Part shown: positions 1-64,000 of the stretch, in pieces
Numbering within the stretch: the stretch's first letter is position 1
Layout of the letters: every line of letters begins with the position of its first letter
NCBI GenBank assembly: GCA_963760795.1
Contig: CAVXEP010000007.1
Location: forward strand, 104,146-168,145
Origin: an uncultured delta proteobacterium
GTDB taxonomy: Bacteria; Desulfobacterota; Binatia; UBA9968
DNA length: 64,000 nucleotides
Direction: 5' to 3'
Notes under the pieces: model-generated
Database searches by the model: none
Told to the model about the DNA's origin: nothing
Seen by the model: only the letters and a program-made list of their open reading frames with translations
Program-made: the position numbers and the translations under genes

Positions 1-106
1 GGACTGCCGCAGCGTTTGCCTCACCTCACTCTCCTCCGTGTCATCGGGGAGTTGAACGGAGCGAAGCGGTTGAACGGCTTGAACGTTTCGAACTTCTTTC
101 TTCAGC

Positions 107-1165
107 TCACCGCGGCGGCAATTTCTTCGGACCGGCGATGATTTTAAACAGCTCGATCGCCTCCGGGTCGCGCGGCACGTCTCTGATCGCCTTCTCGTGG
201 TTTTCCGGCAGCAACGGCGTCGGATCGTCGGCGGTGAGCTTGTGATAGTACTTGGCGAACTCGGGATCCAGATAGGTCTTGCGGAAAGCATCCTTCAAGA
301 TGTCGACACGATCCTTGGGTGTTCCCGGCGGCAGCACGAACGGCGTGCCGGTGACACGGAAGCCGCGCTGCAAGGCGAGCATCCTACGCTCACGGTCGTT
401 CTTGGCAAAAGTCTCGATCTCGGGCAGCTTGGCAAAAAATGGATGAGGGTGCTTGTCGCCTCGGGGCGTTTCCATGATCGCATGAATGTTGGCTAAACCC
501 TTGTCGATCCACTCGCGGTTGCGTTGCAGAATGGTGTCCGGGCCGGTGGCGCGGCCGTCGATCTCACCGCGCATCAGTGCCGGATCGAGCTCGGCGCCGC
601 CAAAGGCGGCGATGAACAACGGATCCTTGAGACCGAGCATGTAGCCGAACAGCCGCCCTTCATTGTAAGTGGAGAATCCGAGAGACTGGCCGCCGATCTT
701 GAGCCCGGTGGCCGCGCGCAGCTTGTCGAGGGTGTCGAGGCCGGCGTCTTTGCGGGTGACAAACACCGAGTGATAGGCGCTGTAGGGCGAGCCCAAGTAA
801 TGGAACTTATCGATATCGTATAAAACTCCGGATTCCCCGAGTATGGCAAGGGAAACCATGCCTGAGCTCAAGTTGCCGATGGTCAGGCCATCGGGACGGG
901 ACGAGCGGAACACATGATTGGCCGCCTTGCGGCTGCCGCCGCCAGGCATGAATTCCATGATAATCGTCGGACTGCCGGGAATATATTTTTGCAGGAACGG
1001 AACCAATGCGCGCACCCGCAAATCGCCGGTGCCGCCGGGGTCGCGGCCTTGCACGATGGTGATCGTCTTGCCTTGAAAGAACGGCGCTTGGCCGTAGGTT
1101 AGACTGGGAAATAAATGGCTGAATAACAGAACGCCGAGAGTAGCAAACCAATTCGACCTGTTCAT
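107..1165 (-). CDS. Bug/TctC-family tripartite tricarboxylate transporter substrate-binding protein
   Basis: Signal peptide; FFQGKTITI, PGGTGD, MPGGG, PDGLTIG motifs. Confidence 0.9.
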   Translation of the reverse strand: MNRSNWFATLGVLLFSHLFPSLTYGQAPFFQGKTITIVQGRDPGGTGDLRVRALVPFLQKYIPGSPTIIMEFMPGGGSRKAANHVFRSSRPDGLTIGNLSSGMVSLAILGESGVLYDIDKFHYLGSPYSAYHSVFVTRKDAGLDTLDKLRAATGLKIGGQSLGFSTYNEGRLFGYMLGLKDPLFIAAFGGAELDPALMRGEIDGRATGPDTILQRNREWIDKGLANIHAIMETPRGDKHPHPFFAKLPEIETFAKNDRERRMLALQRGFRVTGTPFVLPPGTPKDRVDILKDAFRKTYLDPEFAKYYHKLTADDPTPLLPENHEKAIRDVPRDPEAIELFKIIAGPKKLPPR

Positions 1166-1234
1166 CTTTGCCTCCTGACTGACTACCGAGGACTTGTACG
1201 CTATTTGTCGCTTCGGTCAAGTGATCTATCGCGC

Positions 1235-2272
1235 TCAGTTGCCCAAGACTTTCTTCAACCGCTCGATGATCTCCGGCGGCTGGCCGATGACTTCCTTGGC
1301 GAGTCTTTCCAGTTCTTCGCCGCCGACCGGATCGAATTCATAATTGCGCTTCTTCACGTCGGCGCGGAACTGCTCGTCGGCCATGGTTTTGACGAAGGCG
1401 TCGCGCAGCGTCTTCAAGCGCTCCGCCGGCATTCCTGGCGGACCGAACATGGGCCGGCCCATGTCGTCGGCGCCGAGGAGCACGGTCGCTAACCGTCGCC
1501 CGGCCTCGGGAGTTTTATAGCGATCCATGATCTCAAAAATTGTCGGCGTATTGGGCAGGCGCGCGTCGCGTTTGCCGCCGCTCTGAAACATATGATGGAC
1601 AAAGTTGGTCTTGCGCCAGGTGTGATAGGGTTCGCGGCCGAAGAATGCTTCGATGGTAAACGCCCGGCAGTGAATTTCGCCGCGCTCGACGCCGAGATCG
1701 ATGTCGGTGCCGCCGGGATAGCCGGTGACGATTTGAAACTTGGCGCCGACCGTTTCTTGCAGCAGTTTGGGAAAGTAAGAGTCTGGCCCGGTGACGCCGG
1801 TGGCGCCGCATTTGGGCGGTTCCTTGGCGGTGCGGACTTCTTCGATGGTTTTGTACGGACTGTCGGCGCGCATGTACATCTGACTGTTGCCGCGCGCCGG
1901 CGAGCCGATCCAGGCAAATTTCGACCAATCGAATTGAATCTCCGTTCTGCCGACCAGCTGATTCAGATAGAGCGAGGGAATGACCGAGCCGATGATCGTC
2001 AGGCCGTCCGGCTTGACCCCGGTGTACAGATGGTTGACCGCGATCACATGGCCCGCGCCGGGCATGTTCTGAACGACGAAACTGGGATTGCCGGGGATAT
2101 GCCGGCCCATATGGTCGACGATCAGCCGCGCCCAGAAATCGTAAAGATTCCCCGGCGGCGTGCCGACCAGCACGCGGATAGTCTTGCCTTGGTAGAAGGG
2201 GGCCTGCGCTTGAGCGATAGCGCTGAATCCTAAGAGAAAGCTGCAGAGAACCAGCCAGAAGCACTTTTTCAT
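1235..2272 (-). CDS. Bug/TctC-family substrate-binding protein
   Basis: Start moved to MKKCFW (ATG 2272, GGAGG upstream); FYQGKTI, QNMPGAG, KPDGLT, GYPGG, GEIHCR. Confidence 0.9.
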   Translation of the reverse strand: MKKCFWLVLCSFLLGFSAIAQAQAPFYQGKTIRVLVGTPPGNLYDFWARLIVDHMGRHIPGNPSFVVQNMPGAGHVIAVNHLYTGVKPDGLTIIGSVIPSLYLNQLVGRTEIQFDWSKFAWIGSPARGNSQMYMRADSPYKTIEEVRTAKEPPKCGATGVTGPDSYFPKLLQETVGAKFQIVTGYPGGTDIDLGVERGEIHCRAFTIEAFFGREPYHTWRKTNFVHHMFQSGGKRDARLPNTPTIFEIMDRYKTPEAGRRLATVLLGADDMGRPMFGPPGMPAERLKTLRDAFVKTMADEQFRADVKKRNYEFDPVGGEELERLAKEVIGQPPEIIERLKKVLGN

Positions 2273-2331
2273 TTCGCACCTCCGAGACTTGAACATTGCG
2301 CTGGCTACTGTACTAAAAAAACGCCGTAATG

Positions 2332-3432
2332 CTAGAGGGATTTTTTTGCAATCAGCGTCTCCAACCAAGGGCGGAACTCGTTGATCTTGTCTTTGTGCTC
2401 TTCCAAGCCGGTGAAGAGATACTCTTTCTTCGGGTCGAGGATGTAGAACGGGTTGACGATGCCTTCTTTGGCGATGTCGACGCGCAGGGAGTTTTCGCGG
2501 GTGAGTTTTTGAAATTGGCTCTGGCCGTCGCGGCTCAAGATCCAGTTCAAGAAAACTTTGGCGGCATTGACATTGGGCGATGAGGCGAGCCAGGCGGCTG
2601 GGTCGGTGCCGGCTCCCACGGCGGCGATGCCTTCGAAATGGATCGGCACCACCGGCAGCCCCTTGACCGCCAGGTCGTCGCAATCGACGCCGCCGATGGC
2701 GATGGCGTACTTGCCGCTGGCCACCCAGTCGGCGATCTGCGGCAAATTCCTAGAGATCGTCACATCCATCTCGCCGTAGAGACGCTTTAAGTATTCGGCA
2801 CCGAGATCCTTACGAGAGTAGACCGTGTACATCTGATTGCGCGCGCTGCCGATGCGCAAATCCTGCGAGACGATCTTGCTCTTCCACTTGGGCTGGAGCA
2901 GATCCCAGTAACTTTTGAGCTCATTGGCTTTGACTAAGTTGGTATTGATGCACGCCGCCGTGTAGGGCACGGCGCGCCACATGGCGACGAATTTATCTTC
3001 ATTGTCGGCAAACCAAAGTTTGCCTTTGAACCAAGCGTTGGCATCGAGGACTTCCGGGAGCACGAGCGCGGGACGGATCGGCTGGAGCAAACCTTTGTCT
3101 TTGAGCGTGCCGAGCAGAATGTCGGTGCCGCCGAGAACCAGATCGGCCTGGCGCATGCCGGCGCGCTGCTCGGCCATGATGCGCGAAATGAGTTCGCTGA
3201 TTCGCCCCGGCGTGTAGTTGACCCTGATTTTCGGAAACGCCTGTTGGAAAACCTCGGTGTAGAGTTTCTGCTGATCGGCGCCCGGGGGGCCGTAGATGAC
3301 GAGCTTGGCTTCTTTCTCCGCGGCGCGTTGGCTGGCTTCCCAGTCAGCTTTCCAATTCGCCGGCGCTTGCGCGGCGAAGAGCTCACCTCGCATGAGCAAA
3401 TGAATTAGTGCCAGAAAAATCAGGACTGCCAT
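2332..3432 (-). CDS. ABC extracellular solute-binding protein (AfuA/Fe3+/thiamine-like)
   Basis: Signal peptide; AAEKEAKLVIY, NTNLV, DLLQPKWK, PNVNAAKVFLNWILSRDGQ; start may be 3453. Confidence 0.85.
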   Translation of the reverse strand: MAVLIFLALIHLLMRGELFAAQAPANWKADWEASQRAAEKEAKLVIYGPPGADQQKLYTEVFQQAFPKIRVNYTPGRISELISRIMAEQRAGMRQADLVLGGTDILLGTLKDKGLLQPIRPALVLPEVLDANAWFKGKLWFADNEDKFVAMWRAVPYTAACINTNLVKANELKSYWDLLQPKWKSKIVSQDLRIGSARNQMYTVYSRKDLGAEYLKRLYGEMDVTISRNLPQIADWVASGKYAIAIGGVDCDDLAVKGLPVVPIHFEGIAAVGAGTDPAAWLASSPNVNAAKVFLNWILSRDGQSQFQKLTRENSLRVDIAKEGIVNPFYILDPKKEYLFTGLEEHKDKINEFRPWLETLIAKKSL

Positions 3433-3476
3433 TCTCGATACTCGATCATCCATCCTCGACCAGCCGTCGCGCCGAT

Positions 3477-4700
3477 TCAGATCCTTACCACCCGCGGCCG
3501 GTGCTCGACCATCTCGCCTTGATTTACCAGCCGGCCAGAGCCGACGACGTCGAAGTGGAGCATCTCAGTTTCTTTCAAGTCACGCAGGATGCCGGGCGGG
3601 TCGTCGCCGCGCATGACCGCTTGGATCGCCGACATCCAGAGCTTGCGCACTTGAATGACGCCCCGGTCTGAGTAGCCGAGATGCTCGGCGACGCGGTCGG
3701 CGATGCGGCCCTGGCCGATCTGCGCCGCAGCGTCCTGGCCGTTGACCGTGGTCATGTCGAACTTCATCCGGGTGCCGCGCAGGAGCGGCGGCGGCCGAGG
3801 CGAATTGCGTTTGGGCCGAATTGTCGAGCAGCCATCTTTGAATGGAAAAAATTTTAGAATGAATGACTGCGTGCTGTAGTCGTCCACCGGCACGCGCCAG
3901 GCAACATCGGCGAAATAGCCGTTTGGGTCGCCAGGGGTTGAACCGCCGTCATGAATGACCAGCACGGGGGGCGTGTACGAAACTTCTCGATGCCACTCCT
4001 TCCCGGCAACCGGACCCTGGCGCCGCGCCACGTAGCTGGCGAATAATTCATCGGCGAGCACTTCGAACTCCGGCGTTTCAGCGCGTTCCGGGTTTTCCCT
4101 GGCGCCGTTGACTTCGCGGCCATGCAGGATGGTGGCATGCACCGGGTCGAGGCAATTGTCGAGCTGGTTCAAGAAATTGCACTCGCGCACATAACCATCG
4201 TAAGTTCGCTCGCCATCCTGGCGAAACAGAAAGTCGTAGCGCGGAAACGGCGGCGGTTCGCCTGGCCCCATGTAGGCGAAAATTAGGCCGCCGACTTCTC
4301 GGGTGGGATAGGCTTTGAGCAGAATCTTAGCCTTAAAATTGCTGTCCGCAGGCTCGCCGGGCTGCTCGATGCAACGCCCGTTCACGTCGAACACCCAGCC
4401 ATGGTAGCAGCAGCGGATGCCGCCGGCTTCGATCCAGCCATATTCCAGCGAGGTGCCGCGGTGCGGGCAGGTCGGCTCGGTCAAACCGACACGGCCCTGC
4501 TCATCGCGGAAGATCAACAGGTCTTCGCCCAAGCGGCGGACAATTTTCGGCTCGTCGGAATTGATCTCTTGGGAAAAACTCACGGGCAGCCAGTAGCGCC
4601 GCAGGGTTTCGCCGGCCGGTGTGGCTGGGCCGACGCGGGTCATCATGTCGTTTTCTTGTTTGCTCCATGGTCCGATTCGTGTTAGGTGATTGGGTGGCAA
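3477..4700 (-). CDS. Rieske non-heme iron oxygenase alpha subunit (phthalate 4,5-dioxygenase-like)
   Basis: TRVGP..P.G..LRRYW N-terminus; CPHRG and CCYHGW Rieske ligands; DPVHATILH and QD mononuclear Fe site; start uncertain. Confidence 0.9.
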   Translation of the reverse strand: MPPNHLTRIGPWSKQENDMMTRVGPATPAGETLRRYWLPVSFSQEINSDEPKIVRRLGEDLLIFRDEQGRVGLTEPTCPHRGTSLEYGWIEAGGIRCCYHGWVFDVNGRCIEQPGEPADSNFKAKILLKAYPTREVGGLIFAYMGPGEPPPFPRYDFLFRQDGERTYDGYVRECNFLNQLDNCLDPVHATILHGREVNGARENPERAETPEFEVLADELFASYVARRQGPVAGKEWHREVSYTPPVLVIHDGGSTPGDPNGYFADVAWRVPVDDYSTQSFILKFFPFKDGCSTIRPKRNSPRPPPLLRGTRMKFDMTTVNGQDAAAQIGQGRIADRVAEHLGYSDRGVIQVRKLWMSAIQAVMRGDDPPGILRDLKETEMLHFDVVGSGRLVNQGEMVEHRPRVVRI

Positions 4701-4754
4701 ACTTCAAGATCGCCGATCCAACCCTAGCCGCAACGTTTTTGCTGCTTTTCAGCC

Positions 4755-4832
4755 GTAGGATGGGTGGAGCGTTAGCGATACCCATCATTCTGAACGGTGG
4801 GTATCGGCGCTTTGCGCCTCCACCCACCCGAC
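4755..4832. repeat. GTAG-type REP inverted pair (REPIN-like)
   Basis: gtaggatgggtggagc...gatacccatc and ggtgggtatc...ctccacccacccgac. Confidence 0.7.
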
Positions 4833-4884
4833 AATTCACTCGAAGTGCGCTTACTTTGATATCCCGCAGCCTGACTGTGGCATA

Positions 4885-5175
4885 TCATTTGACGACGTGG
4901 GTCAGAAAGTGGCCGCCGTCGCTCTTGACCGTCTGATACTTTGACGTCGCCTCGCGCATGGCGTTATGCACCGGCGTGCCCCGATGCTGGGTATGCGCCT
5001 CGACGCTGTCCCACTCGATCATCAAGATCACCCGGCTCGGATCTTCGACGCTGGTAAAAAACTTGATGCCATGGGAACCGGCGAAGTTGGCTTTCTTGAG
5101 AATGTCGGCAAAAACTTGGACATACTCGTCGCGCTTTTCCGGTTGGACCTGCTGAATGAGGATTTCTTGGATCAT
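4885..5175 (-). CDS. Antibiotic biosynthesis monooxygenase (ABM) family protein
   Basis: 96 aa; SVEDPSRVILMIEWDSVEAH; AGGAG RBS. Confidence 0.85.
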   Translation of the reverse strand: MIQEILIQQVQPEKRDEYVQVFADILKKANFAGSHGIKFFTSVEDPSRVILMIEWDSVEAHTQHRGTPVHNAMREATSKYQTVKSDGGHFLTHVVK

Positions 5176-5275
5176 GTTATTCTCCTGTTCAAATAGTTCA
5201 AATCGTTCAGTACCGCCTCAATTGCTGATGCTAACGTCATGACCCATAAATAGGTTTATTGAGCTGCTCAGGTTT

Positions 5276-5329
5276 CCCCCTTTGAAAAAGGCGGACTGAG
5301 GGGGATTTTCCCTTATCCCCTTTCCAAAG
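5276..5329. repeat. CCCCCTTT..AAAGGGGG palindromic repeat (degenerate copy)
   Basis: ccccctttgaaaaaggcggactgagggggattt; same family at 6537, 51443 and 55094. Confidence 0.75.
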
Positions 5330-5492
5330 CTGATCATGCGACGCATCTTGTTGGCTGGACACGGAGCTGCGGCGCCGGTGGCTCGGCAGGGTCAGACAGT
5401 GAAAATAGATCGACGCATGGAAGATCCTGTTGCGGCGAATCCTATGAGATCGGCCAGCCTTGTGTCAACGCGCGCAGCCGCGCTGTAAAAAT

Positions 5493-6536
5493 CTAATTGT
5501 CGCCCAGAAGTTCTTTAACTCGTCCGATCAGTTGCGGCGGCTGATCGATTACTTCCCGCGCCAAGGCTTGCAGTTCTTCGCCGCTGACTTGTTCCAAGCT
5601 CCAGTTACGTTTTCTTGCTTCTTCGATCAGATCGGGGTCTTTCAACGCGCGCGCGTAGGCTTCGCGCAGAATCTTCACACGCTCGGCGGGCGTTGCCGGC
5701 GGCGCGACGGCGGGATATTGGCCGAAATGATCGGCGCCGAGCAGCACCGCCGCTAGACGCTGTTTGGCTTCGGGCGTTTGATGGCGCGTCATCAGTTCGT
5801 AGATTGTCGGCACATCGGCGAGTTTTGGGTTACGCTTGCGCCCGCTCTGTACCAGGATGCGGACGAAGCCATTTTTCTGCCAACTGATAAACGGTTCGCG
5901 GGCGAGGAAAGACGCCGAGGACACCGAACGGCATTGCACTTCGCCTCTCTCGATGGCGAGGTCTTGATCGCTGCCGCTCTTGTAACCGGTGACGATGCGA
6001 AACTTCGCGCCCAGCGCATCTTCCAAAACTTTGAGGCTGATATGTCCGCTCGACCCCGGAGCCGTGGCGGAACATTTGGGCGGCTCGCCGGCAGTGCGAA
6101 TATTTTCTATCGATTTGTACGGCGCATCGGCGCGCATCATCAACAGCGCCTCAACCAGGCCCGCCGAGCCGATCCAGCTGAACTTGCGCCAATCGAACTG
6201 GACTTCGCGCCGGCCGGTGAGCTGCTGAAAATAAAGACTCGCCGAGATTTGGCCGAGGGTAAGGCCGTCCGGTTTGGCGACGCTGTAGAGATAATTGGCC
6301 GAGATCATCGAACCGCCGCCGGCCATATTCTGCGCCACGATGTTCGGGTTCCCTGGAATATATTTCACCAGATTGCGCGCCAGGGCGCGCGCCCAAAGAT
6401 CGTTGGCATCGCCGGCCGCCATGTTGACGATGAACGTCATGGTCTTGCCTCGATAGAAATCGCTTTGAGCTGATGCGGGGATGTTTGCGAAAAGCACCAT
6501 TGCGGCGCAGCTGAGAAGCCAAGCGAGCAGTCCCAT
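5493..6536 (-). CDS. Bug/TctC-family substrate-binding protein
   Basis: FYRGKT, QNMAGGG, KPDGLT, PPKCS, GEVQCR; start probably MGLLAW at 6536 because the upstream in-frame part is repeat-derived. Confidence 0.88.
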   Translation of the reverse strand: MGLLAWLLSCAAMVLFANIPASAQSDFYRGKTMTFIVNMAAGDANDLWARALARNLVKYIPGNPNIVAQNMAGGGSMISANYLYSVAKPDGLTLGQISASLYFQQLTGRREVQFDWRKFSWIGSAGLVEALLMMRADAPYKSIENIRTAGEPPKCSATAPGSSGHISLKVLEDALGAKFRIVTGYKSGSDQDLAIERGEVQCRSVSSASFLAREPFISWQKNGFVRILVQSGRKRNPKLADVPTIYELMTRHQTPEAKQRLAAVLLGADHFGQYPAVAPPATPAERVKILREAYARALKDPDLIEEARKRNWSLEQVSGEELQALAREVIDQPPQLIGRVKELLGDN

Positions 6537-6651
6537 CCCCCTTTGGAAAAGGGGGACTAAGGGGGATTTGTTTTTGCGTGCGTGGGAAAGTTCCGCCTGT
6601 GAAAATCCCCCTATAGAAAATCCCCCCATACCCCCCTTTTTCAAAGGGGGG
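6537..6651. repeat. CCCCCTTT..AAAGGGGG inverted-pair repeat
   Basis: ccccctttggaaaagggggactaagggggattt ... aaatccccccatacccccc..ttcaaagggggg. Confidence 0.85.
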
Positions 6652-6709
6652 AACTGCCAAGCATAGATCGAGCTGATCATTATACGTTCGCGGTAGAGGT
6701 CGTTTCAGT

Positions 6710-7434
6710 CTAAAAGGTAACGCGGGCCAGCTGGCCAACAGCTTGCCGAATCCGCGCAGCGGGTGTTTCAATCCAAGCTTGGACAGCATGTACCAATTCA
6801 TCGCCGGATTGCTCGCGACGACCGGCAGATTCAATTCGCGCTCCATCTGTTCAAGACACTCCATCGGATCGAGCACCGCACCTTGGAAATAGATCGCGTC
6901 CACTTGGCGCTGCTCGCTGATCGCCCGGCGCGCGTAGGCGATGACATCGTCGGGGGTCATTTTGAGCGCGTCGGTGTAGTGCGGCAAAGTTTCGCCAGGG
7001 GAAATGGCAACCAGGTCGAATCGGCCGAGAAAGTCGCGAATCAGTCGATTCAACGATGGATCGAACGGCGTGAGCAGGAGAATCCGTTTGGCGGCAAAAG
7101 TTGTCAGCGCCGCCGCCGAGGCGCGCAATGCCGTGGCGACGGGAATTTTGAGCGCCGCGGCAAAGGCGTCAGACAAATTAGGATTCAACACTTCGCGCGG
7201 CGCGCCGGGGAATATCAAGCCGTTTAGCTTCTGCTTGTCGGCGAACTGCACGGCGCGGCTGACGATCAAATCCAGTTTGCCCTGGACGTCATTCAAGACA
7301 CCGTCGTGCAGCACCAGCTGCTCGTAAAGGACTTCGACGTTGGCCGGCACCAAGTTGAGAAACTTTTTAATATGCGAGCTCGACTGCGCGCTGGGTCCGA
7401 GCCAGCCGATTCTTGGGTTGTGATTGTCAGACAT
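6710..7434 (-). CDS. Asp/Glu racemase - maleate isomerase / arylmalonate decarboxylase superfamily protein
   Basis: RIGWLGPS, AKRILLLTPF, EQMERELNLPVVASNPAM, GFGKLL; the stop is probably lost by a T-run deletion at ~6711 (CCT TTT AG), so the ORF runs on into the next gene. Confidence 0.8.
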
Positions 7435-7581
7435 CGGCCACTCCATTCGACGATTCTACTGCGCCGGCGTAGATTTAACTCCGCCGCGATCAGACTGCTT
7501 TCCCTATAGAGTAGAATCCGCCGCGCGATTGCCGCCGCACCATTGTCCGTAAGTAGCCGCGCTCAATGAGAAAAATCCATC

Positions 7582-7662
7582 TCACCACGAAGGACACGAA
7601 GAGCACGAAGTTCAGAGAATTAATTCTCCAAACCTTCGTGTCCTTCGTGACCTTCGTGGTAA
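7582..7662. repeat. CACGAAG-type inverted repeat (uninterrupted copy)
   Basis: caccacgaaggacacgaagagcacgaag ... cttcgtgtccttcgtgaccttcgtggt. Confidence 0.85.
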
Positions 7663-7725
7663 AAACTCTCTCCCATTTGGTTGCGGCTGTGCCGCGATTA
7701 GGGATTTGGCGGTTCGTTACTTTTT

Positions 7726-8828
7726 TTACGCCTGGCCCCAGACTTTAACGGCGGTATCGACTACCAACTTGAGCTTTTGCCACTGCTGCTCCTCCGTCAA
7801 CAGATTGCCCTCCATCGTCGAGGCGAAGCCGCATTGCGGACTGAGCGCGAGATTCTCCAACGGCACGTACTTGGCGGCTTGGTCGATGCGCCGGGCCAGT
7901 TGGTCCGCCGACTCCATGGCCGCCAGCTTGCTGCTCACCAGGCCGAGAACCACGCTCTTGCCGCCCGGCATGAAGCGCAGCGGTTCGAATGTCCCGGCGC
8001 GCTCGGACTCGTACTCGAGCAGAAACGTGTCGACCTGCAACTGGCCAAACAGTTTCTCGGCGATGGCGTCGTAGCCGCCCTCGGCGTACCACTGGCTGCG
8101 GTTGTTGCCGCGGCACAGATGTATCGCCATGATCACCCCCTCGCGCTGCGCTCCCTCCAGGCAAGCGTTGTCGGCGCGAATCGCTTCGTCAAGCGCCTGC
8201 TCGGGATCGAGCCCCATTTCGTCTTTCACGTAGCTGCGCCACTTCGGATCGATGTAGTAGCTGTAGCGCGGCGCGTCGATTTGGATGTAGCGCGCCCCTT
8301 GGGTCGACAAGGCGTCAATCTCGGCCTTGATCACCGGCACGATGTCCCACAGAAAAGCGGAATGGTTGGGATAGACCTGGTCGCTGATGCCTTTCTTATA
8401 ATAGATCGCGGGAAACTGATTGGCGGTGGGCAGCGTGACTTTGATGTCGCCAGGCTGCTGCTGCTTCAAGAAGGCGAACTCATGGTCGGTCAGGCGCCGG
8501 GTTTGTTTGATCTTGCCGACAACCGTGCCGGGCACCATCGAGGGACGGGACGATGCGCCGGCTGCCGTTTGCCAAGTGCGCGGCACCGCCACCCCTTCGT
8601 CGATTCCTTCCACGGCTTCGTTGAAATCGCTCATGAAGTTGCCGCGGCGCAGCTCGCCGTCGGTAAAGATCTTGAAACCGAGCTCCTTCTGCTTCTCGAT
8701 CACTCGCAGGATGTGCTGTCCTCGAGCGCGCGCAGCTCTGTGCCGCCGACATTCGCGCTGCGTGCCTGCAATAGCTCCGCGGGCCGAAGCAAACTGCCAA
8801 TGTGATCGGCGCGATACTGGGTTGCCAT
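7726..8828 (-). CDS. Cobalamin-independent methionine synthase II family protein, copy 1 (one frameshift ~8720)
   Basis: YRADHIGSLLRP, TDGELRR, HLCRGN, LLEYE, LSPQCGFAS; GGAGG RBS; 1-nt deletion relative to copy 2. Confidence 0.9.
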
Positions 8829-8919
8829 AATACCTCCTTAAGAGCCGCTTAATTGATCCCTGTCGATGCCTTTCCGCTTTCGCGGGAAAGACACCGGTAA
8901 CTAAACAAATGGTTCTCTC

Positions 8920-9933
8920 TTAACCAGTGATTGGCTCACTCTCTAATGACAAACCCGCCACAGTTGCCAACGCTCTCTGGGTATAAACCTTGGCCATGCG
9001 CTTACGATACCAATAGTCCAGATCGGCGTTGTCGAGGGGATGGGAAATCTTCGCCGCGGCATCGGCGACGGCGTCAATCAACTCCTTGGTGACTTTCTTG
9101 CCCTGAAGCAAGGTCAAGGCTTCGGTCACAACCTTTGGCGCCGAGGCGACCGCCGTCAGTACCACGCGCGCATCGCGGCATTCACCCCGATCATCGATGT
9201 CCAGGGTCGCCGCCACTCCCAGGATCGGAAAGTCGAAGGAGCCGCGCCGGCGCAGCTTCATGTAGATGTTGCGCCAGCCCAACACTTGCCGCGGGATGAG
9301 CAAACCTTTTAGCACTTCATCGTTAGCCTTGGTCGAATAGTCGATACCGTCATCGCGGTATAGCTCTTCGAGGTTGACCCGCCGCTCGCCTTTTGGACCG
9401 ACTAGGACCGCTTCCGCTCCCAAGCTCACCAGCACTGGCGCGGTATCCGATGACGCGATCGCCAGGCACTTGGCGCTGCCGGGAGCGACCAAACAAATAT
9501 CGCCGTCTTTCTTAATGCAGAAGCCGGCCGCCTGACGCCAGAAAAAAGTTTGGTCGTAATAGTTGCAGCGAGTGTCGACAAGAACGTTACCGCCGATGGT
9601 GCCCATGTTGCGTAGTTGCGGTGTGGAAACCGATACCGCCGCGTGGGCGAGGGCGGGAAAATGTTTTGCGATCAGGCGATGATGCGCAATCGCCGTAAGG
9701 CTTTCGCCGGCGCCGATCCATAGGCCTGCTTGGCTCTGGCGAATGCCTTTAAGCTCACGCAGCGATCGGAGCGAAATGAGATGACGCGGCGTGAATTGCC
9801 CGCGCTTCATTTTCGGATAGACGTCCGTGCCGCCGGCCACGAGCATCGCGTCCGGGCCAAATTCAGACAACATCTTCGTTGCTTGGCGCAACGTCCGTGG
9901 TTGAAGGTAATTAAATTCTGGTAGTCGAAGCAT
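8920..9933 (-). CDS. hcrB: Xanthine dehydrogenase-family FAD subunit, 4-hydroxybenzoyl-CoA reductase beta-like
   Basis: AGGTD, RNMGTIGGN; four-Cys insertion DTRC..GFC..DIC..KC, as in the [4Fe-4S] site of HcrB. Confidence 0.8.
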   Translation of the reverse strand: MLRLPEFNYLQPRTLRQATKMLSEFGPDAMLVAGGTDVYPKMKRGQFTPRHLISLRSLRELKGIRQSQAGLWIGAGESLTAIAHHRLIAKHFPALAHAAVSVSTPQLRNMGTIGGNVLVDTRCNYYDQTFFWRQAAGFCIKKDGDICLVAPGSAKCLAIASSDTAPVLVSLGAEAVLVGPKGERRVNLEELYRDDGIDYSTKANDEVLKGLLIPRQVLGWRNIYMKLRRRGSFDFPILGVAATLDIDDRGECRDARVVLTAVASAPKVVTEALTLLQGKKVTKELIDAVADAAAKISHPLDNADLDYWYRKRMAKVYTQRALATVAGLSLESEPITG

Positions 9934-9950
9934 GGTATCTCGATACCTGC

Positions 9951-10034
9951 ACCCTCACCCTTCCCTCTCCCTCGATTACGAGGGCGAGGGTAAGACTTTT
10001 CCCCTCTCCCGTTGGCAGAGGGCTAGGGTGAGGG
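9951..10034. repeat. CCCTCACCC..CCCTCTCCC palindromic repeat
   Basis: ccctcacccttccctctccc ... ccctctcccgttggcagagggctagggtgaggg. Confidence 0.7.
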
Positions 10035-10051
10035 AATTCTGTGACATAATT

Positions 10052-12428
10052 TCAACTCTTCTGGGTTACTTCCACACCATCGCCCGGATGCCACTTGATC
10101 GGCGCGGGAAATTTAAAGTCGGGAATCGAAGTCGCTTTCAGCCGGCCGTCGAGGGCGCGCAGGATCTTGTCCGGCGTGATCGGCACTTCATGGATGCGCA
10201 CGCCGATGGCGTCATAGAGCGCATTGGCAACCGCGGGAACCACCGGCAGGAGCGGACCCTGGCCGGCTTCCTTGGCGCCGTAGGGGCCTTCGGGATCGAT
10301 GGTCTCGACCAAAATCGTTTCAATCTCCGGCGTCTCCAACGTCGTCGGACTTTTGTATTCCAGAATCGACGGAATTTTATGCAGACCGTTTTTGCGGAAG
10401 ATCTGCTCTTCCATCAGCGCCTCGCCGAGAGCCATGTAAACACTGCCTTCGGTTTGACCTTCGACGAGCAGCGGATTGAAGGCGCGGCCACAGTCGTGGG
10501 CGATCCAAATTTTATCGATTTTAATCTCGCCGGTGGCGCTGTCGCAGTGCAGCTCGACGATAGAAGAAGTAAAACTATAGGCCGGCGTGGGGCCGACGCC
10601 CGAGCCTTTGAAGTCGCGCGGGTTCTTGGGCGGCCAATAGCTGCCCGTGGCGCCCAGCGCGCCGTGTTTGCTCTCCGCCTTGACTACGGCATCGGCAAAG
10701 CTTATGCCGCGCTCCCGCAGGCTTGCGCTGCGAACTTTGCCTTCGGCAAATTCGAGATCATCCGGCGGAACCTCCAACGCTTCGCTCGCCGCTTCGAGGA
10801 GCAGGGGCTTGAGCTTGGCGCAAGCCTGAATCGCTGCGTTTCCGGTCATTACGGTCACGCGGCTGGAATAGCTGCCGAGATCCACCGGCGTGAGATCGGT
10901 ATCGGCGGTCAACACCCGGATGTCGCCGGGGTCGATGCCGAACTCTTCGGCCACGGCGTAAGCCAGAATGGAATCCGATCCCTGGCCGATGTCGATGGAG
11001 CCGCAAAAAACCGCGACGCCGCCGCTGCGGTCGAGCTTAATCTGCACGCCGGAGTGAGGCATGTTGTTCCAATAAATCGGCAATCCCGCGCCGCTGATGT
11101 AGGAGCTCGCCGCGAAGCCGACGCCGTGGCCGAACGGCAGCTGGCGAAATTTTTTCTTCCACTCGGCGCGCTCGGCGACGCGTTCGGTGCATTCGCGTAG
11201 CCCCGTGCTGCTGACGCGCAAACCGTTCACCGTGATGCTGTTGGGCTTGACGAGCTGTTTGAGCCGCAACTCGATCGGGTCGAGGTTGAGTTTCTCGGCG
11301 ATTTCATCGAGCTGAATCTCCAGCGCGAAGCGCGGCTGCGGCGTGCCGTGGCCACGCTTCGGTCCGCAGGCCGGCTTATTGGTAAAAACTCGCACGCCCT
11401 CGAACTTATAAGCCGGCACTTCGTAAGTCACCGTCTGCAGCGCGCCGGTATAATAGACCGAAGCCAAGCCGTAGCTGCTGTAGCCGCCGCCGTCGAGATA
11501 GGTTTTATACTGCATCGCCTGGATCGTGCCGTCGTTCTTCACGCCGGTCTTGGCGAACATCTTGACCGGGTGGCGGCCGCGATGGACGTAAAACGTTTCC
11601 TCCCGTGTGAGCGTGATCTTCACCGGCCGTCTGGTGATCATCGAGAGTTTGGCCGCGCAGATCTCGTGCGAAAAAGGATCGCTCTTGCCGCCGAAGCCGC
11701 CGCCGACCGGAGTTGCGACAACGCGTATTCTGCTCGCGGGTAATCCCAGAACTTTCGCCAAGGTGCGATGGACATAATGCGGCGTCTGCGTCGAAGACCA
11801 CAACGTGAGCTTGTCATCGGGGCCGTAGAAGGCCACCGCGGCGTATTGCTCCATCGGTAGATGAGTATTGCCCTGGTAGAAAAATGTCCCCTCTAAAACA
11901 AAATCTGAGCCGGCGAAGCCGCCGTCGACGTCGCCGAATTCGAACGACACGGCCTTTTGAATGTTGGCGTGACGGTTCCAGGTATGAATCCGTTCGCTCT
12001 CTTCGGTGCAAGCCAGCGCTTCTTCGATGGAAAGAATCGGTTTCAGGACCTCGTACTCGACGTCAATGCAAGCCGAGCGCTTTTTCGGCTATACTCTCGC
12101 TCGCCGCAGCCACTGCCGCCACCGGATCGCCGGCGTAACGGACTTTGTCAATCGCCAGCGCCTCTTCGTCTTCGGTCGAAGGCATGATGCCGAATTTTTG
12201 CGGCAGGTCCGCTCCGGTGAGCACGGCGAACACACCGTCGAGTTTGACTGCCCGCGCGATATTGACGCCAAGCACCCGCGCGTGCGGGTGGGGACTGCGC
12301 AAAAGTTTGGCATACAGGGTGCGCGGCAGATTGAGATCGTCGGCGAAGACGGTGGTGCCGGCGCATTTCGCCATGGCGTCGATCTTGCGCAGCGGCTTGC
12401 CGATTACCGACAGAGTCTGCTTTTTCAT
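10052..12428 (-). CDS. hcrA: Xanthine dehydrogenase-family molybdopterin subunit, HcrA-like (one frameshift ~12067)
   Basis: SVIGKPLRKID, RSPHPHARV, VGGGFGGK, RGHGTPQ, DIGQG, YSSR, VEGQTEG, GPYGAKEAGQ. Confidence 0.8.
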
Positions 12429-12934
12429 TTGCTTATTTCCTGAGCCGCGAGCTCCACCGCTTGCAAGATTTTCGTGTAGCCGGTGCAGCGGCAGAGATTT
12501 CCCGACAAGGCTTGGCGGATTTCCTGCCGCGTCGGATGCGGATTGGCGTTCAACAACGCCTTGGCCGTGAGCAGGATTCCAGGGATGCAATAACCGCACT
12601 GGGCCGCACCCAAGTCGGCAAAGGCGGTTTGCAGCGGATGGGGTTTGCCATCTTGCATCAATCCCTCAACGCTGGTGATCTCGGCGTCGACTGCTTCAAT
12701 GCCGAGCATCAGACAGGAAAGCACCGGCTGGCCGTCAACCAGCACGGCGCAAGTGCCGCACTCGCCGACTTCGCACCCATGTTTGGTGCCGGTCAGCCCC
12801 AGATCTTCGCGCAGAACTTCCAATAGAGTCTTGTTGATTTCCGTGGCGGTCTCGTGCAGCTCGCCATTGACACGCAGCCGAAGAAGGATCTTGCCGGCAG
12901 GCTGATGATCGCGGGGCTTTTTTCTCGGTGGCAT
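12425..12934 (-). CDS. hcrC: (2Fe-2S)-binding small subunit, HcrC/CoxS-like
   Basis: GTKHGCEVGECGTC, QCGYC, NLCRCTGY. Confidence 0.85.
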   Translation of the reverse strand: MPPRKKPRDHQPAGKILLRLRVNGELHETATEINKTLLEVLREDLGLTGTKHGCEVGECGTCAVLVDGQPVLSCLMLGIEAVDAEITSVEGLMQDGKPHPLQTAFADLGAAQCGYCIPGILLTAKALLNANPHPTRQEIRQALSGNLCRCTGYTKILQAVELAAQEISK

Positions 12935-12946
12935 GTTCACGGCGAT

Positions 12947-14221
12947 CTACAGTTTGAAAAACCGTCTGGCTTTAAGTTCAAATCGCGGCAATGTTCCCGG
13001 CGCGACCAAGTCAACATCGGCGCGCAGCCCGATGCGCTGGCGCAACCGCTGGGAAATTTCCTGGCGCAAGGCGTCGCCGGTGCCGTGAAGCACGCTTGGC
13101 TCGACCACCAGCCTGATCTCGCGCATCGCTTCGCGTTCGAAGACTTCGACGCGAAACTCCTCGATCTCGGCGAACTCACGGATGACGTTTTCCACCGCGC
13201 TGGGAAACACGTTGACGCCGCGCACCACGACCATATCATCGACCCGCCCAAGCACGCCACCTTGCAAGAGCAGGAATGGCCGGCCGCATGGACAGGATGC
13301 ATAACTCGGTTCAACCAGATCGCCGGTGCGGTAGCGGATGACCGGGCTGCCGATCCTGCCCAGGTTGGTGAGCACGAGCTCGCCCTGGTCATTTTCATCC
13401 ACGGGGGCAAGGCTGACGGGATCGACAACTTCGGCGATGAATTCATTCTCGTTGACGTGGACGCCGCCGGTCTGGAACTCGCACTGAAATCCGAAGGCGC
13501 CGACCTCGGTGGCGCCCGGGTGGTCGAAGCAGCGTGCGCCCCAGGATTCTTCGATAATTTTTCGCGTGCTCGGAATGCTCGCTCCAGGCTCGCCGGCGTG
13601 AATGGCGATTCTGACGGCGGAATTTTTGGCTAGATCTATGCCAGCTTTTTTCGCTTCCGCCGCCAGATGGAGCGCGTAGGTCGGCGTGCAGACCAATACG
13701 GTCGCGCCGTAATCGACCATCGATTTCAGCCGCTGCGCGGTCGACTGCGCGCCACCGGAAATCGCCAGCGCGCCGATTTTTCGCGCGCCTTCCCAGCCAG
13801 CCCAGAAGCCGATGAACGGGCCGAACGAGAAAGCGAAATAAATACGATCGTGAGCGCCAACTCCCGCGGCAGCAAAAATTGTTTTCCAGCACTCGGCCCA
13901 CCAATTCCACGACTGTTCGGTATCGAGCCAGTACAAGGGTTTGCCGGTGGTTCCTGAAGTCTGGTGGATGCGGATGTAATCTTGCTGGGCAAAGGTCAGA
14001 TCGCTGCCAAAGGGCGCATGGCGCTGCTGGTCCTCGACCAACTCGCTCTTGGTTGTAAACGGCAGCTCGCGCAAGGACGCCAGCGAATCAATATTTTCAA
14101 CATTGGCCTGGGCAAACTTGCCGCGATAGAATTGATTCGCTGGCAAAAGCCTGTCGAGCATTTCGCCCAGCCGCGCAAGCTGCTGTTGCTCTAGGTGTTC
14201 GCGGCTCGAAGAAACATTCAT
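12947..14221 (-). CDS. Phenylacetate-CoA ligase (PaaK) family protein
   Basis: LPFTTK, TSGTTGKP, AGEPG, GATE, RYRTGD, GRVDDM, GVNVFP. Confidence 0.88.
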   Translation of the reverse strand: MNVSSSREHLEQQQLARLGEMLDRLLPANQFYRGKFAQANVENIDSLASLRELPFTTKSELVEDQQRHAPFGSDLTFAQQDYIRIHQTSGTTGKPLYWLDTEQSWNWWAECWKTIFAAAGVGAHDRIYFAFSFGPFIGFWAGWEGARKIGALAISGGAQSTAQRLKSMVDYGATVLVCTPTYALHLAAEAKKAGIDLAKNSAVRIAIHAGEPGASIPSTRKIIEESWGARCFDHPGATEVGAFGFQCEFQTGGVHVNENEFIAEVVDPVSLAPVDENDQGELVLTNLGRIGSPVIRYRTGDLVEPSYASCPCGRPFLLLQGGVLGRVDDMVVVRGVNVFPSAVENVIREFAEIEEFRVEVFEREAMREIRLVVEPSVLHGTGDALRQEISQRLRQRIGLRADVDLVAPGTLPRFELKARRFFKL

Positions 14222-14233
14222 GGCGATGGCAGA

Positions 14234-15100
14234 CTATGCTTTGCCCGGTTCGATGATTTTCCCCGCTGCGAAATCGACGACCACTTCCCAACCGCGCTCG
14301 GCGAACAGGCGATGGGTTGCTGCGGCGCCGGGAAGAGCGATGCCCGCTTTGCCGGCCAATTCCATGGCTCGGCCGGTGCGCTCGGGGCGTAAATTCAAAC
14401 GATAGCGTTTGTCGCCGAGATTGAAGACGCCGTTGACCAGTTCGTCCAACCGCCAGCTCTGAGCGCAGCCGGCGGAGGCGGCGCGGGCAAAACTTTGCAG
14501 ATCCAGACCCATCTTCTCGGCCAGTTGCAATCCTTCGTAAATCGCCAGTTGGGAGAACGTCTGCATCATCTCGTTGATGATCTTGCCCAGCTGGCCGTTG
14601 CCGTTCTTGCCCAGATAGGTGACCGTGCGGCCGATGATCTGCAGCACCGGCAGGCTCTGCTGGAACGCCTGGTAGCTGCCGCCGACGAATAGAGTCAAGT
14701 TGCCGTTGGTCGCGCCGATATCGGCGCCGCTCAGCGGCGAGTCGAGCATCTCGATGCCGCCCTGGCGCAAGCTTGACGAGATTCTAACCGCCAGCTCCGC
14801 AGCGGTGCTGCTGAGATCGACGAACAAAGGCGCCGGGGTTGCGGCTTTGTCGATGCCCTGTTTGCCCAGGGCAACTTCCTCGAGGTCGCCGGCTTGGAGC
14901 GAAGCGATGACGATGGTCGCATGATCGGCGACTTCGGCGGGGGATCCAGCTTCCAGCGCACCCTCGCGCAAAAGCGGCAGCATTTTTTCTCGCACCAGAT
15001 CGAAAACCGTCAAGGGATAGCCGGCGCGCAAAAGGCGCAGGGCGATCGCCCCGCCCATGTTGCCCAGGCCGATAAAGCCAAGCTGTTCAGGCGTTAGCAT
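14234..15100 (-). CDS. NAD(P)-dependent oxidoreductase, 3-hydroxyisobutyrate dehydrogenase family
   Basis: GFIGLGNMG, DSPLSG, GNGQLGKIIN. Confidence 0.88.
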   Translation of the reverse strand: MLTPEQLGFIGLGNMGGAIALRLLRAGYPLTVFDLVREKMLPLLREGALEAGSPAEVADHATIVIASLQAGDLEEVALGKQGIDKAATPAPLFVDLSSTAAELAVRISSSLRQGGIEMLDSPLSGADIGATNGNLTLFVGGSYQAFQQSLPVLQIIGRTVTYLGKNGNGQLGKIINEMMQTFSQLAIYEGLQLAEKMGLDLQSFARAASAGCAQSWRLDELVNGVFNLGDKRYRLNLRPERTGRAMELAGKAGIALPGAAATHRLFAERGWEVVVDFAAGKIIEPGKA

Positions 15101-15111
15101 GACGATGCTTT

Positions 15112-16323
15112 CTAACCGAGCTTGGAGATGCTCTCTTGAAGCTCAGGGATGAGATCGCGGAGTACCTCGGGAACTTTGTCGATGTCATATTCCTGCAGGC
15201 CGATTTCCAGATCGATGCTGGCGAGTTGTGTTTCTAACACGCCTTTGGGCCGCTTGCCGTTGGCCACCGCGGCGATGCCTTCGCGCAGCATTTTGCGCAG
15301 GAGCAAGATGGCGCGGTCGCCGTAGCCGGGATGTTCGAGGGTGCGATCGACGATCGCGCCCTGGCTTTCGACCATGGCTTTGTCTTCCAGCGGAATATTG
15401 CCGCGGATCTCGCCGTAGAATCTACGGTCGTAGGGTTTGCGCTCTCGCTGCTTGGCCTTTTCGACGTAGCCGCCGTGATAACTTTTCTGCTCGGGCGCTT
15501 TGGAATAGACGGTGAGGCGCATCTCCTCGCAGTGGGTATCGTCGATGGGCAGAAGCCAAATCGCCTGCTGGATCGGCTGCTCAAGTCCGCCGCCTTCGTC
15601 CCAGGGTTCGCGCGACTTGCGGTTGATGTTGGGAAGCACGGTACAACGCCGGCGCACTTGTACCCTGTTGGGCGTCGCGCCGGGCGAGACGATGTAGATC
15701 GTCACGCCGTAGTCGCTCTCCACGGCTTTAAAGATCGGACATTGTTTATAGATGCCGTGGAGATAAGTCATGTGCGTGGTGTCGGTGGTGTTCTCCGCGC
15801 CCTGAAGCCAATTGCAGCTGTAGCCTTTGCCGAGCCGGGTGTCGCCCCGTTCGGCGACGCGATGGCCATCCATCACCAAGACATCGTAGCGCGGCAGCGG
15901 CGGCGGATTGGTTTTTTCCGGTCCCATGTAGGCAAAGACAAAGCCGCCCAACTCCTCGACCGGATACCAGGGATGGCGAATGTTGGGCGCGCTCTTGATC
16001 GGTTCGGCGGGGCGGTCGACGATGTTGCCCTTCCGGTCGTAACACCAGCCATGATAGGCGCAACGAATGCCGTGATTTTCAATGATGCCGTACTCCAAAG
16101 AAGCTCTTCGATGAGCGCACTGGCGTCCGAGCAGGGTTAGAGAGCCGGAGAGATCGCGAAACAGCACCAGCTGTTCACCCAGGGCGTCGACCGGCACCGG
16201 AATGTCTTTGACTTCGTCGGAGAGCGCCACCGGCCACCAAAATTGGCGCAAATAGTTGCCGCCGAGACTTCCCGGCCCGACCTTCACGATGTCGTCCCAA
16301 CTGAGATCGCTCGCTGTGGTCAT
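15112..16323 (-). CDS. Rieske non-heme iron oxygenase alpha subunit (phthalate dioxygenase-like)
   Basis: CAHRR and CAYHGW; ENTTDTTHMTYLH; EDKAMVESQG. Confidence 0.9.
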   Translation of the reverse strand: MTTASDLSWDDIVKVGPGSLGGNYLRQFWWPVALSDEVKDIPVPVDALGEQLVLFRDLSGSLTLLGRQCAHRRASLEYGIIENHGIRCAYHGWCYDRKGNIVDRPAEPIKSAPNIRHPWYPVEELGGFVFAYMGPEKTNPPPLPRYDVLVMDGHRVAERGDTRLGKGYSCNWLQGAENTTDTTHMTYLHGIYKQCPIFKAVESDYGVTIYIVSPGATPNRVQVRRRCTVLPNINRKSREPWDEGGGLEQPIQQAIWLLPIDDTHCEEMRLTVYSKAPEQKSYHGGYVEKAKQRERKPYDRRFYGEIRGNIPLEDKAMVESQGAIVDRTLEHPGYGDRAILLLRKMLREGIAAVANGKRPKGVLETQLASIDLEIGLQEYDIDKVPEVLRDLIPELQESISKLG

Positions 16324-16451
16324 CTATTTTTACCTCCGTTCATAATCCACCGTGGCACACGAAGATTTTGCAGAACTCTTTCCCATTTTGTTGCGGCTCT
16401 GCTGCGCCAGGCTCGTTGTGATTAATTCGTTTTCCGCTGTTCCACGGCGGT

Positions 16452-17435
16452 TTAGCGATACAGCTGTTGAAAAAACCCTTCCCGTTCGAGATTGCGCAAG
16501 ATCGTGTCGTCGTAAAATTCTTCCGGCTTGGCCGTTTTGGCGCGGGGCTCGTCGGACAGGCTTTCCAACGCCAGGCGAATGCCGTTAAGGGTCGGATAGG
16601 GAATGCGCGGCATCTTGGGCGCGAACAGATTGTAGGTTTCGTCGAGAATTCCTTGATCCTGAACCCGCAGGTACTTTCCCATCACGCGCTTGGTAAACGC
16701 ACCATCGGTCTTGTAGCGGTGCAGGCCTTCGGCATAGCCCATGAGAAATCGGCGCGCCATGTCCGGCTGGGTCTGGAGAAAACGGTCGGTGACGGTCACG
16801 TTGGAATTGGGAAACTCGAGGCCGATGTCGGAGAAATCCACCAGCTCTTTGAATCCCTTTCTGATCGCTGCGGCCGTGGTCGGGTAAGATAGTACGCCGC
16901 CGTGAATCGCGCCGGTCTGGAGCGCGACGAAGATCCCCTGGGCCTCGCCGAACTGGAGAAAAGTAACATCGCGATCCGCAATGTTGTGCTTTTTCAAAAG
17001 ATAACGCATGCCGAAGTCGGTATTGCTGCCGAAGCGCGAGATGCCCAGACGTTTGCCTTTCAAGTCGGTCATGCTGCGAATGTCGGTCTGAGTAATCATC
17101 GACAGCGCGAGAGTATTAAAAGCCACCGCGATGATTTTTATTTCCGCGCCGCGCAGCCGGGCGCCCAACGGCGCGGCGCCGCCCACCTGGCCAATCTTGA
17201 TATCGCCGCCGACCAGGGCCTGGACCATCTTGGTGCCGGTGCTGATGTAGATCAGATCCACATCGAGACCGTGGCGCTGAAACGCGCCCGCCTCCTTGGC
17301 GAGCCAAAGCACGGCTTGGGTTCCCGACAGAGAGCTGTAGGCCGCGACCAATTTCTGCCCGCTCTGCGCCGCGACTAGCCTAGCGCAGCCGATTACGACA
17401 AGCAGGAAAATGCTGGCGCAACGGAAGGGTGTCAT
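16452..17435 (-). CDS. ABC substrate-binding protein, NitT/TauT (SsuA-like)
   Basis: Signal peptide; FQRHGLDV, DLKGKRLGISRFGS, EREGFF. Confidence 0.88.
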   Translation of the reverse strand: MTPFRCASIFLLVVIGCARLVAAQSGQKLVAAYSSLSGTQAVLWLAKEAGAFQRHGLDVDLIYISTGTKMVQALVGGDIKIGQVGGAAPLGARLRGAEIKIIAVAFNTLALSMITQTDIRSMTDLKGKRLGISRFGSNTDFGMRYLLKKHNIADRDVTFLQFGEAQGIFVALQTGAIHGGVLSYPTTAAAIRKGFKELVDFSDIGLEFPNSNVTVTDRFLQTQPDMARRFLMGYAEGLHRYKTDGAFTKRVMGKYLRVQDQGILDETYNLFAPKMPRIPYPTLNGIRLALESLSDEPRAKTAKPEEFYDDTILRNLEREGFFQQLYR

Positions 17436-17535
17436 TTCGCTCCGACTCTACGCGAGCGGCAAAGTTCAAGTCAAGGAAGTGACCAGCGTGAGTTTGCCTT
17501 GACAAGCACAACCGTGCATAGGAGATTTGCCTGCC

Positions 17536-18510
17536 ATGGCCAAGATCGTTTTAGGACTGGCGACCTCGCACAGCCCGATGCTGTGCGTGCCGTCGAACCA
17601 GTGGGTGACGAGCTACGGTGCCAAGGATCAGCATGATCCGAGCTTGCCGCACTACCCCGAGCTGCACCGGCAAAATTCCGCGCGGCTCGTGGCAGAGATA
17701 ACCGCTGAAAAATGTCAGGAGCGGTTCGCCCTGGTGCAGGGAGCCATGGACCGGATGGCGAAAACCTTGCAACGAATCTCCCCGGACGCCGTGATCGTCA
17801 TCGGCGACGATCATCACGAAATGTTTCCCGAAGATCACATGCCCGCGGTCAACGTCTATTGGGGCGACAAGTATTTAAATTCCCCCGCGGACATGGAAAG
17901 GATTCCACCCTTTCGCCGCGCCGGCATGTGGGCCTATCATCCGCAGGAGCCGGAGTGGTATCCCTGCGACGCCGAGCTGGGACTGCGGTTGATCGAGTCG
18001 CTGATCGAGCAACAGTTCGATATCGCGCACTCGCGCGCGGTGTCGTCGGATCGCGGCATCGGCCATGCGTTTAACTTCATCGTGCGCCGCTTCATGTCGG
18101 CGATCGAACCGATCCCGCTGGTGCCGATTTTTCTCAATACCTATTTCCCGCCGACCCAACCCACCGTGCGGCGCTGCTACGCGTTCGGCATGGCGCTGCG
18201 GCAAGCGGTGGAAAGTTGGGATGCCGACAAGACCGTTGCCGTGGTCGCTTCTGGTGGCTTGTCCCACTTCGTCATCGATGAAGCGATGGACCGCGCCCTG
18301 CTCGCCGCCATGGCGCAAAAAGATCGGGCCGCGCTCTGCCGCTGGCCGGAGCAAATCTTTCAGTCGGGCACCTCGGAGATCAAGACCTGGATGGTTCTTG
18401 CCGGCGCCATGGAACAGACCGCGCTCCAAATGGGCTTGATCGATTACGTTACCTGCTACCGCTCGCTGGCCGGCACCGGCGTCGGCGCCGGATTCGCCGA
18501 GTGGGTGTGA
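17536..18510 (+). CDS. Class III extradiol ring-cleavage dioxygenase (LigB family)
   Basis: ATSHSP, IGDDH, GHAF, ASGGLSH, SGTSEIKTW. Confidence 0.88.
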   Translation: MAKIVLGLATSHSPMLCVPSNQWVTSYGAKDQHDPSLPHYPELHRQNSARLVAEITAEKCQERFALVQGAMDRMAKTLQRISPDAVIVIGDDHHEMFPEDHMPAVNVYWGDKYLNSPADMERIPPFRRAGMWAYHPQEPEWYPCDAELGLRLIESLIEQQFDIAHSRAVSSDRGIGHAFNFIVRRFMSAIEPIPLVPIFLNTYFPPTQPTVRRCYAFGMALRQAVESWDADKTVAVVASGGLSHFVIDEAMDRALLAAMAQKDRAALCRWPEQIFQSGTSEIKTWMVLAGAMEQTALQMGLIDYVTCYRSLAGTGVGAGFAEWV

Positions 18511-18728
18511 TTGAGCCATCGGCGTCGCGTCGCATTCGAAAATTTTTCGCCGAGTCTGAGCACACTTCATGCCGCCAGAAGTTTTTTAATCGCTGTAACC
18601 GAGATAGAACTGCAAGGCGATCCATCCGAAGCCCGCACAAGACAGGCGAGTGCTTGACGCTACTCAGCCTTGCCCTGGTCATTCGCCTTGTTATAACCTG
18701 CCCCTCTCAAGCTATAGTCGGGAAACCC

Positions 18729-19535
18729 ATGGCGGCATTAACCAAGATCGAAATTCGCGATGTCGAGCATGTCTACCAAAGCGACTTCGCAACCGTCCCG
18801 GCATTGGCGAGCGTGAGTCTTACGGTCGGCGACGGCGAATTTGTCGCGCTGTTGGGGCCAAGCGGCTGCGGCAAGTCCTCGCTGTTACGCATCGTCGCGG
18901 AGCTGTTGCGACCGACGGCCGGCTCCGTGCAAATTTTTTCTTCAAGCGGTTTAGTTCAACAAGGCAACGGCCGGCCAAAAACCGCGCTGGTGTTTCAAGA
19001 GTATGCGCTATTTCCCTGGCGCACGGTCCTCGATAATGTCACCTTCCCGCTGGAGATGCGCGGCATGACCCGTCATGACGGTCTGACTCGGGCAGGCGCG
19101 GTGTTGGCGCGCGTAGGGCTGCAACCGTTCGCCGGCGCTTACCCGCATCAGCTCTCAGGCGGCATGCGTCAGCGCGTCGGCATCGCCCGCGCCCTGGCGG
19201 CCGAGCCTGAGGTGCTGCTGATGGATGAACCGTTCGGCGCGCTCGATGCGCAGACCCGCACGGTGCTGCAAGAAGAACTGCTGCGGGTGTGGGAAAGCGA
19301 GCGCAAAACCGTTCTCTACGTTACCCACAGCATCGACGAAGCCGTCTATCTGGCCGACCGCATCGTGCTCCTGACGGCGCGCCCTGGGCGGATCAAAGCC
19401 GAGTATGCGGTAGAGTTGCCGCGCCCGCGCCATATGGAGATGCGCGGTTGGAGTACCTACACGAAGTTGTCGTTGGAAATTTGGCACGCGCTCAAAGACG
19501 AAGTGGATATGGCGTTGGCTTCGGAAGTGCCATGA
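18729..19535 (+). CDS. ABC ATP-binding protein, NitT/TauT family
   Basis: GPSGCGKS, LSGGMRQR, LMDEPF, VTH; start moved to MAALTK. Confidence 0.92.
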   Translation: MAALTKIEIRDVEHVYQSDFATVPALASVSLTVGDGEFVALLGPSGCGKSSLLRIVAELLRPTAGSVQIFSSSGLVQQGNGRPKTALVFQEYALFPWRTVLDNVTFPLEMRGMTRHDGLTRAGAVLARVGLQPFAGAYPHQLSGGMRQRVGIARALAAEPEVLLMDEPFGALDAQTRTVLQEELLRVWESERKTVLYVTHSIDEAVYLADRIVLLTARPGRIKAEYAVELPRPRHMEMRGWSTYTKLSLEIWHALKDEVDMALASEVP

Positions 19536-19569
19536 CTCGCGCAAGTAATGGCAACAGGGCGGTGGTGCG

Positions 19570-19800
19570 GCCTTTGCGAACTTCGCGTGCCTGGCGCGAA
19601 CCAAATCCGAATCCGGAGAAGAAATTTTCTCGCAAAGGCGCAAAGACGCCAAGGTAAGATTCGGATTTTTTCGGGGTCGGTTCGATCCCTAAACTTTGCG
19701 CCTTGGCGTCTTGGCGAGAGTAATATCCGAATTCCGAGAAGAATTATCTCGCGCAAAGCATTTCCTGAGCACCGTCGAAGGGAGCGCAATGGACGCCAAG
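19570..19800. repeat. CGCAAAG.CGCAAAG.CGCCAAG repeat cluster, one unit carrying a CCTGAGC..GTCGAAGGG insert
   Basis: ctcgcaaaggcgcaaagacgccaag and ctttgcgccttggcgtcttggcgag; related copy at 52803-52950. Confidence 0.7.
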
Positions 19801-19811
19801 CTCGGAGAGTA

Positions 19812-20603
19812 ATGATGTCTTCTGGCCTTTTATCTCGCGAGGTCACTATTCCGCTGGCGACTTCGCTTGCCATGCTCGCCGCTTGGGAAACCCTGGTCCA
19901 CGCCGGCTTGCTGCGCGCCGCCTTCTTTCCGGCGCCGACGCACATCGCTCACACCCTTTTCAGCTTGGCCTTGAGTGGCGAGTTGTGGCTTCATATTGCG
20001 ACGACGTTAGCGCGTCTGATTGCCTCGTTCCTGATGGCAGTGATACCCGGCACGGCGCTCGGCCTGGCGATGGGCTGGTGGCTCGAGATGCGCCTGGCAG
20101 CCGATCCGCTCGTGCGGCTCTTGTTTCCGATCCCGAGCATCGCTTTTTTCCCGGTGGTGATTTTCTATTTCGGTCTGAGCGAATGGGGCTTGCTTCTGAC
20201 CGCCGCGATCACGCCGTTTCTCTTGATCACGGTGCAGGCCGCCGCGGCCGTCGAGGGATTGGAGCGGACGCTCTTGGAAGCAGGGCGGAATTATGGCGCC
20301 ACCGGACGGCGGCTGTTCATGCGCGTGATACTGCCGGCGGCGCTGCCGCAGCTGTTCATCGGTTACCGCCTCGCTCTAGGAGTCGGCTTCATCGTCACCG
20401 TGGCGGTGGAAATGATCGCGGCTAAACATGGACTAGGCGGTTTTCTCTGGCACTCCTGGCAGATCCTGCGCATCGAGGAAATGTATGTCGGTCTGGCGCT
20501 GATCGGGCTGCTCGGAATTGTCGTAACCTACGGATTGGCAGCGCTCGCGGACCGCTTAATGCCGTGGCAAGTCGATTTGTTACGCTCGAAGGGACAGCGG
20601 TAA
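19812..20603 (+). CDS. ABC permease, NitT/TauT family
   Basis: Hydrophobic; FFPAP, LLEAGRNYGA (EAA loop), AVEMIA. Confidence 0.9.
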   Translation: MMSSGLLSREVTIPLATSLAMLAAWETLVHAGLLRAAFFPAPTHIAHTLFSLALSGELWLHIATTLARLIASFLMAVIPGTALGLAMGWWLEMRLAADPLVRLLFPIPSIAFFPVVIFYFGLSEWGLLLTAAITPFLLITVQAAAAVEGLERTLLEAGRNYGATGRRLFMRVILPAALPQLFIGYRLALGVGFIVTVAVEMIAAKHGLGGFLWHSWQILRIEEMYVGLALIGLLGIVVTYGLAALADRLMPWQVDLLRSKGQR

Positions 20604-21379
20604 TGGCGCGACGGCATAGCGCTTGGCGCGCTGTTGTTTCTCCGGCGATCGCCGTCCTCGTCTGGGAGCTGTTAGCGCAGGCTGGAGTCCTGCGCGCCAA
20701 CTATGTCCCTGCGCCGAGCCAACTGGCACCTCATCTCGTCGAGCTTTTGGCCGGTGGCGAGCTGTGGCGCCACCTCTCCGTGACTCTGTATAGGCTTTCA
20801 CTGAGTTTTCTATTCGCGCTCATCCCCGCCGTGCTGCTAGGCTTGAGTCTGGGCATGTCGCGCGGCTTGCAGCTAGCTCTTGAACCTCTGCTCAACTCGC
20901 TCTACGCAATCCCGAAAATCGCCCTGTTGCCATTGGTCATGCTGATATTGGGCGTCAACGAGCGCACGCTGATCTTCACGTCGACGCTGACGAGCTTCGT
21001 GCAGATGACCGTGAGCACGACTGGCGGGGTGTTGGCGGTCGATCGCAGCATCTTGGAAGCGGGCAAGAACTACGGCGCCACCGGCTGGCGTTTGTTCCGC
21101 TATGTGCTATTACCCTCAGCCTTGCCGGACATCTTCACCGGCATGCGCATCGGGCTGGGTCTGACCCTGGTTCTGGTGATCGCCGTTGAGCTGACCGCCG
21201 CGCAGGAAGGGCTCGGCGCGTTTCTTTGGACCGCGGGCCAGACTTTTTCGGCGAAAAATTTATTCTCCGCATTCATCGTGATCGGCGTCCTCGGTTGGAC
21301 GCTCAGCTATGGACTGGAGCGCATCGGGCGGTGGTTAATGCCTTGGCAGCAGCGGTCGAGCGCTGCTATGTTCTTGTAA
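20603..21379 (+). CDS. ABC permease, NitT/TauT family
   Basis: TAATG overlap with the previous gene; IPKIALLP, LEAGKNYGA. Confidence 0.9.
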   Translation: MARRHSAWRAVVSPAIAVLVWELLAQAGVLRANYVPAPSQLAPHLVELLAGGELWRHLSVTLYRLSLSFLFALIPAVLLGLSLGMSRGLQLALEPLLNSLYAIPKIALLPLVMLILGVNERTLIFTSTLTSFVQMTVSTTGGVLAVDRSILEAGKNYGATGWRLFRYVLLPSALPDIFTGMRIGLGLTLVLVIAVELTAAQEGLGAFLWTAGQTFSAKNLFSAFIVIGVLGWTLSYGLERIGRWLMPWQQRSSAAMFL

Positions 21380-21573
21380 GGCTGGCAAAAGGCGGCAAGA
21401 ACAGAAATTCGAAGCGCGGCCGAACCGAAACAAATTGATGAAAAACAACTCAATGCTCCGAACGAGAAGGATCGGATTCGGTTTGTTTCAGTTTGTGGCC
21501 CGTTTTCGATTTCGGCTTCGGATTTTATTTCGCTAGCGTCTTGACGCGAGGAATAATTTGAGGAGGAAAACAT

Positions 21574-22578
21574 ATGAACGGCAGTAAATCGTGGCTTAGT
21601 GTACTGCTTGTCCTTGGAGTTGCGATCTCACTGGGCACCAACGGTTGGGCGCAATCGGTGGTGAAGATCGGTTTCGTTCCTTCCGAATCGTTTGCGCCGC
21701 TGTTCGTGGCGCACGAGCGGGGTTATTTCAAGGCGCAGGGTATAACCACCGAGCTGGTGCGCTTGCCCAGCGGCGCGGCGATTCTTACCCAGGTTTCCAC
21801 CGGCGACATTCAAGCGGGCGGCGGCGCTCTGGGCGCGGCGGCATTCAACGCGGCCAATCAGAAACTACCAGTGGCGTTTGTCGCGCCAATGCATTTTGCC
21901 TACGTCGAAGATTATCTGGTGATTCGAAAGGTGGAGATTGACGCGGGCCGGTTCAAGTCCGTCGCTGACTTGCGCGGCAAAGCCTGCGCCATCAATGCCA
22001 AAGGCGTGGCAACCGAATGGGTGCTCGACGAAGTGTTGAAACCGGGCGGACTCAGGATCGACAACGTCGACGTCAAGACACTGCCGTTTCCTGAAATGTT
22101 ACCGGCCCTGGACAATGGCGCTATTCACTGCGGCATCATCACCGAGCCTTTCGCGACGCAAGCGGAGGAGAAAAACATCGGCGTGCGCCCGCTCAAGGCG
22201 AAGCCCGGCGCCAAGCCGGTGCCGATCACGGTCGCCTTCTGGAATAGCGACTGGGCGAAAAAAAACGATAGCGCCGCCAGGGCGTTCATGAGCGGTTATC
22301 TGCGCGCGGTGAGAGATTTGAGCGAGCCCAACGCTTGGAAAGCGCCCGTGCACACCGAGATCATCAACAAACACACCGGCGTTGCCGCCGCCGTCTTGCT
22401 CAAGACGCGCGCGCCGGTTTTCAGTCCCAACCTGGAGCTTGAAGATAAAGAGATGATGTCGCAGCAGGAGTTCAACCTGCGGCTGGGTTATTTGAAATAC
22501 AAAGAGATCAAACCGATTAAAGAATTGGTCGATCTGTCCTACGCTGAAGCGGCGGTGAAGCAAGCGGGGCGGAAGTAG
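21574..22578 (+). CDS. ABC substrate-binding protein, NitT/TauT family
   Basis: Signal peptide; APLFVAHERGYF, DLRGK, TEPF; GAGGAGG RBS. Confidence 0.9.
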   Translation: MNGSKSWLSVLLVLGVAISLGTNGWAQSVVKIGFVPSESFAPLFVAHERGYFKAQGITTELVRLPSGAAILTQVSTGDIQAGGGALGAAAFNAANQKLPVAFVAPMHFAYVEDYLVIRKVEIDAGRFKSVADLRGKACAINAKGVATEWVLDEVLKPGGLRIDNVDVKTLPFPEMLPALDNGAIHCGIITEPFATQAEEKNIGVRPLKAKPGAKPVPITVAFWNSDWAKKNDSAARAFMSGYLRAVRDLSEPNAWKAPVHTEIINKHTGVAAAVLLKTRAPVFSPNLELEDKEMMSQQEFNLRLGYLKYKEIKPIKELVDLSYAEAAVKQAGRK

Positions 22579-22710
22579 CCGGTCATTTTTGAATAACCGT
22601 TCAAGACGTTCAAAGATCGGTTGACAAATCGTTCAAACCGGAGTTTGAACGGAGCGTAGCGGTTAAATTGCTTCTGAACATCTTGCGCTTTACAACATTG
22701 AGGAGCCGCC

Positions 22711-22968
22711 ATTAGCCTCTACGACGTCCAGAAACTTTTCTTCCAGGTCAATCGTGATCCGAAGACGTTGGAACGCTTCCTCAAGGAGCGCGAAACACTG
22801 ATTGCCGAATACCGGCTAACGGAGGAAGAGCGGCGCGCCGTCATGGCAACCGATTTTCGACTGCTCTACGAAATGGGAGTGCATTCGCTCTTGCTGGGTC
22901 CGCTGGCCGCCACGCTGGGCCTGAGCTTTCCAGATTATCTTGCGATCCTGCGAGGGCAACAGCCATGA
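22711..22968 (+). CDS. LigA-like extradiol dioxygenase small subunit
   Basis: Frame opens (M)SLYDVQKLFFQVNRDP from ATT at 22711 after GAGGAG; LTEEERRAV, LYEMGVH; ATGA overlap with the ligB-like gene. Confidence 0.8.
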   Translation: MSLYDVQKLFFQVNRDPKTLERFLKERETLIAEYRLTEEERRAVMATDFRLLYEMGVHSLLLGPLAATLGLSFPDYLAILRGQQP

Positions 22969-23792
22969 GCCTCGTCGGCGCCTTTGCCGCCAGCCATGCG
23001 CCCGGCATTACCGGCCGCCCTGCGCTGCCGCCCGCGGCGGAGTCGGAGCCGATCTTGCGCGCGTACGATGAATTGCGCGCCCGGCTCATGGCGTTACAAG
23101 CGGATGTTTTGGTCGTCGTTGCGCCGGAGCACTGGGCGAATTTTTTCCTCGATAATATGCCCTCGTTCTGCATCGGCATCGCCGACCAGTTCTGCGGACC
23201 GACGGACGAGAAGTTCGTCAATATTCCGCGCCAAAATGTCCGCGGTAATGCGCGGCTCGCGCGCGCGCTCGCCGAGGGCATTGCGGAAGAGGTGGACCTG
23301 GCAACTTCGCAGGAGCTGGCGTTAGATCACGGCGTAATGCTGCCGCTTCACTTACTTCAAACCGAGCTGGCGATCATTCCCATTATCGTCAATTGTCTCG
23401 CAGGTATGCCCGCGCCGCTACACCGTTGTCATGCGCTCGGCGCAGCGATCCGGCGCACGGTGGATGGCTGGCCCGAGCGCGTCGCGTTGCTCGGCACGGG
23501 CGGGCTGTCGCACTGGCCGGCGATGCCGGAGTCGGGACGAATCGGCGTCGACTTCGACCGGCGTTTTCTCGAGGCATTCATCGGCGGCAGGATCGAGAGC
23601 TTTCTGCGCTATCCAAAAGAGCAGCTGGAAGCGGAAGCGGGGCCGGGTGGTCATGAGATTCGCACCTGGATCGCCGTCGCCGGCGCAGCGGGTGACGGGC
23701 AAGGATCATTGCTCGATTACCAGCCCGTGCCCGCGTGGTCGACCGGTTGCGCTGTCGCGGTGTTGCAGATCGAAGCAGCGAAACGGAGGTGA
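22965..23792 (+). CDS. Class III extradiol dioxygenase catalytic subunit (LigB/MhpB-like)
   Basis: ASHAP, PEHWANF, LDHG, GTGGLSH, GHEIRTW. Confidence 0.9.
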   Translation: MSLVGAFAASHAPGITGRPALPPAAESEPILRAYDELRARLMALQADVLVVVAPEHWANFFLDNMPSFCIGIADQFCGPTDEKFVNIPRQNVRGNARLARALAEGIAEEVDLATSQELALDHGVMLPLHLLQTELAIIPIIVNCLAGMPAPLHRCHALGAAIRRTVDGWPERVALLGTGGLSHWPAMPESGRIGVDFDRRFLEAFIGGRIESFLRYPKEQLEAEAGPGGHEIRTWIAVAGAAGDGQGSLLDYQPVPAWSTGCAVAVLQIEAAKRR

Positions 23793-23796
23793 GTCC

Positions 23797-25467
23797 ATGC
23801 GTGTCTACGAAGCCATCGGTGAAACGTTAAAAAAACTCGAAGTGCAGGCGACGTTCGGTCTGATGGGTGACGGCAATCTGCGTTTCATGACCCACCTGCA
23901 CGACGAGTTGGGCATGCCCTACTACGCTTCGCGCCACGAAGGCGGCGCGGTAGCGATGGCGGACGGCTACGCGCGCGTGACTGGCCGGGTGGGCGTTTGC
24001 AGCGTCACCCAAGGGCCGGGCGTGACCAACACGCTGACGGCGCTCACCGAGGCGCGCAAGGCCGGCTCACCTCTGCTGCTGCTCGCCGGCGATTCGCCGA
24101 TGCGCTTTGTCCGCCACAACCAAGATGTCGATCAGACGGCGATTTTTAACTCTGTCGGCGTGGCTGTCGAGCGCGTGCGCGCTCCGGACACGGTCATCGC
24201 CGATGTCGCGCGTGGGTTCAATCGCGCGTGGGCCTCGCAGCGGCCGGTGGCCATGCAATTTCCCACCGATATGCAAGACCTGCCGTGCGACGCAACCGCG
24301 CTGCAAACGGTGTGCGCTCAGCGTCCGCCCGCCAGCCGGCCGCCGCCGGATGCTATCAAACTGGCCGCCGATCTCGTCGCCGCTGCCAAGCGGCCGGCGA
24401 TCATCGCTGGCCGCGGCGCTGTTCGGGCGAATGCCAAACAGTCGCTGGAAAATTTGGCGGAGCGGATCGGCGCGTTACTCGCGACCAGCGCCCAGGCCAA
24501 AGGTTTGTTTGCCGGCAATCCTTTCTACCTCGGCAGCTCCGGCGGCTTCGCTTCGGCGCTCGGCGAAAAGTTTTTGCCCGAAGCGGATTTGATTTTGGCG
24601 TTCGGCGCGAGCCTCAATCACTGGACGACGCGCAACCGCGAGCTGTTCGCCCCGTCCGCGCGGATCATTCACTGCGACGTGGAGCGCTCGGCGATCGGCG
24701 CGCTGACTGCCGTGGACCTTGGTTTGGCCGGCGACGCGGCGGCCAGCGCCGAAGCGCTGAGCGAGGAATTATCCCGCCGCGAAATCACCGCGATCGGCTT
24801 TCGCACGCCGGAGGTTCGAGGCGCGATCAACGCATTTCGTCTCGACGACTTCGCGGATCAAAGCAACGGCCGCACCATCGATCCGCGCACGCTGATGCTC
24901 AAGCTGGACACGATGTTGCCGCGCGAGCGCACGGTGGTGCTCGATAGCGGCCACTGCATGGGCTGGGCCGCCGTCTATCTCTCGGCGCCGGACGCCGCGG
25001 GTTTTATTTTTTCTAACGACTTCCAAGCGGTCGGTCTGGGGTTGGGAACCGCCTTCGGCGCGGCCATCGCGCGACCGGACCGTTTGACCGTCTTAACGCC
25101 GGGCGATGGCGCGCTGATGATGACTCTCGGCGAGTTAGAAACCTTCGTGCGCTACAACATCCCGTTACTTGCCATCGCCATCAACGACGCAGCCTACGGC
25201 GCCGAGGTCCATCTGTTGCAAAATGTCGGACTGGCGTCGGACGGCGCGCTGTTCCGAGATAATGATTTTGCCGCGATCGCCGCCGCCATGGGCGCGCAGG
25301 GATTGACCGTCCGCGACGTTGCCGATCTCGACCGGCTGCAACCGTGGCTGGATCAGCCACGCGGGCCGATGGTCGTCGATTGCAAAATCGACCCGCAGAT
25401 TCGCGGCGAATGGTTCGGCAAAGTTTTCGCCCCCGGCGGTTGGTACCAGCGCATGTGCGGGCATTGA
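23797..25467 (+). CDS. Thiamine-diphosphate-dependent enzyme (acetolactate synthase-like)
   Basis: RHEGGAVAMADGYAR, TQGPG, GDGA..ND TPP motif; GGAGG RBS. Confidence 0.9.
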   Translation: MRVYEAIGETLKKLEVQATFGLMGDGNLRFMTHLHDELGMPYYASRHEGGAVAMADGYARVTGRVGVCSVTQGPGVTNTLTALTEARKAGSPLLLLAGDSPMRFVRHNQDVDQTAIFNSVGVAVERVRAPDTVIADVARGFNRAWASQRPVAMQFPTDMQDLPCDATALQTVCAQRPPASRPPPDAIKLAADLVAAAKRPAIIAGRGAVRANAKQSLENLAERIGALLATSAQAKGLFAGNPFYLGSSGGFASALGEKFLPEADLILAFGASLNHWTTRNRELFAPSARIIHCDVERSAIGALTAVDLGLAGDAAASAEALSEELSRREITAIGFRTPEVRGAINAFRLDDFADQSNGRTIDPRTLMLKLDTMLPRERTVVLDSGHCMGWAAVYLSAPDAAGFIFSNDFQAVGLGLGTAFGAAIARPDRLTVLTPGDGALMMTLGELETFVRYNIPLLAIAINDAAYGAEVHLLQNVGLASDGALFRDNDFAAIAAAMGAQGLTVRDVADLDRLQPWLDQPRGPMVVDCKIDPQIRGEWFGKVFAPGGWYQRMCGH

Positions 25468-25653
25468 AATGCGACTGTTCAAGACGTTCAAACCAGTTCA
25501 ACCGCTGCGCTCCGTCAAGACGTTTGAACGTTGCACTTGAAGGCACAGAGTTCGCAGAGTTCGGAGGTTATTTGATCATTCACTCTTTACTCCGCGTCCT
25601 CGGCGCCTCCGCGGTGAGTCATCTTCTGTCCCCCTTTCCCTAATCTTTCCTGC

Positions 25654-25682
25654 TTGACGCTCCGAACCACCTGACGTAAAAG
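25654..25682 (+). promoter_or_regulatory. Candidate sigma70 promoter of the histidine kinase
   Basis: TTGACG-N17-TAAAAG, 27 nt before ATG 25710. Confidence 0.4.
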
Positions 25683-25709
25683 TCAGCGAGCCCGATCTCG
25701 GTCTATTTT

Positions 25710-28700
25710 ATGGCTTCCACCACAAAGAAAGGTTCCCGGAAAACCAAGGCAAAGCCGCGCCGCGCGGTGGTGAAAAAGTCACAGCCGAAAAAAGTAGAAA
25801 ACATTCAGTCATTGCGTCGCGAACGCGACGAGTTACTCGCGCGGGAGGCGGCGACCAGCGAGATCCTGCGGATGATCGCGCGCGCGCCGGCAGATCTTCA
25901 ATCGGTGATGGATACGATTGCGGAGAGTGCTGCTAGGTTGTGTGATGCCAAGGATGCATTGATCTTTCGCGTCGAGGGTGATGTTCAGCAACGGGTGGCG
26001 GTATTTGGAGCAATGCCAACGACAGCTATTGGAATGCGCGGCATTACTCGTGGGACTCCCGTGGGCCGAGCTATCATCGATCGGCAAACGATTCACATAC
26101 ATGACATCGCGGAAGAGATTGAAACAGAGTTCCCAGAATACAGGACTGTCCAAAAAGCTACCGGCATTAGAACCGCGCTCGCCACACCGCTTATGCGCGA
26201 TGGCGCGCCTTTCGGCGTGATCAACATCCGCCGCATGGAAGTGCGCCCTTTCACGGACAAACAAATAAAACTGCTCGAAACCTTCGCCGATCAGGCGGTG
26301 ATCGCGATCGAGAACGCGCGGCTTATTCACGAGCAACAGGCGCGCAATCGTGACCTCACCGAAGCGCTGGAGCAGCAGACCGCGACGAGCGAAATCTTGC
26401 GTGTGATCGCCAGCTCGCCGACGGATATCCAACCGGTGTTGGATGTGGTCGCGGAAAATGCGGCGCGGCTGTGCGACGCGAAAGACGCTCTGATCTATCG
26501 CGTCGACGGTGATGTGCTTCCGGGTAGTGGCGCAGCTATGGTCCGATGCCATGCGAGCCGGCACGCTTGCGCCCGATCACTCGCGGTCATACCCGCCGGC
26601 CGAGCCGTGGTCGACCGGCAAACGATTCACGTCCACGACCTGGCGGCGAGCGCGAAACCGAGTTTCCCGGAATCTACGGCTTGCCAGCAGGCAGTGGCAC
26701 TCGCACCTTACTCGCCACGCCATTGCTGCGGGAGGGTGTAGCTATCGGGTGCATTGGATTCGCCGCACGGAGGTTCGACCTTTCACCGACAAGCAGATCG
26801 CTCTTCTCAAAACCTTCGCCGACCAGGCCGTGATCGCCATCGAGAACGTGCGGCTTGTTCAAGGAACTCGGGAGCGCAACGCGGAATTGCGCGAGGCCCT
26901 GGAGCATCAGACGGCGACGGCCGAGGTGCTCGGCATCATCAGCCGCTCGCCGACCGACGTGCAGCCGGTCCTCGACGCCATCGTCGAGAGCGCCGCCCGG
27001 GTTTGTGGGATCGATGACGTGGTGCTGCGACTCCACGAGGGGAACACTATGGTTCCGCGGGCTCATTTTGGTCCCATACCCATTGGCCGCGTCGAGATCA
27101 GTATTGATGAGCCACAGTATCGCTGGATGCGCGAGCATGGCACGCTCCACATTCCCGACGTCCGCGCGCAGAACGATTTCCCAATGTTGGGTTCCGCCGG
27201 CAACTTCCGCACCTTCTTGGCCGCTCCCCTTCGTCAGCAGGGGGAACTCATTGGATTGCTGAACGCACGTCGCATCGAGGTGCGCCCCTTCACCCCGGCG
27301 CAGATCAAGCTCCTCGAAACCTTCGCCGACCAGGCGGTGATCGCCATCGAGAACGTGCGGCTGTTCCAAGAACTCAAGGAGTCGTTGGAGCAGCAGACCG
27401 CGACGAGTGAAATTCTTGGGCGTCATCGCCAGCTCGCCGACCGATATTCAGCCGGTGTTGGACAGTAGTCGCCGAGAACGCCGCGCGGCTGTGCGAGGCC
27501 GATGATGCAGCATCATTCGCTGTCGACGGCGAGATGTTCACTCGACTGGTCGGCATCTATGGATCCGATGCCGAACGCGCGCGAGGCATGACCGCCGATT
27601 CGCCGCGACAGTCGCAGCCGGCCGAGCCGTGATCGACCGGCAGACGATCCATATTCACGACATTCGCTGCCGAGCGTGAAGCCAAGATTTCCCGGACGCT
27701 CGAGCTGATCGGAAGCGTATCGGGAGCTCGAACATTCTTGGCTACGCCGCTGCTGCGCGAGGGCGTGCCCATCGGAGCGATCGTCAATTCGCCGCACCGA
27801 GGTCCGTCCTTTCACCGACAAGCAGATCGCGCTTCTCAAAACCTTCGCCGACCAGGCCGTCATCGCCATCGAGAACGTGCGGCTTGTTCAAGGAACTCGG
27901 CGAGCGCAACGCGGAATTGCGCGAGGCCCTGGAGCATCAGACGGCAACGGCCGAGGTGCTCGGCATCATCAGCCGCTCGCCCACGGACGTGCAGCCGGTG
28001 CTCGACGCCATCGTCGAGAGCGCCGCGCGGGTTTGTGGGATTGATGACGTGGTGCTGCGACTCCGCGAGGGGAACGCTATGGTTCCGCGGGCTCATTTTG
28101 GTCCCATACCCATCGGCCGCGTCGAGATCAGTATTGATGAGCCACAGTATCGCTGGATGCGCGAGCATGGCACGCTCCACGTTCCCGACGTCCGCGCAGC
28201 AGAACGATTTTCCAACGTTGGGTTCCGCCGGCGGCTTGCGCACCTTCTTAGCCGCTCCCCTTCGTCAGCAGGGGGAACTCATTGGAACGCTGACCGCACG
28301 TCGCACCGAGGTGCGCCCCTTCACCCCGGCGCAGATCAAGCTGCTAGAAACCTTCGCGCGGTTCAGAAGTGGCGCAGCAATGATCGATCGCGAAACTGTC
28401 CACACCGCTGACATGTCGAGTCCCGAGGCTCAAGCCGAATTCCCTGGCCTCTCGGCTAACGCTCAGCAAACCGGGATCAGGACTGTCTTGATAATGCCGT
28501 TGCTCCGAGAAGGAGTTTCCATCGGAGCGATTCACGTTCGCCGCACGGAAGTCCGCCCCTTCACCGATAAGCAAATCGCACTGCTGAAAACCTTCGCCGA
28601 CCAGGCGGTGATCGCCATCGAGAACGTCCGGCTGTTCCAAGAACTCAAGGAATCACTGGAGCAGCAGACGGCGACGAGTGAAATCTTGGGCGTGATCGCC

Positions 28701-30423
28701 AGCTCGCCGACGGATATTCAGCCGGTGCTGGACGCTGATCGCTAGAAAGCTGCCGCGCGCTTGTGCGACGCAACCGACGCTCAGATTCATCGCGTCGACG
28801 GTGACATGCTATCGAGTCGGTGGCTCATCACGGATCCGATGCCGCTCATTCGGGGCCGATGACGCTATAGACCGTAGCGTTCGTGGCCGAGCCATTCATT
28901 GACGAGCAGAACAATCCACGTCCACGACTTGCGCCAGTGAGGCGCAGAGCTGAATTTCCGGAGGCTCGAGCACAACCAGTCGGGCACCCGCACATGCCTT
29001 GCCACGCCGCTGCTGCGAGAAGGTGTCGCGATCGGAGTTATTAGTGATTCGCCGCACGGAGGTCCGTCCTTTCACCGACAAGCAGATCGCACTGCTCAAA
29101 ACCTTCGCCGACCAGGCCGTGATCGCCATCGAGAACGTGCGGTTGTTCAAAGAACTGGATGAGCGAACCAACGAATTGACACGCTCGGTGGGCGAGCTCA
29201 AAGCGCTCGGCGAAGTCGGTCAAGCGGTCAGCTCGACTCTCGATCTCGAAACCGTGCTGACGCGCATCGTTTCCCACGCGGTCCAGTTGAGCGGCACCGA
29301 CGGCGGGGCGATTTACGAATACGACGAAGCCTCCGAAGAGTTTCACCTGCGCGCCACCGATCACATGGAAGAGGAACTCATCAATGCGCTGCGCGCCAAT
29401 CCGCCTCGGCTGGGCGATGGCGTGGTCGGGCCGGGCGGCGGCGAGCCGTGAACCGGTCCAGGTTCCCAATATTTTAGAAGAGCGCGCTTACGCGCCGCGC
29501 ATGCGCCAGATGCTCGAGCGCTTCGGTTTTCGCGCCAGCCTGGCGGTTCCCTTGCTGCGCGAAGACCGCATCATCGGCGGCTTGGTGGTGCGGCGAAAAT
29601 CCACCGGCGAGTTTCGCCCCGAAGTGATCGAGCTTTTGAAAACCTTCGCGACCCAGTCAGTCTTGGCGATCCAAAACGCCCGGCTGTTCCGCGAGATCGA
29701 GGAAAAGAGCCGGCAGATCGAAGCCGCCAACCGGCACAAGTCAGAGTTCCTCGCCAACATGTCCCATGAGCTGCGCACGCCGCTCAACGCCATCATCGGC
29801 TTCTCCGAAGTCTTGCAGGAAAGATTCTTCGGCGAGCTAAATGAGAAACAAGCCGAGTACACCGACGACATTCTCACCTCCGGCCGCCATCTGCTCTCAC
29901 TGATCAATGAGATTCTCGATCTGTCCAAGGTCGAAGCCGGCCGCATGGAGCTGGAGCTGGCGACGTTCGATCTCCCGTTGGCAATCGACAATGCGCGCAC
30001 CTTCGTGCGCGAGCGCGCTACCACGCACGGCATCACGATCGATGTCTCGGTCGACGAGCGTCTTGGCGACATCGTCGGCGATGAGCGTAAGATTAAACAG
30101 ATTCTGCTCAATCTGCTTTCCAACGCGGTCAAGTTCACCCCGGAGGGAGGACGGATTGGAATCAACGCCAGGCAGACCGACGGCTCGGTGGAAATCTCGG
30201 TAACTGACACCGGCATCGGCATCGCCGAGGAGGACCAGCCCAAGATCTTCGAGGAGTTCCGCCAGGTGGGCACCGACTACGCGCACAAGGTCGAGGGGAC
30301 CGGACTGGGGTTAACGCTGGCCAAGAAGTTCGTCGAGCTGCATGGCGGAAAGATCTGGGTGGAGAGCGAAGTGGGGAAAGGCAGTCGACCTTTATTTTTA
30401 CGCTGCCGATCCACTCGGCGTAA
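25710..30423 (+). CDS. Multi-GAF sensor histidine kinase (about 7.5 GAF repeats + HisKA + HATPase), many frameshifts
   Basis: Repeated [19 protein letters not shown] and [20 protein letters not shown] units; [31 protein letters not shown]. Confidence 0.88.
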
Positions 30424-30464
30424 GGGGTGAAAGGTAAGGAGTAAGGGCGCTGCAGTGGGAAAAC

Positions 30465-30630
30465 TCGAAGCACGAAATCCGAAACAAATTCAAATGATCC
30501 AAACGCTACAAATTCAAAACGAGCCCAAATCGGCATCGAGGTTTTGGATTTTCTGAGAAATATTTCGAACTCTGTTTGTCTGGGTCTGTGTGGGATTTCG
30601 TGCTTCGGATTTCGGATTTTGATTCGTAAT
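30465..30630. repeat. CGAAAT heptamer-type inverted repeat
   Basis: cgaagcacgaaatccgaaacaaattc ... gatttcgtgcttcggatttcg; related copy at 21408-21530. Confidence 0.65.
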
Positions 30631-30669
30631 TGTGGTGCGACAAACTTTCTTGAAGAAGGAGAAGAAAAA

Positions 30670-31149
30670 ATGTCTCTACAGGTGAAGCGCGAAAATATGC
30701 CGGAGAAAAAGGTCGTGCTCAAGACCGGCGAGGGCGAAGGCTCGATGATCATTCGCCAGGCCTACGGTAACGAGAGCAGCCTCCTGGTCGCCTTGCGGCC
30801 GCCGGGCTATCACACGCGGCCGCACATGCACGCGTCGGAGCAAATCAACCATGTGCTCGAAGGCGAAATCTGGTTCTTCGTGGAAGACCAAGGTTATCAC
30901 TGCATGAAGGGGGATTTTCACAGAATCCCGGCCAATCGTGTTCACTGGGCGTGGAACCGTTCCAACGCCGTCACCACGGTGGTCGAGTCTCATTCGCCGC
31001 CGCTGGTCGGCGGCGATCTCCGAGATGGCGCGGCGGGATTGTTTGACGAAAATGAAAGTCCGCAGCTGCGAGCGGAAGGCGAGAATAAATTTGTTGCGTA
31101 TGATTCGGCAAAGGTCGAAAGCAAGTACTTCTCCGGTAAGGAACGATAG
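30670..31149 (+). CDS. Cupin domain protein
   Basis: PHMHASEQ..LEGE and GDFHRIPANRVH cupin motifs. Confidence 0.88.
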   Translation: MSLQVKRENMPEKKVVLKTGEGEGSMIIRQAYGNESSLLVALRPPGYHTRPHMHASEQINHVLEGEIWFFVEDQGYHCMKGDFHRIPANRVHWAWNRSNAVTTVVESHSPPLVGGDLRDGAAGLFDENESPQLRAEGENKFVAYDSAKVESKYFSGKER

Positions 31150-31194
31150 CTATCGATGTTTTCAGATCAATGGGTAAGAGAAATTCTAGGAGTG

Positions 31195-31288
31195 CTTCGA
31201 CTAAGCTCATACTTCGCAAGCTCAGCAGAACGGAAAAGCCCAAATGAGTTTCATTATCCCTCCGTTCGCCCTGAGCTACGTCGAAGGG
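31195..31288. repeat. CTTCGAC..GCTCAG..GAACGG REP pair upstream of the GIY-YIG gene
   Basis: cttcg..aagctcagcagaacgg ... ccgttcgccctgagctacgtcgaaggg. Confidence 0.75.
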
Positions 31289-31326
31289 TTCCGACAAGCA
31301 ATTGCTAATACGCGGAATCTGGATCG

Positions 31327-31659
31327 ATGAGTTTCTGGGTTTACATTCTGCGATGTTCAGACAACTCCTACTACACCGGGCATACCGACAATCTTGAAGA
31401 CCGGATCGCAAAACATAAGTCAGGTGAAATTGAGGGCTACACTTCGACGCGACTTCCAGCGAGGTTAATGTTTTCAGAGCAATTCCCAACCAGGGAAGAA
31501 GCTTTAACTTGTGAGCGACAGATCAAAGGCTGGAGTAGGAAGAAGAAGGAAGCACTGATGCGCGGAGATTGGAATGAGATTTCACAGTTAGCTCATCGAA
31601 ATTACTCGGACGCAAAACTCCTTAGGAGCCCTTCGACAAAGCTCTGGGCGAACGGTTAA
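31327..31659 (+). CDS. GIY-YIG nuclease (UPF0213/YhbQ-like)
   Basis: WVYILRCSDNSYYTGHT, RIAKH, ERQIKGWSRKKK; visibly AT-richer than neighbours. Confidence 0.92.
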   Translation: MSFWVYILRCSDNSYYTGHTDNLEDRIAKHKSGEIEGYTSTRLPARLMFSEQFPTREEALTCERQIKGWSRKKKEALMRGDWNEISQLAHRNYSDAKLLRSPSTKLWANG

Positions 31660-31687
31660 GAATCGAACTGAAACAAGGAAATAACAA

Positions 31688-32686
31688 ATGAATTTGCGTT
31701 ATCGCCAAGTTGTTTTGTTCTCGCTTATCTGTTTTGTCGTCGGATTTTCTTCGGATTCGATTTCCGCTCAAGAACTGAAGCGGCTTCGCTACGGCACTAC
31801 GATTAGCACGGTCAATCTACCCGTCTGGGTTGCCAAGGAGAGCCGCCTGTTTGCCAAGCACGGGCTCGACCCGGAAGTGATCATGATTCAGGCCGGCGCT
31901 TTGACGACGCTGGCGATTATCAGCGGCGAGTTACAATTCTCCGGCGCCGGCGCTGCTTCGGTTTTGGCGGCGCGGATTAAAGGCGGCGATATTACTCTCG
32001 TCGCATGTCCGGCCGATTCCGATCTCGTCTATTTGATGGCGCGGCCTGAGATAAAGAGCGCCGCCGAGCTTAAAGGTAAATCAAGCGCGGTGACTCGCCT
32101 GGGCTCGACGACGCACTTCTATTTGCGCGCCGCTCTCAAATACGCCGGCCTTAATCCGGAGAAGGATGTGACGATTCTCCAATTGGGAACGGAATACGCG
32201 GCGGCGTTGGAAACCGGCAGAATCGCCGCCGCGGCGTTGCCGTTCGATCTTGCCTTGCCTTACCTGCAAAGAGGCTGGCCGATTCTGTTGGATTTGTCCA
32301 AGACCGATTTCGTCTATCCGGCCTCCTGCGTGGTGAGCAGCCGGGCCTTCGTGAAGGACAATGCCGATACCGTGGAACGTTTTCTCAAAGCGTATATAGA
32401 AGCGATCCATCTGATGAAAAAAGATCACGGCGCCGGCGAAAGGGCCTACAACAAGTGGCTCAAACCGAAAGAGCCGCTGCTCGCCAAACGGGCGGTGGAA
32501 GCCTACGCGAACTTGTTCAAGCCGATTCCGCGGGTCACGGATCGGGGCATTCAAGCGGTCTTGGAGGATCTCGCGTTATCGACTGCGGTGCCGAAGGAGC
32601 TCATCGACCGTCCGGACTATTTTCGCGACAATGGGCCGTTGGAAAAATTGGTCGCCAGCGGCTGGATCGAACAACTCAGGAAATAG
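31688..32686 (+). CDS. ABC substrate-binding protein, NitT/TauT family
   Basis: Signal peptide; LFAKHGLD, ELKGK..VTRLGS, GLNPEKDV. Confidence 0.88.
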   Translation: MNLRYRQVVLFSLICFVVGFSSDSISAQELKRLRYGTTISTVNLPVWVAKESRLFAKHGLDPEVIMIQAGALTTLAIISGELQFSGAGAASVLAARIKGGDITLVACPADSDLVYLMARPEIKSAAELKGKSSAVTRLGSTTHFYLRAALKYAGLNPEKDVTILQLGTEYAAALETGRIAAAALPFDLALPYLQRGWPILLDLSKTDFVYPASCVVSSRAFVKDNADTVERFLKAYIEAIHLMKKDHGAGERAYNKWLKPKEPLLAKRAVEAYANLFKPIPRVTDRGIQAVLEDLALSTAVPKELIDRPDYFRDNGPLEKLVASGWIEQLRK

Positions 32687-32700
32687 CGCGGTAGATCAAT

Positions 32701-32928
32701 TCACCACGAAGTGTCCATGAGCTAACGCTCGCAACAGAAATGAAATCGGATGGAATTCCTCGCAAGCGGTCGCTAACGCGTCATTCCGCGCACGCGGAAT
32801 CCAGGATGGTCTGCGCCATTAGCCTGGATACCCGCTTTCGCGGGTACGACGGAACCAGGTACTCTTCATTCCGGAGACCTTGCCCTACATGCATTTCTCA
32901 AGGAGGTCATCAAGGACAGTAAACTTCG
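32701..32928. repeat. Composite nested repeat (degenerate twin of 56253-56532)
   Basis: caccacgaag, then an insert containing cgtcattccgcg..ctggatacccgctttcgcggg and ending aaggag. Confidence 0.75.
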
Positions 32929-32992
32929 CTGGCGTCTTGCGCGCGATAAAATTTCTTGACGCCGTTTTGTTGAACAATTCAAGAGCAAGGTT

Positions 32993-33907
32993 CTACGCCC
33001 GACGAGAAACTAGCCGACGCAGGCGGCTCCAGGCTTCGACCAACCCGCCGGGGAGAAACAATACGACCAGCATGAAAAGAATGCCGAAGATTATCAAATG
33101 GAATTCTACCAGTTTTACCGCCAGTAATTCTTTTAAGATGACGTAAAAGAGCGCGCCGAGCACTGGGCCATGGACGGTGCCGACGCCGCCGATGTAGGAC
33201 ATCAGCACGGCGTCGAAAGTCCAGGCTGGAGAAAAAGTGTGCTGCGGGTAGTAACTGACGTGATAATAGGCGAAGGCGCCGCCGGCTAGTCCGGCGAGCG
33301 CCGTGGAGAGCGCCAACGCGAGAAGCTTGTGGCGCAGCGCGCTCACGCCCGTAGCTTCCGCCGCGGCTTCATCCTCGCGCACGGCGCGGATACCGAGGCC
33401 GAGGCGCGAGGGGACCAACCATGCAACCACTCCTACACTCACCATCGCCAAGGTTAAAGTCAGATAATAACGCGGCAAAATATTATACGATGTAAGTTCC
33501 GCCGCGGGGATGGTGGAAATCTGCGGCAATAAATTCCCGATCGTGATGCGCAGTATCTCGGCCAATCCCAACGTGCCGATGGCGAAATAGGCGCCGCGCA
33601 GACGGAATGCCGGAACGCCGATGATCAAGCCAAATAACATGGCCACGAGCGCGCCGGGAAAAAGCGCCAAGAGTAGCGGCGTCCCGCCGACCCAAAGCGT
33701 GCGCGTGACCAGGGCGCCGAGTCCGAAAAACGCCGCGTGGCCGAGATTGATCTGGCCGGCGTAGCCGCCGAGCAGATTCCAGCTCTGCGCCAGGACGACG
33801 GCGAGAAATATTTGCACGCCGAGATTGAGCAGATCGCTGCGTATTGTAACAAGCGGCAGCGCGGCGAACGCCGCGGCGAGCAGGAGTCCCGCGCCAAGCA
33901 ATTTCAC
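32993..33907 (-). CDS. livM: Branched-chain amino acid-type ABC permease
   Basis: WNLLGGYAGQINLGHAAFFG, RLRGAYFAI, AVREDEAAA. Confidence 0.9.
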   Translation of the reverse strand: MKLLGAGLLLAAAFAALPLVTIRSDLLNLGVQIFLAVVLAQSWNLLGGYAGQINLGHAAFFGLGALVTRTLWVGGTPLLLALFPGALVAMLFGLIIGVPAFRLRGAYFAIGTLGLAEILRITIGNLLPQISTIPAAELTSYNILPRYYLTLTLAMVSVGVVAWLVPSRLGLGIRAVREDEAAAEATGVSALRHKLLALALSTALAGLAGGAFAYYHVSYYPQHTFSPAWTFDAVLMSYIGGVGTVHGPVLGALFYVILKELLAVKLVEFHLIIFGILFMLVVLFLPGGLVEAWSRLRRLVSRRA

Positions 33908-34776
33908 GCGCGCGCTCCGAAAAGCCCCTGGGGCCGCACCACTAACACGATGAGGAAAAGAATCAGTCCGACGACTTCGCGGTACGGACCGCCGAGAAAC
34001 ACCACGCTCATCGCTTCAGCGAGGCCGAGGATGATGCCGCCGGCGAAGCTGCCGAAGAGCGAGCCGAGGCCGGCGAGAACGATGACGATGAGCGCCTTGA
34101 GAGTCCATTCCATGCCGATGGATGGACTGATCGAATAAGAAATGCTGACGAGTCCTCCGGCGATTCCGGCGAGCGCGGTGCCGAGGGCGAAGGCGAGCAG
34201 GTAGGTTTTCCCGACCGGGATTCCCATCAGAGCCGCAGCTTCCCAATCTTCGGCGGTGGCGCGAATCGCGCGGCCCCAACGCGCCTTGGCGAGAAACAGA
34301 TGGAGCGCGGTGAGAATCGCGAACGCGAACAAGAGGCTGCTCAAGCGCAACCACGGAATTGCCAAATTGCCTAGCCTTAACACCGCGCCGGCGTAGGCCG
34401 TTGTCACCGCGCGCTCATCCGCAGTCCATAGTCGAATAGCGAGGGCGTGCAAAACCAGCGTGAGACCGAAACCGATGAGCAGCGAATTTTTGATGCGCGT
34501 TTCTTCGTGGGCTTTGACGACGAATTGAAACAGCGCCCAATAGAGCAGCATTCCAAGCACGAACATCGCCGGGGCGACAGCGAGCAGCGAGACAAACGGA
34601 TCGATCCGCCAAAGTGTGAACAGCCAAAAAGTGCCGTAGCCGCCGAGCATGAGCAGCTCGCCGTGGGCCACGTTCAAGACGCGCAGCACGCCGAACGTCA
34701 GCGAAAGACCGGCGGCCGCCAAACCGTAAAGACCGCCGACGAGAAGGCCGAGAATGAGTTGTTGGGCGAGAATCAT
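33904..34776 (-). CDS. livH: Branched-chain amino acid-type ABC permease
   Basis: GLSLTFGVLRVLNVAHG, GRAIRA, LAGLGS. Confidence 0.9.
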   Translation of the reverse strand: MILAQQLILGLLVGGLYGLAAAGLSLTFGVLRVLNVAHGELLMLGGYGTFWLFTLWRIDPFVSLLAVAPAMFVLGMLLYWALFQFVVKAHEETRIKNSLLIGFGLTLVLHALAIRLWTADERAVTTAYAGAVLRLGNLAIPWLRLSSLLFAFAILTALHLFLAKARWGRAIRATAEDWEAAALMGIPVGKTYLLAFALGTALAGIAGGLVSISYSISPSIGMEWTLKALIVIVLAGLGSLFGSFAGGIILGLAEAMSVVFLGGPYREVVGLILFLIVLVVRPQGLFGARA

Positions 34777-34851
34777 TGTTCAACATGGCAAGGCGTAAAT
34801 GGTAAGTGGTGAGGTGTTGGCTTAACCCCTGACGCCTTACCCCTTACGTCT

Positions 34852-35574
34852 TCATCCACCTCCCCGCGCCAGCGGCCCGAGATAAGCGGCTTGGATGTGC
34901 TCGTCGGCGAGCAGTTTTTTACCATCGCCCTCGCCGACGATTCTGCCGCCTTCGAGTATGTAGGCACGTTGGACCAAGGCCAGGACGGCGTGGACGTTTT
35001 GCTCGACGATCAACAGGCTCATGCCGTCGCGATGCAGCTCGGCGAGAATGGCAAAGATCGACTCGACGATTTTCGGCGCCAGGCCGAGGGACGGCTCGTC
35101 GAGCAGGAGCAGGCGAGGAAGCCCCATCAACGCGCGGCCGAGAGCGAGCATCTGCTGCTCGCCGCCGGATAGTAATCCAGCCCTTTGGCGCTGGCGCTCG
35201 AAAAGGCGCGGGAAGAGAGTGAAGACGCGCTCCATTTGAGCGTGTTTTTCTTTGTGCGCGCGTTCGGTGAAGGCGCCGAGCTCGAGATTTTCACGCACGG
35301 TCATCGCGGCGAAGAGCCTGCGCCCCTCCGGGACCAGCGCAATGCCGTGTTCGACGATCCGTTGCGGCGATGCCGCGCTGATTTTTTCATCTTGCCATCG
35401 AATCGCGCCCGCGCGCGGCGCGAGCAGCCCGGAAATAGACTTGAGCAGTGTCGACTTGCCGGCGCCGTTGGGGCCGACCAGGGCGACCATTTCGCCGGGG
35501 CGAATGATCAAGTCGACGCCGTGCAGGGCCAGAAGCGGGCCGTAGGCGACTTGGAGATTTGTTATTTCGAGCAT
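34852..35574 (-). CDS. livF: Branched-chain amino acid-type ABC ATPase
   Basis: GPNGAGKS, VPEGR, LSGGEQQM, DEPSLGLAP. Confidence 0.92.
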   Translation of the reverse strand: MLEITNLQVAYGPLLALHGVDLIIRPGEMVALVGPNGAGKSTLLKSISGLLAPRAGAIRWQDEKISAASPQRIVEHGIALVPEGRRLFAAMTVRENLELGAFTERAHKEKHAQMERVFTLFPRLFERQRQRAGLLSGGEQQMLALGRALMGLPRLLLLDEPSLGLAPKIVESIFAILAELHRDGMSLLIVEQNVHAVLALVQRAYILEGGRIVGEGDGKKLLADEHIQAAYLGPLARGGG

Positions 35575-35591
35575 TCTATTATTGACTGACG

Positions 35592-35733
35592 CGTTCCAAG
35601 CCGTTCAAAACGTTCAACGCTGCGCTCCATTGCAATCCCCAAGCGTCTTTCCTCTCCCGCGACGCAAGGGATTGGATGAAGGAGCGAGCTTGAACGACTT
35701 GAACGGCTTGAAACCATTTGAACGACTTGAACT
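35592..35733. repeat. GTTCAA/TTGAAC-type inverted repeat with an internal insert
   Basis: gttccaagccgttcaaaacgttcaacgctgcgctcc ... ttgaacgacttgaacggcttgaa; family members near 52, 22598, 25477 and 60968. Confidence 0.7.
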
Positions 35734-35736
35734 CAT

Positions 35737-36459
35737 TCAGTTCGTTTCTCCGAGATAGACTTCGATCACGTGCGGATCTTTTGCCACGCTTGCCGGCGCG
35801 CCTTCGGCGATTTTCTCGCCGGCGCTGAGCACGACGATACGATGCGAGATATCGAGTAGCGCCCAGACGATATGTTCCACCAGGATGACGGTCAGACCGC
35901 CGCGCTGCAATTGTCGAATGAGGTTTATCGCCGCCGAGGTTTCAGTGGGCGTCAATCCTGCCATGAACTCGTCGAGCAATAAAAGTTTCGGCGCTGTCGC
36001 CAGGGCGCGCGCCAATTCGAGGCGCTTTCGATCCATCACCGTGAACGTATTGGCAAGCCGATTCGACTGGCCGGCCAAGCCGACGGAATCCAAAAGTTCG
36101 CCGGCCTTGTCGCGCGCCTTGGATCCCGTTAGCCGATCTCTGCCGTAGCCGAGACCGACGAGAACATTCTCCTCGGCGGTGAAGCCGAGGAATGGACGCA
36201 CGAGCTGAAAAGTTCGCGCCAGGCCGCGATGACAAAGCTGATGGGGCGGCAGTTTATTGGTACGCTCGTCCTGAAAGAAAATGTCCCCACTATCCGGATA
36301 AAAAACACCGCTGACGAGATTGAACAGCGTCGTTTTTCCCGATCCGTTCGGACCCATGATGCCGAGGATCTCGCCCTCTTCAACGGTCAGACTGACATCT
36401 TTGACCGCAGCGACGCCGCCGAAGGTCTTGGTAGCTTTGCTTACAGTCAGCAGGGGCAT
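35737..36459 (-). CDS. livG: Branched-chain amino acid-type ABC ATPase
   Basis: FGGVAAV, GPNGSGKT, ARTFQ, LELARALA, EVYLG. Confidence 0.92.
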   Translation of the reverse strand: MPLLTVSKATKTFGGVAAVKDVSLTVEEGEILGIMGPNGSGKTTLFNLVSGVFYPDSGDIFFQDERTNKLPPHQLCHRGLARTFQLVRPFLGFTAEENVLVGLGYGRDRLTGSKARDKAGELLDSVGLAGQSNRLANTFTVMDRKRLELARALATAPKLLLLDEFMAGLTPTETSAAINLIRQLQRGGLTVILVEHIVWALLDISHRIVVLSAGEKIAEGAPASVAKDPHVIEVYLGETN

Positions 36460-36524
36460 TGTTGAATTGGCAAGAAGGGATTACGAGCGTAAGTGAGCTT
36501 CGACTGTGGTGGCAAGAATGTGAC

Positions 36525-37718
36525 TTAGCGCTGGTTGAAAGGCAGCGCCGGATAAGCAAAGGCTGCGGTGGCGTTTTCTTTGGGCCAAATTAGATGTTGT
36601 TTGCCCTTTTGCCACTGAATAAATACGCCGGAAATCTCTGCTGTTCCATCCGCGCGGAAGCGCAAGGGGCCCGACACCGTCATCATATTCGTACTCGCTA
36701 GTGCTTGGCGAAGCGCGTCGCGGTCCACCGCCTTGGCTCTCGTCAGCGCATCGGCAAGGATCTGGACAACGGCGTAACCGGGACCTACGACGGGGTCGGC
36801 CAGCCGGTTGTGTTTGCGCATGTAAGTATCGTTCAGCTCCTTGACCTGCGGATACTTGAGGGCGGCGTGCCAACCCGTGCCCAATATCGCGTAGTCACCC
36901 ACGGCGCCAAGATTGTTCGTCCAAGACGGCGAGTCTGACCCGCGCAGCAACACCAGAAACTTCGGCGTAAAATCCAGCTCTTTCATTTGTTTGACCAGCG
37001 TCATGCCGTCGGGCGGCGATGGCACGCCCAAGACCGACTCAGCGCCTGCTGATCTGGCCAGTAAGATCATGTTCGAGAAATCTTTGGCACCTGGCGCATA
37101 TTCTCCCTTCACGACGACTTCATACCCGGCTTCCTTGCCGAACGATTCCCAGTAACCGCCGATTTCTTGTCCCCAATCGGTTTTCTCCAGAAACAAAGCT
37201 ACCTTCTTAGGACGTTGATTCTCCGCCAGTGAGCCATTGAGAAGACGATAGGTTTCTCTGGCGATTTGCGGCGACTTCCAAAAAGGCGAGAAGAGATAGC
37301 GATAACCCTGCTTGTGAATGCTCTCCAGGGCAAATCCCACACCCAGGTAAGGAATCCGATTCTTCTCAGCGACAGTGGCGCCCGCGGCATGAAGATCAGA
37401 GCCGACTCCTCCCAGGTAAGCGACCACGCCCTGAGCGGCGTGAGTCTCCAATCGCGCGACGGTTTTAGTTGCATCGGATTCGTCATCGAGCACGATCAAC
37501 TCCAAAAGTAAGCGCCGGTTCCCCACTTGGACGCCGCCGCCGGCGTTGATTTTCTCCACGGCAATGTCGTATCCGTGTTTGAGTTCATTGCCGATGGCGG
37601 CGTAGCGACCGGTGAGAGGCGTTACGACGCCGACCTTAATGGTTTGTCCCATTGCCGCAACGCCAAAGCCGAGCCATGCGATCTGCATTGCGAAGAAAGC
37701 CGAAACTATCGGTTTCAT
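36525..37718 (-). CDS. Liv-type (Peripla_BP_6) amino acid ABC substrate-binding protein
   Basis: IKVGVVTPLTGRYA, DDESD, YLGG.GSDLH; paralog of the next gene. Confidence 0.88.
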   Translation of the reverse strand: MKPIVSAFFAMQIAWLGFGVAAMGQTIKVGVVTPLTGRYAAIGNELKHGYDIAVEKINAGGGVQVGNRRLLLELIVLDDESDATKTVARLETHAAQGVVAYLGGVGSDLHAAGATVAEKNRIPYLGVGFALESIHKQGYRYLFSPFWKSPQIARETYRLLNGSLAENQRPKKVALFLEKTDWGQEIGGYWESFGKEAGYEVVVKGEYAPGAKDFSNMILLARSAGAESVLGVPSPPDGMTLVKQMKELDFTPKFLVLLRGSDSPSWTNNLGAVGDYAILGTGWHAALKYPQVKELNDTYMRKHNRLADPVVGPGYAVVQILADALTRAKAVDRDALRQALASTNMMTVSGPLRFRADGTAEISGVFIQWQKGKQHLIWPKENATAAFAYPALPFNQR

Positions 37719-37802
37719 AATCGCCTCACGAATCAATTGAACATGCCTTTCATATCTGCACGCGCATATGCAGCGGGAGCGCAGGATTTGGCCTCATGGC
37801 GG

Positions 37803-38996
37803 TTAGCGTTGGCTGAACTCCGGCGCGGGATAGCCGAACGGCGCGGTGGCAAACTCCTTGGGCCAGACCAACTCTTGTTTGCCCTTGAGCCATTGCAGGA
37901 CAAAGACTTTGACCTCGCCGGTGCCATCGGAGCGGAATTGAACCGGTCCGGCTACCGTGGTCATTTTTGTCGCTGCGATGGCGTCGCGAAGCTTGTCGCG
38001 GTCCAGGGTTTTCGCGCGCGCGACCGCATCGGCAAGAATCTGCAAGCAAGCGTAGGATGGCCCCACAAGCGGATCGGACGGGCGGTTGAAAAGTTTTTGG
38101 TGCGCTTCGTTCAGCTCGGCGACTTTGGGGTATTTGGCGGCGAAGTGCCAGCCGGGCGAAAAGAGCACATAATCGCCGTCCTTGTTAAGGTTTTGCGACC
38201 AGACCGGCGGGTCCGCGGCGCGAATGAAAAGATTGACCTTGGGGTTGAAATCCAGTTCCTTCATCTGTTTGACGATGGTCATGCCGTCCGGCGGCGATGG
38301 TAGCGCGAGGAGGGCTTCGGCGCCCGCCGATTTGGCTTTCAAAATCAAATCGGAAAAATCTTTCGACCCCGGCGCGTATTCGCCACTCGCGGCGATCTGA
38401 TAGCCATGCTTCTTGGCCGCGCTTTCCCAGCCCGAGGCCATTTCCTTTCCCCAGTCCGTCCGTTCGAGAAAGAGCGCCACTTTGCGCGGACGCTGCGCGG
38501 CGGGAATCAGCGCATCGAGGAAAACGAAGGTCTCGTTTGTCAGGTCCGGCGATTTCGGAAAAGGCGAGAAGAGATAGCGCAAGCCCTGTTTGTGAATGCC
38601 GTGAAGCGCAAAGGCGATGCCGAGGTAAGGAATCTTGTTCTTATCGCCGATGGAAGCCGCCGCCGCGTGCAGATCCGAGCCTGCTCCACCCAAATACGCT
38701 ACGACACCCTGGGACGCGAGGGTCTCCATGCGCGCGACGGTTTTGGTCGGATCCGACTCATCGTCCAACATGGTCATTTCGATCTGCAGCTTCTTGCCGC
38801 CTACCGTCACGCCGCCCGCGGCGTTGATTTGCTGCACGGCGATCTCGTAGCCGGTCTTAACCTGACCGCCAAGCGCGGCGTATCTCCCGGTGAGCGGCAC
38901 CACCGCGCCGACTTTTATGGTTTGGGCGAGGCTATCGAAGGAGCTGGTAAAAAGCGCGACCGCTATGGCAAGCGAAATGAGAATCATCCGTCTCAT
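37803..38996 (-). CDS. Liv-type amino acid ABC substrate-binding protein
   Basis: IKVGAVVPLTGRYA, DDESD; start MRRMIL after GGAGG. Confidence 0.88.
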   Translation of the reverse strand: MRRMILISLAIAVALFTSSFDSLAQTIKVGAVVPLTGRYAALGGQVKTGYEIAVQQINAAGGVTVGGKKLQIEMTMLDDESDPTKTVARMETLASQGVVAYLGGAGSDLHAAAASIGDKNKIPYLGIAFALHGIHKQGLRYLFSPFPKSPDLTNETFVFLDALIPAAQRPRKVALFLERTDWGKEMASGWESAAKKHGYQIAASGEYAPGSKDFSDLILKAKSAGAEALLALPSPPDGMTIVKQMKELDFNPKVNLFIRAADPPVWSQNLNKDGDYVLFSPGWHFAAKYPKVAELNEAHQKLFNRPSDPLVGPSYACLQILADAVARAKTLDRDKLRDAIAATKMTTVAGPVQFRSDGTGEVKVFVLQWLKGKQELVWPKEFATAPFGYPAPEFSQR

Positions 38997-39064
38997 GCTG
39001 TCCTCCCAAGATTTGGCTTTCCCGCCGCGACGATAGATAGCACTGTCGGAGCGGCGCGTCAAAG

Positions 39065-40170
39065 TTAAACCGTGCCCCAAACTTTAACGGCGGTATCGAC
39101 TACCAACTTGAGCTTTTGCCACTGCTGCTCTTCCGTCAACAGATTGCCCTCCATCGTCGAGGCGAAGCCGCATTGCGGACTGAGCGCGAGATTCTCCAAC
39201 GGCACGTACTTGGCGGCTTGGTCGATGCGCCTGGCGAGTTGGTCCGCCGACTCCATGGCCGCCAGCTTGCTGCTGACCAGGCCGAGCACCACGCTCTTGC
39301 CGCGCGGCATGAAGCGCAGCGGTTCGAATGTCCCGGCGCGCTCGGACTCGTACTCGAGCAGAAACGTGTCGACCTGCAACTGGCCGAACAGTTTCTCGGC
39401 GATGGCGTCGTAGCCGCCCTCGGCGTACCACTGGCTGCGGTTGTTGCCGCGGCACAGATGAATCGCCAAGATCACGCCCGTCGCGCTGCGCTCCCTCCAG
39501 GCAAGCGTTGTCGGCGCGAATCGCTTCGTCGAGCGCCTGATCGGGATCGAGCCCCATTTCATTTTTCACGTAGCTGCGCCACTTCGGATCGATGTAGTAG
39601 CTGTAGCGCGGCGCGTCGATTTGGATGTAGCGCGCGCCTTCGGTCGACAAGCGCGTGAATCTCCGCCTTGATCACCGGCACGATGTCCCACAGAAAAGCG
39701 GAATGGTTGGGATAGACCTTGTCGCTGATGCCTTTCTTATAATAGATCGCGGGAAACTGATTGGCGGTGGGCAGCGTGACTTTGATGTCGCCAGGCTGCT
39801 GCTGCTTCAAGAAGGCGAACTCATGGTCGGTCAGGCGCCGGGTTTGTTTGATCTTGCCGACAACCGTGCCGGGCACCATCGAGGGACGGGACGATGCGCC
39901 GGCTGCCGTTTGCCAAGTGCGCGGCACCGCCACCCCTTCGTCGATTCCTTCCACGGCTTCGTTGAAATCGCTCATGAAGTTGCCGCGGCGCAGCTCGCCG
40001 TCGGTAAAGATCTTGAAGCCGAGCTCCTTCTGCTTCTCGATCACTCGCAGGATGTGCTGGTCTTCAAGCGCGCGCAGCTCCGTGCCGCCGACATTCGCGC
40101 TGCGTGCCTGCAATAGCTCCGCGGGCCGAAGCAAACTGCCGATGTGATCGGCGCGATACTTGGTTGCCAT
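39065..40170 (-). CDS. Cobalamin-independent methionine synthase II family protein, copy 2 (frameshifts ~39480 and ~39655)
   Basis: Near-identical to 7726-8828; HLCRGN, PQCGFAS. Confidence 0.9.
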
Positions 40171-40187
40171 AATACCTCCTTAGGAAT

Positions 40188-40292
40188 GGAGTATGGAGTA
40201 TTGGGAGTTCGAACTCGGAGCTCGCTCCGACGTACTCCATTACTCCAATACTCCATCTAAATCTCCACCACTGCCATACTCCATCACTCCAA
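40188..40292. repeat. TGGAGTA/TACTCCA short-unit inverted repeat
   Basis: ggagtatggagtattggg ... tactccattactccaatactcc; same family at 50169-50263. Confidence 0.7.
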
Positions 40293-40304
40293 TTTTCATC
40301 CACT

Positions 40305-41434
40305 CTATTCCGCCAAGAGTTTTTTCAACCTGGCGATCACCTCTGGCGGCTGGGCGATGACCTCTTTCGCCAGCGCGCTAAGCGCTTCGCCGCCCACCGC
40401 TTCCACCGGCCAGCATGCGCTTCTTCGCCTCGGCGAGCAGTTCGGGATCTTTCATTGTGTTGCTCCAAGCGTCGCGCAGGGTTTTCAATCGGTCCGCCGG
40501 CATAGCCGGCGGCGCGGTCCAGGGCCGGCCAAATTCATTGGGCGCCATCACCAGCGTGGCGAGGCGGCGGCCGGCATCGTTAGTTTTGTAGCGATCCATC
40601 AGGTCGTAGAACGTGGGTGTTTCCGGCAGCAGAGGATCTCGTTTTTTGCCGGTCTGCACGAACGGACGCGTGAATCCTCTTTTGAACCAGCTGATGTGCG
40701 GTTCGCGGCCAAAAAACGCCGCGATGGTGATCAGCCGGCACTGCAACTCGCCGCGTTCGAGCGCCACGTCAATGTCCGCCGCGCCTTGATAACCGGTGAT
40801 GATGGTAAATTTTACCGCGAAGATTTCCTCGATGAGCTTGGGCACATGATAAGTCGTCGAGCCGGTGCCCGTGGAGCCGCATTTGGGAGGCTCGGTCGCC
40901 TTGCGCAGGTCGTCGATCGTCTTGTACGGGCTATCGCCGCGGAAAAAAAACACCGCCTCGGTTTGTTCCGGCGTGCCGAGCCAGTTGAATTTCGCCCAAT
41001 CGAACTGCACTTCCTTGCGGCCGATCAGCTGATCCATGTAGATGCCCGGATTGAGCGAACCGATGGTGAGCCCATCGGGCTTGGCGATATTATAAACATG
41101 ATTCGCTGCGATCACCGATCCCGCGCCCGGCATGTTTTGCACCATGACGCTGGGATTGCCGGGGATATGTTTGCCCAGATAGGTCGCGATGTGACGCGTC
41201 CAAAGATCGTACAGATCACCCGGCTGGCCGCCGCGGATGACGCGCACGGTTTTGCCTTGGAAAAAGTTCGATTGGGCGTGGGCCATCGCCCCACACACCG
41301 CGAGTGCGACAGCGATAGTGATAATCCCACCAATTTTGGTCCGCGGGACCGCTTTTGGATCTGCGGGACCGCTTTTGGATTTTGGATTGTCGGATCGAAA
41401 ACCAAGCAACATCGTAAGAAGTATTTTGTGTCAT
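40305..41434 (-). CDS. Bug/TctC-family substrate-binding protein (frameshifts near both ends)
   Basis: FFQGKTV, QNMPGAG, PPKCGSTG, GELQCR; C-terminus QPPEVIARLKKLLAE in another frame; start uncertain. Confidence 0.82.
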
Positions 41435-41468
41435 GTCTTTTCCCCAATCCAAAATCCAAAATCCAAAA

Positions 41469-42467
41469 TTATCTTATGACCCGGTCCGCCCGCACCAGCA
41501 CGTTGGGCGGAATCGTCAGGCCGATCTGCTTCGCCGCTTTCAGATTGATGATGAACTCGAACTTCATCGGCTGCTCGACGGGAAGATCGGCGGGCTTCGC
41601 GCCTTTCAAAATCTTGTCCACATAGGTGGCGGCGCGGCGGTAGAGGTCGTTGAGACTCACGCCGTAGCTCATAAGCCCACCGTCTTCCACAAAGTCTGTC
41701 AGCGGAGTACATCGCCGGGAGCCGGTTCTTTACCGCGAGATCGGCAATCTGTTTTCGCTGAAAGAGTGAAGACGGCGCCTCGCGCAGCACCAGGACTGCC
41801 TCAGCACGCCCCTTGCTTGCGGCTCGGAATACAGTCTCAATATCCTTGGGACCTAGTACGTCTAGATATTGAAGCTTCACTCCGAGCGCCCCGGCGGCGA
41901 GTTCCGTCTCTTTAGCGCTTGTGCGTTGCCCGGCATGGTTGAAGTCCCGAAGACGGCCACGCGGGAGAGCTTAGGAACGATCTCTTTCAAAAGCTCCAGC
42001 CGTTTGCCGCTTAGCTCCGGCGCAAGGGTTGACAATCCAGTGATGTTTCCACCAGGTCGCGCAAGGCTGGCGACGATCCCGGTTCCAACAGGATCGCTAT
42101 CCTGCGCCATGACAATGGGAATCGTAATAGTTGCTTCCTTAGCAGCCCGGGTCGCTGACCGGACCGCCTGTGACGATGACGTCGACTTTGAGACGCACTA
42201 ACTCGGCGGCAAGCGCGGGGAGACGATCGAGTTTTCCCTCTGCATATCGATACTCAATGACAATGTTTTTCCCCTCCACGTACCCAAGCTCGCGCAGGCC
42301 CTGGCGGAATGCCTCGATGCGGTCCGAGACAACGGAAGGGGAGGCACATCGTTAGGAATCCTATCCGGGGGATTTTCGTTGGCTGCTGCGCCTGCGCGGT
42401 CAAGGCTAAGCGCGAAGAGCAAAGCGCAAAGTGAAAGACGCTTGATGTTATTTCTCAAATGTCTCAT
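41469..42467 (-). CDS. ABC_sub_bind (PF04392-type) substrate-binding protein, tandem copy A, frameshifted
   Basis: [45 protein letters not shown]. Confidence 0.8.
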
Positions 42468-42522
42468 TTGTGTTTTCTTGTTTCTTGCGCATTGCTCTCT
42501 GCCCTATGCGCTTGGCGTTCTA

Positions 42523-43520
42523 TCACCGAATCACTTTATCCGCCCGCACCAGCACGTTGGGCGGAATCGTCAGACCGATCTGCTTCGCCGCTTTCAGATT
42601 GACGATGAACTCGAACTTCATCGGCTGCTCCACGGGAAGATCGGCGGGCTTGCGCGCCTTTCAAAATCTTGTCCACATAGGTAGCGGCACGGCGGGCCAA
42701 GTCGGCTAGGCTCGCGCCGTAGGTCATAAGCCCACCGGCTTCGACAAATTCACGCCGTGGAGTAGATCGCCGGGAGCCGGTTCTTTACCGCGAGATCTGC
42801 AATCTCTGTTCGATGAACATTGATGACGGAGCTTCGCCAGCACGAGGACTGCGTCAGCACGCCCCTTGGTTGCGGCGCGGAATGCAGTCTCAATATCCTT
42901 GGGATCTAGGACGTCTAGGATATTGAAGCTTCACCTTGAACGCCCCGGCGGCGAGTTCGATTTCTCTTAACGTTTGTGCGTTGCCCGCGTTGGTTGAAGT
43001 CCCGAAGACGGCCACGCGGGAGAGCTTCGGAACAATCTCCTTCAAAAGCTCCAGTTGTTTTCCGCTTAACTCCGGCGCAAGCGTCGACAACCCAGTAATG
43101 TTCCCCCCAGGTCGCGCCAGGCTAGCGACGAACCCGCTGCCAACAGGATCGTTATCCTGCACCATGACAATGGGAATCGTATCTGTTGCTTCCTTGGCGG
43201 CTCGGGTATCTGTCGCACCACCCGTGACGATGACGTCTACCTTCAGACGCACTAGCTCGGCGGCAAGCGCGGGGAGACGGTCGACTTTTCCCTCTGCAAA
43301 TCGAAACTCAATGACAATATTTTTCCCCTCCACATAGCCCAAGCTCGCGCAGACCCTGCGCGGAAAGCCTCGATGCGGGCCGAGACAGCAGAAGGGGAGC
43401 TGGCACATAGGAATCCTATCCGCGGGATTTTCGTTGGCTGCTGGGCACCGCGGTCAAGGTAAGCGCGAAGAGCAAAACGCAAAGTGTAAGACGCTTGATG
43501 TTACTTCTCAAATGTCTCAC
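42523..43520 (-). CDS. ABC_sub_bind substrate-binding protein, tandem copy B, frameshifted
   Basis: [30 protein letters not shown]; ends ADKVIR. Confidence 0.8.
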
Positions 43521-43575
43521 ATGTGATCTCCTGTTTCTTGCGCATTGCTCTCTGCGCTATGCGCTTGGCGTTCGA

Positions 43576-44591
43576 TCACCGAATCACTTTATCCGCCCGC
43601 GCCAGCACGTTGGGCGGAATCGTCAGGCCGATTTGCTTGGCTGCTTTCAGATTGACGATGAACTCGAACTTGATCGGCTGCTCGACGGGCAGGTCAGCGG
43701 GCTTGGTGCCTTTCAAGATCTTGTCCACGAAGTCGCGGCGCGGCGGAACAGGTCGGAACAGCTCGGCGCGTAGCTCATCAGGCCGCCGGCTTCTCACCAA
43801 ACTCACGTCGCTGAGTACATCGCCGGGAGCCGGTTCTTGACCGCGAAGCTCCGACACTCTGTGTTCGCTGAGTAGCGAAAGTGCCTCCGCCCTGGCGTAA
43901 AGATCGCCTGCGTCGGCCTGTTGCTTGATCGTCATCGCGTAATGCGTCTGCGAAATCGTTAAGACTTCGCACGGCAAGGACTCGCTGAAGCTTTCACTCC
44001 CAACGCCTGGCCGCGCCTCGATTTCCGTCAGATTCAGCTTCTTCTCGGTGCCACCCGCTTCGCACTAAGAAGACGGCGACTCGGACAGCTTTCGGAAGGA
44101 CTTCCTTGAACAGCTCCAGCCGTTTGCCAGCTTAGGTCCGGCGCCATGTCAGCTAATCCGGTGATGTTTCCGCCAGGCTTCGCGCCAGGCTGGCGACCAA
44201 TTCCGGTTCCAACAGGATCGCCGGCGCAAGCGCGAATACGATGGGAATCGTTGTCGTCGCTTCTTTAGCAGCTGCAATTGTCCCGGACCACCGGTGACGA
44301 TGACGTCGACTTTGAGACCGACCAGTTCGGCTGCAAGGTCAGGCAGGCGATCGGGATTTCCCTCGGCATATCGGTACTCGAATGACGAATGTTTTCATCC
44401 TCGACATAGCCCAAGCTCGCTGCAGCCGCTGGCGGAAATGCTTCGATCCGGGCCGATTGCGACGAGAGGCGGCGTATCAGTTCGAAGAGAATTCCTATCC
44501 GCGGGATTCTTCTCGGCTGCTGCGCCTCGGATGCAAAGCTAAGAGCCAAAAAAATGGCGCCCAGAGCAAAGACGAAGATTTTTTTACTCAT
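43576..44591 (-). CDS. ABC_sub_bind substrate-binding protein, tandem copy C, heavily frameshifted
   Basis: [17 protein letters not shown]; [15 protein letters not shown]; middle part corrupted. Confidence 0.7.
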
Positions 44592-44643
44592 AGGATTTCT
44601 TCGCGCTGCAAAGTTCAGAATCGAAAAAGCATTGTGTCGCGCA

Positions 44644-44755
44644 CGTCATTCCTGCGCGCGCGGGAATCCAGACCCGCCATCCTCCTGGATACCGTTTTTC
44701 AACGGTATGACGGACGCTGTCCGTCAGCTGGATTCCCGTTGTCACGGGAATGACG
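44644..44755. repeat. CGTC-type palindromic repeat cluster
   Basis: cgtcattcctgcgcgcgcgggaatccag, ctggataccg..cggtatgacg, ctggattcccg..cgggaatgacg. Confidence 0.8.
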
Positions 44756-44769
44756 GATGATGGAGCACA

Positions 44770-45693
44770 CTAGCGAAAAGTCTCCTTGATGTAGCGGTAC
44801 GCCGCGATCGCCGCGGTGGCGCCGTCGCCGGCGGCGGCGATGGCTTGTCGCGCCGAGTCCTGGCGGATATCGCCGACGGCGTAGAGGCCGCCGCGCGTGG
44901 TTTCCATCCAGGTGTCGGTCGGGACATGGCCGGTGTCGCCTAGCTGAACGATATTTTTCACCAGCGCCGTGTTCGGCTGCAAGCCGACGTAAACGAATAG
45001 GCCGGCGAGCTCGACTTGGGAAGTTTCGCCGGATCTAACGGCGCGAGCGCGCACGCCGGTGACGACTTCGTCGCCGAGAACTTCTTCGATGACCGTTTGG
45101 TAATGCGGCGTGATCTTCGAGTTGTCCAACACCCTTTGCAAATAGGTCTGCTGCGCGGCAAACGAATCGCCCTGATGAAAGAGCAAGACTTTCTCGGCGT
45201 AATTGGTCAGCGCCAACGCTTCCTGCAGCGCCGAGTCGCCGCCGCCGACGACGCCGACGGTCTGGCCGTTGTACATCGGGCCGTCGCAGCTGGCGCAATG
45301 GCTGACGCCGCGGCCCATGAGTTTTTCTTCTCCCGGGACACCGAGATGCTTGAGTGTCGAGCCGGTGGCGACGATCACCGCTTTGGCCTGATAGCTCTCT
45401 TCCTCCGTGACCACCGACCAGAGTTTTTCTGCCGCATCGAGTCGCAAAACTTCGGCGCGTTGAAACTCCGCGCCATGATCCGAAGCCTGACGCTGCAAGT
45501 TGGGGCAAATTTCATAGCCGGAAACGCCGTCGGGGAAACCGGGAAAGTCTTCGATCTTTTCAATGCTGATCAGATGGCCGCCGGGGATGTTCGATTCGAA
45601 AACCAAAGTCGAGAGTCCCTGGCGCGCCGAAAAAAGCCCGGCGGTGAGGCCGGCGAGGCCGGAGCCGACAATGATTACATCGTAATCTGCCAT
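44770..45693 (-). CDS. trxB: Thioredoxin reductase-family FAD-dependent disulfide oxidoreductase
   Basis: GSGLAG, ATG, GVSHCASCDG, GGGDSA, YAVGD, AAGDG. Confidence 0.88.
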   Translation of the reverse strand: MADYDVIIVGSGLAGLTAGLFSARQGLSTLVFESNIPGGHLISIEKIEDFPGFPDGVSGYEICPNLQRQASDHGAEFQRAEVLRLDAAEKLWSVVTEEESYQAKAVIVATGSTLKHLGVPGEEKLMGRGVSHCASCDGPMYNGQTVGVVGGGDSALQEALALTNYAEKVLLFHQGDSFAAQQTYLQRVLDNSKITPHYQTVIEEVLGDEVVTGVRARAVRSGETSQVELAGLFVYVGLQPNTALVKNIVQLGDTGHVPTDTWMETTRGGLYAVGDIRQDSARQAIAAAGDGATAAIAAYRYIKETFR

Positions 45694-45819
45694 GATGTCT
45701 TAGTATTCTTTCGTGTACTGTGAGCTTCGTTCGAAAGTAAGGGGTCAGGGGTAAGGAGTTAGGTGTGGGGATGACGGACGCCTCACTCCTGACCCTTTAC
45801 GCCTTACTGTTCCCGTCTG

Positions 45820-47485
45820 TTATCTCCATTTATCCACCGACACCGTCTTCTGATAGTTGCAATCCATGATGCGCCAGTAGCCGTTGGTTTCGCCGCCGAC
45901 GACGACGACGTGGATTTCCTCGGGCTTGAACATGTGGATCATTTCGTCCGGGCCGGCTTTTAACTTCGACGCGTAGGGTTCTTCGCCGAAGGTGGCGCGT
46001 GGATAGGATGTAATTTTGGATCAATTGATAATCCCAGTATTCCTTCGCCGCCATGAGCGAGTTTTCATAGGCCCATTCGATCAACTTCTCTTTGCTGTCG
46101 AAACCGCCGCGGTCGATGAACTGACGCGCGGTGATGGGATCGAGCAAGAAGGTCGGGCGGCTGTGGGCGTCGAGACCGCGCAGCATGCTGCGCACATGCT
46201 CGCGCCAATATTGCTCGCGCACGCCGAGGGTAAACGCCGTCGAGCGGCAGCCGGTGAATACGCTGACGGCGCTGTCGCTGGCCTTGAAACCATGTCCGAC
46301 GTGGAACGGTGTCCACGGGCTGCGCTCCTCGTTCTCGGCAAAGGTCACGTTGTTGTAGGCGTAGTTGTTGCCCTGGGAGCCCATGTAGGTGACGCCGGGC
46401 ACCGAGCTGCCTTGGCCGTTTTGCGAGAGCAGGCCGTAGGCGCGGCCGATGGTGGCGTTGGCGTGGTTGAACGGTCCCATGGCGCCGGTGCCGCTGTTCA
46501 TCTTAATTTCGTTTCTAATCGGTCCGTTGACGACCACCATGGCGGCCGCTGAGCTCGACGTGCTGCCGCGGGCGGTGACGCCGGTGGACGCGAGCGCCAG
46601 GATCACCGGAAAGTATTCCGGCCGGGCGCCGGACATCACCGCGTTGACCGCGACTTTTTCCACCGTGTATTCCCAGTATTCTCTGAAATGGGTCGAGCGC
46701 ATGTGGCCGACCACTTCGTCGGGCTTGTGGCTGGTGTGCGCGAGCATTTCCTTGACGCGTTTTTCCGTCGGCAGGACGATGGGCAGCTTGTCGGTCCAAT
46801 TTTTGTCGAGAAATAGCTGCTGCAAATTCTCTTCGCTATCGGCATCGACCAGGCGCGGCGTCGCGGCATGGGCGAATTTCTCACTGACAACGCCGCTGTC
46901 GTCGATCGGTTGGGTCAGCCCCTCGATGACTTCCTGCATCACCGGCCGGCCGCTGAGCGGGTCCTTGCCGTCGATGTAGGCGCGCAGTTGTGCCGCGGTC
47001 TTGCCCATCACCGGTTGCGGCACGAAGGCGCGCGGCGCCCGCGGCATGCCATGGACGCGGTTCACCGACTCGACGACTTTTTCAAACACATGGGTGTGCA
47101 GCGCCACCGTGGGCACACCGTATTTATTATCGAGGGTCATTGCATGCGCGGCGACCGCCGGCGCACAGGTGCTTCAATGACCGACACCGACGATGGCGGC
47201 ATCGCCGTCGGCTTTGATCTTCTCCCAGGTCTGCGGATCGTCCTTGGTGTAGACGTTGTTCATCTCGATGAACTTGGTTTTTACCGTCGGCATGTTGTCG
47301 GTGAACCAACTCTGCAACTGGCGCAGAAACAGTCCCGAGTCGTCGAAGCGCGGATCGACTAAATAGACGGTCTTGCCGTCCAAGCTGTCGAGCCGCGGCG
47401 CCAGCGCTTTGGGCGTGATCTTGGGCGGATAGCCCACCGGGTTTAACACCGACATGTTTTGGGTTGCGTTAGTGCTGTCAGCCAT
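45820..47485 (-). CDS. UGSC-family (seleno)protein: Sec at TGA 47174-47176 (GVGH-U-STC), fused to a large C-terminal domain; frameshift ~46005
   Basis: ORFs 47174..47485 and 45830..47140 share a frame and are separated only by TGA + STCAPAVAAHA; LAPRLDSLDGKTV N-terminus; WTDKLPIVLPT, TVEKVAVNAVM, ANATIGRA, AENEERSPW; C-terminus IHVVVVGGETNGYW..VDKWR lies in a shifted frame. Confidence 0.85.
47143..47168 (-). promoter_or_regulatory. Bacterial SECIS-like hairpin
   Basis: UGUGCGC(C)GGC-GGUC-GCCGCGCAUG; the G-initiated apical loop starts 17 nt after the UGA. Confidence 0.7.
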
Positions 47486-47572
47486 AGGTAAATCCTCCTG
47501 GTTCTATTTATGATCTAGCTGGAAAGTAATCAACCGATTTTTTCGGCAGTGGTTCAGTTTCATAAAAACTTT

Positions 47573-47657
47573 GGTAGGGGCTACCCGGCGCCTGCCCTGA
47601 GCGGAGTCGAAGGGTGGTCGCCTGTCCCAGAGGGCAGACACGCAGGCCTACCCCTAC
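47573..47657. repeat. GTAG-type REP pair interrupted by a CCTGAGC..GTCGAAGGG module
   Basis: gtaggggctacccgg[cgcctgccctgagcggagtcgaaggg]tggtcgcc ... gggcagacacgcaggcctacccctac. Confidence 0.7.
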
Positions 47658-48724
47658 TCGGCGAGAAGTTTTTTTACTCTCTCGATCACCTCGGCGCTCT
47701 GGTCCATGACTTCGTGCGCGAGCTTTTGCAACTGCTCTCCCGGCGTGTAGTCGACATCCAGGTTGCTCTTCTTCACCTCGGCAAGCAGCTCGGGGTCCTT
47801 GAGCGCTTGCGCGTAAGCGGCGCGCAGGATCTTCACGAGTTCCGCGCGCGTGCCCGGCGGCGCGATCAGGGCGCGGCCAAAATCATTCGCCGTGAGCACC
47901 GTTTCGGCAACACTCCGGCTCACCTGCGGGGTCTTGTATTCACTCATGATCTCCCAGATCGTCGGCGTCTCGGGCAGCCTCGGGTCGCGGCTGCGCGCGT
48001 CCTGCACCAGATGGCGGTCGTAACCTTTCGCATGCCAAGTGTTAAACGGTTCACGGCCGAAGTGAGATGAGATGTCATGACCGCGGCAGACCACCTCGCC
48101 CTTTTCCACGGCAAGATCGATTTCTTTGCCGCCGGCGTAACCGACGATGACATTGAATTTCGCGCCGACGGTTTCCTCCAGAATCTTGGGTAAAATGTAG
48201 CCGGAGCTGGCAAAGCCCGAGGCGCCGCATTTCGGCGGCTCTTTCGCCTTGATGACATCGCCGATGGTTTTGAAAGGAGCGTCGCCGCGAAAATAGAGCA
48301 TCTGCGTCCATTTTTCTTGGCTGCCGATCCAGTCGAATTTGCGCACGTCGAACTTGACCTCGGTGCGTCCGACCAGTTGGGTTAGATAGAGGCTGCTATT
48401 CGGTATGCCGACGGTGAGGCCGTCCGGTTTGGCGACGCTGTAAACGAAATTGGCTGCCACCACCGAACTGGCGCCGGGCATGTTTTGCACGATCATGTTC
48501 GGGCGCCCCGGAATGAATTTCGGCATGCTCCGGGCGAACATGCGCGCCCATTGATCGGACAAACCGCCGGCGGTGAAACCGACGATAATTCGAATCGTCT
48601 TGCCTTGGTAGTAGGGCTCCGTTTGCGCCTGACCTGGAGCCGTTATAGCGCCGCAGAGCAGAATCGCGACCAAAGGCAGCGCACACATCGACGCGCGCAC
48701 TAAGAATGGAAATTTTTCAAACAT
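47654..48724 (-). CDS. Bug/TctC-family substrate-binding protein
   Basis: YYQGKTI, QNMPGAS, PPKCGASG, GEVVCR. Confidence 0.9.
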   Translation of the reverse strand: MFEKFPFLVRASMCALPLVAILLCGAITAPGQAQTEPYYQGKTIRIIVGFTAGGLSDQWARMFARSMPKFIPGRPNMIVQNMPGASSVVAANFVYSVAKPDGLTVGIPNSSLYLTQLVGRTEVKFDVRKFDWIGSQEKWTQMLYFRGDAPFKTIGDVIKAKEPPKCGASGFASSGYILPKILEETVGAKFNVIVGYAGGKEIDLAVEKGEVVCRGHDISSHFGREPFNTWHAKGYDRHLVQDARSRDPRLPETPTIWEIMSEYKTPQVSRSVAETVLTANDFGRALIAPPGTRAELVKILRAAYAQALKDPELLAEVKKSNLDVDYTPGEQLQKLAHEVMDQSAEVIERVKKLLAE

Positions 48725-48863
48725 TTTATACCTCAGAAGAGAAGGGAGATTACCACAAAGTCTGTCCTGAGCGAATGCGAAGGAACTGCGTCGCGCAAAG
48801 AGCGCAAAGAAGATTTCCGAATGGTAGGGGTGGGTTTGCCGTGCGCAATGAGGAAATCCTATC

Positions 48864-48945
48864 TCACCACGAAGGTCACGAAGAGCACGAAGTTCGGAGT
48901 AATAATTTTCCGAACCCTTCGTGTCCTTCGTGAGCTTCGTGGTGA
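48864..48945. repeat. CACGAAG-type inverted repeat (uninterrupted copy)
   Basis: caccacgaaggtcacgaagagcacgaag ... cttcgtgtccttcgtgagcttcgtggtg. Confidence 0.85.
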
Positions 48946-49128
48946 AAACTCTTTCCCATTTGGTTGCGGCTCTACCGCGTCAGGCACTCTGGGGTTAAAT
49001 TTCTTCTCCCCTTTTTAACCGCGCTGCCAGCGATCGTCCTTGACGTTCAAATTCGATCTGCCTTATGGTGCAGACCGCGCGGGTTTCGTCGATTGGCTTG
49101 GCGTTTTCGAATGCATAACGGAGGCAAT

Positions 49129-50163
49129 ATGAAAAAGACCAGCTGTTTGGCTCTTGTCCATTCTCTTGTGGTCGGTCGAAGTTGCGGCGCAAACTCCCTA
49201 CTTCCAGGGTAAGACCATCAGGGTTGTCGTCGGTTATCCCAGCCGCCAGCGCCCATGACCTGTGGGCGCGGCTAATCGCGCCGCAGTTGACCAAACATAT
49301 TCCCGGCAACCCGGCCACCGTCGTGCAAAACATGCCCGGCGCCGGCTCGATGACCGCGACCAACTACATTTACAGCGTGGCGAAGCCGGACGGCTTGACC
49401 CTCGGCGTCAATAACGCGGCGCTTTACTTCGAACAGCTCCTCAAAAAGAAAGAAGTTCAGTATGACTGGTCGAAATTCACCTGGGTCGGCAGCACGACGC
49501 CGACTAACCCGTTGTTGTATATGTGGGCAAACACACCCTACAAAACCATCCAGGACGTGCGCACCGCGACCGTGCCGCCGAAGTGCGGCGCGACCGGCAC
49601 GGGAAACACCGGCTATTATCTTCCCGAAATTGCTCGAAGAGATCATCGGCGCGAAGTTTCAAATCGTCACAGGCTATGAAGGCGGCGCGAGTATCGAATT
49701 GGCGGTGGAGCGCGGCGAAGTGCAGTGCCGCGCCTTTACCGTGCAAGTGTTCTTCGGCCGCGAGCCGTTTAACACCTGGCGCAGCAAGAACCTGGTGCGG
49801 GTACTGGTTCAAGGCGGCAAGAAGCGCGACCCGCGCTTGCCGGAAACGCCGCTGTTGAGTGAGTTAATGGATCAATACAAGGTTTCGGAAGCCAATCGCC
49901 GATTGGTGACCGTGATGATGGGATCGGGCGAATTCGGCGCCGCGCCGATGTTCGCCGCGCCGGGAACTTCGCCGGAGCTGACCAAGATATTGCGCGCGGG
50001 TTATGCCAAAGCGCTCACCAGCCCTGAGCTCATTGCCGACGCCAAAAAGCAGGGTCTCGAACCTGAGCTGATTCACGGCGACGAGATCGAAGCACTTGCC
50101 AAGGAAGTGTTGACCCAGCCGGCCGAAGTTATCGCGTCGATGAAGAAAGTCATGGGAGAGTGA
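49129..50163 (+). CDS. Bug/TctC-family substrate-binding protein, frameshifted
   Basis: GGAGG-ATG 49129; YFQGKTI, QNMPGAG, PPKCGATG, GEVQCR spread over several frames. Confidence 0.85.
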
Positions 50164-50168
50164 AGAAT

Positions 50169-50263
50169 TGGAGTACTGGAGTGATGGAGTAATGGAGTAC
50201 TGGGTTGAAGCAGTCCGGATCCTAAACCCAATAGCTCCACCACTCCAATACTCCATCACTCCA
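50169..50263. repeat. TGGAGTA/TACTCCA short-unit inverted repeat
   Basis: tggagtactggagtgatggagtaatggagtactgg ... ccactccaatactccatcactcca. Confidence 0.75.
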
Positions 50264-50275
50264 ATTTGTCTTCTC

Positions 50276-51270
50276 TTACCGCTTGCCGCCCCACAGGTTG
50301 TCGAAGAAGCCTGCTATTTTCCATCTCGTCGAGATAGCGGCGATCGATGAGCTGCTGCGGGTTGAACTTTTTTGGCGCGCGGGTCGTTGATGGCGAGCTC
50401 GTCGAGGATGGCTTGCAGCGCTTCTGGCCGCACGTCGAATCTCGGCTCCATGGCTTTGAGTTCGTTGTTGTACGAGGTTTCGAGGACCTTGCGATCGCTG
50501 ACGCGCAAGTACTTGGCTAAAATCTTCAATGTCGTTTCCCTCTCAGCGTGAAAAATCTTCGACGCTTCGGCCATCGAGCGCATGAACTGGCCGATCACCT
50601 GCGGTTTGCGCGCGATCACCGAACGCCGGGAGACGAAAGCCGCGGCGGCGTAGGGAATGCGCAGGTCGGGGCCGTAGATCAAATAGTGAAACCCCTGGGC
50701 GACGGCGTTTTGACCGTAGGTCAGCATCGCCGAGGCGTCGACCGAGCCGTTGAGCAGCGCGATCAGGTCGGCGGCATCGCCGCCGGTCTGGCGAAAGATC
50801 ACATCCTTGGCCGGGTCCAAGCCGATACGCTGCAAAACTTGGATGGCGAAATAATGGTTGTTGCTGCCGAGGCGGTTGACGCCGATACTTTTGCCTTTGA
50901 GATCTTCCGGCCGTTTGATCTCCGGTTTGGCGACGATGCTGTGCGTCAGAATATTCTTTACCGCGCCGACGATGACGAAGTCCTGGGCGCCTTGGACATA
51001 GGCGCTCAGGATGCCGATGCCGCCGATTATGCCGACGTCGGTTTCACCACCGATCATGGCTGCGGCAGCAGTGCTGGCGGAGCGCATGAGCACCAGATCG
51101 AAGTCGAGGTTATGCTTGCGAAAGATGCCGGCATCGCGCGCGATCCAGGGCAAGGATTGTGAGATCGCCAGGGCGGAGTGAATGCCGACGAGCTTGTCGG
51201 CGCCGGCCGCGTTGTGCAATGGCAAGACGACGAGCAGGAAACCAAGAACGGCGATTCTTTGGACTCGCAT
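50276..51270 (-). CDS. ABC substrate-binding protein, NitT/TauT family (frameshifts near the C-terminus)
   Basis: PWIARDAGIFRKHNLD, DLKGKSIGVNRLGS, GLDPAKDV; FFDNLWGGKR in another frame. Confidence 0.85.
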
Positions 51271-51442
51271 AGGCCAGGGCTCCCTTCGCTGGTTCTGAGA
51301 TAGCGCACGCTTACTCTTCTGTCGCACCGGCGTCAATTGAATTCTAGCGGTGCCGGGTTCCCAATTTGAAAAATCAGATCATGGGTGACTTCTGATTGGC
51401 TGGACACAGAGCTGACGAAGTAAATCAGTAGCGATGATCGAT

Positions 51443-51692
51443 TCCCCCTTTGGAAAACTGAGCGTTGCCCATAAGCCGGCTGGACACGGCGGGTGCGGGC
51501 AAATCAACGAATTATGTAAAGCACTCAAGTCGCGGACGAGTTTTCCGGTCCCCTCTTTGGAAAAGAGGGGCTAGGAGAGATTCGTCGCGCCTACGCAGTC
51601 CATTTACAGCACTGGAATGTCACGCTGGTGCTAAAGAAACCTCCCCAGGTCACAACCAGATCCCCCTGAGTCGCCCTTCTCCAAAGGGGAGA
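51443..51692. repeat. CCCCCTTT-family composite repeat with an internal insert
   Basis: tccccctttggaaaa, insert, ccctctttggaaaagaggggctaggagagatt ... atccccctgagtcgcccttctccaaaggggag. Confidence 0.65.
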
Positions 51693-51761
51693 TGGAATAC
51701 GTGGACTTACCGCCATTTGTCGAATATGATGCAGCGACTTCCCCTACATGGATGGTGCTCA

Positions 51762-52772
51762 ATGACGAAACTTCGATCGATTCCGTTCTTGATGTTGCTG
51801 CTTTGCGCGCCGTTGGCTGCGCTAGCTGCCGCGGCGGCGCCGGTGCGCGTCAATATCGGCGCGGCGTCGGCGAGCAGCAGCATGCTCAGTCTGTGGGCGG
51901 CGCAGGAGCAGGGGCTGTTTGCCAAGCATGGTATCGACGCGCAGTTGATCTTGATTCGCGGCGGTTCGACCCTGGTGGCGAGTTTGGTCACCGGCGAAAT
52001 TCAGCTGGCGTTTACCTCCGGCGTATCGGTGCTCGGCGCGGCGGCGCAGGGTGTCGATGTGAAAATGCTGACGTCGATCTCCAGCCGCGTCAGCTGGAAG
52101 CTGATCGCCAATCCGCAGATCAAAACCGCCGCCGAGCTGCGCGGCAAACGCTTTGGCGTGCAAAGTATCGTCGGCAGCACCTGGATGTACGCGATGCTGG
52201 CGCTGGAGCAGTTGGGATTGGAACCGAAGCGCGACAACATTTCCTTTCTGCCCATCGGCGATGCGGTGACCATCGGTCATTCTTTAGAAGCCGGCCGTAT
52301 CGACGCCGCGGTGCTCGACCCGCCGCTCAGCCGGCGGCTCACCGGCAAAGGATTTTCGCAATTGGTCGATCTCGCCAAGACGAACGCGAGTTTTCCTGGC
52401 CTCGGCGTCGGCGTGACGCGCAGTTATCTCGATCAGCAGCCCACGACGCTTGAAAAGGTTGTCACTGCTTTGACGGAAGGACTGGCGTTCGCTCAGTTGC
52501 CGGCCAACAAGCCGGTTGTCCTGAAAATTCTCATGAAGCATTTGCGTGTCACCGACTCGGTCGTCGCCGAAGATGGCTACCAAGATCATCTGTCCACGCT
52601 CAACCGTAAGCCTTATCCTTCGCTCGACGGTCTGCGCAGCGCGCAAAGATTGATGGCGCAGCAGAATCCGAAGATCGCGACGCTGAAGGTGGAAGATTTG
52701 GTTGACGCGCGGTTTGTCCGAAAGCTGGACGACAGCGGCTTCATCGATCGGCTGTATGCCGGGCCGCGGTGA
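51762..52772 (+). CDS. ABC substrate-binding protein, NitT/TauT family
   Basis: Signal peptide from MTKLRS; LFAKHGID, ELRGKRFG, DDSGFID. Confidence 0.88.
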   Translation: MTKLRSIPFLMLLLCAPLAALAAAAAPVRVNIGAASASSSMLSLWAAQEQGLFAKHGIDAQLILIRGGSTLVASLVTGEIQLAFTSGVSVLGAAAQGVDVKMLTSISSRVSWKLIANPQIKTAAELRGKRFGVQSIVGSTWMYAMLALEQLGLEPKRDNISFLPIGDAVTIGHSLEAGRIDAAVLDPPLSRRLTGKGFSQLVDLAKTNASFPGLGVGVTRSYLDQQPTTLEKVVTALTEGLAFAQLPANKPVVLKILMKHLRVTDSVVAEDGYQDHLSTLNRKPYPSLDGLRSAQRLMAQQNPKIATLKVEDLVDARFVRKLDDSGFIDRLYAGPR

Positions 52773-52802
52773 GTGCGCTTTAAAGCTTGTATTCGGAAAT
52801 GC

Positions 52803-53014
52803 CTCTCGCAAAGGCGCAAAGACGCCAAGTTCGGAATCAATGTCATTTCGATTCTTGGGAGAAATCTTGATTAGATCCCTCCTGTCCCTCCGGATGACGG
52901 GCGTCAGCCCGTCACCTTTGCGTCTTTGCGCCTTGGCGAGAGAAATTCCGAGACTGACCGGTGCGCGAAGCGCACCCTACGAAACCCTTCGTGTCCTTCG
53001 TGCCTTCGTGGTGA
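52803..53014. repeat. CGCAAAG-type repeat followed by a CACGAAG half element
   Basis: ctcgcaaaggcgcaaagacgccaag ... ctttgcgtctttgcgccttggcgag ... cttcgtgtccttcgtgccttcgtggtg. Confidence 0.7.
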
Positions 53015-53103
53015 AACCAACGTTGGTATGAGCAACTCGGTTTGAATCGGCGGGGTGATTGCGATATTCGCTGATTAGACAATCATATTTTCGGAGGTAG
53101 ATC

Positions 53104-53844
53104 GTGTTGGAAAACAAGGTAGTGGTGATTACCGGCAGCGGCCAGGGAATCGGCAAACATGCGGCGATGACCTTCGCCAAGGAAAAGGCGAAAGTGGTGA
53201 TCGCCGACTTCAATGCCGACTTGGCGAAGAAGACGGCGACGGAGCTCGGTGCGCTGACCGAAACCTTGGCGATCCACGCCGACGTGCGCGAAGAAGAGAG
53301 CGTCAAGCAACTGATCGATCAAGTGATCGGCCGTTTCGGCCAGATCGATGTGATGATGAACAACGCGGCGATTGTACCGCACTTCGCGTGGAACATCCCG
53401 CGCTGGCCGCTGATCGCCGACATGCCTTTGGAATTTTGGGATCGGGTAGTCAAAACCAACCTTTACGGCACCTTTTTCGGCACCAAGCATGCGATCCCGC
53501 ATATGGCCAAGCGCAAATCCGGCCATATTATCAATCTGTACGGCGGTGGCGGCGTCAAGCCGGGCGGCGCCGGCACCTATATGGTGACCAAGGACGGCAT
53601 TCGCACGTTCTCGCGTTACGTCGCGGAGGAAGTGCGCGACGCGAATATTTGCGTCGTGACGTTTTCGCCGCGGGTGCCGATCGCCACCGAGACGGCGCCG
53701 GCGGAAGCGATTCAGCGATTGCCCGGTCCAGACGTACTGGGCATGGGATTCGTGCTCTGCGCGCAGTTGCCGATGGCGCAGAGCGGCAAATGCTTTGCCC
53801 ATGAGAACGGCAAGCTGGTGGATGAAGCGGTGCGGGAAGGGTGA
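53104..53844 (+). CDS. Short-chain dehydrogenase/reductase
   Basis: ITGSGQGIG, NNA, YMVTK; GGAGG + GTG. Confidence 0.9.
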   Translation: MLENKVVVITGSGQGIGKHAAMTFAKEKAKVVIADFNADLAKKTATELGALTETLAIHADVREEESVKQLIDQVIGRFGQIDVMMNNAAIVPHFAWNIPRWPLIADMPLEFWDRVVKTNLYGTFFGTKHAIPHMAKRKSGHIINLYGGGGVKPGGAGTYMVTKDGIRTFSRYVAEEVRDANICVVTFSPRVPIATETAPAEAIQRLPGPDVLGMGFVLCAQLPMAQSGKCFAHENGKLVDEAVREG

Positions 53845-53875
53845 AACAGGCAATGGGCATTGGGCACTAGGCAAT

Positions 53876-53987
53876 GTAGGGGCGGATAAGGGAGCGCGGG
53901 TTTTCCAACCCGCGATTAACCGCGGACAAGAATGTCCGCGCTCCAATGTCGCCCGTTCTGAGGGCCGACACGCAGGTCGGCCCCTAC
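53876..53987. repeat. GTAG REP pair interrupted by a GGAGCGCG..CGCGCTCC palindrome
   Basis: gtaggggcg..[ggagcgcgggttttccaacccgcg..gcggacaagaatgtccgcgctcc]..tcgccc..gggccgacacgcaggtcggcccctac. Confidence 0.75.
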
Positions 53988-54034
53988 ACGCGTCCGAATT
54001 GGAAAAGGGGAAGCAAGAGTCGAGGGAAACCCCC

Positions 54035-55029
54035 ATGCGTAAGAAAATCACTCGGCGAGCTTTTTGCTCGATGCTCTTGGCTCTTCCCTTTCCAGCTCAG
54101 GCGCAGCAGGCAGGGAAAATCTTCCGCATCGGTTTCCTGGATGCAAGCACTGCTTCCGGTAGCGCGGTCCTCATGGAGGCGTTCCGCGCAAGAGCTGCGC
54201 AAGCTTGGCTGGATTGAGGGAAAGAATATCACCATCGAGTACCGGTTTGCCGAGCAAAAGCCTGAGCGCCTGCCTGAGCTTGCGGCGGACCTGGTTCGTC
54301 TTAAGGTTGATCTGATCGTGGTCACAGGGGCACCATCGGCGTTGGCGGCCAAGAGCGCCACCACTACGATCCCCATCGTGATGACGAACGCTGCGGATCC
54401 CGTGGGCTGCAGGTTTGGTTGCCAGTCTGGCGCGGCCGGGAGGCAATGTCACCGGTTTCTCGAGCTTAGTCAGATCGAGCTAAACACCAAACGGCTAGAG
54501 ATACTCAAGGACGCGGTCCCCAAGCTCGCCCGAGTTGGACTTCTGCGGACGCCGGAACAACGGCGGACACCAAACCTCCAACTGAAAGATCTCAGGGCTG
54601 CGGCTGAGGCACTGAAGCTAAAATTGGAGGAGATCGAGACTCAAGTCGACGCCAAAGGTTTAGAGAGCGCCTTTCAAACCGCAAAGCAGAAGCAGGTCAA
54701 AGCGATTATGACGACCGACCACTCGCCAATTTTTCGCGGAACGAAAGCGGATCGTCGAGCTTGCCGTCAAATACCGCTTGCCGGCTATTTACTTCCAGAA
54801 GGAGTTTGTCGATGAGGGCGGTCTCATGTCCTACGGGACGGACTACGAAGACCTGTACCGCAAGGCCGCCCACTACGTCGACAAGATTCTCAAGGGAACG
54901 AATCCTGCCGATCTGCCTGTACAGCAGGCGACGAAGTTTGAATTTATCATCAACCTGAAGGCGGCAAAACAGATTGGTCATACGATTCCGATCGGATTGC
55001 TGGAGCGGGCGAATCAGGTGATCAAGTGA
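54035..55029 (+). CDS. ABC_sub_bind substrate-binding protein, frameshifted
   Basis: [40 protein letters not shown]. Confidence 0.82.
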
Positions 55030-55093
55030 AAATAGGCACAGGTAATGCTAGCATCGTGTCCCGGAATTACGTCAACTAAAATGCTGATAACAT

Positions 55094-55177
55094 CCCCCTT
55101 TGAAAAAGGGGGACTGAGGGGGATTTGAAGTTTATGCGCTTGAGAAAATCCCCCCTTCCCCTCTTTTTCAAGGGGGG
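55094..55177. repeat. CCCCCTTT..AAAGGGGG inverted-pair repeat
   Basis: ccccctttgaaaaagggggactgagggggattt ... aaatcccccc..ctttttcaagggggg. Confidence 0.85.
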
Positions 55178-55197
55178 TTAATCGACATAGGGAGTTA

Positions 55198-56220
55198 ATG
55201 ATGAAAGTTATCGATGCGGATGCCCATGTGATCGAGAACGAGTCGACTTGGGATTACATGCTGGAGTCGGAGAAGGCGTTCAAGCCGAAAATCGTCGGCG
55301 CGAGCAATGGCAAAGATGCGTTCGACTACTGGATGATCGACGGCCGGGTGATTCCGCGCAACAACGTCGGCCGCGATCTGCCGGTGGAGTCGCGGGAGAT
55401 GAGCGATCTGAGCGCGCGGATCAAGCATATGGACGAGTTGGGCATCGACGTCCAGGTGATCTACCCGACGTTTTTCATCACGCCGGTGAGCCGGCGGCCG
55501 GACATCGATCTCGCCGTGTCGCGCAGCTACAACCGCTGGATGGCCGACATCGTCAAAAAGCAGCCGGATCGTTTTCGTTGGGTGCTGGTGCCGCCGCTGC
55601 AAAGCCAGGAACATCTGTCGGAGGAATTGAAGTTCGGCAAGGAGAACGGCGCCTGCGGCGTCTACATGCGCGGCTTGGAGTGCGAGCGCAGTCTCAGCGA
55701 TCCTTACTTCTATTCATTGTACGAACAGGCGAGCGCGCTGGATCTGCCGATCTGTGTGCACTCGGCCAACGGCGCGTTTACCACCTACGATTTTTTCGCC
55801 GACGATCCGGGCTTTAGTAAGTTCAAGCTCGCCGTCATCGGCGCGTTTCATTCGCTGGTGTTTCACGCCATCCCGCAGCGTTTCCCGAAGTTGAAGATCG
55901 GCATCATCGAAGTCAGCGCCCAGTGGATTCCCTACGCTGTGCACGATCTATCGCGGCGCTTCGCCCGACGCGGCCGGACGTTCCCGCAGAATATTCTCAA
56001 AGAAAATCGCATTTACGTGACTTGCCAGACCGATGACGATCTCGACCAGGTGCTGCGTTACGCCGGCGACGATAATCTGGTCATCGGCACGGACTATGGC
56101 CATGCCGATAACGCCGCCGAGATCGAAGCGCTGCGCAAGCTGCGCACCGACGGCAAGATCAGCGGACGAGTGATCGACAAGATCTTGCAGGATAATCCGT
56201 CGGCGTTTTACGGTTTGTAA
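55198..56220 (+). CDS. Amidohydrolase_2 family metal-dependent hydrolase/decarboxylase
   Basis: IDADAH, QVIYPT, PICVH, GTDYGH. Confidence 0.9.
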   Translation: MMKVIDADAHVIENESTWDYMLESEKAFKPKIVGASNGKDAFDYWMIDGRVIPRNNVGRDLPVESREMSDLSARIKHMDELGIDVQVIYPTFFITPVSRRPDIDLAVSRSYNRWMADIVKKQPDRFRWVLVPPLQSQEHLSEELKFGKENGACGVYMRGLECERSLSDPYFYSLYEQASALDLPICVHSANGAFTTYDFFADDPGFSKFKLAVIGAFHSLVFHAIPQRFPKLKIGIIEVSAQWIPYAVHDLSRRFARRGRTFPQNILKENRIYVTCQTDDDLDQVLRYAGDDNLVIGTDYGHADNAAEIEALRKLRTDGKISGRVIDKILQDNPSAFYGL

Positions 56221-56252
56221 GGCGAATTGCTGCGGTATTTCGGGGGAGGTAT

Positions 56253-56532
56253 TCACCACGAAGTTAATCATGATCTCACGCACGCCCACGGAGAATGAAA
56301 ATCGAGGGAATTCCCTCCTCGACTCGTCATTCCCGCGCACGCGGGAATCCAGGTTTGGTCTGCGCCCAATTAGCCTGGATACCCGCTTTCGCGGGTATGA
56401 CGGAACCCAGGTGGCCTCTTCATTGTGGGAGACCTTCGCCTAAAATGTATTTTCAAAGGAGGACACGAAGATCACGAAGTTCGGAATGTTATTTTTCCGA
56501 AACCTTCGTGTCCTTCGTGCCTTCGTGGTGAA
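56253..56532. repeat. Three-layer nested repeat (CACGAAG element > ~198-bp insert > CGTC REP pair)
   Basis: caccacgaag[56264-56461]gacacgaag; inner cgtcattcccgcgcacgcgggaatccag..ctggatacccgctttcgcgggtatgacg at 56325-56402. Confidence 0.85.
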
Positions 56533-56575
56533 ATCAGACGTTTATAGAGGCAGATTACCCTAATGGAGGTTTCAG

Positions 56576-57613
56576 ATGTTAAGTATCGATGCTGATGCGC
56601 ATGTGATCGAGTGCGAGAAAACTTGGGATTACCTGGAAGGCGACGATAAGCGCTACCGGCCGGTGCCGATCGCCGTCGACATGCCGACCGGCAAGAAGAG
56701 CAACTTTTGGATCATCGGCGGGCGCTTGATCGGCGGGCGCGACAACGTCGGCCAGGATACCTCGAAGGAGTCCCGCGAGATGGCCAACATCGACTCGCGG
56801 TTAAAACATATGGACGACATCGGCACCGGCGTGCAGGTGCTCTATCCGACGTTGTTTCTGCGGCCGGTGACCGACAATCCGCGCATCGAGCTGGCGCTTT
56901 GCAAATCCTACAACCGCTGGATGGCGGACATTTGGTCGAAGGATAAAAAGCGTTTGCGCTGGGCGGTGCAGTTGCCGCTTTTGACCATGGACGCGGCGTT
57001 GGATGAATTGCGCTGGTCCAAGGGCAATGGCGCCTGCGCGGTGTTCATGCGCGGCATCGAGACCAATCACGTGCTGCACGATCCGTACTTTTTCCCGCTC
57101 TACGAAGAAGCGAGCCGGCTCAATCTGCCCATCGGCATTCACTCCGGCATCGGCAACTTCACGGTTAACGACATGCTCGGCGCCGAGCCGTTTCGCGTCG
57201 CTAAGCTGATCGTCATCGGCGGCTTCCATTCGATGATCTTGAACGGCATCCTGGAAAAGTTTCCCAAGCTGCGCGTCGGCGCCATCGAGGTGGCGGCGCA
57301 GTGGGTGCCCTATATCGTGCACGATTTGAATCTGCGTTTCCCCAAGCTCGAAGGCAAAGAACCGCGGCCCGACGTCTTGAGCGGCAGCAGCCAGTTGTTT
57401 GTCGCCTGCCAGACCGACGACGACCTGCCCTACGTGCTCAAGTACGCCGGCGAGAATTGCCTGATGATCGGTTCTGACTACGGCCACGCCGACAACGCCA
57501 GCGAGTTGCTGGCCTTGGCGAAGTTGAAGGAAACCAGTGAGATCGATCCCAAGGTGATCGACAAGATTCTGACGTACAATCCGGCGAAGTTTTATGGGCT
57601 GGATGTGGATTGA
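56576..57613 (+). CDS. Amidohydrolase_2 family protein (paralog of the upstream gene)
   Basis: IDADAH, QVLYPT, PIGIH, GSDYGH. Confidence 0.9.
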   Translation: MLSIDADAHVIECEKTWDYLEGDDKRYRPVPIAVDMPTGKKSNFWIIGGRLIGGRDNVGQDTSKESREMANIDSRLKHMDDIGTGVQVLYPTLFLRPVTDNPRIELALCKSYNRWMADIWSKDKKRLRWAVQLPLLTMDAALDELRWSKGNGACAVFMRGIETNHVLHDPYFFPLYEEASRLNLPIGIHSGIGNFTVNDMLGAEPFRVAKLIVIGGFHSMILNGILEKFPKLRVGAIEVAAQWVPYIVHDLNLRFPKLEGKEPRPDVLSGSSQLFVACQTDDDLPYVLKYAGENCLMIGSDYGHADNASELLALAKLKETSEIDPKVIDKILTYNPAKFYGLDVD

Positions 57614-57766
57614 TTACGCTATCGTGTTCTTGTTTCGTGTTGGAAGGTTCTTGTAGGGGCGACCGGCGGTCGCCCTTGTCCTCATCCCTGCCTTCTCCCA
57701 AAAGGAGAAGGGGTAAGAAGTGACGATGGACTCAAGCCAAACGCAGAAACTCGATTGAGGTAAGAT

Positions 57767-58914
57767 ATGAGCGATGCTTTCGACTTGCTTGCTGACCGGC
57801 GGCACGGTGCTCAATCCAGCGACCAAGACCAAAGAGAAACTCGACGTCGGCGTCAAAGGCGACCGGGTCACGGCGATTCAAGCGAGCATTCCGCGCACCG
57901 GTGTTAAGCGTGTCATCGATGTCACCGGCTGCTATGTGACGCCGGGGTTGATCGACTTCCATGTGCATAGTTACTGGGGAGTGAATCCCTATGGCTGCGA
58001 TCTCGACGCCGCTGTGTCTTGCCACGGGTGTGACCAGCGCGCTCGATGCCGGGTCGGCGGGGCCGGTGAATCTGCTCGGCTTTCGCAAGCTCGTCTACGA
58101 GAGATCGAAGACGCGCATGATCGCTTTCGTCGCATTAGCCCAGCATGGCGTGTTGAATGAACCGGGGGAGCTGCTTAATTTGGGCTTCGCCGACTTAGAC
58201 GGCTCGGCGCAGGCGGTGATCGACAACCGCGACCTCGGCGTCGGCATCAAAGTCCGGTTGCACAAGAAATCCATCGGCGACAACAGCCGCGAGGCCTTGC
58301 GGCTGGCGATCAAGGCCGGCGAAGCGTCGGGCACGCCGATGATGGTCCATGTCGGCAGCACGGCGATCGGCATGGACGAGATCGCCGACACTTTGCGGCC
58401 GGGCGACATCATCACCCATTGTTACACGCCGCAGAAGCCGTCGATCATCGATGACAAAGGCAAGCTGCTGCCGCTCGTGCGCAAGGCCAAGGAGCGCGGC
58501 GTGATCTTCGATGTCGGCCACGCCGGCGGCCATTTCGATTTCGCTCTGGTCGAGCGCGCCATGGGCGAGGGGATCATCCCCGATATCATCAGCTCGGACC
58601 TGCACGGGCGCTTGAGCCAGCCGGGCTTTGGCGTGGTCGGTGATTTACCGACGGTGCTGACTAAGTTCTTGCCGCTAGGTTTGAGCTTCGATGAGATTAT
58701 CGCCAAGTGCACGGTGGACGCCGCTCGAGCGGTTGGCTGGCAAGACCGTATCGGCAGTCTCGAAGTCGGCCGCGAAGCGGATATCGCCGTACTGCAAATC
58801 GTCGACGAGCCCGTGATGCTGCACGACTCCGTCGGCGGCGAGAAGTTGCACAAGCAACGCATCGCCGCCAAGTGGACCGTACGTGCCGGCGAAGTGTTTC
58901 AAGGCCGCGGATGA
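57767..58914 (+). CDS. Amidohydrolase/deacetylase-family metallohydrolase (dihydroorotase-like), frameshifts ~57788 and ~58012
   Basis: PGLIDFHVH, GVTSALDAGS, GIKVR, MVH, THC, DVGH, ISSD. Confidence 0.85.
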
Positions 58915-59154
58915 GATGGGAATAGGAAAAGCAGATTGGCCGCAAAGAACGCAAAGGGCGCAAAACATCTGAAGGGGAAGTCCGATGTAGGGGCGTATGG
59001 CATACGCCCTGGGGTGGCGATGGGCAATCTCCTGCCCACGCAATTTTTACAGGCAAGGCAAATTTTAATGGATAGCAATACGAAGGACACCAAGGGTTCG
59101 ATCATAAGGGCAAGTCGTGGCTTGCCCATTAATCGCGTGGAGAAAGAGGGAAAA

Positions 59155-60186
59155 ATGCGAAAAGTAATTCGACTTACATTATTGATGGTGATGGCAACGG
59201 TTGCGACGGCGGCGGCACAGACGCCTTACTATCAAGGCAAGACGATCACGATCATCACCGGCAGCCAGACCGGCGACGTTTTCGATATCTTTGCGCGTAT
59301 GATCGCGGCGCATATGGGCAAGAATATTCCCGGCAATCCTAACATGGTCGTGCAGAATATGACCGGCGCCGGCCATATTGTCGCGGCGAATTTCGTTTAT
59401 AGCGTCGCCAAACCCGACGGTCTGACGCTGCTGGCGCCCAACCCCAATCTTTACGTCGATCAACTGATCGGCCGGCCCGAGATCAAATTCGACTGGGCAA
59501 AGTTTGCCTGGCTCGGCAATGCTCAACGCACGACGGACATGCTATACATGCGCACCGACGCTCCTTTCAAAACCATGGAAGATGTCCGCAACGCCAAGGA
59601 GCCGCCGAAATGCGGTGCCACCGGCACCGGTACCACCGGATTCATGGTGCCGCGGCTGTTAGAGGAAACCATCGGCGCGAAATTCAATGTGATCACCGGT
59701 TACAAGGGCGGCAACGAAGTTGACTTGGCGGTGGAACGAGGCGAGATCCAGTGCCGGGCCTTCAGTGTTACGGCCTTCTTCGCTCGCGAGCCTTTTCATA
59801 CCTGGCGCAAAAACAACTTTGCGCGGGCGATTATCCAAAACGGCCAAAAGCGAGATAGCCGGCTGGCTGACGTGCCGACGCTCAATGAATTGATGGAAAA
59901 ATATAAGACTCCCGAAATCAGCCGGCGCGTGGCGTTGGTGGTAACCGCATCGGAAATCTTTCAACGCCCCTACATGGGCCCGCCGGGCTTGCGCCCCGAG
60001 CTTGTGAAAATTCTCCGCGAAGCGTTTCAGAAGACGCTGAAGGACAACGCGTTTTTGGAAGACGTAAAAAGCAAGAAGCTCGATGCCGAGTACACTTCCG
60101 GCGAAGAGATGGAAACCATGGCCAAAGAGATGATGTCGCAGCGGCCCGAGGTTGTCGAACGATTGAGGAAAGTGTTGGGAAACTAG
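59155..60186 (+). CDS. Bug/TctC-family substrate-binding protein
   Basis: Start MRKVIR; YYQGKTI, KPDGLT, PPKCGATG, GEIQCR. Confidence 0.9.
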   Translation: MRKVIRLTLLMVMATVATAAAQTPYYQGKTITIITGSQTGDVFDIFARMIAAHMGKNIPGNPNMVVQNMTGAGHIVAANFVYSVAKPDGLTLLAPNPNLYVDQLIGRPEIKFDWAKFAWLGNAQRTTDMLYMRTDAPFKTMEDVRNAKEPPKCGATGTGTTGFMVPRLLEETIGAKFNVITGYKGGNEVDLAVERGEIQCRAFSVTAFFAREPFHTWRKNNFARAIIQNGQKRDSRLADVPTLNELMEKYKTPEISRRVALVVTASEIFQRPYMGPPGLRPELVKILREAFQKTLKDNAFLEDVKSKKLDAEYTSGEEMETMAKEMMSQRPEVVERLRKVLGN

Positions 60187-60251
60187 GTTTAGCAAGTAAG
60201 GCAATCCACCCGGGGGCCGATAGCCGTGCCCCTGCACTTCGGAGGTTTATC

Positions 60252-60959
60252 ATGAGTTCATCGTGGGAAAACGTCAGAGTCGACGGCTCGAACATGCGCG
60301 CCTACGTCAGCGCGCCGGAAGGTTCGAACAAAGTTCCCGCTATCGTCATCGTCCAGGGCCAGACCGGCGTCGACGATTTTCTCCAATTTACCCGCATGGT
60401 CGCGAGCGAAGGATTCGTCGGCGCGGCGCCGGATCTTTATCATCGCGATCCGGCGGACTGCAAAGACGATGCGCCGACGCGGCGCATGCGCTTAACGGAT
60501 AAGACCGTGAGCGCGGACGTCAATGCGACCATCGAATTTCTCAAGTCGCATCCTTCGGTCGACCCGGCGCGCATCGGCATCGTCGGCTTCTGCATGGGCG
60601 GGCGCGCGGTCTATTTGATGTCGGCGCTCAATCCAGATCTAAAAGCCGGCGTGATGTATTACGGCGGCGATCCGTTTCATGCCTGGGGTGAAGGACCATC
60701 GCCCTTCGAGCGCACGGCGCAGATTCACTGCCCGATCATGGGCCACTTCGGCGAAGACGATAAGAATCCATCACCGGCGGACATGCGCAAGCTCGACGCC
60801 GAGATGACGCGGCTTGGCAAGCCCCATGAATTTCATTCCTATGCCAACGCGGCCCACGCCTTCGCCAATTTCGGCTCGCCGGGATACCGCGAACACGCGG
60901 CAACCGCTTCGTGGCCGCGCACCTTCGGGTTTTTTTCCAAGCATCTCAAGGGGACCTGA
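60252..60959 (+). CDS. Dienelactone hydrolase family protein
   Basis: APDLYHR, GFCMGG nucleophile, GEDD, AAHAF. Confidence 0.92.
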   Translation: MSSSWENVRVDGSNMRAYVSAPEGSNKVPAIVIVQGQTGVDDFLQFTRMVASEGFVGAAPDLYHRDPADCKDDAPTRRMRLTDKTVSADVNATIEFLKSHPSVDPARIGIVGFCMGGRAVYLMSALNPDLKAGVMYYGGDPFHAWGEGPSPFERTAQIHCPIMGHFGEDDKNPSPADMRKLDAEMTRLGKPHEFHSYANAAHAFANFGSPGYREHAATASWPRTFGFFSKHLKGT

Positions 60960-61102
60960 GATCGATTCGTTCAAGACGTTCAAAAAGTTCAAATCGTTCA
61001 AGCCGTCCGAGCAAAGCGCGCGCGAGTTGCCCTATGACGACCACGCATTGACACTGGAGTCCCAACTGTACTAAACCGGCGCGAAGAACAGGAGGATCCG
61101 AG

Positions 61103-62140
61103 ATGAAACGCTCGCATGATTTTCCGAGTTACTTCCCAGTTAGCCGTCGGGTTGTAGACATTGCCCTTATCATTCTGCTGGTCATTGTGATTCCTTCTTT
61201 GTCTTGGGGGCAGGCGCTCAAGAAGGTTCCCTTTCCTTACTCGCCCATCGGGCTCAACTGTTTGCCTTGGTTTGTCGCCAAGGATGCTCGTTTGTCGGAA
61301 AAATACGGGATCGACCTCGATCCGGTTTTTATCGGCGCTTCATCCGCGCTGTTCCAGTCGATGCTGTCGGGAGCGGCGGAGATGGCGGGCTCGGGCGGGC
61401 CGGCGATCATTTCCAACATACTGAGCGGCGGTGACATCATTCATATTACCGCGATGGTGCCCCGGTTCACGCAGTCGGTGATGGTCAAGTCGGAGATCAA
61501 GAGGCCGGAAGACATGGCGGGCAAGAAGATCGGTGTAAGCCGACTGGGCACCGTCACCCATTTCGCGTTACAGACCGCGCTGGACGGCTACGGCGTCAAA
61601 GGCGTGACGATCCTGCAGATGGGCGGGCAGCCCGAGGGCTATGCCGGTTTGGTGCGCGGCTCGGTCGACGGCGCGGTGTTTTCGCCGCCCTATAATTTCC
61701 AGCTCAAGAAACAGGGATACAACGAACTGGTGTCGCCCAACGATTTGAAAAAGTTCACCGATTTTATCACCAACGGCATAGTCGCGCGCCGATCGGTGGT
61801 GGAAAAGGACAAAGACACGATCATTCGCGTCATTAAAGTCACCGCCGAAGCGATCAAGGTGATTCAAACCGATCGGGATTACACGAAGAAAGTCATCATG
61901 AAATGGATGCCCATGAAGGACGCGGATTTGCTGGAGCAGGCCTATCTCTTTGCCCAGGAAAACTATTCGCGCGAAGGACTGGTCAACGACGGCGCGCTGC
62001 GCTCGATGGTGAAGCAGATGATGACGAGTAATCTCGTCGACGCAAAACTCGCCGCTAGCACGCCGGTCACGGCTTACTATGACAATAGGTATGTCGACGA
62101 GGTGAAACGGTCGGGATTCTTCGATCAACTCTGGAGATAA
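61103..62140 (+). CDS. ABC substrate-binding protein, NitT/TauT family
   Basis: PWFVAKDA, GKKIGVSRLGT, RSGFFDQLW. Confidence 0.88.
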   Translation: MKRSHDFPSYFPVSRRVVDIALIILLVIVIPSLSWGQALKKVPFPYSPIGLNCLPWFVAKDARLSEKYGIDLDPVFIGASSALFQSMLSGAAEMAGSGGPAIISNILSGGDIIHITAMVPRFTQSVMVKSEIKRPEDMAGKKIGVSRLGTVTHFALQTALDGYGVKGVTILQMGGQPEGYAGLVRGSVDGAVFSPPYNFQLKKQGYNELVSPNDLKKFTDFITNGIVARRSVVEKDKDTIIRVIKVTAEAIKVIQTDRDYTKKVIMKWMPMKDADLLEQAYLFAQENYSREGLVNDGALRSMVKQMMTSNLVDAKLAASTPVTAYYDNRYVDEVKRSGFFDQLWR

Positions 62141-62190
62141 AGCTTAGAGAACTGCAAAACCTTCAAGCGGTTTTCGTCTCGTACAGTTTA

Positions 62191-63190
62191 TTACTTATAC
62201 AGCCGGTCGAAAAATCCTTCCTTCTCCAGTTCCGCAACGATGGTGTCGTCGACGATGTCGTCGACCTTCACCGTCGAGCCGGGCTTTTTCGACAGCGCGT
62301 CTTTGAGTTGAATATCCATGCCTTCCCTGCCGACGTAGGGCACGCGATCTAAAAGTTTCGCATTGGTTTCCCAGGCAGCTTCCAGGTACGCCGGGTCATT
62401 CTGGCGCGAGTACTTGGCGAGGATTTGCTTGCTCTCCTCCTTGCGGGTCTTGAAAAAGTGCGAGCCTTCGCTGAGCGCCATGACCAATCGTTTAACCGTC
62501 GGACGGTTGGCCGCCAGATAGTGTTTTCGTCGTCGTGCCGCAGATGTAGGGAAATGGATAAGGCTTTTGAAAGTCGGCGGTGCTGAGCAAAACCCGCTGC
62601 GGCATGCCTTTCGTCAGGTGCAAGACTCCGGGAGGCGCGGGGAAGGCGGCGATGCGGCCGGTTCGGAAAGCAGCGGCGCGTTCGCCGCCGCCGCCCACCT
62701 GGATCATCGCCACGTCTTTGTCCGGTTCCAAGCCGAGATACCTGAGAAACACCCGCGCGATCACGTCCGATGAACTGCCGATGCGGCTGATGCCGATGCT
62801 CTTGCCTTTCAATTGCTCCTTGGACTTGATCGAATCCTGGACGATCAACTCGTAGGGCAATGTGTTCATGAAGCAGGCGACCGCGACCAAGTTGGCGCCG
62901 CTGACGGCGGCGCTGGCGATGGTGCCGCCGGTGCCGTTGCCGAATTTCAATTGCCCGGCGACCAGCACGGCGACGTTGGTGGACGAGGCTGGGATGAAGA
63001 TCGATTCGACGTCGAGGCCATGTTTTTTGTACAAGCCTTTTTCCTGGGCGATGTACCAGTTGGCGCTCGGCGCGTCGATGGAGCTGTAGGAGACCGTGAG
63101 CTTCTCTTGCGCGGAGAGATGCGGATTGGCCGCAAAGAACGCAAAGCACACAAATAGGAACCATCCTGGGAAAGTCTTAAACATCGTCAT
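62191..63190 (-). CDS. ABC substrate-binding protein, NitT/TauT family (frameshift ~62522)
   Basis: GLYKKHGLDV, LKGKSIGISRIGS, GLEPDKDV, EKEGFFDRLY. Confidence 0.85.
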
Positions 63191-63321
63191 CGGGCCTCCG
63201 TTTCGCGGCGATAGTAGTGAAGGATTGTGATTCGGTCAAGGCGGCGTTGACGTTGGTGCGCTGGGTCGGTTAGTGTTTCTTTGATTCGTACTCTTCAACT
63301 TATGCTAGAAGGAGAACCGCC

Positions 63322-63606
63322 ATGCTATCCGCTATCGTATTGCTCACTACCGATCGCGACAAAACCAACAAAGTTGCCGAGGCCCTCGCCGATTTGGACG
63401 GCGTCACGGAAGTCTACTCGGTGGCGGGGCGCTATGACCTGGCGGCGATCGTGCGCGCGAGTGACAACGATCAGCTGGCGAAGGTGGTTACGGAAAGGAT
63501 TCGCGCTGTGCCGGGCATCGCCAGCTCGGAGACTTTGATCGCGTTCCGCGTCTACTCGCGCCATGATCTCGAACGGATGTTTTCCATCGGCATGGAGAAT
63601 CCGTAG
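63322..63606 (+). CDS. Stand-alone Lrp/AsnC ligand-binding domain protein
   Basis: EVYSVAGRYDL, GIASSETLIAF; no HTH; AAGGAG RBS. Confidence 0.88.
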   Translation: MLSAIVLLTTDRDKTNKVAEALADLDGVTEVYSVAGRYDLAAIVRASDNDQLAKVVTERIRAVPGIASSETLIAFRVYSRHDLERMFSIGMENP

Positions 63607-63998
63607 CCAGCGACTGAAAAAGACTCATCTACTTCGTTCCGCTCGATCTCCTCACGTCAACGTACAGGAGTACGCCTCCGCTCGTCGATTCGTCGCGCGC
63701 CTCGTAGCTGAATCTTTTTGAGTCGCTGGCTCAAGCACTGCAGCGGCGGGCTAAAAACTCATTGACTTCCTTGTGCTCGGTCTCCTCACGTCAACGTACA
63801 GGAGTACGCCTCCGCTCGTCGATTCGTCGCGCGCCTCGTAGCTGAATCTTTTTGAGTCGCTGGCTCAAGCACTGCAGCGGCGGGCTAAAAACTCATTGAC
63901 TTCCTTGTGCTCGGTCTCCTCACGTCAACGTACAGGAGTACGCCTCCGCTCGTCGATTCGTCGCGCGCCTCGTAGCTGAATCTTTTTGAGTCGCTGGC
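63605..63998. repeat. Tandem array (134-bp period, ~3 units) of a hairpin/MITE-like element
   Basis: tctcctcacgtcaacgtacaggagtacgcc starts at 63647, 63781 and 63915; the first unit has 28-bp terminal inverted repeats. Confidence 0.9.
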
Positions 63999-64000
63999 CT

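Follow-up and report, generated by a model that had tools for sequence, protein, structure and literature searches.

A UGSC-fusion selenoprotein encoded beside a thioredoxin reductase-like flavoprotein with an altered nucleotide-binding motif: a candidate redox relay

In the genome of an uncultured delta proteobacterium (Binatia; assembly GCA_963760795.1), the gene for a selenoprotein in which a UGSC domain is fused to a large C-terminal domain is followed by a gene encoding a flavoprotein of the thioredoxin reductase (TrxR) type that lacks the motif HRRxxxR. Both genes are located in the window analysed here, that is, the whole stretch of 64,000 nucleotides taken from contig CAVXEP010000007.1 (Table 1). 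The pairing of the UGSC fusion with this TrxR-like gene is found more often than chance would produce, and we favour, with moderate confidence, the view that the U/C-x-x-C centre of the fusion is reduced by a flavoprotein dedicated to it and would in turn serve a reaction carried out on the fused domain. The UGSC family and its fusion are already known. According to PMC2398784, UGSC proteins rank with the most abundant selenoproteins of aquatic metagenomes, 255 having been counted in the GOS study, and constitute the top selenoprotein family in several non-marine samples; a 2026 review counts UGSC with those selenoproteins that are known from bioinformatics and whose biological role is still largely uncharacterised (PMC13188914).

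Table 1. Features of the two-gene locus, with positions numbered along the window.
Feature	Position	Strand	Remarks
UGSC-fusion selenoprotein gene	45820..47485	(-)	~553 codons, TGA read as Sec, 1-base insertion allowed for
UGSC domain	46979..47449	(-)	residues 13-169; PF24696, 82.7 bits vs cut-off 25
In-frame TGA	47174..47176	(-)	codon 104, read as Sec; GVGH-U-STC-APAV
SECIS-like hairpin	47146..47164	(-)	10-28 nt 3' of TGA; 3+3 bp stem, internal bulge, GGUC loop
1-base insertion	46006..46007	(-)	CC on coding strand; frame shifted for last ~62 codons
C-terminal domain	45823..46873	(-)	~350 residues, no family assignment
Intergenic spacer	45694..45819	(-)	126 nt, imperfect hairpin inside
TrxR-like flavoprotein gene	44770..45693	(-)	307 aa; ATG at 45693
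Redox-active C-A-S-C	45286..45297	(-)	residues 133-136; His before, D-G-P after
Dinucleotide-binding region	45154..45246	(-)	GGGDSALQE kept; HQGDSFAA in place of HRRxxxR
Terminator-like hairpin + T-run	44558..44574	(-)	~200 nt past TrxR-like stop codon; consensus match only

The start codon of the selenoprotein gene is the ATG at 47485, and the sequence AGGAGG is found 8 nt upstream of it. The initial annotation had placed the trxB-like gene on the same strand, about 125 bp after it, and this layout holds, the distance being 126 nt when the one-base insertion is allowed for and 136 nt as assembled. In the spacer (45694..45819) a consensus scan found no terminator-like site, and no promoter-like site was found in the intergenic region (0, versus 1.7 expected). 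The hairpin at 45735-45810 does not correspond to a significant fold (z -0.79). The same type of consensus scan returned 10 terminator-like sites, compared with 6.3 +/- 2.3 in shuffled sequences, one of them being that listed after the TrxR-like gene. Contigs obtained from RNA runs cover parts of both genes, none of them spanning the junction 45694-45819. A joint between 45660 and 47185 seen in an RNA run, whose shorter side comprised only 26 letters, was discarded as probably belonging to another organism.

As assembled, the selenoprotein frame acquires an Arg-rich tail and ends at 45830, whereas the shifted frame runs on to a TAA at 45820-45822. The insertion responsible was placed by comparison with homologues, between QNYI and YPRATF. 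It might be thought that the gene is a pseudogene in this genome and the pair a decaying remnant, since the insertion replaces the last ~62 residues, among which there are nearly invariant positions, and several solute-binding-protein genes in the surrounding region are broken. We regard this as unlikely. Outside the insertion, the gene shares 97% identity with an intact relative and shows no further defect, and the close relatives L009-L013 (90-97% identical) have an intact gene ending in ...VDKWR/VDEWR. The extra base is absent from contigs of near relatives: in two soil-metagenome runs, the contigs that cross the insertion site are each one base short, at 46004 or 46006. It has to be noted that the best run in the read-run search contained at most 45% of the words sampled and that all runs represent relatives of this genome, for which reason the insertion was compared with the contigs of relatives only. 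Moreover, at least two other genes of the assembly, a second UGSC fusion (L089) and a TctC-like gene at 49.2-50.2 kb, carry single frameshifts, the typical pattern of consensus errors. The frameshift in this copy is most likely an assembly error, in which case the selenoprotein/reductase system is intact in the organism.

Reading of the in-frame TGA as selenocysteine is consistent with the comparison of 80 related loci, in which the codon aligned with Sec104 is TGA in 31 and TGC in 49. The resulting U104-S-T-C107 has the form U/C-x-x-C and stands where the UGSC family conserves this motif. Just downstream of the codon, the six pairs of the SECIS-like hairpin are almost invariant among 32 sequences, and the covariation of the stem is uninformative because these pairs hardly vary. 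From codons +4 to +9, the majority share at third positions is 0.90-1.0 in Sec-type genes versus 0.49-0.82 in Cys-type genes; thus, the synonymous-site constraint immediately 3' of the TGA is confined to the Sec forms. When folded as a single sequence, the hairpin is no better than its shuffles (z -0.36), and the SECIS region matches no Rfam family. The host genome encodes selA, selB, selD and a tRNA-Sec, each scoring over its cut-off.

The designation of the first gene product as a UGSC selenoprotein needs to be completed: the UGSC domain has been confirmed by PF24696, although two thirds of the protein correspond to a separate C-terminal domain. Against NCBIfam NF041046 the protein reaches 54.3 bits, under the equivalog cut-off of 125, and, judged by its sequence, it is a diverged long-form subfamily and not an equivalog of the UGSC protein of ~150 aa. 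In the structural model, the UGSC domain adopts a flavodoxin-like alpha/beta fold, whose best structural matches (Z 9-10.6) are CheY-like, B12-binding-like and Rossmann-like domains, with U104-S-T-C107 placed at a strand-helix junction.

The C-terminal domain, which probably corresponds to 'Unknown_1' in the GOS paper of 2008 (PMC2398784, as far as its description there goes), is modelled by AF2 with a pLDDT of 94.8. It gave no Pfam match even at E<=10, and its profile found nothing meaningful among PDB sequences (best E 0.79). When 48,161 chains were compared by VIA-align, the top match had a Z of 5.2 and spanned 76 residues, limited to the last alpha/beta sub-domain, and Foldseek against the PDB gave, for this domain alone, a best E of 4.4e-3 with TM 0.27 (class I fumarate hydratase) and, for the whole selenoprotein, nothing clear (best TM 0.15-0.17). 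In the ESM Atlas, only unnamed clusters of 350-384 aa were recovered. According to the model, then, the domain lacks a clear relative of solved structure, which does not by itself prove that its fold is novel. The domain is widespread, with 3737 clusters (50% identity) at E<=0.001, and its fusion to UGSC is found in more than 5,000 clusters. No fusion of the domain to thioredoxin was seen in 11 scanned proteins, which were close relatives of the fused subfamily. In a phylum sample of 201 genomes, it is fused or adjacent at 30 of 30 UGSC loci, including the two other copies of this genome, and a single genome can contain up to 16 UGSC matches. The C-terminal domain is an obligate companion of UGSC, both together forming one unit.

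With regard to the second gene, the 307-aa product was described in the initial annotation as keeping CASC and GGGDSA with HRRxxxR replaced, and this is correct: GGGDSA comprises residues 150-155 (45229-45246), and HQGDSFAA stands at the HRRxxxR site, at residues 173-180 (45154-45177). The protein gives a full-length match to Pyr_redox_2, with an FAD motif, GSGLAG, at residues 10-15. Against TIGR01292 it scores 327.1 bits, under the equivalog cut-off of 343.45, whereas the canonical TrxR of the same genome scores 419.9 bits and has HRRDKLRA at the HRRxxxR place. The coexistence of both types extends to five cultured genomes, each of which, like the window's own, contains a canonical TrxR over the equivalog cut-off plus a sub-cut-off TrxR-like copy. 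In the tree, all 33 linked TrxR-like sequences group in one clade (96/92), and the 8 canonical sequences are separated from them (100/100). The full HRRxxxR motif appears in 7 of the 8 canonical TrxRs and in none of the 33 clade members, which conserve GGGxxAxE throughout and, in 31 cases, a VSH-CxxC sequence. The proposal that a dedicated non-NADPH reductase recycles the USTC centre gains from the existence of a distinct clade without the full motif, but it does not hold evenly, since seven of the 33 members retain two of the three Arg and one retains HRR; NADPH use would, therefore, have been lost to differing degrees across the clade.

Asp or Glu is present at positions 175-177 in 8 of the 33 clade members, which, by the rules known for Rossmann folds, points to NADH. 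Taking into account that GGGxxAxE is kept, NADH or a relaxed use of NAD(P)H is likelier than ferredoxin or F420. It has to be considered that all three 2'-phosphate Arg are absent from the protein studied here, as would be expected of a reductase working without pyridine nucleotide, that is, a ferredoxin-, flavodoxin- or F420-dependent enzyme like FFTR, DvTRi or DFTR, and that the known NAD(P)H-independent TRs are described as likewise lacking HRRD (PMC5627308, PMC10880999). An enzyme of this kind seems quite improbable, however. The pyrophosphate-binding motif that the clade keeps so strictly is reported as highly degenerate in DvTRi, and the motif TQ/NGK given for TRi in the same source (PMC5627308) is absent here. 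Among solved structures, NTRs are the best relatives of the TrxR-like protein (E 8e-72), and FFTRs are far weaker matches (clostridial 6gna, E 3e-29). Besides the acidic residues mentioned, many carriers of the pair are aerobic Alpha- and Betaproteobacteria.

A survey of the gene neighbourhoods of UGSC homologues, which covered 80 related loci (65 of them flanked on each side by 1.2 kb or more), one 201-genome phylum sample and 10 genomes, found the TrxR-like neighbour conserved with both Sec and Cys forms in several phyla. Thus, 35 of the 80 loci have a TrxR-like gene at a distance of no more than 6 kb, and in 28 of the 65 full-flank loci (7/24 Sec forms and 21/41 Cys forms) it is the immediate neighbour. 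The pairs are distributed over Thermodesulfobacteriota, Chloroflexota, Alpha- and Betaproteobacteria and Actinomycetota. The number of TrxR-family matches per genome, determined in five cultured genomes, is 2-5. Five genomes with no TrxR-like neighbour at the sampled locus were also checked: four encode a clade-type TrxR-like gene elsewhere, which in two of them adjoins a second copy of the C-terminal domain, and the fifth (G210, Chloroflexota) has solely a canonical TrxR of HRR type. This last case implies that the selenoprotein can use another reductant, presumably the general Trx/TrxR system. In the phylum sample, a TrxR-like gene was present in the 1.5-kb flanks of 1 of 30 UGSC loci, and the link with the reductase may be limited to the H-[U/C]-S-T-C subfamily.

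The remaining neighbours vary from locus to locus, with TctC at about 19 of 80, malonate genes at 4-6 and MarR at 8, so that the idea of a catabolic neighbourhood finds weak support. Malonyl-CoA decarboxylase and malonyl-CoA synthetase-like genes lie beside 4 of the 80 loci, in two phyla. These neighbours were scanned by targeted tblastn and Pfam searches, which replaced a clustering of all ORFs because long antisense ORFs in high-GC DNA confounded the grouping.

The structure of the complex was predicted, from alignments built for this analysis, with a natural Cys-type pair from another genome (L053), in which the fusion and TrxR-like genes are 11 nt apart. The prediction sets the CxxC of the TrxR-like protein against the C-x-x-C of UGSC, with clean controls: the score of the pair is 0.71, and that of the best of three controls is 0.01. 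The score expresses the confidence of the model and is not a measurement; 116 of 157 solved complexes attain 0.71, as do 2 of 215 mismatched pairs. Three runs agreed in at least 73% of the contacts, with a partner pLDDT of at least 81, and the interface includes residues 132-133/136-137 (CxxC) and 139-140 of the TrxR-like protein and residues 99-102 (CSTC) of UGSC. This geometry is compatible with a direct transfer of electrons from the flavoprotein to UGSC.

In a different explanation, the TrxR-like gene would encode a second TrxR, specific for stress or for certain conditions, acting through ordinary thioredoxins and co-located with the fusion through a shared redox/stress regulon. The residues that contact thioredoxin are G[R/K]G and a Phe pair after CxxCDG (PMC5627308). 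The first of these elements is kept in the clade, being GRG in the protein studied here, together with the whole TrxR architecture, so thioredoxin may be a substrate, a possibility that would count against the relay. In addition, the nearest solved relatives are, as stated, ordinary NTRs, half of the loci (33 of the 65 with full flanks) lack a TrxR-like gene up to a distance of 6 kb, genes for MarR, Fur, ferritin-like proteins and GST are close to some loci, and three thioredoxin-sized PF00085 genes exist elsewhere in the genome. We nevertheless consider a second general TrxR unlikely. The first thioredoxin-binding Phe is changed to Pro in 31 of the 33 clade members (CDG-PMY here versus CDG-FF). 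The pair is unaccompanied by a thioredoxin gene, in agreement with what had been noted initially, as none of the nine PF00085 matches of the genome is on this contig, and no such gene was found among the neighbours scanned in ten loci. Furthermore, the reductase clade tracks the UGSC fusion across phyla, and the predicted complex joins both redox motifs.

Returning to the dedicated reductase, the two genes could constitute a self-contained redox relay. The C-terminal domain would probably bind the substrate, which would be attacked by the selenol; the resulting adduct would be resolved by Cys107, giving rise to a selenenylsulfide. This would be reduced directly, without thioredoxin, by the C133-A-S-C136 dithiol of the TrxR-like protein, which would itself be reduced, via FAD, by a pyridine nucleotide different from NADPH, most likely NADH. 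In this scheme we infer the direct electron transfer, on the strength of the predicted complex, as well as the electron donor and the whole of the substrate chemistry. As a more tentative proposal, which we hold to be possible but doubtful, the pair may represent a thioredoxin-independent class of selenoenzymes, in which an NADH-linked TrxR paralogue recharges a flavodoxin-fold Sec/Cys carrier joined to a catalytic domain, for the reductive cleavage of a small organic molecule, comparable to the reaction of glycine reductase but of separate evolutionary origin. If so, the UGSC paralogues could each have a different substrate, and the malonyl-CoA genes mentioned above would suggest a malonate-yielding substrate for one subgroup. 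A search of UGSC and its partner domains against Pfam GRDA/GRDB, the families of the glycine and proline reductase selenoproteins (GrdA, GrdB, PrdB), gave no match at E<=10.

Whichever the reaction, work on the function of UGSC now has an obligate partner domain from which to start, together with a probably dedicated reductase of TrxR type whose contacts with nucleotide and thioredoxin are changed. Cultured carriers of the all-Cys form (such as Bradyrhizobium sp. C9, Ramlibacter paludis and Chelativorans sp. J32) are at hand, and, together with the partner and the reductase, they make this function approachable by ordinary experiments.

When compared with known systems, the selenoprotein belongs with the UGSC family (PF24696/NF041046), as it scores over the PF24696 threshold and has its U/C-x-x-C at the same place, although the family motif is D-U-G-S-C and here H-U-S-T-C is found. 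RefSeq names the Cys forms of ~552 aa 'UGSC family (seleno)protein'. The fusion to a conserved domain is shared with the UGSC/Unknown_1 fusion of Zhang and Gladyshev (PMC2398784), where a Trx-like fold was suggested for UGSC, in contrast to the flavodoxin-like one of the present model.

The flavoprotein shares with low-Mr TrxB (TIGR01292) the two-domain architecture, with CxxC in the nucleotide domain, as well as GGGxxAxE and G[R/K]G. It differs in its sub-cut-off score, in the lack of HRRxxxR, in the His before CxxC and in the Pro for Phe, and it forms part of a clade of its own, which accompanies UGSC fusions and is always an extra copy beside the canonical TrxR. In its way of working, the relay would resemble AhpF-AhpC, in which a flavoprotein of the TrxR family restores the redox centre of the client next to which it is encoded. 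The same logic, a client-adjacent TrxR-family flavoprotein re-reducing a Sec/Cys-Cys centre that carries out a reductive reaction, applies to glycine reductase, whose GrdA is described as reduced by operon-encoded TrxB/TrxA (PMC10880999). Neither system is related in sequence to the present one, in which no gene for a thioredoxin intermediary accompanies the pair.

Other TrxR paralogues also lack the 2'-phosphate motif, namely TR3 (NADH-preferring) and TRi (NAD(P)H-independent) of Desulfovibrio vulgaris, FFTR and DDOR. TRi is set apart by its TQ/NGK and its degenerate GGG, clostridial and cyanobacterial FFTRs by their weak structural similarity, and DDOR by its conserved C-terminal tail, of which none is seen in the clade alignment. 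The likeness to TR3 is closer, as this enzyme is reported to keep the pyrophosphate motif and to have Pro at the position of the thioredoxin-binding Phe, as in the clade described here (PMC5627308). The partner in the present case would be the UGSC domain instead of Trx3 or Trx, and the clade would represent a new branch among the TrxR paralogues that have abandoned NADPH and thioredoxin.

The best-supported reading of the gene pair is that the TrxR-like protein would act as a dedicated reductase, with its NADPH specificity lost, recharging the U-x-x-C centre of the selenoprotein, and the core of what the initial annotation proposed is thereby kept. The UGSC family and its fusion were already known, the 'UGSC/Unknown_1' fusion appearing in the 2008 GOS paper (PMC2398784), whose Unknown_1 we infer to be the C-terminal domain described here. 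In the literature searched, which leaves out most subscription journals, there is no description of the function, of the fold of this partner domain or of the reductase clade: the available passages on 'UGSC' list the function of the family as unknown and make no mention of a TrxR-like partner.

The initial observation of the pair is confirmed. Both genes are encoded on the minus strand. As assembled, the selenoprotein frame runs into an Arg-rich tail, which is out of frame in the alignment with homologues; past the extra base, the alternative frame reads YPRATFGEEPYASKLK...VSVDKWR, the same ending as in every relative. The five closest loci (90-97% identity), labelled as delta-proteobacterial, Thermodesulfobacteriota or Syntrophobacter-like MAGs, are all intact and all carry the TGA, and in two soil-metagenome runs, each holding at most 45% of the sampled words, the contigs crossing the site are each one base short, at 46004 or 46006. 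Taking into account that at least two other genes of this assembly also show single frameshifts (the second UGSC fusion, L089, and a TctC-like gene at 49.2-50.2 kb), the extra base is more probably an error of the assembly than the mark of a pseudogene. The two ORFs of that TctC-like gene, judged by eye from their translations, look like one gene with a single frameshift, and no Pfam family matched the second of them at 1e-4.

Positions of the features discussed (window coordinates unless a genome contig is given; G000, the genome of the window)
Feature	Position	Strand	Remark
Selenoprotein start	47485	-	ATG; AGGAGG 8 nt upstream
In-frame TGA	47174-47176	-	only one in the gene; as Sec, GVGH-U-STC-APAV
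One extra base	46006/46007	-	after ...YWDYQLIQNYI; shifts frame relative to homologues
Stop as assembled	45830	-	end of Arg-rich tail
Stop of alternative frame	45820-45822	-	TAA
Inverted repeat, spacer side	45735-45810		GC-rich; 70-nt imperfect hairpin
TrxR-like gene	44770-45693	-	307 aa
Inverted repeat, other flank	44640-44760		GC-rich
Truncated ABC_sub_bind (PF04392) copies	41869-44600	both	several, e.g. 42890-43408 and 43576-43977
Intact TctC-type receptor	47654-48724
Overlapping ORFs	49182-49679 and 49462-50163	+	jointly resemble the intact TctC-type receptor
L090, UGSC locus	G000:C16:38251-41763		separate 183-aa UGSC selenoprotein; 365-aa partner-domain homologue 170 nt later; after amidohydrolase-like gene
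L089, UGSC locus	G000:C13:26227-29727		UGSC fused to partner domain, frameshifted; adjoins quinolinate-synthase-like gene (by eye only)
selD, selB, selA	G000:C11:1948-7514		selD itself contains an in-frame TGA
tRNA-Sec	C13:190670-190760		above Rfam threshold

The redox motif of the selenoprotein is USTC instead of UGSC. Pfam UGSC matches residues 13-169 (82.7 bits), and the NCBIfam equivalog for the UGSC protein of about 150 aa scores 54 bits, far below its cut-off of 125; for the remaining 350 or so residues neither Pfam nor NCBIfam gives a match, even at E<=10. The family of the whole protein is very large: of 8,000 candidates scored, at least 5,772 clusters (90% identity) reach E<=0.001, and the C-terminal domain alone accounts for 3,737 clusters at 50% identity. 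Cys forms of about 552 aa bear the RefSeq name 'UGSC family (seleno)protein', and the matches of 438-441 aa at 83-95% identity are Sec forms whose start was placed by gene callers 3' of the TGA. For an intact relative of 97% identity, AlphaFold gives a confident model (pLDDT 93.4, pTM 0.91), in which the N-terminal domain is similar to alpha/beta domains of the flavodoxin-like, CheY-like and B12-binding-like kinds (Z 9-10.6, rmsd 2.4-4.4 A, 113-138 residues). This domain shows no resemblance to a thioredoxin fold. For the C-terminal domain, modelled by itself with a pLDDT of 94.8, no clear solved relative was returned by VIA-align (best Z 5.2 over 76 residues) or Foldseek (best E 4.4e-3, TM 0.27), nor anything by a profile search of PDB sequences, an absence that does not prove a new fold. 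Its diverse alignment holds no conserved Cys; among the positions that are invariant or nearly so are T231, D232, P239, T240, S312, N343, R348 and E384.

The UGSC domain and the partner domain are one unit. A partner-domain homologue is fused to or directly adjoins the UGSC domain, in either order, in all 30 loci fetched, namely 28 from 201 evenly sampled genomes of the phylum, 24 of which have UGSC matches (some with 8-16 copies), and the two other copies of the present genome, both with the classical D-U-G-S-C motif. Four genomes of the sample (G176, G039, G129 and G115) have 6-16 UGSC-domain matches, most of them long forms containing a single TGA, which points to a family of paralogues whose substrates may have diversified. 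Four proteins of 709-741 aa (P0188, P0204, P0205 and P0269), in which the partner domain is matched in two stretches and a scan found no Pfam family, may be tandem duplications of this domain lacking a recognisable UGSC domain. At L060, a Xanthobacteraceae MAG locus, the fusion-protein match spans about 4.1 kb (6001-10154), suggesting two paralogues in tandem; on the opposite strand, at a distance of 1.5 kb, is a TrxR-like gene carrying an ERG motif.

The genome has the selD, selB and selA genes together on one contig and a tRNA-Sec apart from them, and each of its three UGSC-domain genes holds one in-frame TGA. Among the best 80 of 577 confirmed relatives, taken from one-genome-per-species contigs, the motif codon is TGA in 31 (Sec forms) and TGC in 49 (Cys forms). 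A 19-nt hairpin with a GGUC loop, located 10-28 nt 3' of the TGA, is nearly invariant among Sec forms, and the third-position majority share of codons +4 to +9 is 0.90-1.0 in them versus 0.49-0.82 in Cys forms encoding the same peptide, a freezing that is the footprint of a putative RNA element. The base pairs of the hairpin hardly vary, so that covariation is uninformative, the fold of the region from a single sequence is not significant, and no Rfam model matches it; its loop and spacing presumably resemble those of the E. coli fdhF SECIS.

The linkage of the UGSC gene to a TrxR-like gene, noted in the initial annotation, is conserved in part. At 35 of the 80 sampled loci, such a gene is found no more than 6 kb away. 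Where at least 1.2 kb is available on both sides (65 loci), it is adjacent in 28 (7 of 24 Sec forms and 21 of 41 Cys forms), being immediately downstream on the same strand in 23, immediately upstream on the same strand in four and divergent upstream in one; it is within 6 kb and not adjacent in four, and absent within that distance in 33. The short-flank loci show an adjacent copy in 3 of 15. The carriers belong to Thermodesulfobacteriota, Chloroflexota, Alpha- and Betaproteobacteria and Actinomycetota, and in the Chelativorans Cys-type pair (L053) only 11 nt separate the genes. Four of five genomes with no such neighbour at the sampled locus have a clade-type gene elsewhere, twice adjoining a second partner-domain copy; the fifth, from Chloroflexota, has a canonical TrxR only. 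Since a TrxR-like gene occurs inside the 1.5-kb flanks of just 1 of 30 short-form UGSC loci, the link may be specific to the long-form H-[U/C]-S-T-C subfamily.

The wider neighbours vary among the 80 loci, and the 'catabolic neighbourhood' first suggested is not conserved. TctC-type receptors are found near about 19 of them, SBP_bac-type binding proteins near 10, MarR near 8, and a malonyl-CoA decarboxylase, accompanied by an AMP-binding enzyme and by a GntR regulator, near 4-6. At L053, L063, L075 and L040, from Alphaproteobacteria and an Agromyces genome, the pair adjoins malonyl-CoA decarboxylase, AMP-binding (malonyl-CoA synthetase-like) and GntR/FCD regulator genes, a possible clue to the substrate. 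The pair in the window is surrounded by two amidohydrolase_2 genes and by solute-binding-protein genes, of which several are broken; the truncated ABC_sub_bind copies are paralogues in decay or else the product of additional frameshifts in the assembly.

The spacing of about 125 bp between the two genes becomes 126 nt from the corrected selenoprotein end, and the reported lack of a nearby thioredoxin gene extends to the whole contig. No terminator-like site lies between the genes; by consensus matches only, one is found about 200 nt past the TrxR-like gene and two in the stretch that separates the selenoprotein gene from the upstream TctC gene. In two rhizosphere RNA-seq runs, contigs match portions of each gene at 88-100% identity, DNA carry-over being possible, and none of them bridges the junction. 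In run X15, one contig joins 45660 to 47185, skipping 1,524 nt with a shorter side of 26 letters, and probably comes from another organism or a chance match. The inverted repeats flanking the TrxR-like gene (…GGGAATCCAG…CTGGATTCCC…GGGAATGACGG, and the 70-nt hairpin of the spacer), whose fold is not significant, are possibly REP-like intergenic repeats.

Structure prediction of the pair, which the initial annotation had advised, was carried out on the TrxR-like protein and UGSC domain of the natural L053 pair, with an alignment for each. The complex scored 0.71 versus 0.01 for the best of three controls, a mark that 116 of 157 solved complexes attain, as do 2 of 215 mismatched pairs, in a calibration that is only rough, as own alignments were used. 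At least 73% of the contacts are common to three runs, and the partner pLDDT is at least 81. The confident interface comprises residues 132-133, 136-137 and 139-140 of the flavoprotein (H-C...C-D..P-L) and 99-102 of the UGSC domain (C-S-T-C), so that the model places the two redox centres together, and it supports binding of the predicted partners. A pass owed to recall of the solved TrxR-Trx complex is less likely, given that the partner lacks a thioredoxin fold.

The TrxR-like protein has the complete two-domain TrxR architecture, and its nearest solved relatives are ordinary NADPH-TrxRs (E 8e-72). It scores 327 against the TrxR equivalog, below the cut-off of 343.45, the canonical TrxR elsewhere in the genome scoring 420 bits; likewise, five cultured fusion carriers each have one or two canonical TrxRs (384-416 bits) and a sub-cut-off copy adjoining the UGSC gene (263-316 bits). 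In a maximum-likelihood tree of 43 distinct rows, leaving out matches with stops or fewer than 250 aligned residues, all 33 UGSC-linked sequences form one clade (96/92), apart from eight canonical TrxRs (100/100), with two long-branch outliers outside both. A His immediately precedes CxxC in 31 of the 33 versus none of the eight, and 31 clade members have Pro for the first of the two Phe following CxxCDG. GGGxxAxE is retained across the whole clade; complete HRRxxxR is found in none of its members (HRR in one, the last Arg in seven), and HRRxxx[R/K] in 7 of the 8 canonical TrxRs. Asp or Glu occupies positions 175-177 in 8 of the 33.

According to PMC5627308, HRRD is associated with the 2'-phosphate of NADPH, GGGxxAxE with the pyrophosphate, and the combination of G[R/K]G and Phe with thioredoxin binding. 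When these motif definitions are applied to its signatures, the clade would still be nucleotide-dependent, with NADPH specificity lost. Judged from these motifs, the best guess for the electron donor is NADH, which is more likely than ferredoxin or F420, both also mentioned in the initial annotation. In the same source, the GGG motif of the NAD(P)H-independent TRi is reported as degenerate, unlike that of the clade described here, whereas the NADH-preferring TR3 keeps the GGG motif and has Pro at the Phe position, as this clade does.
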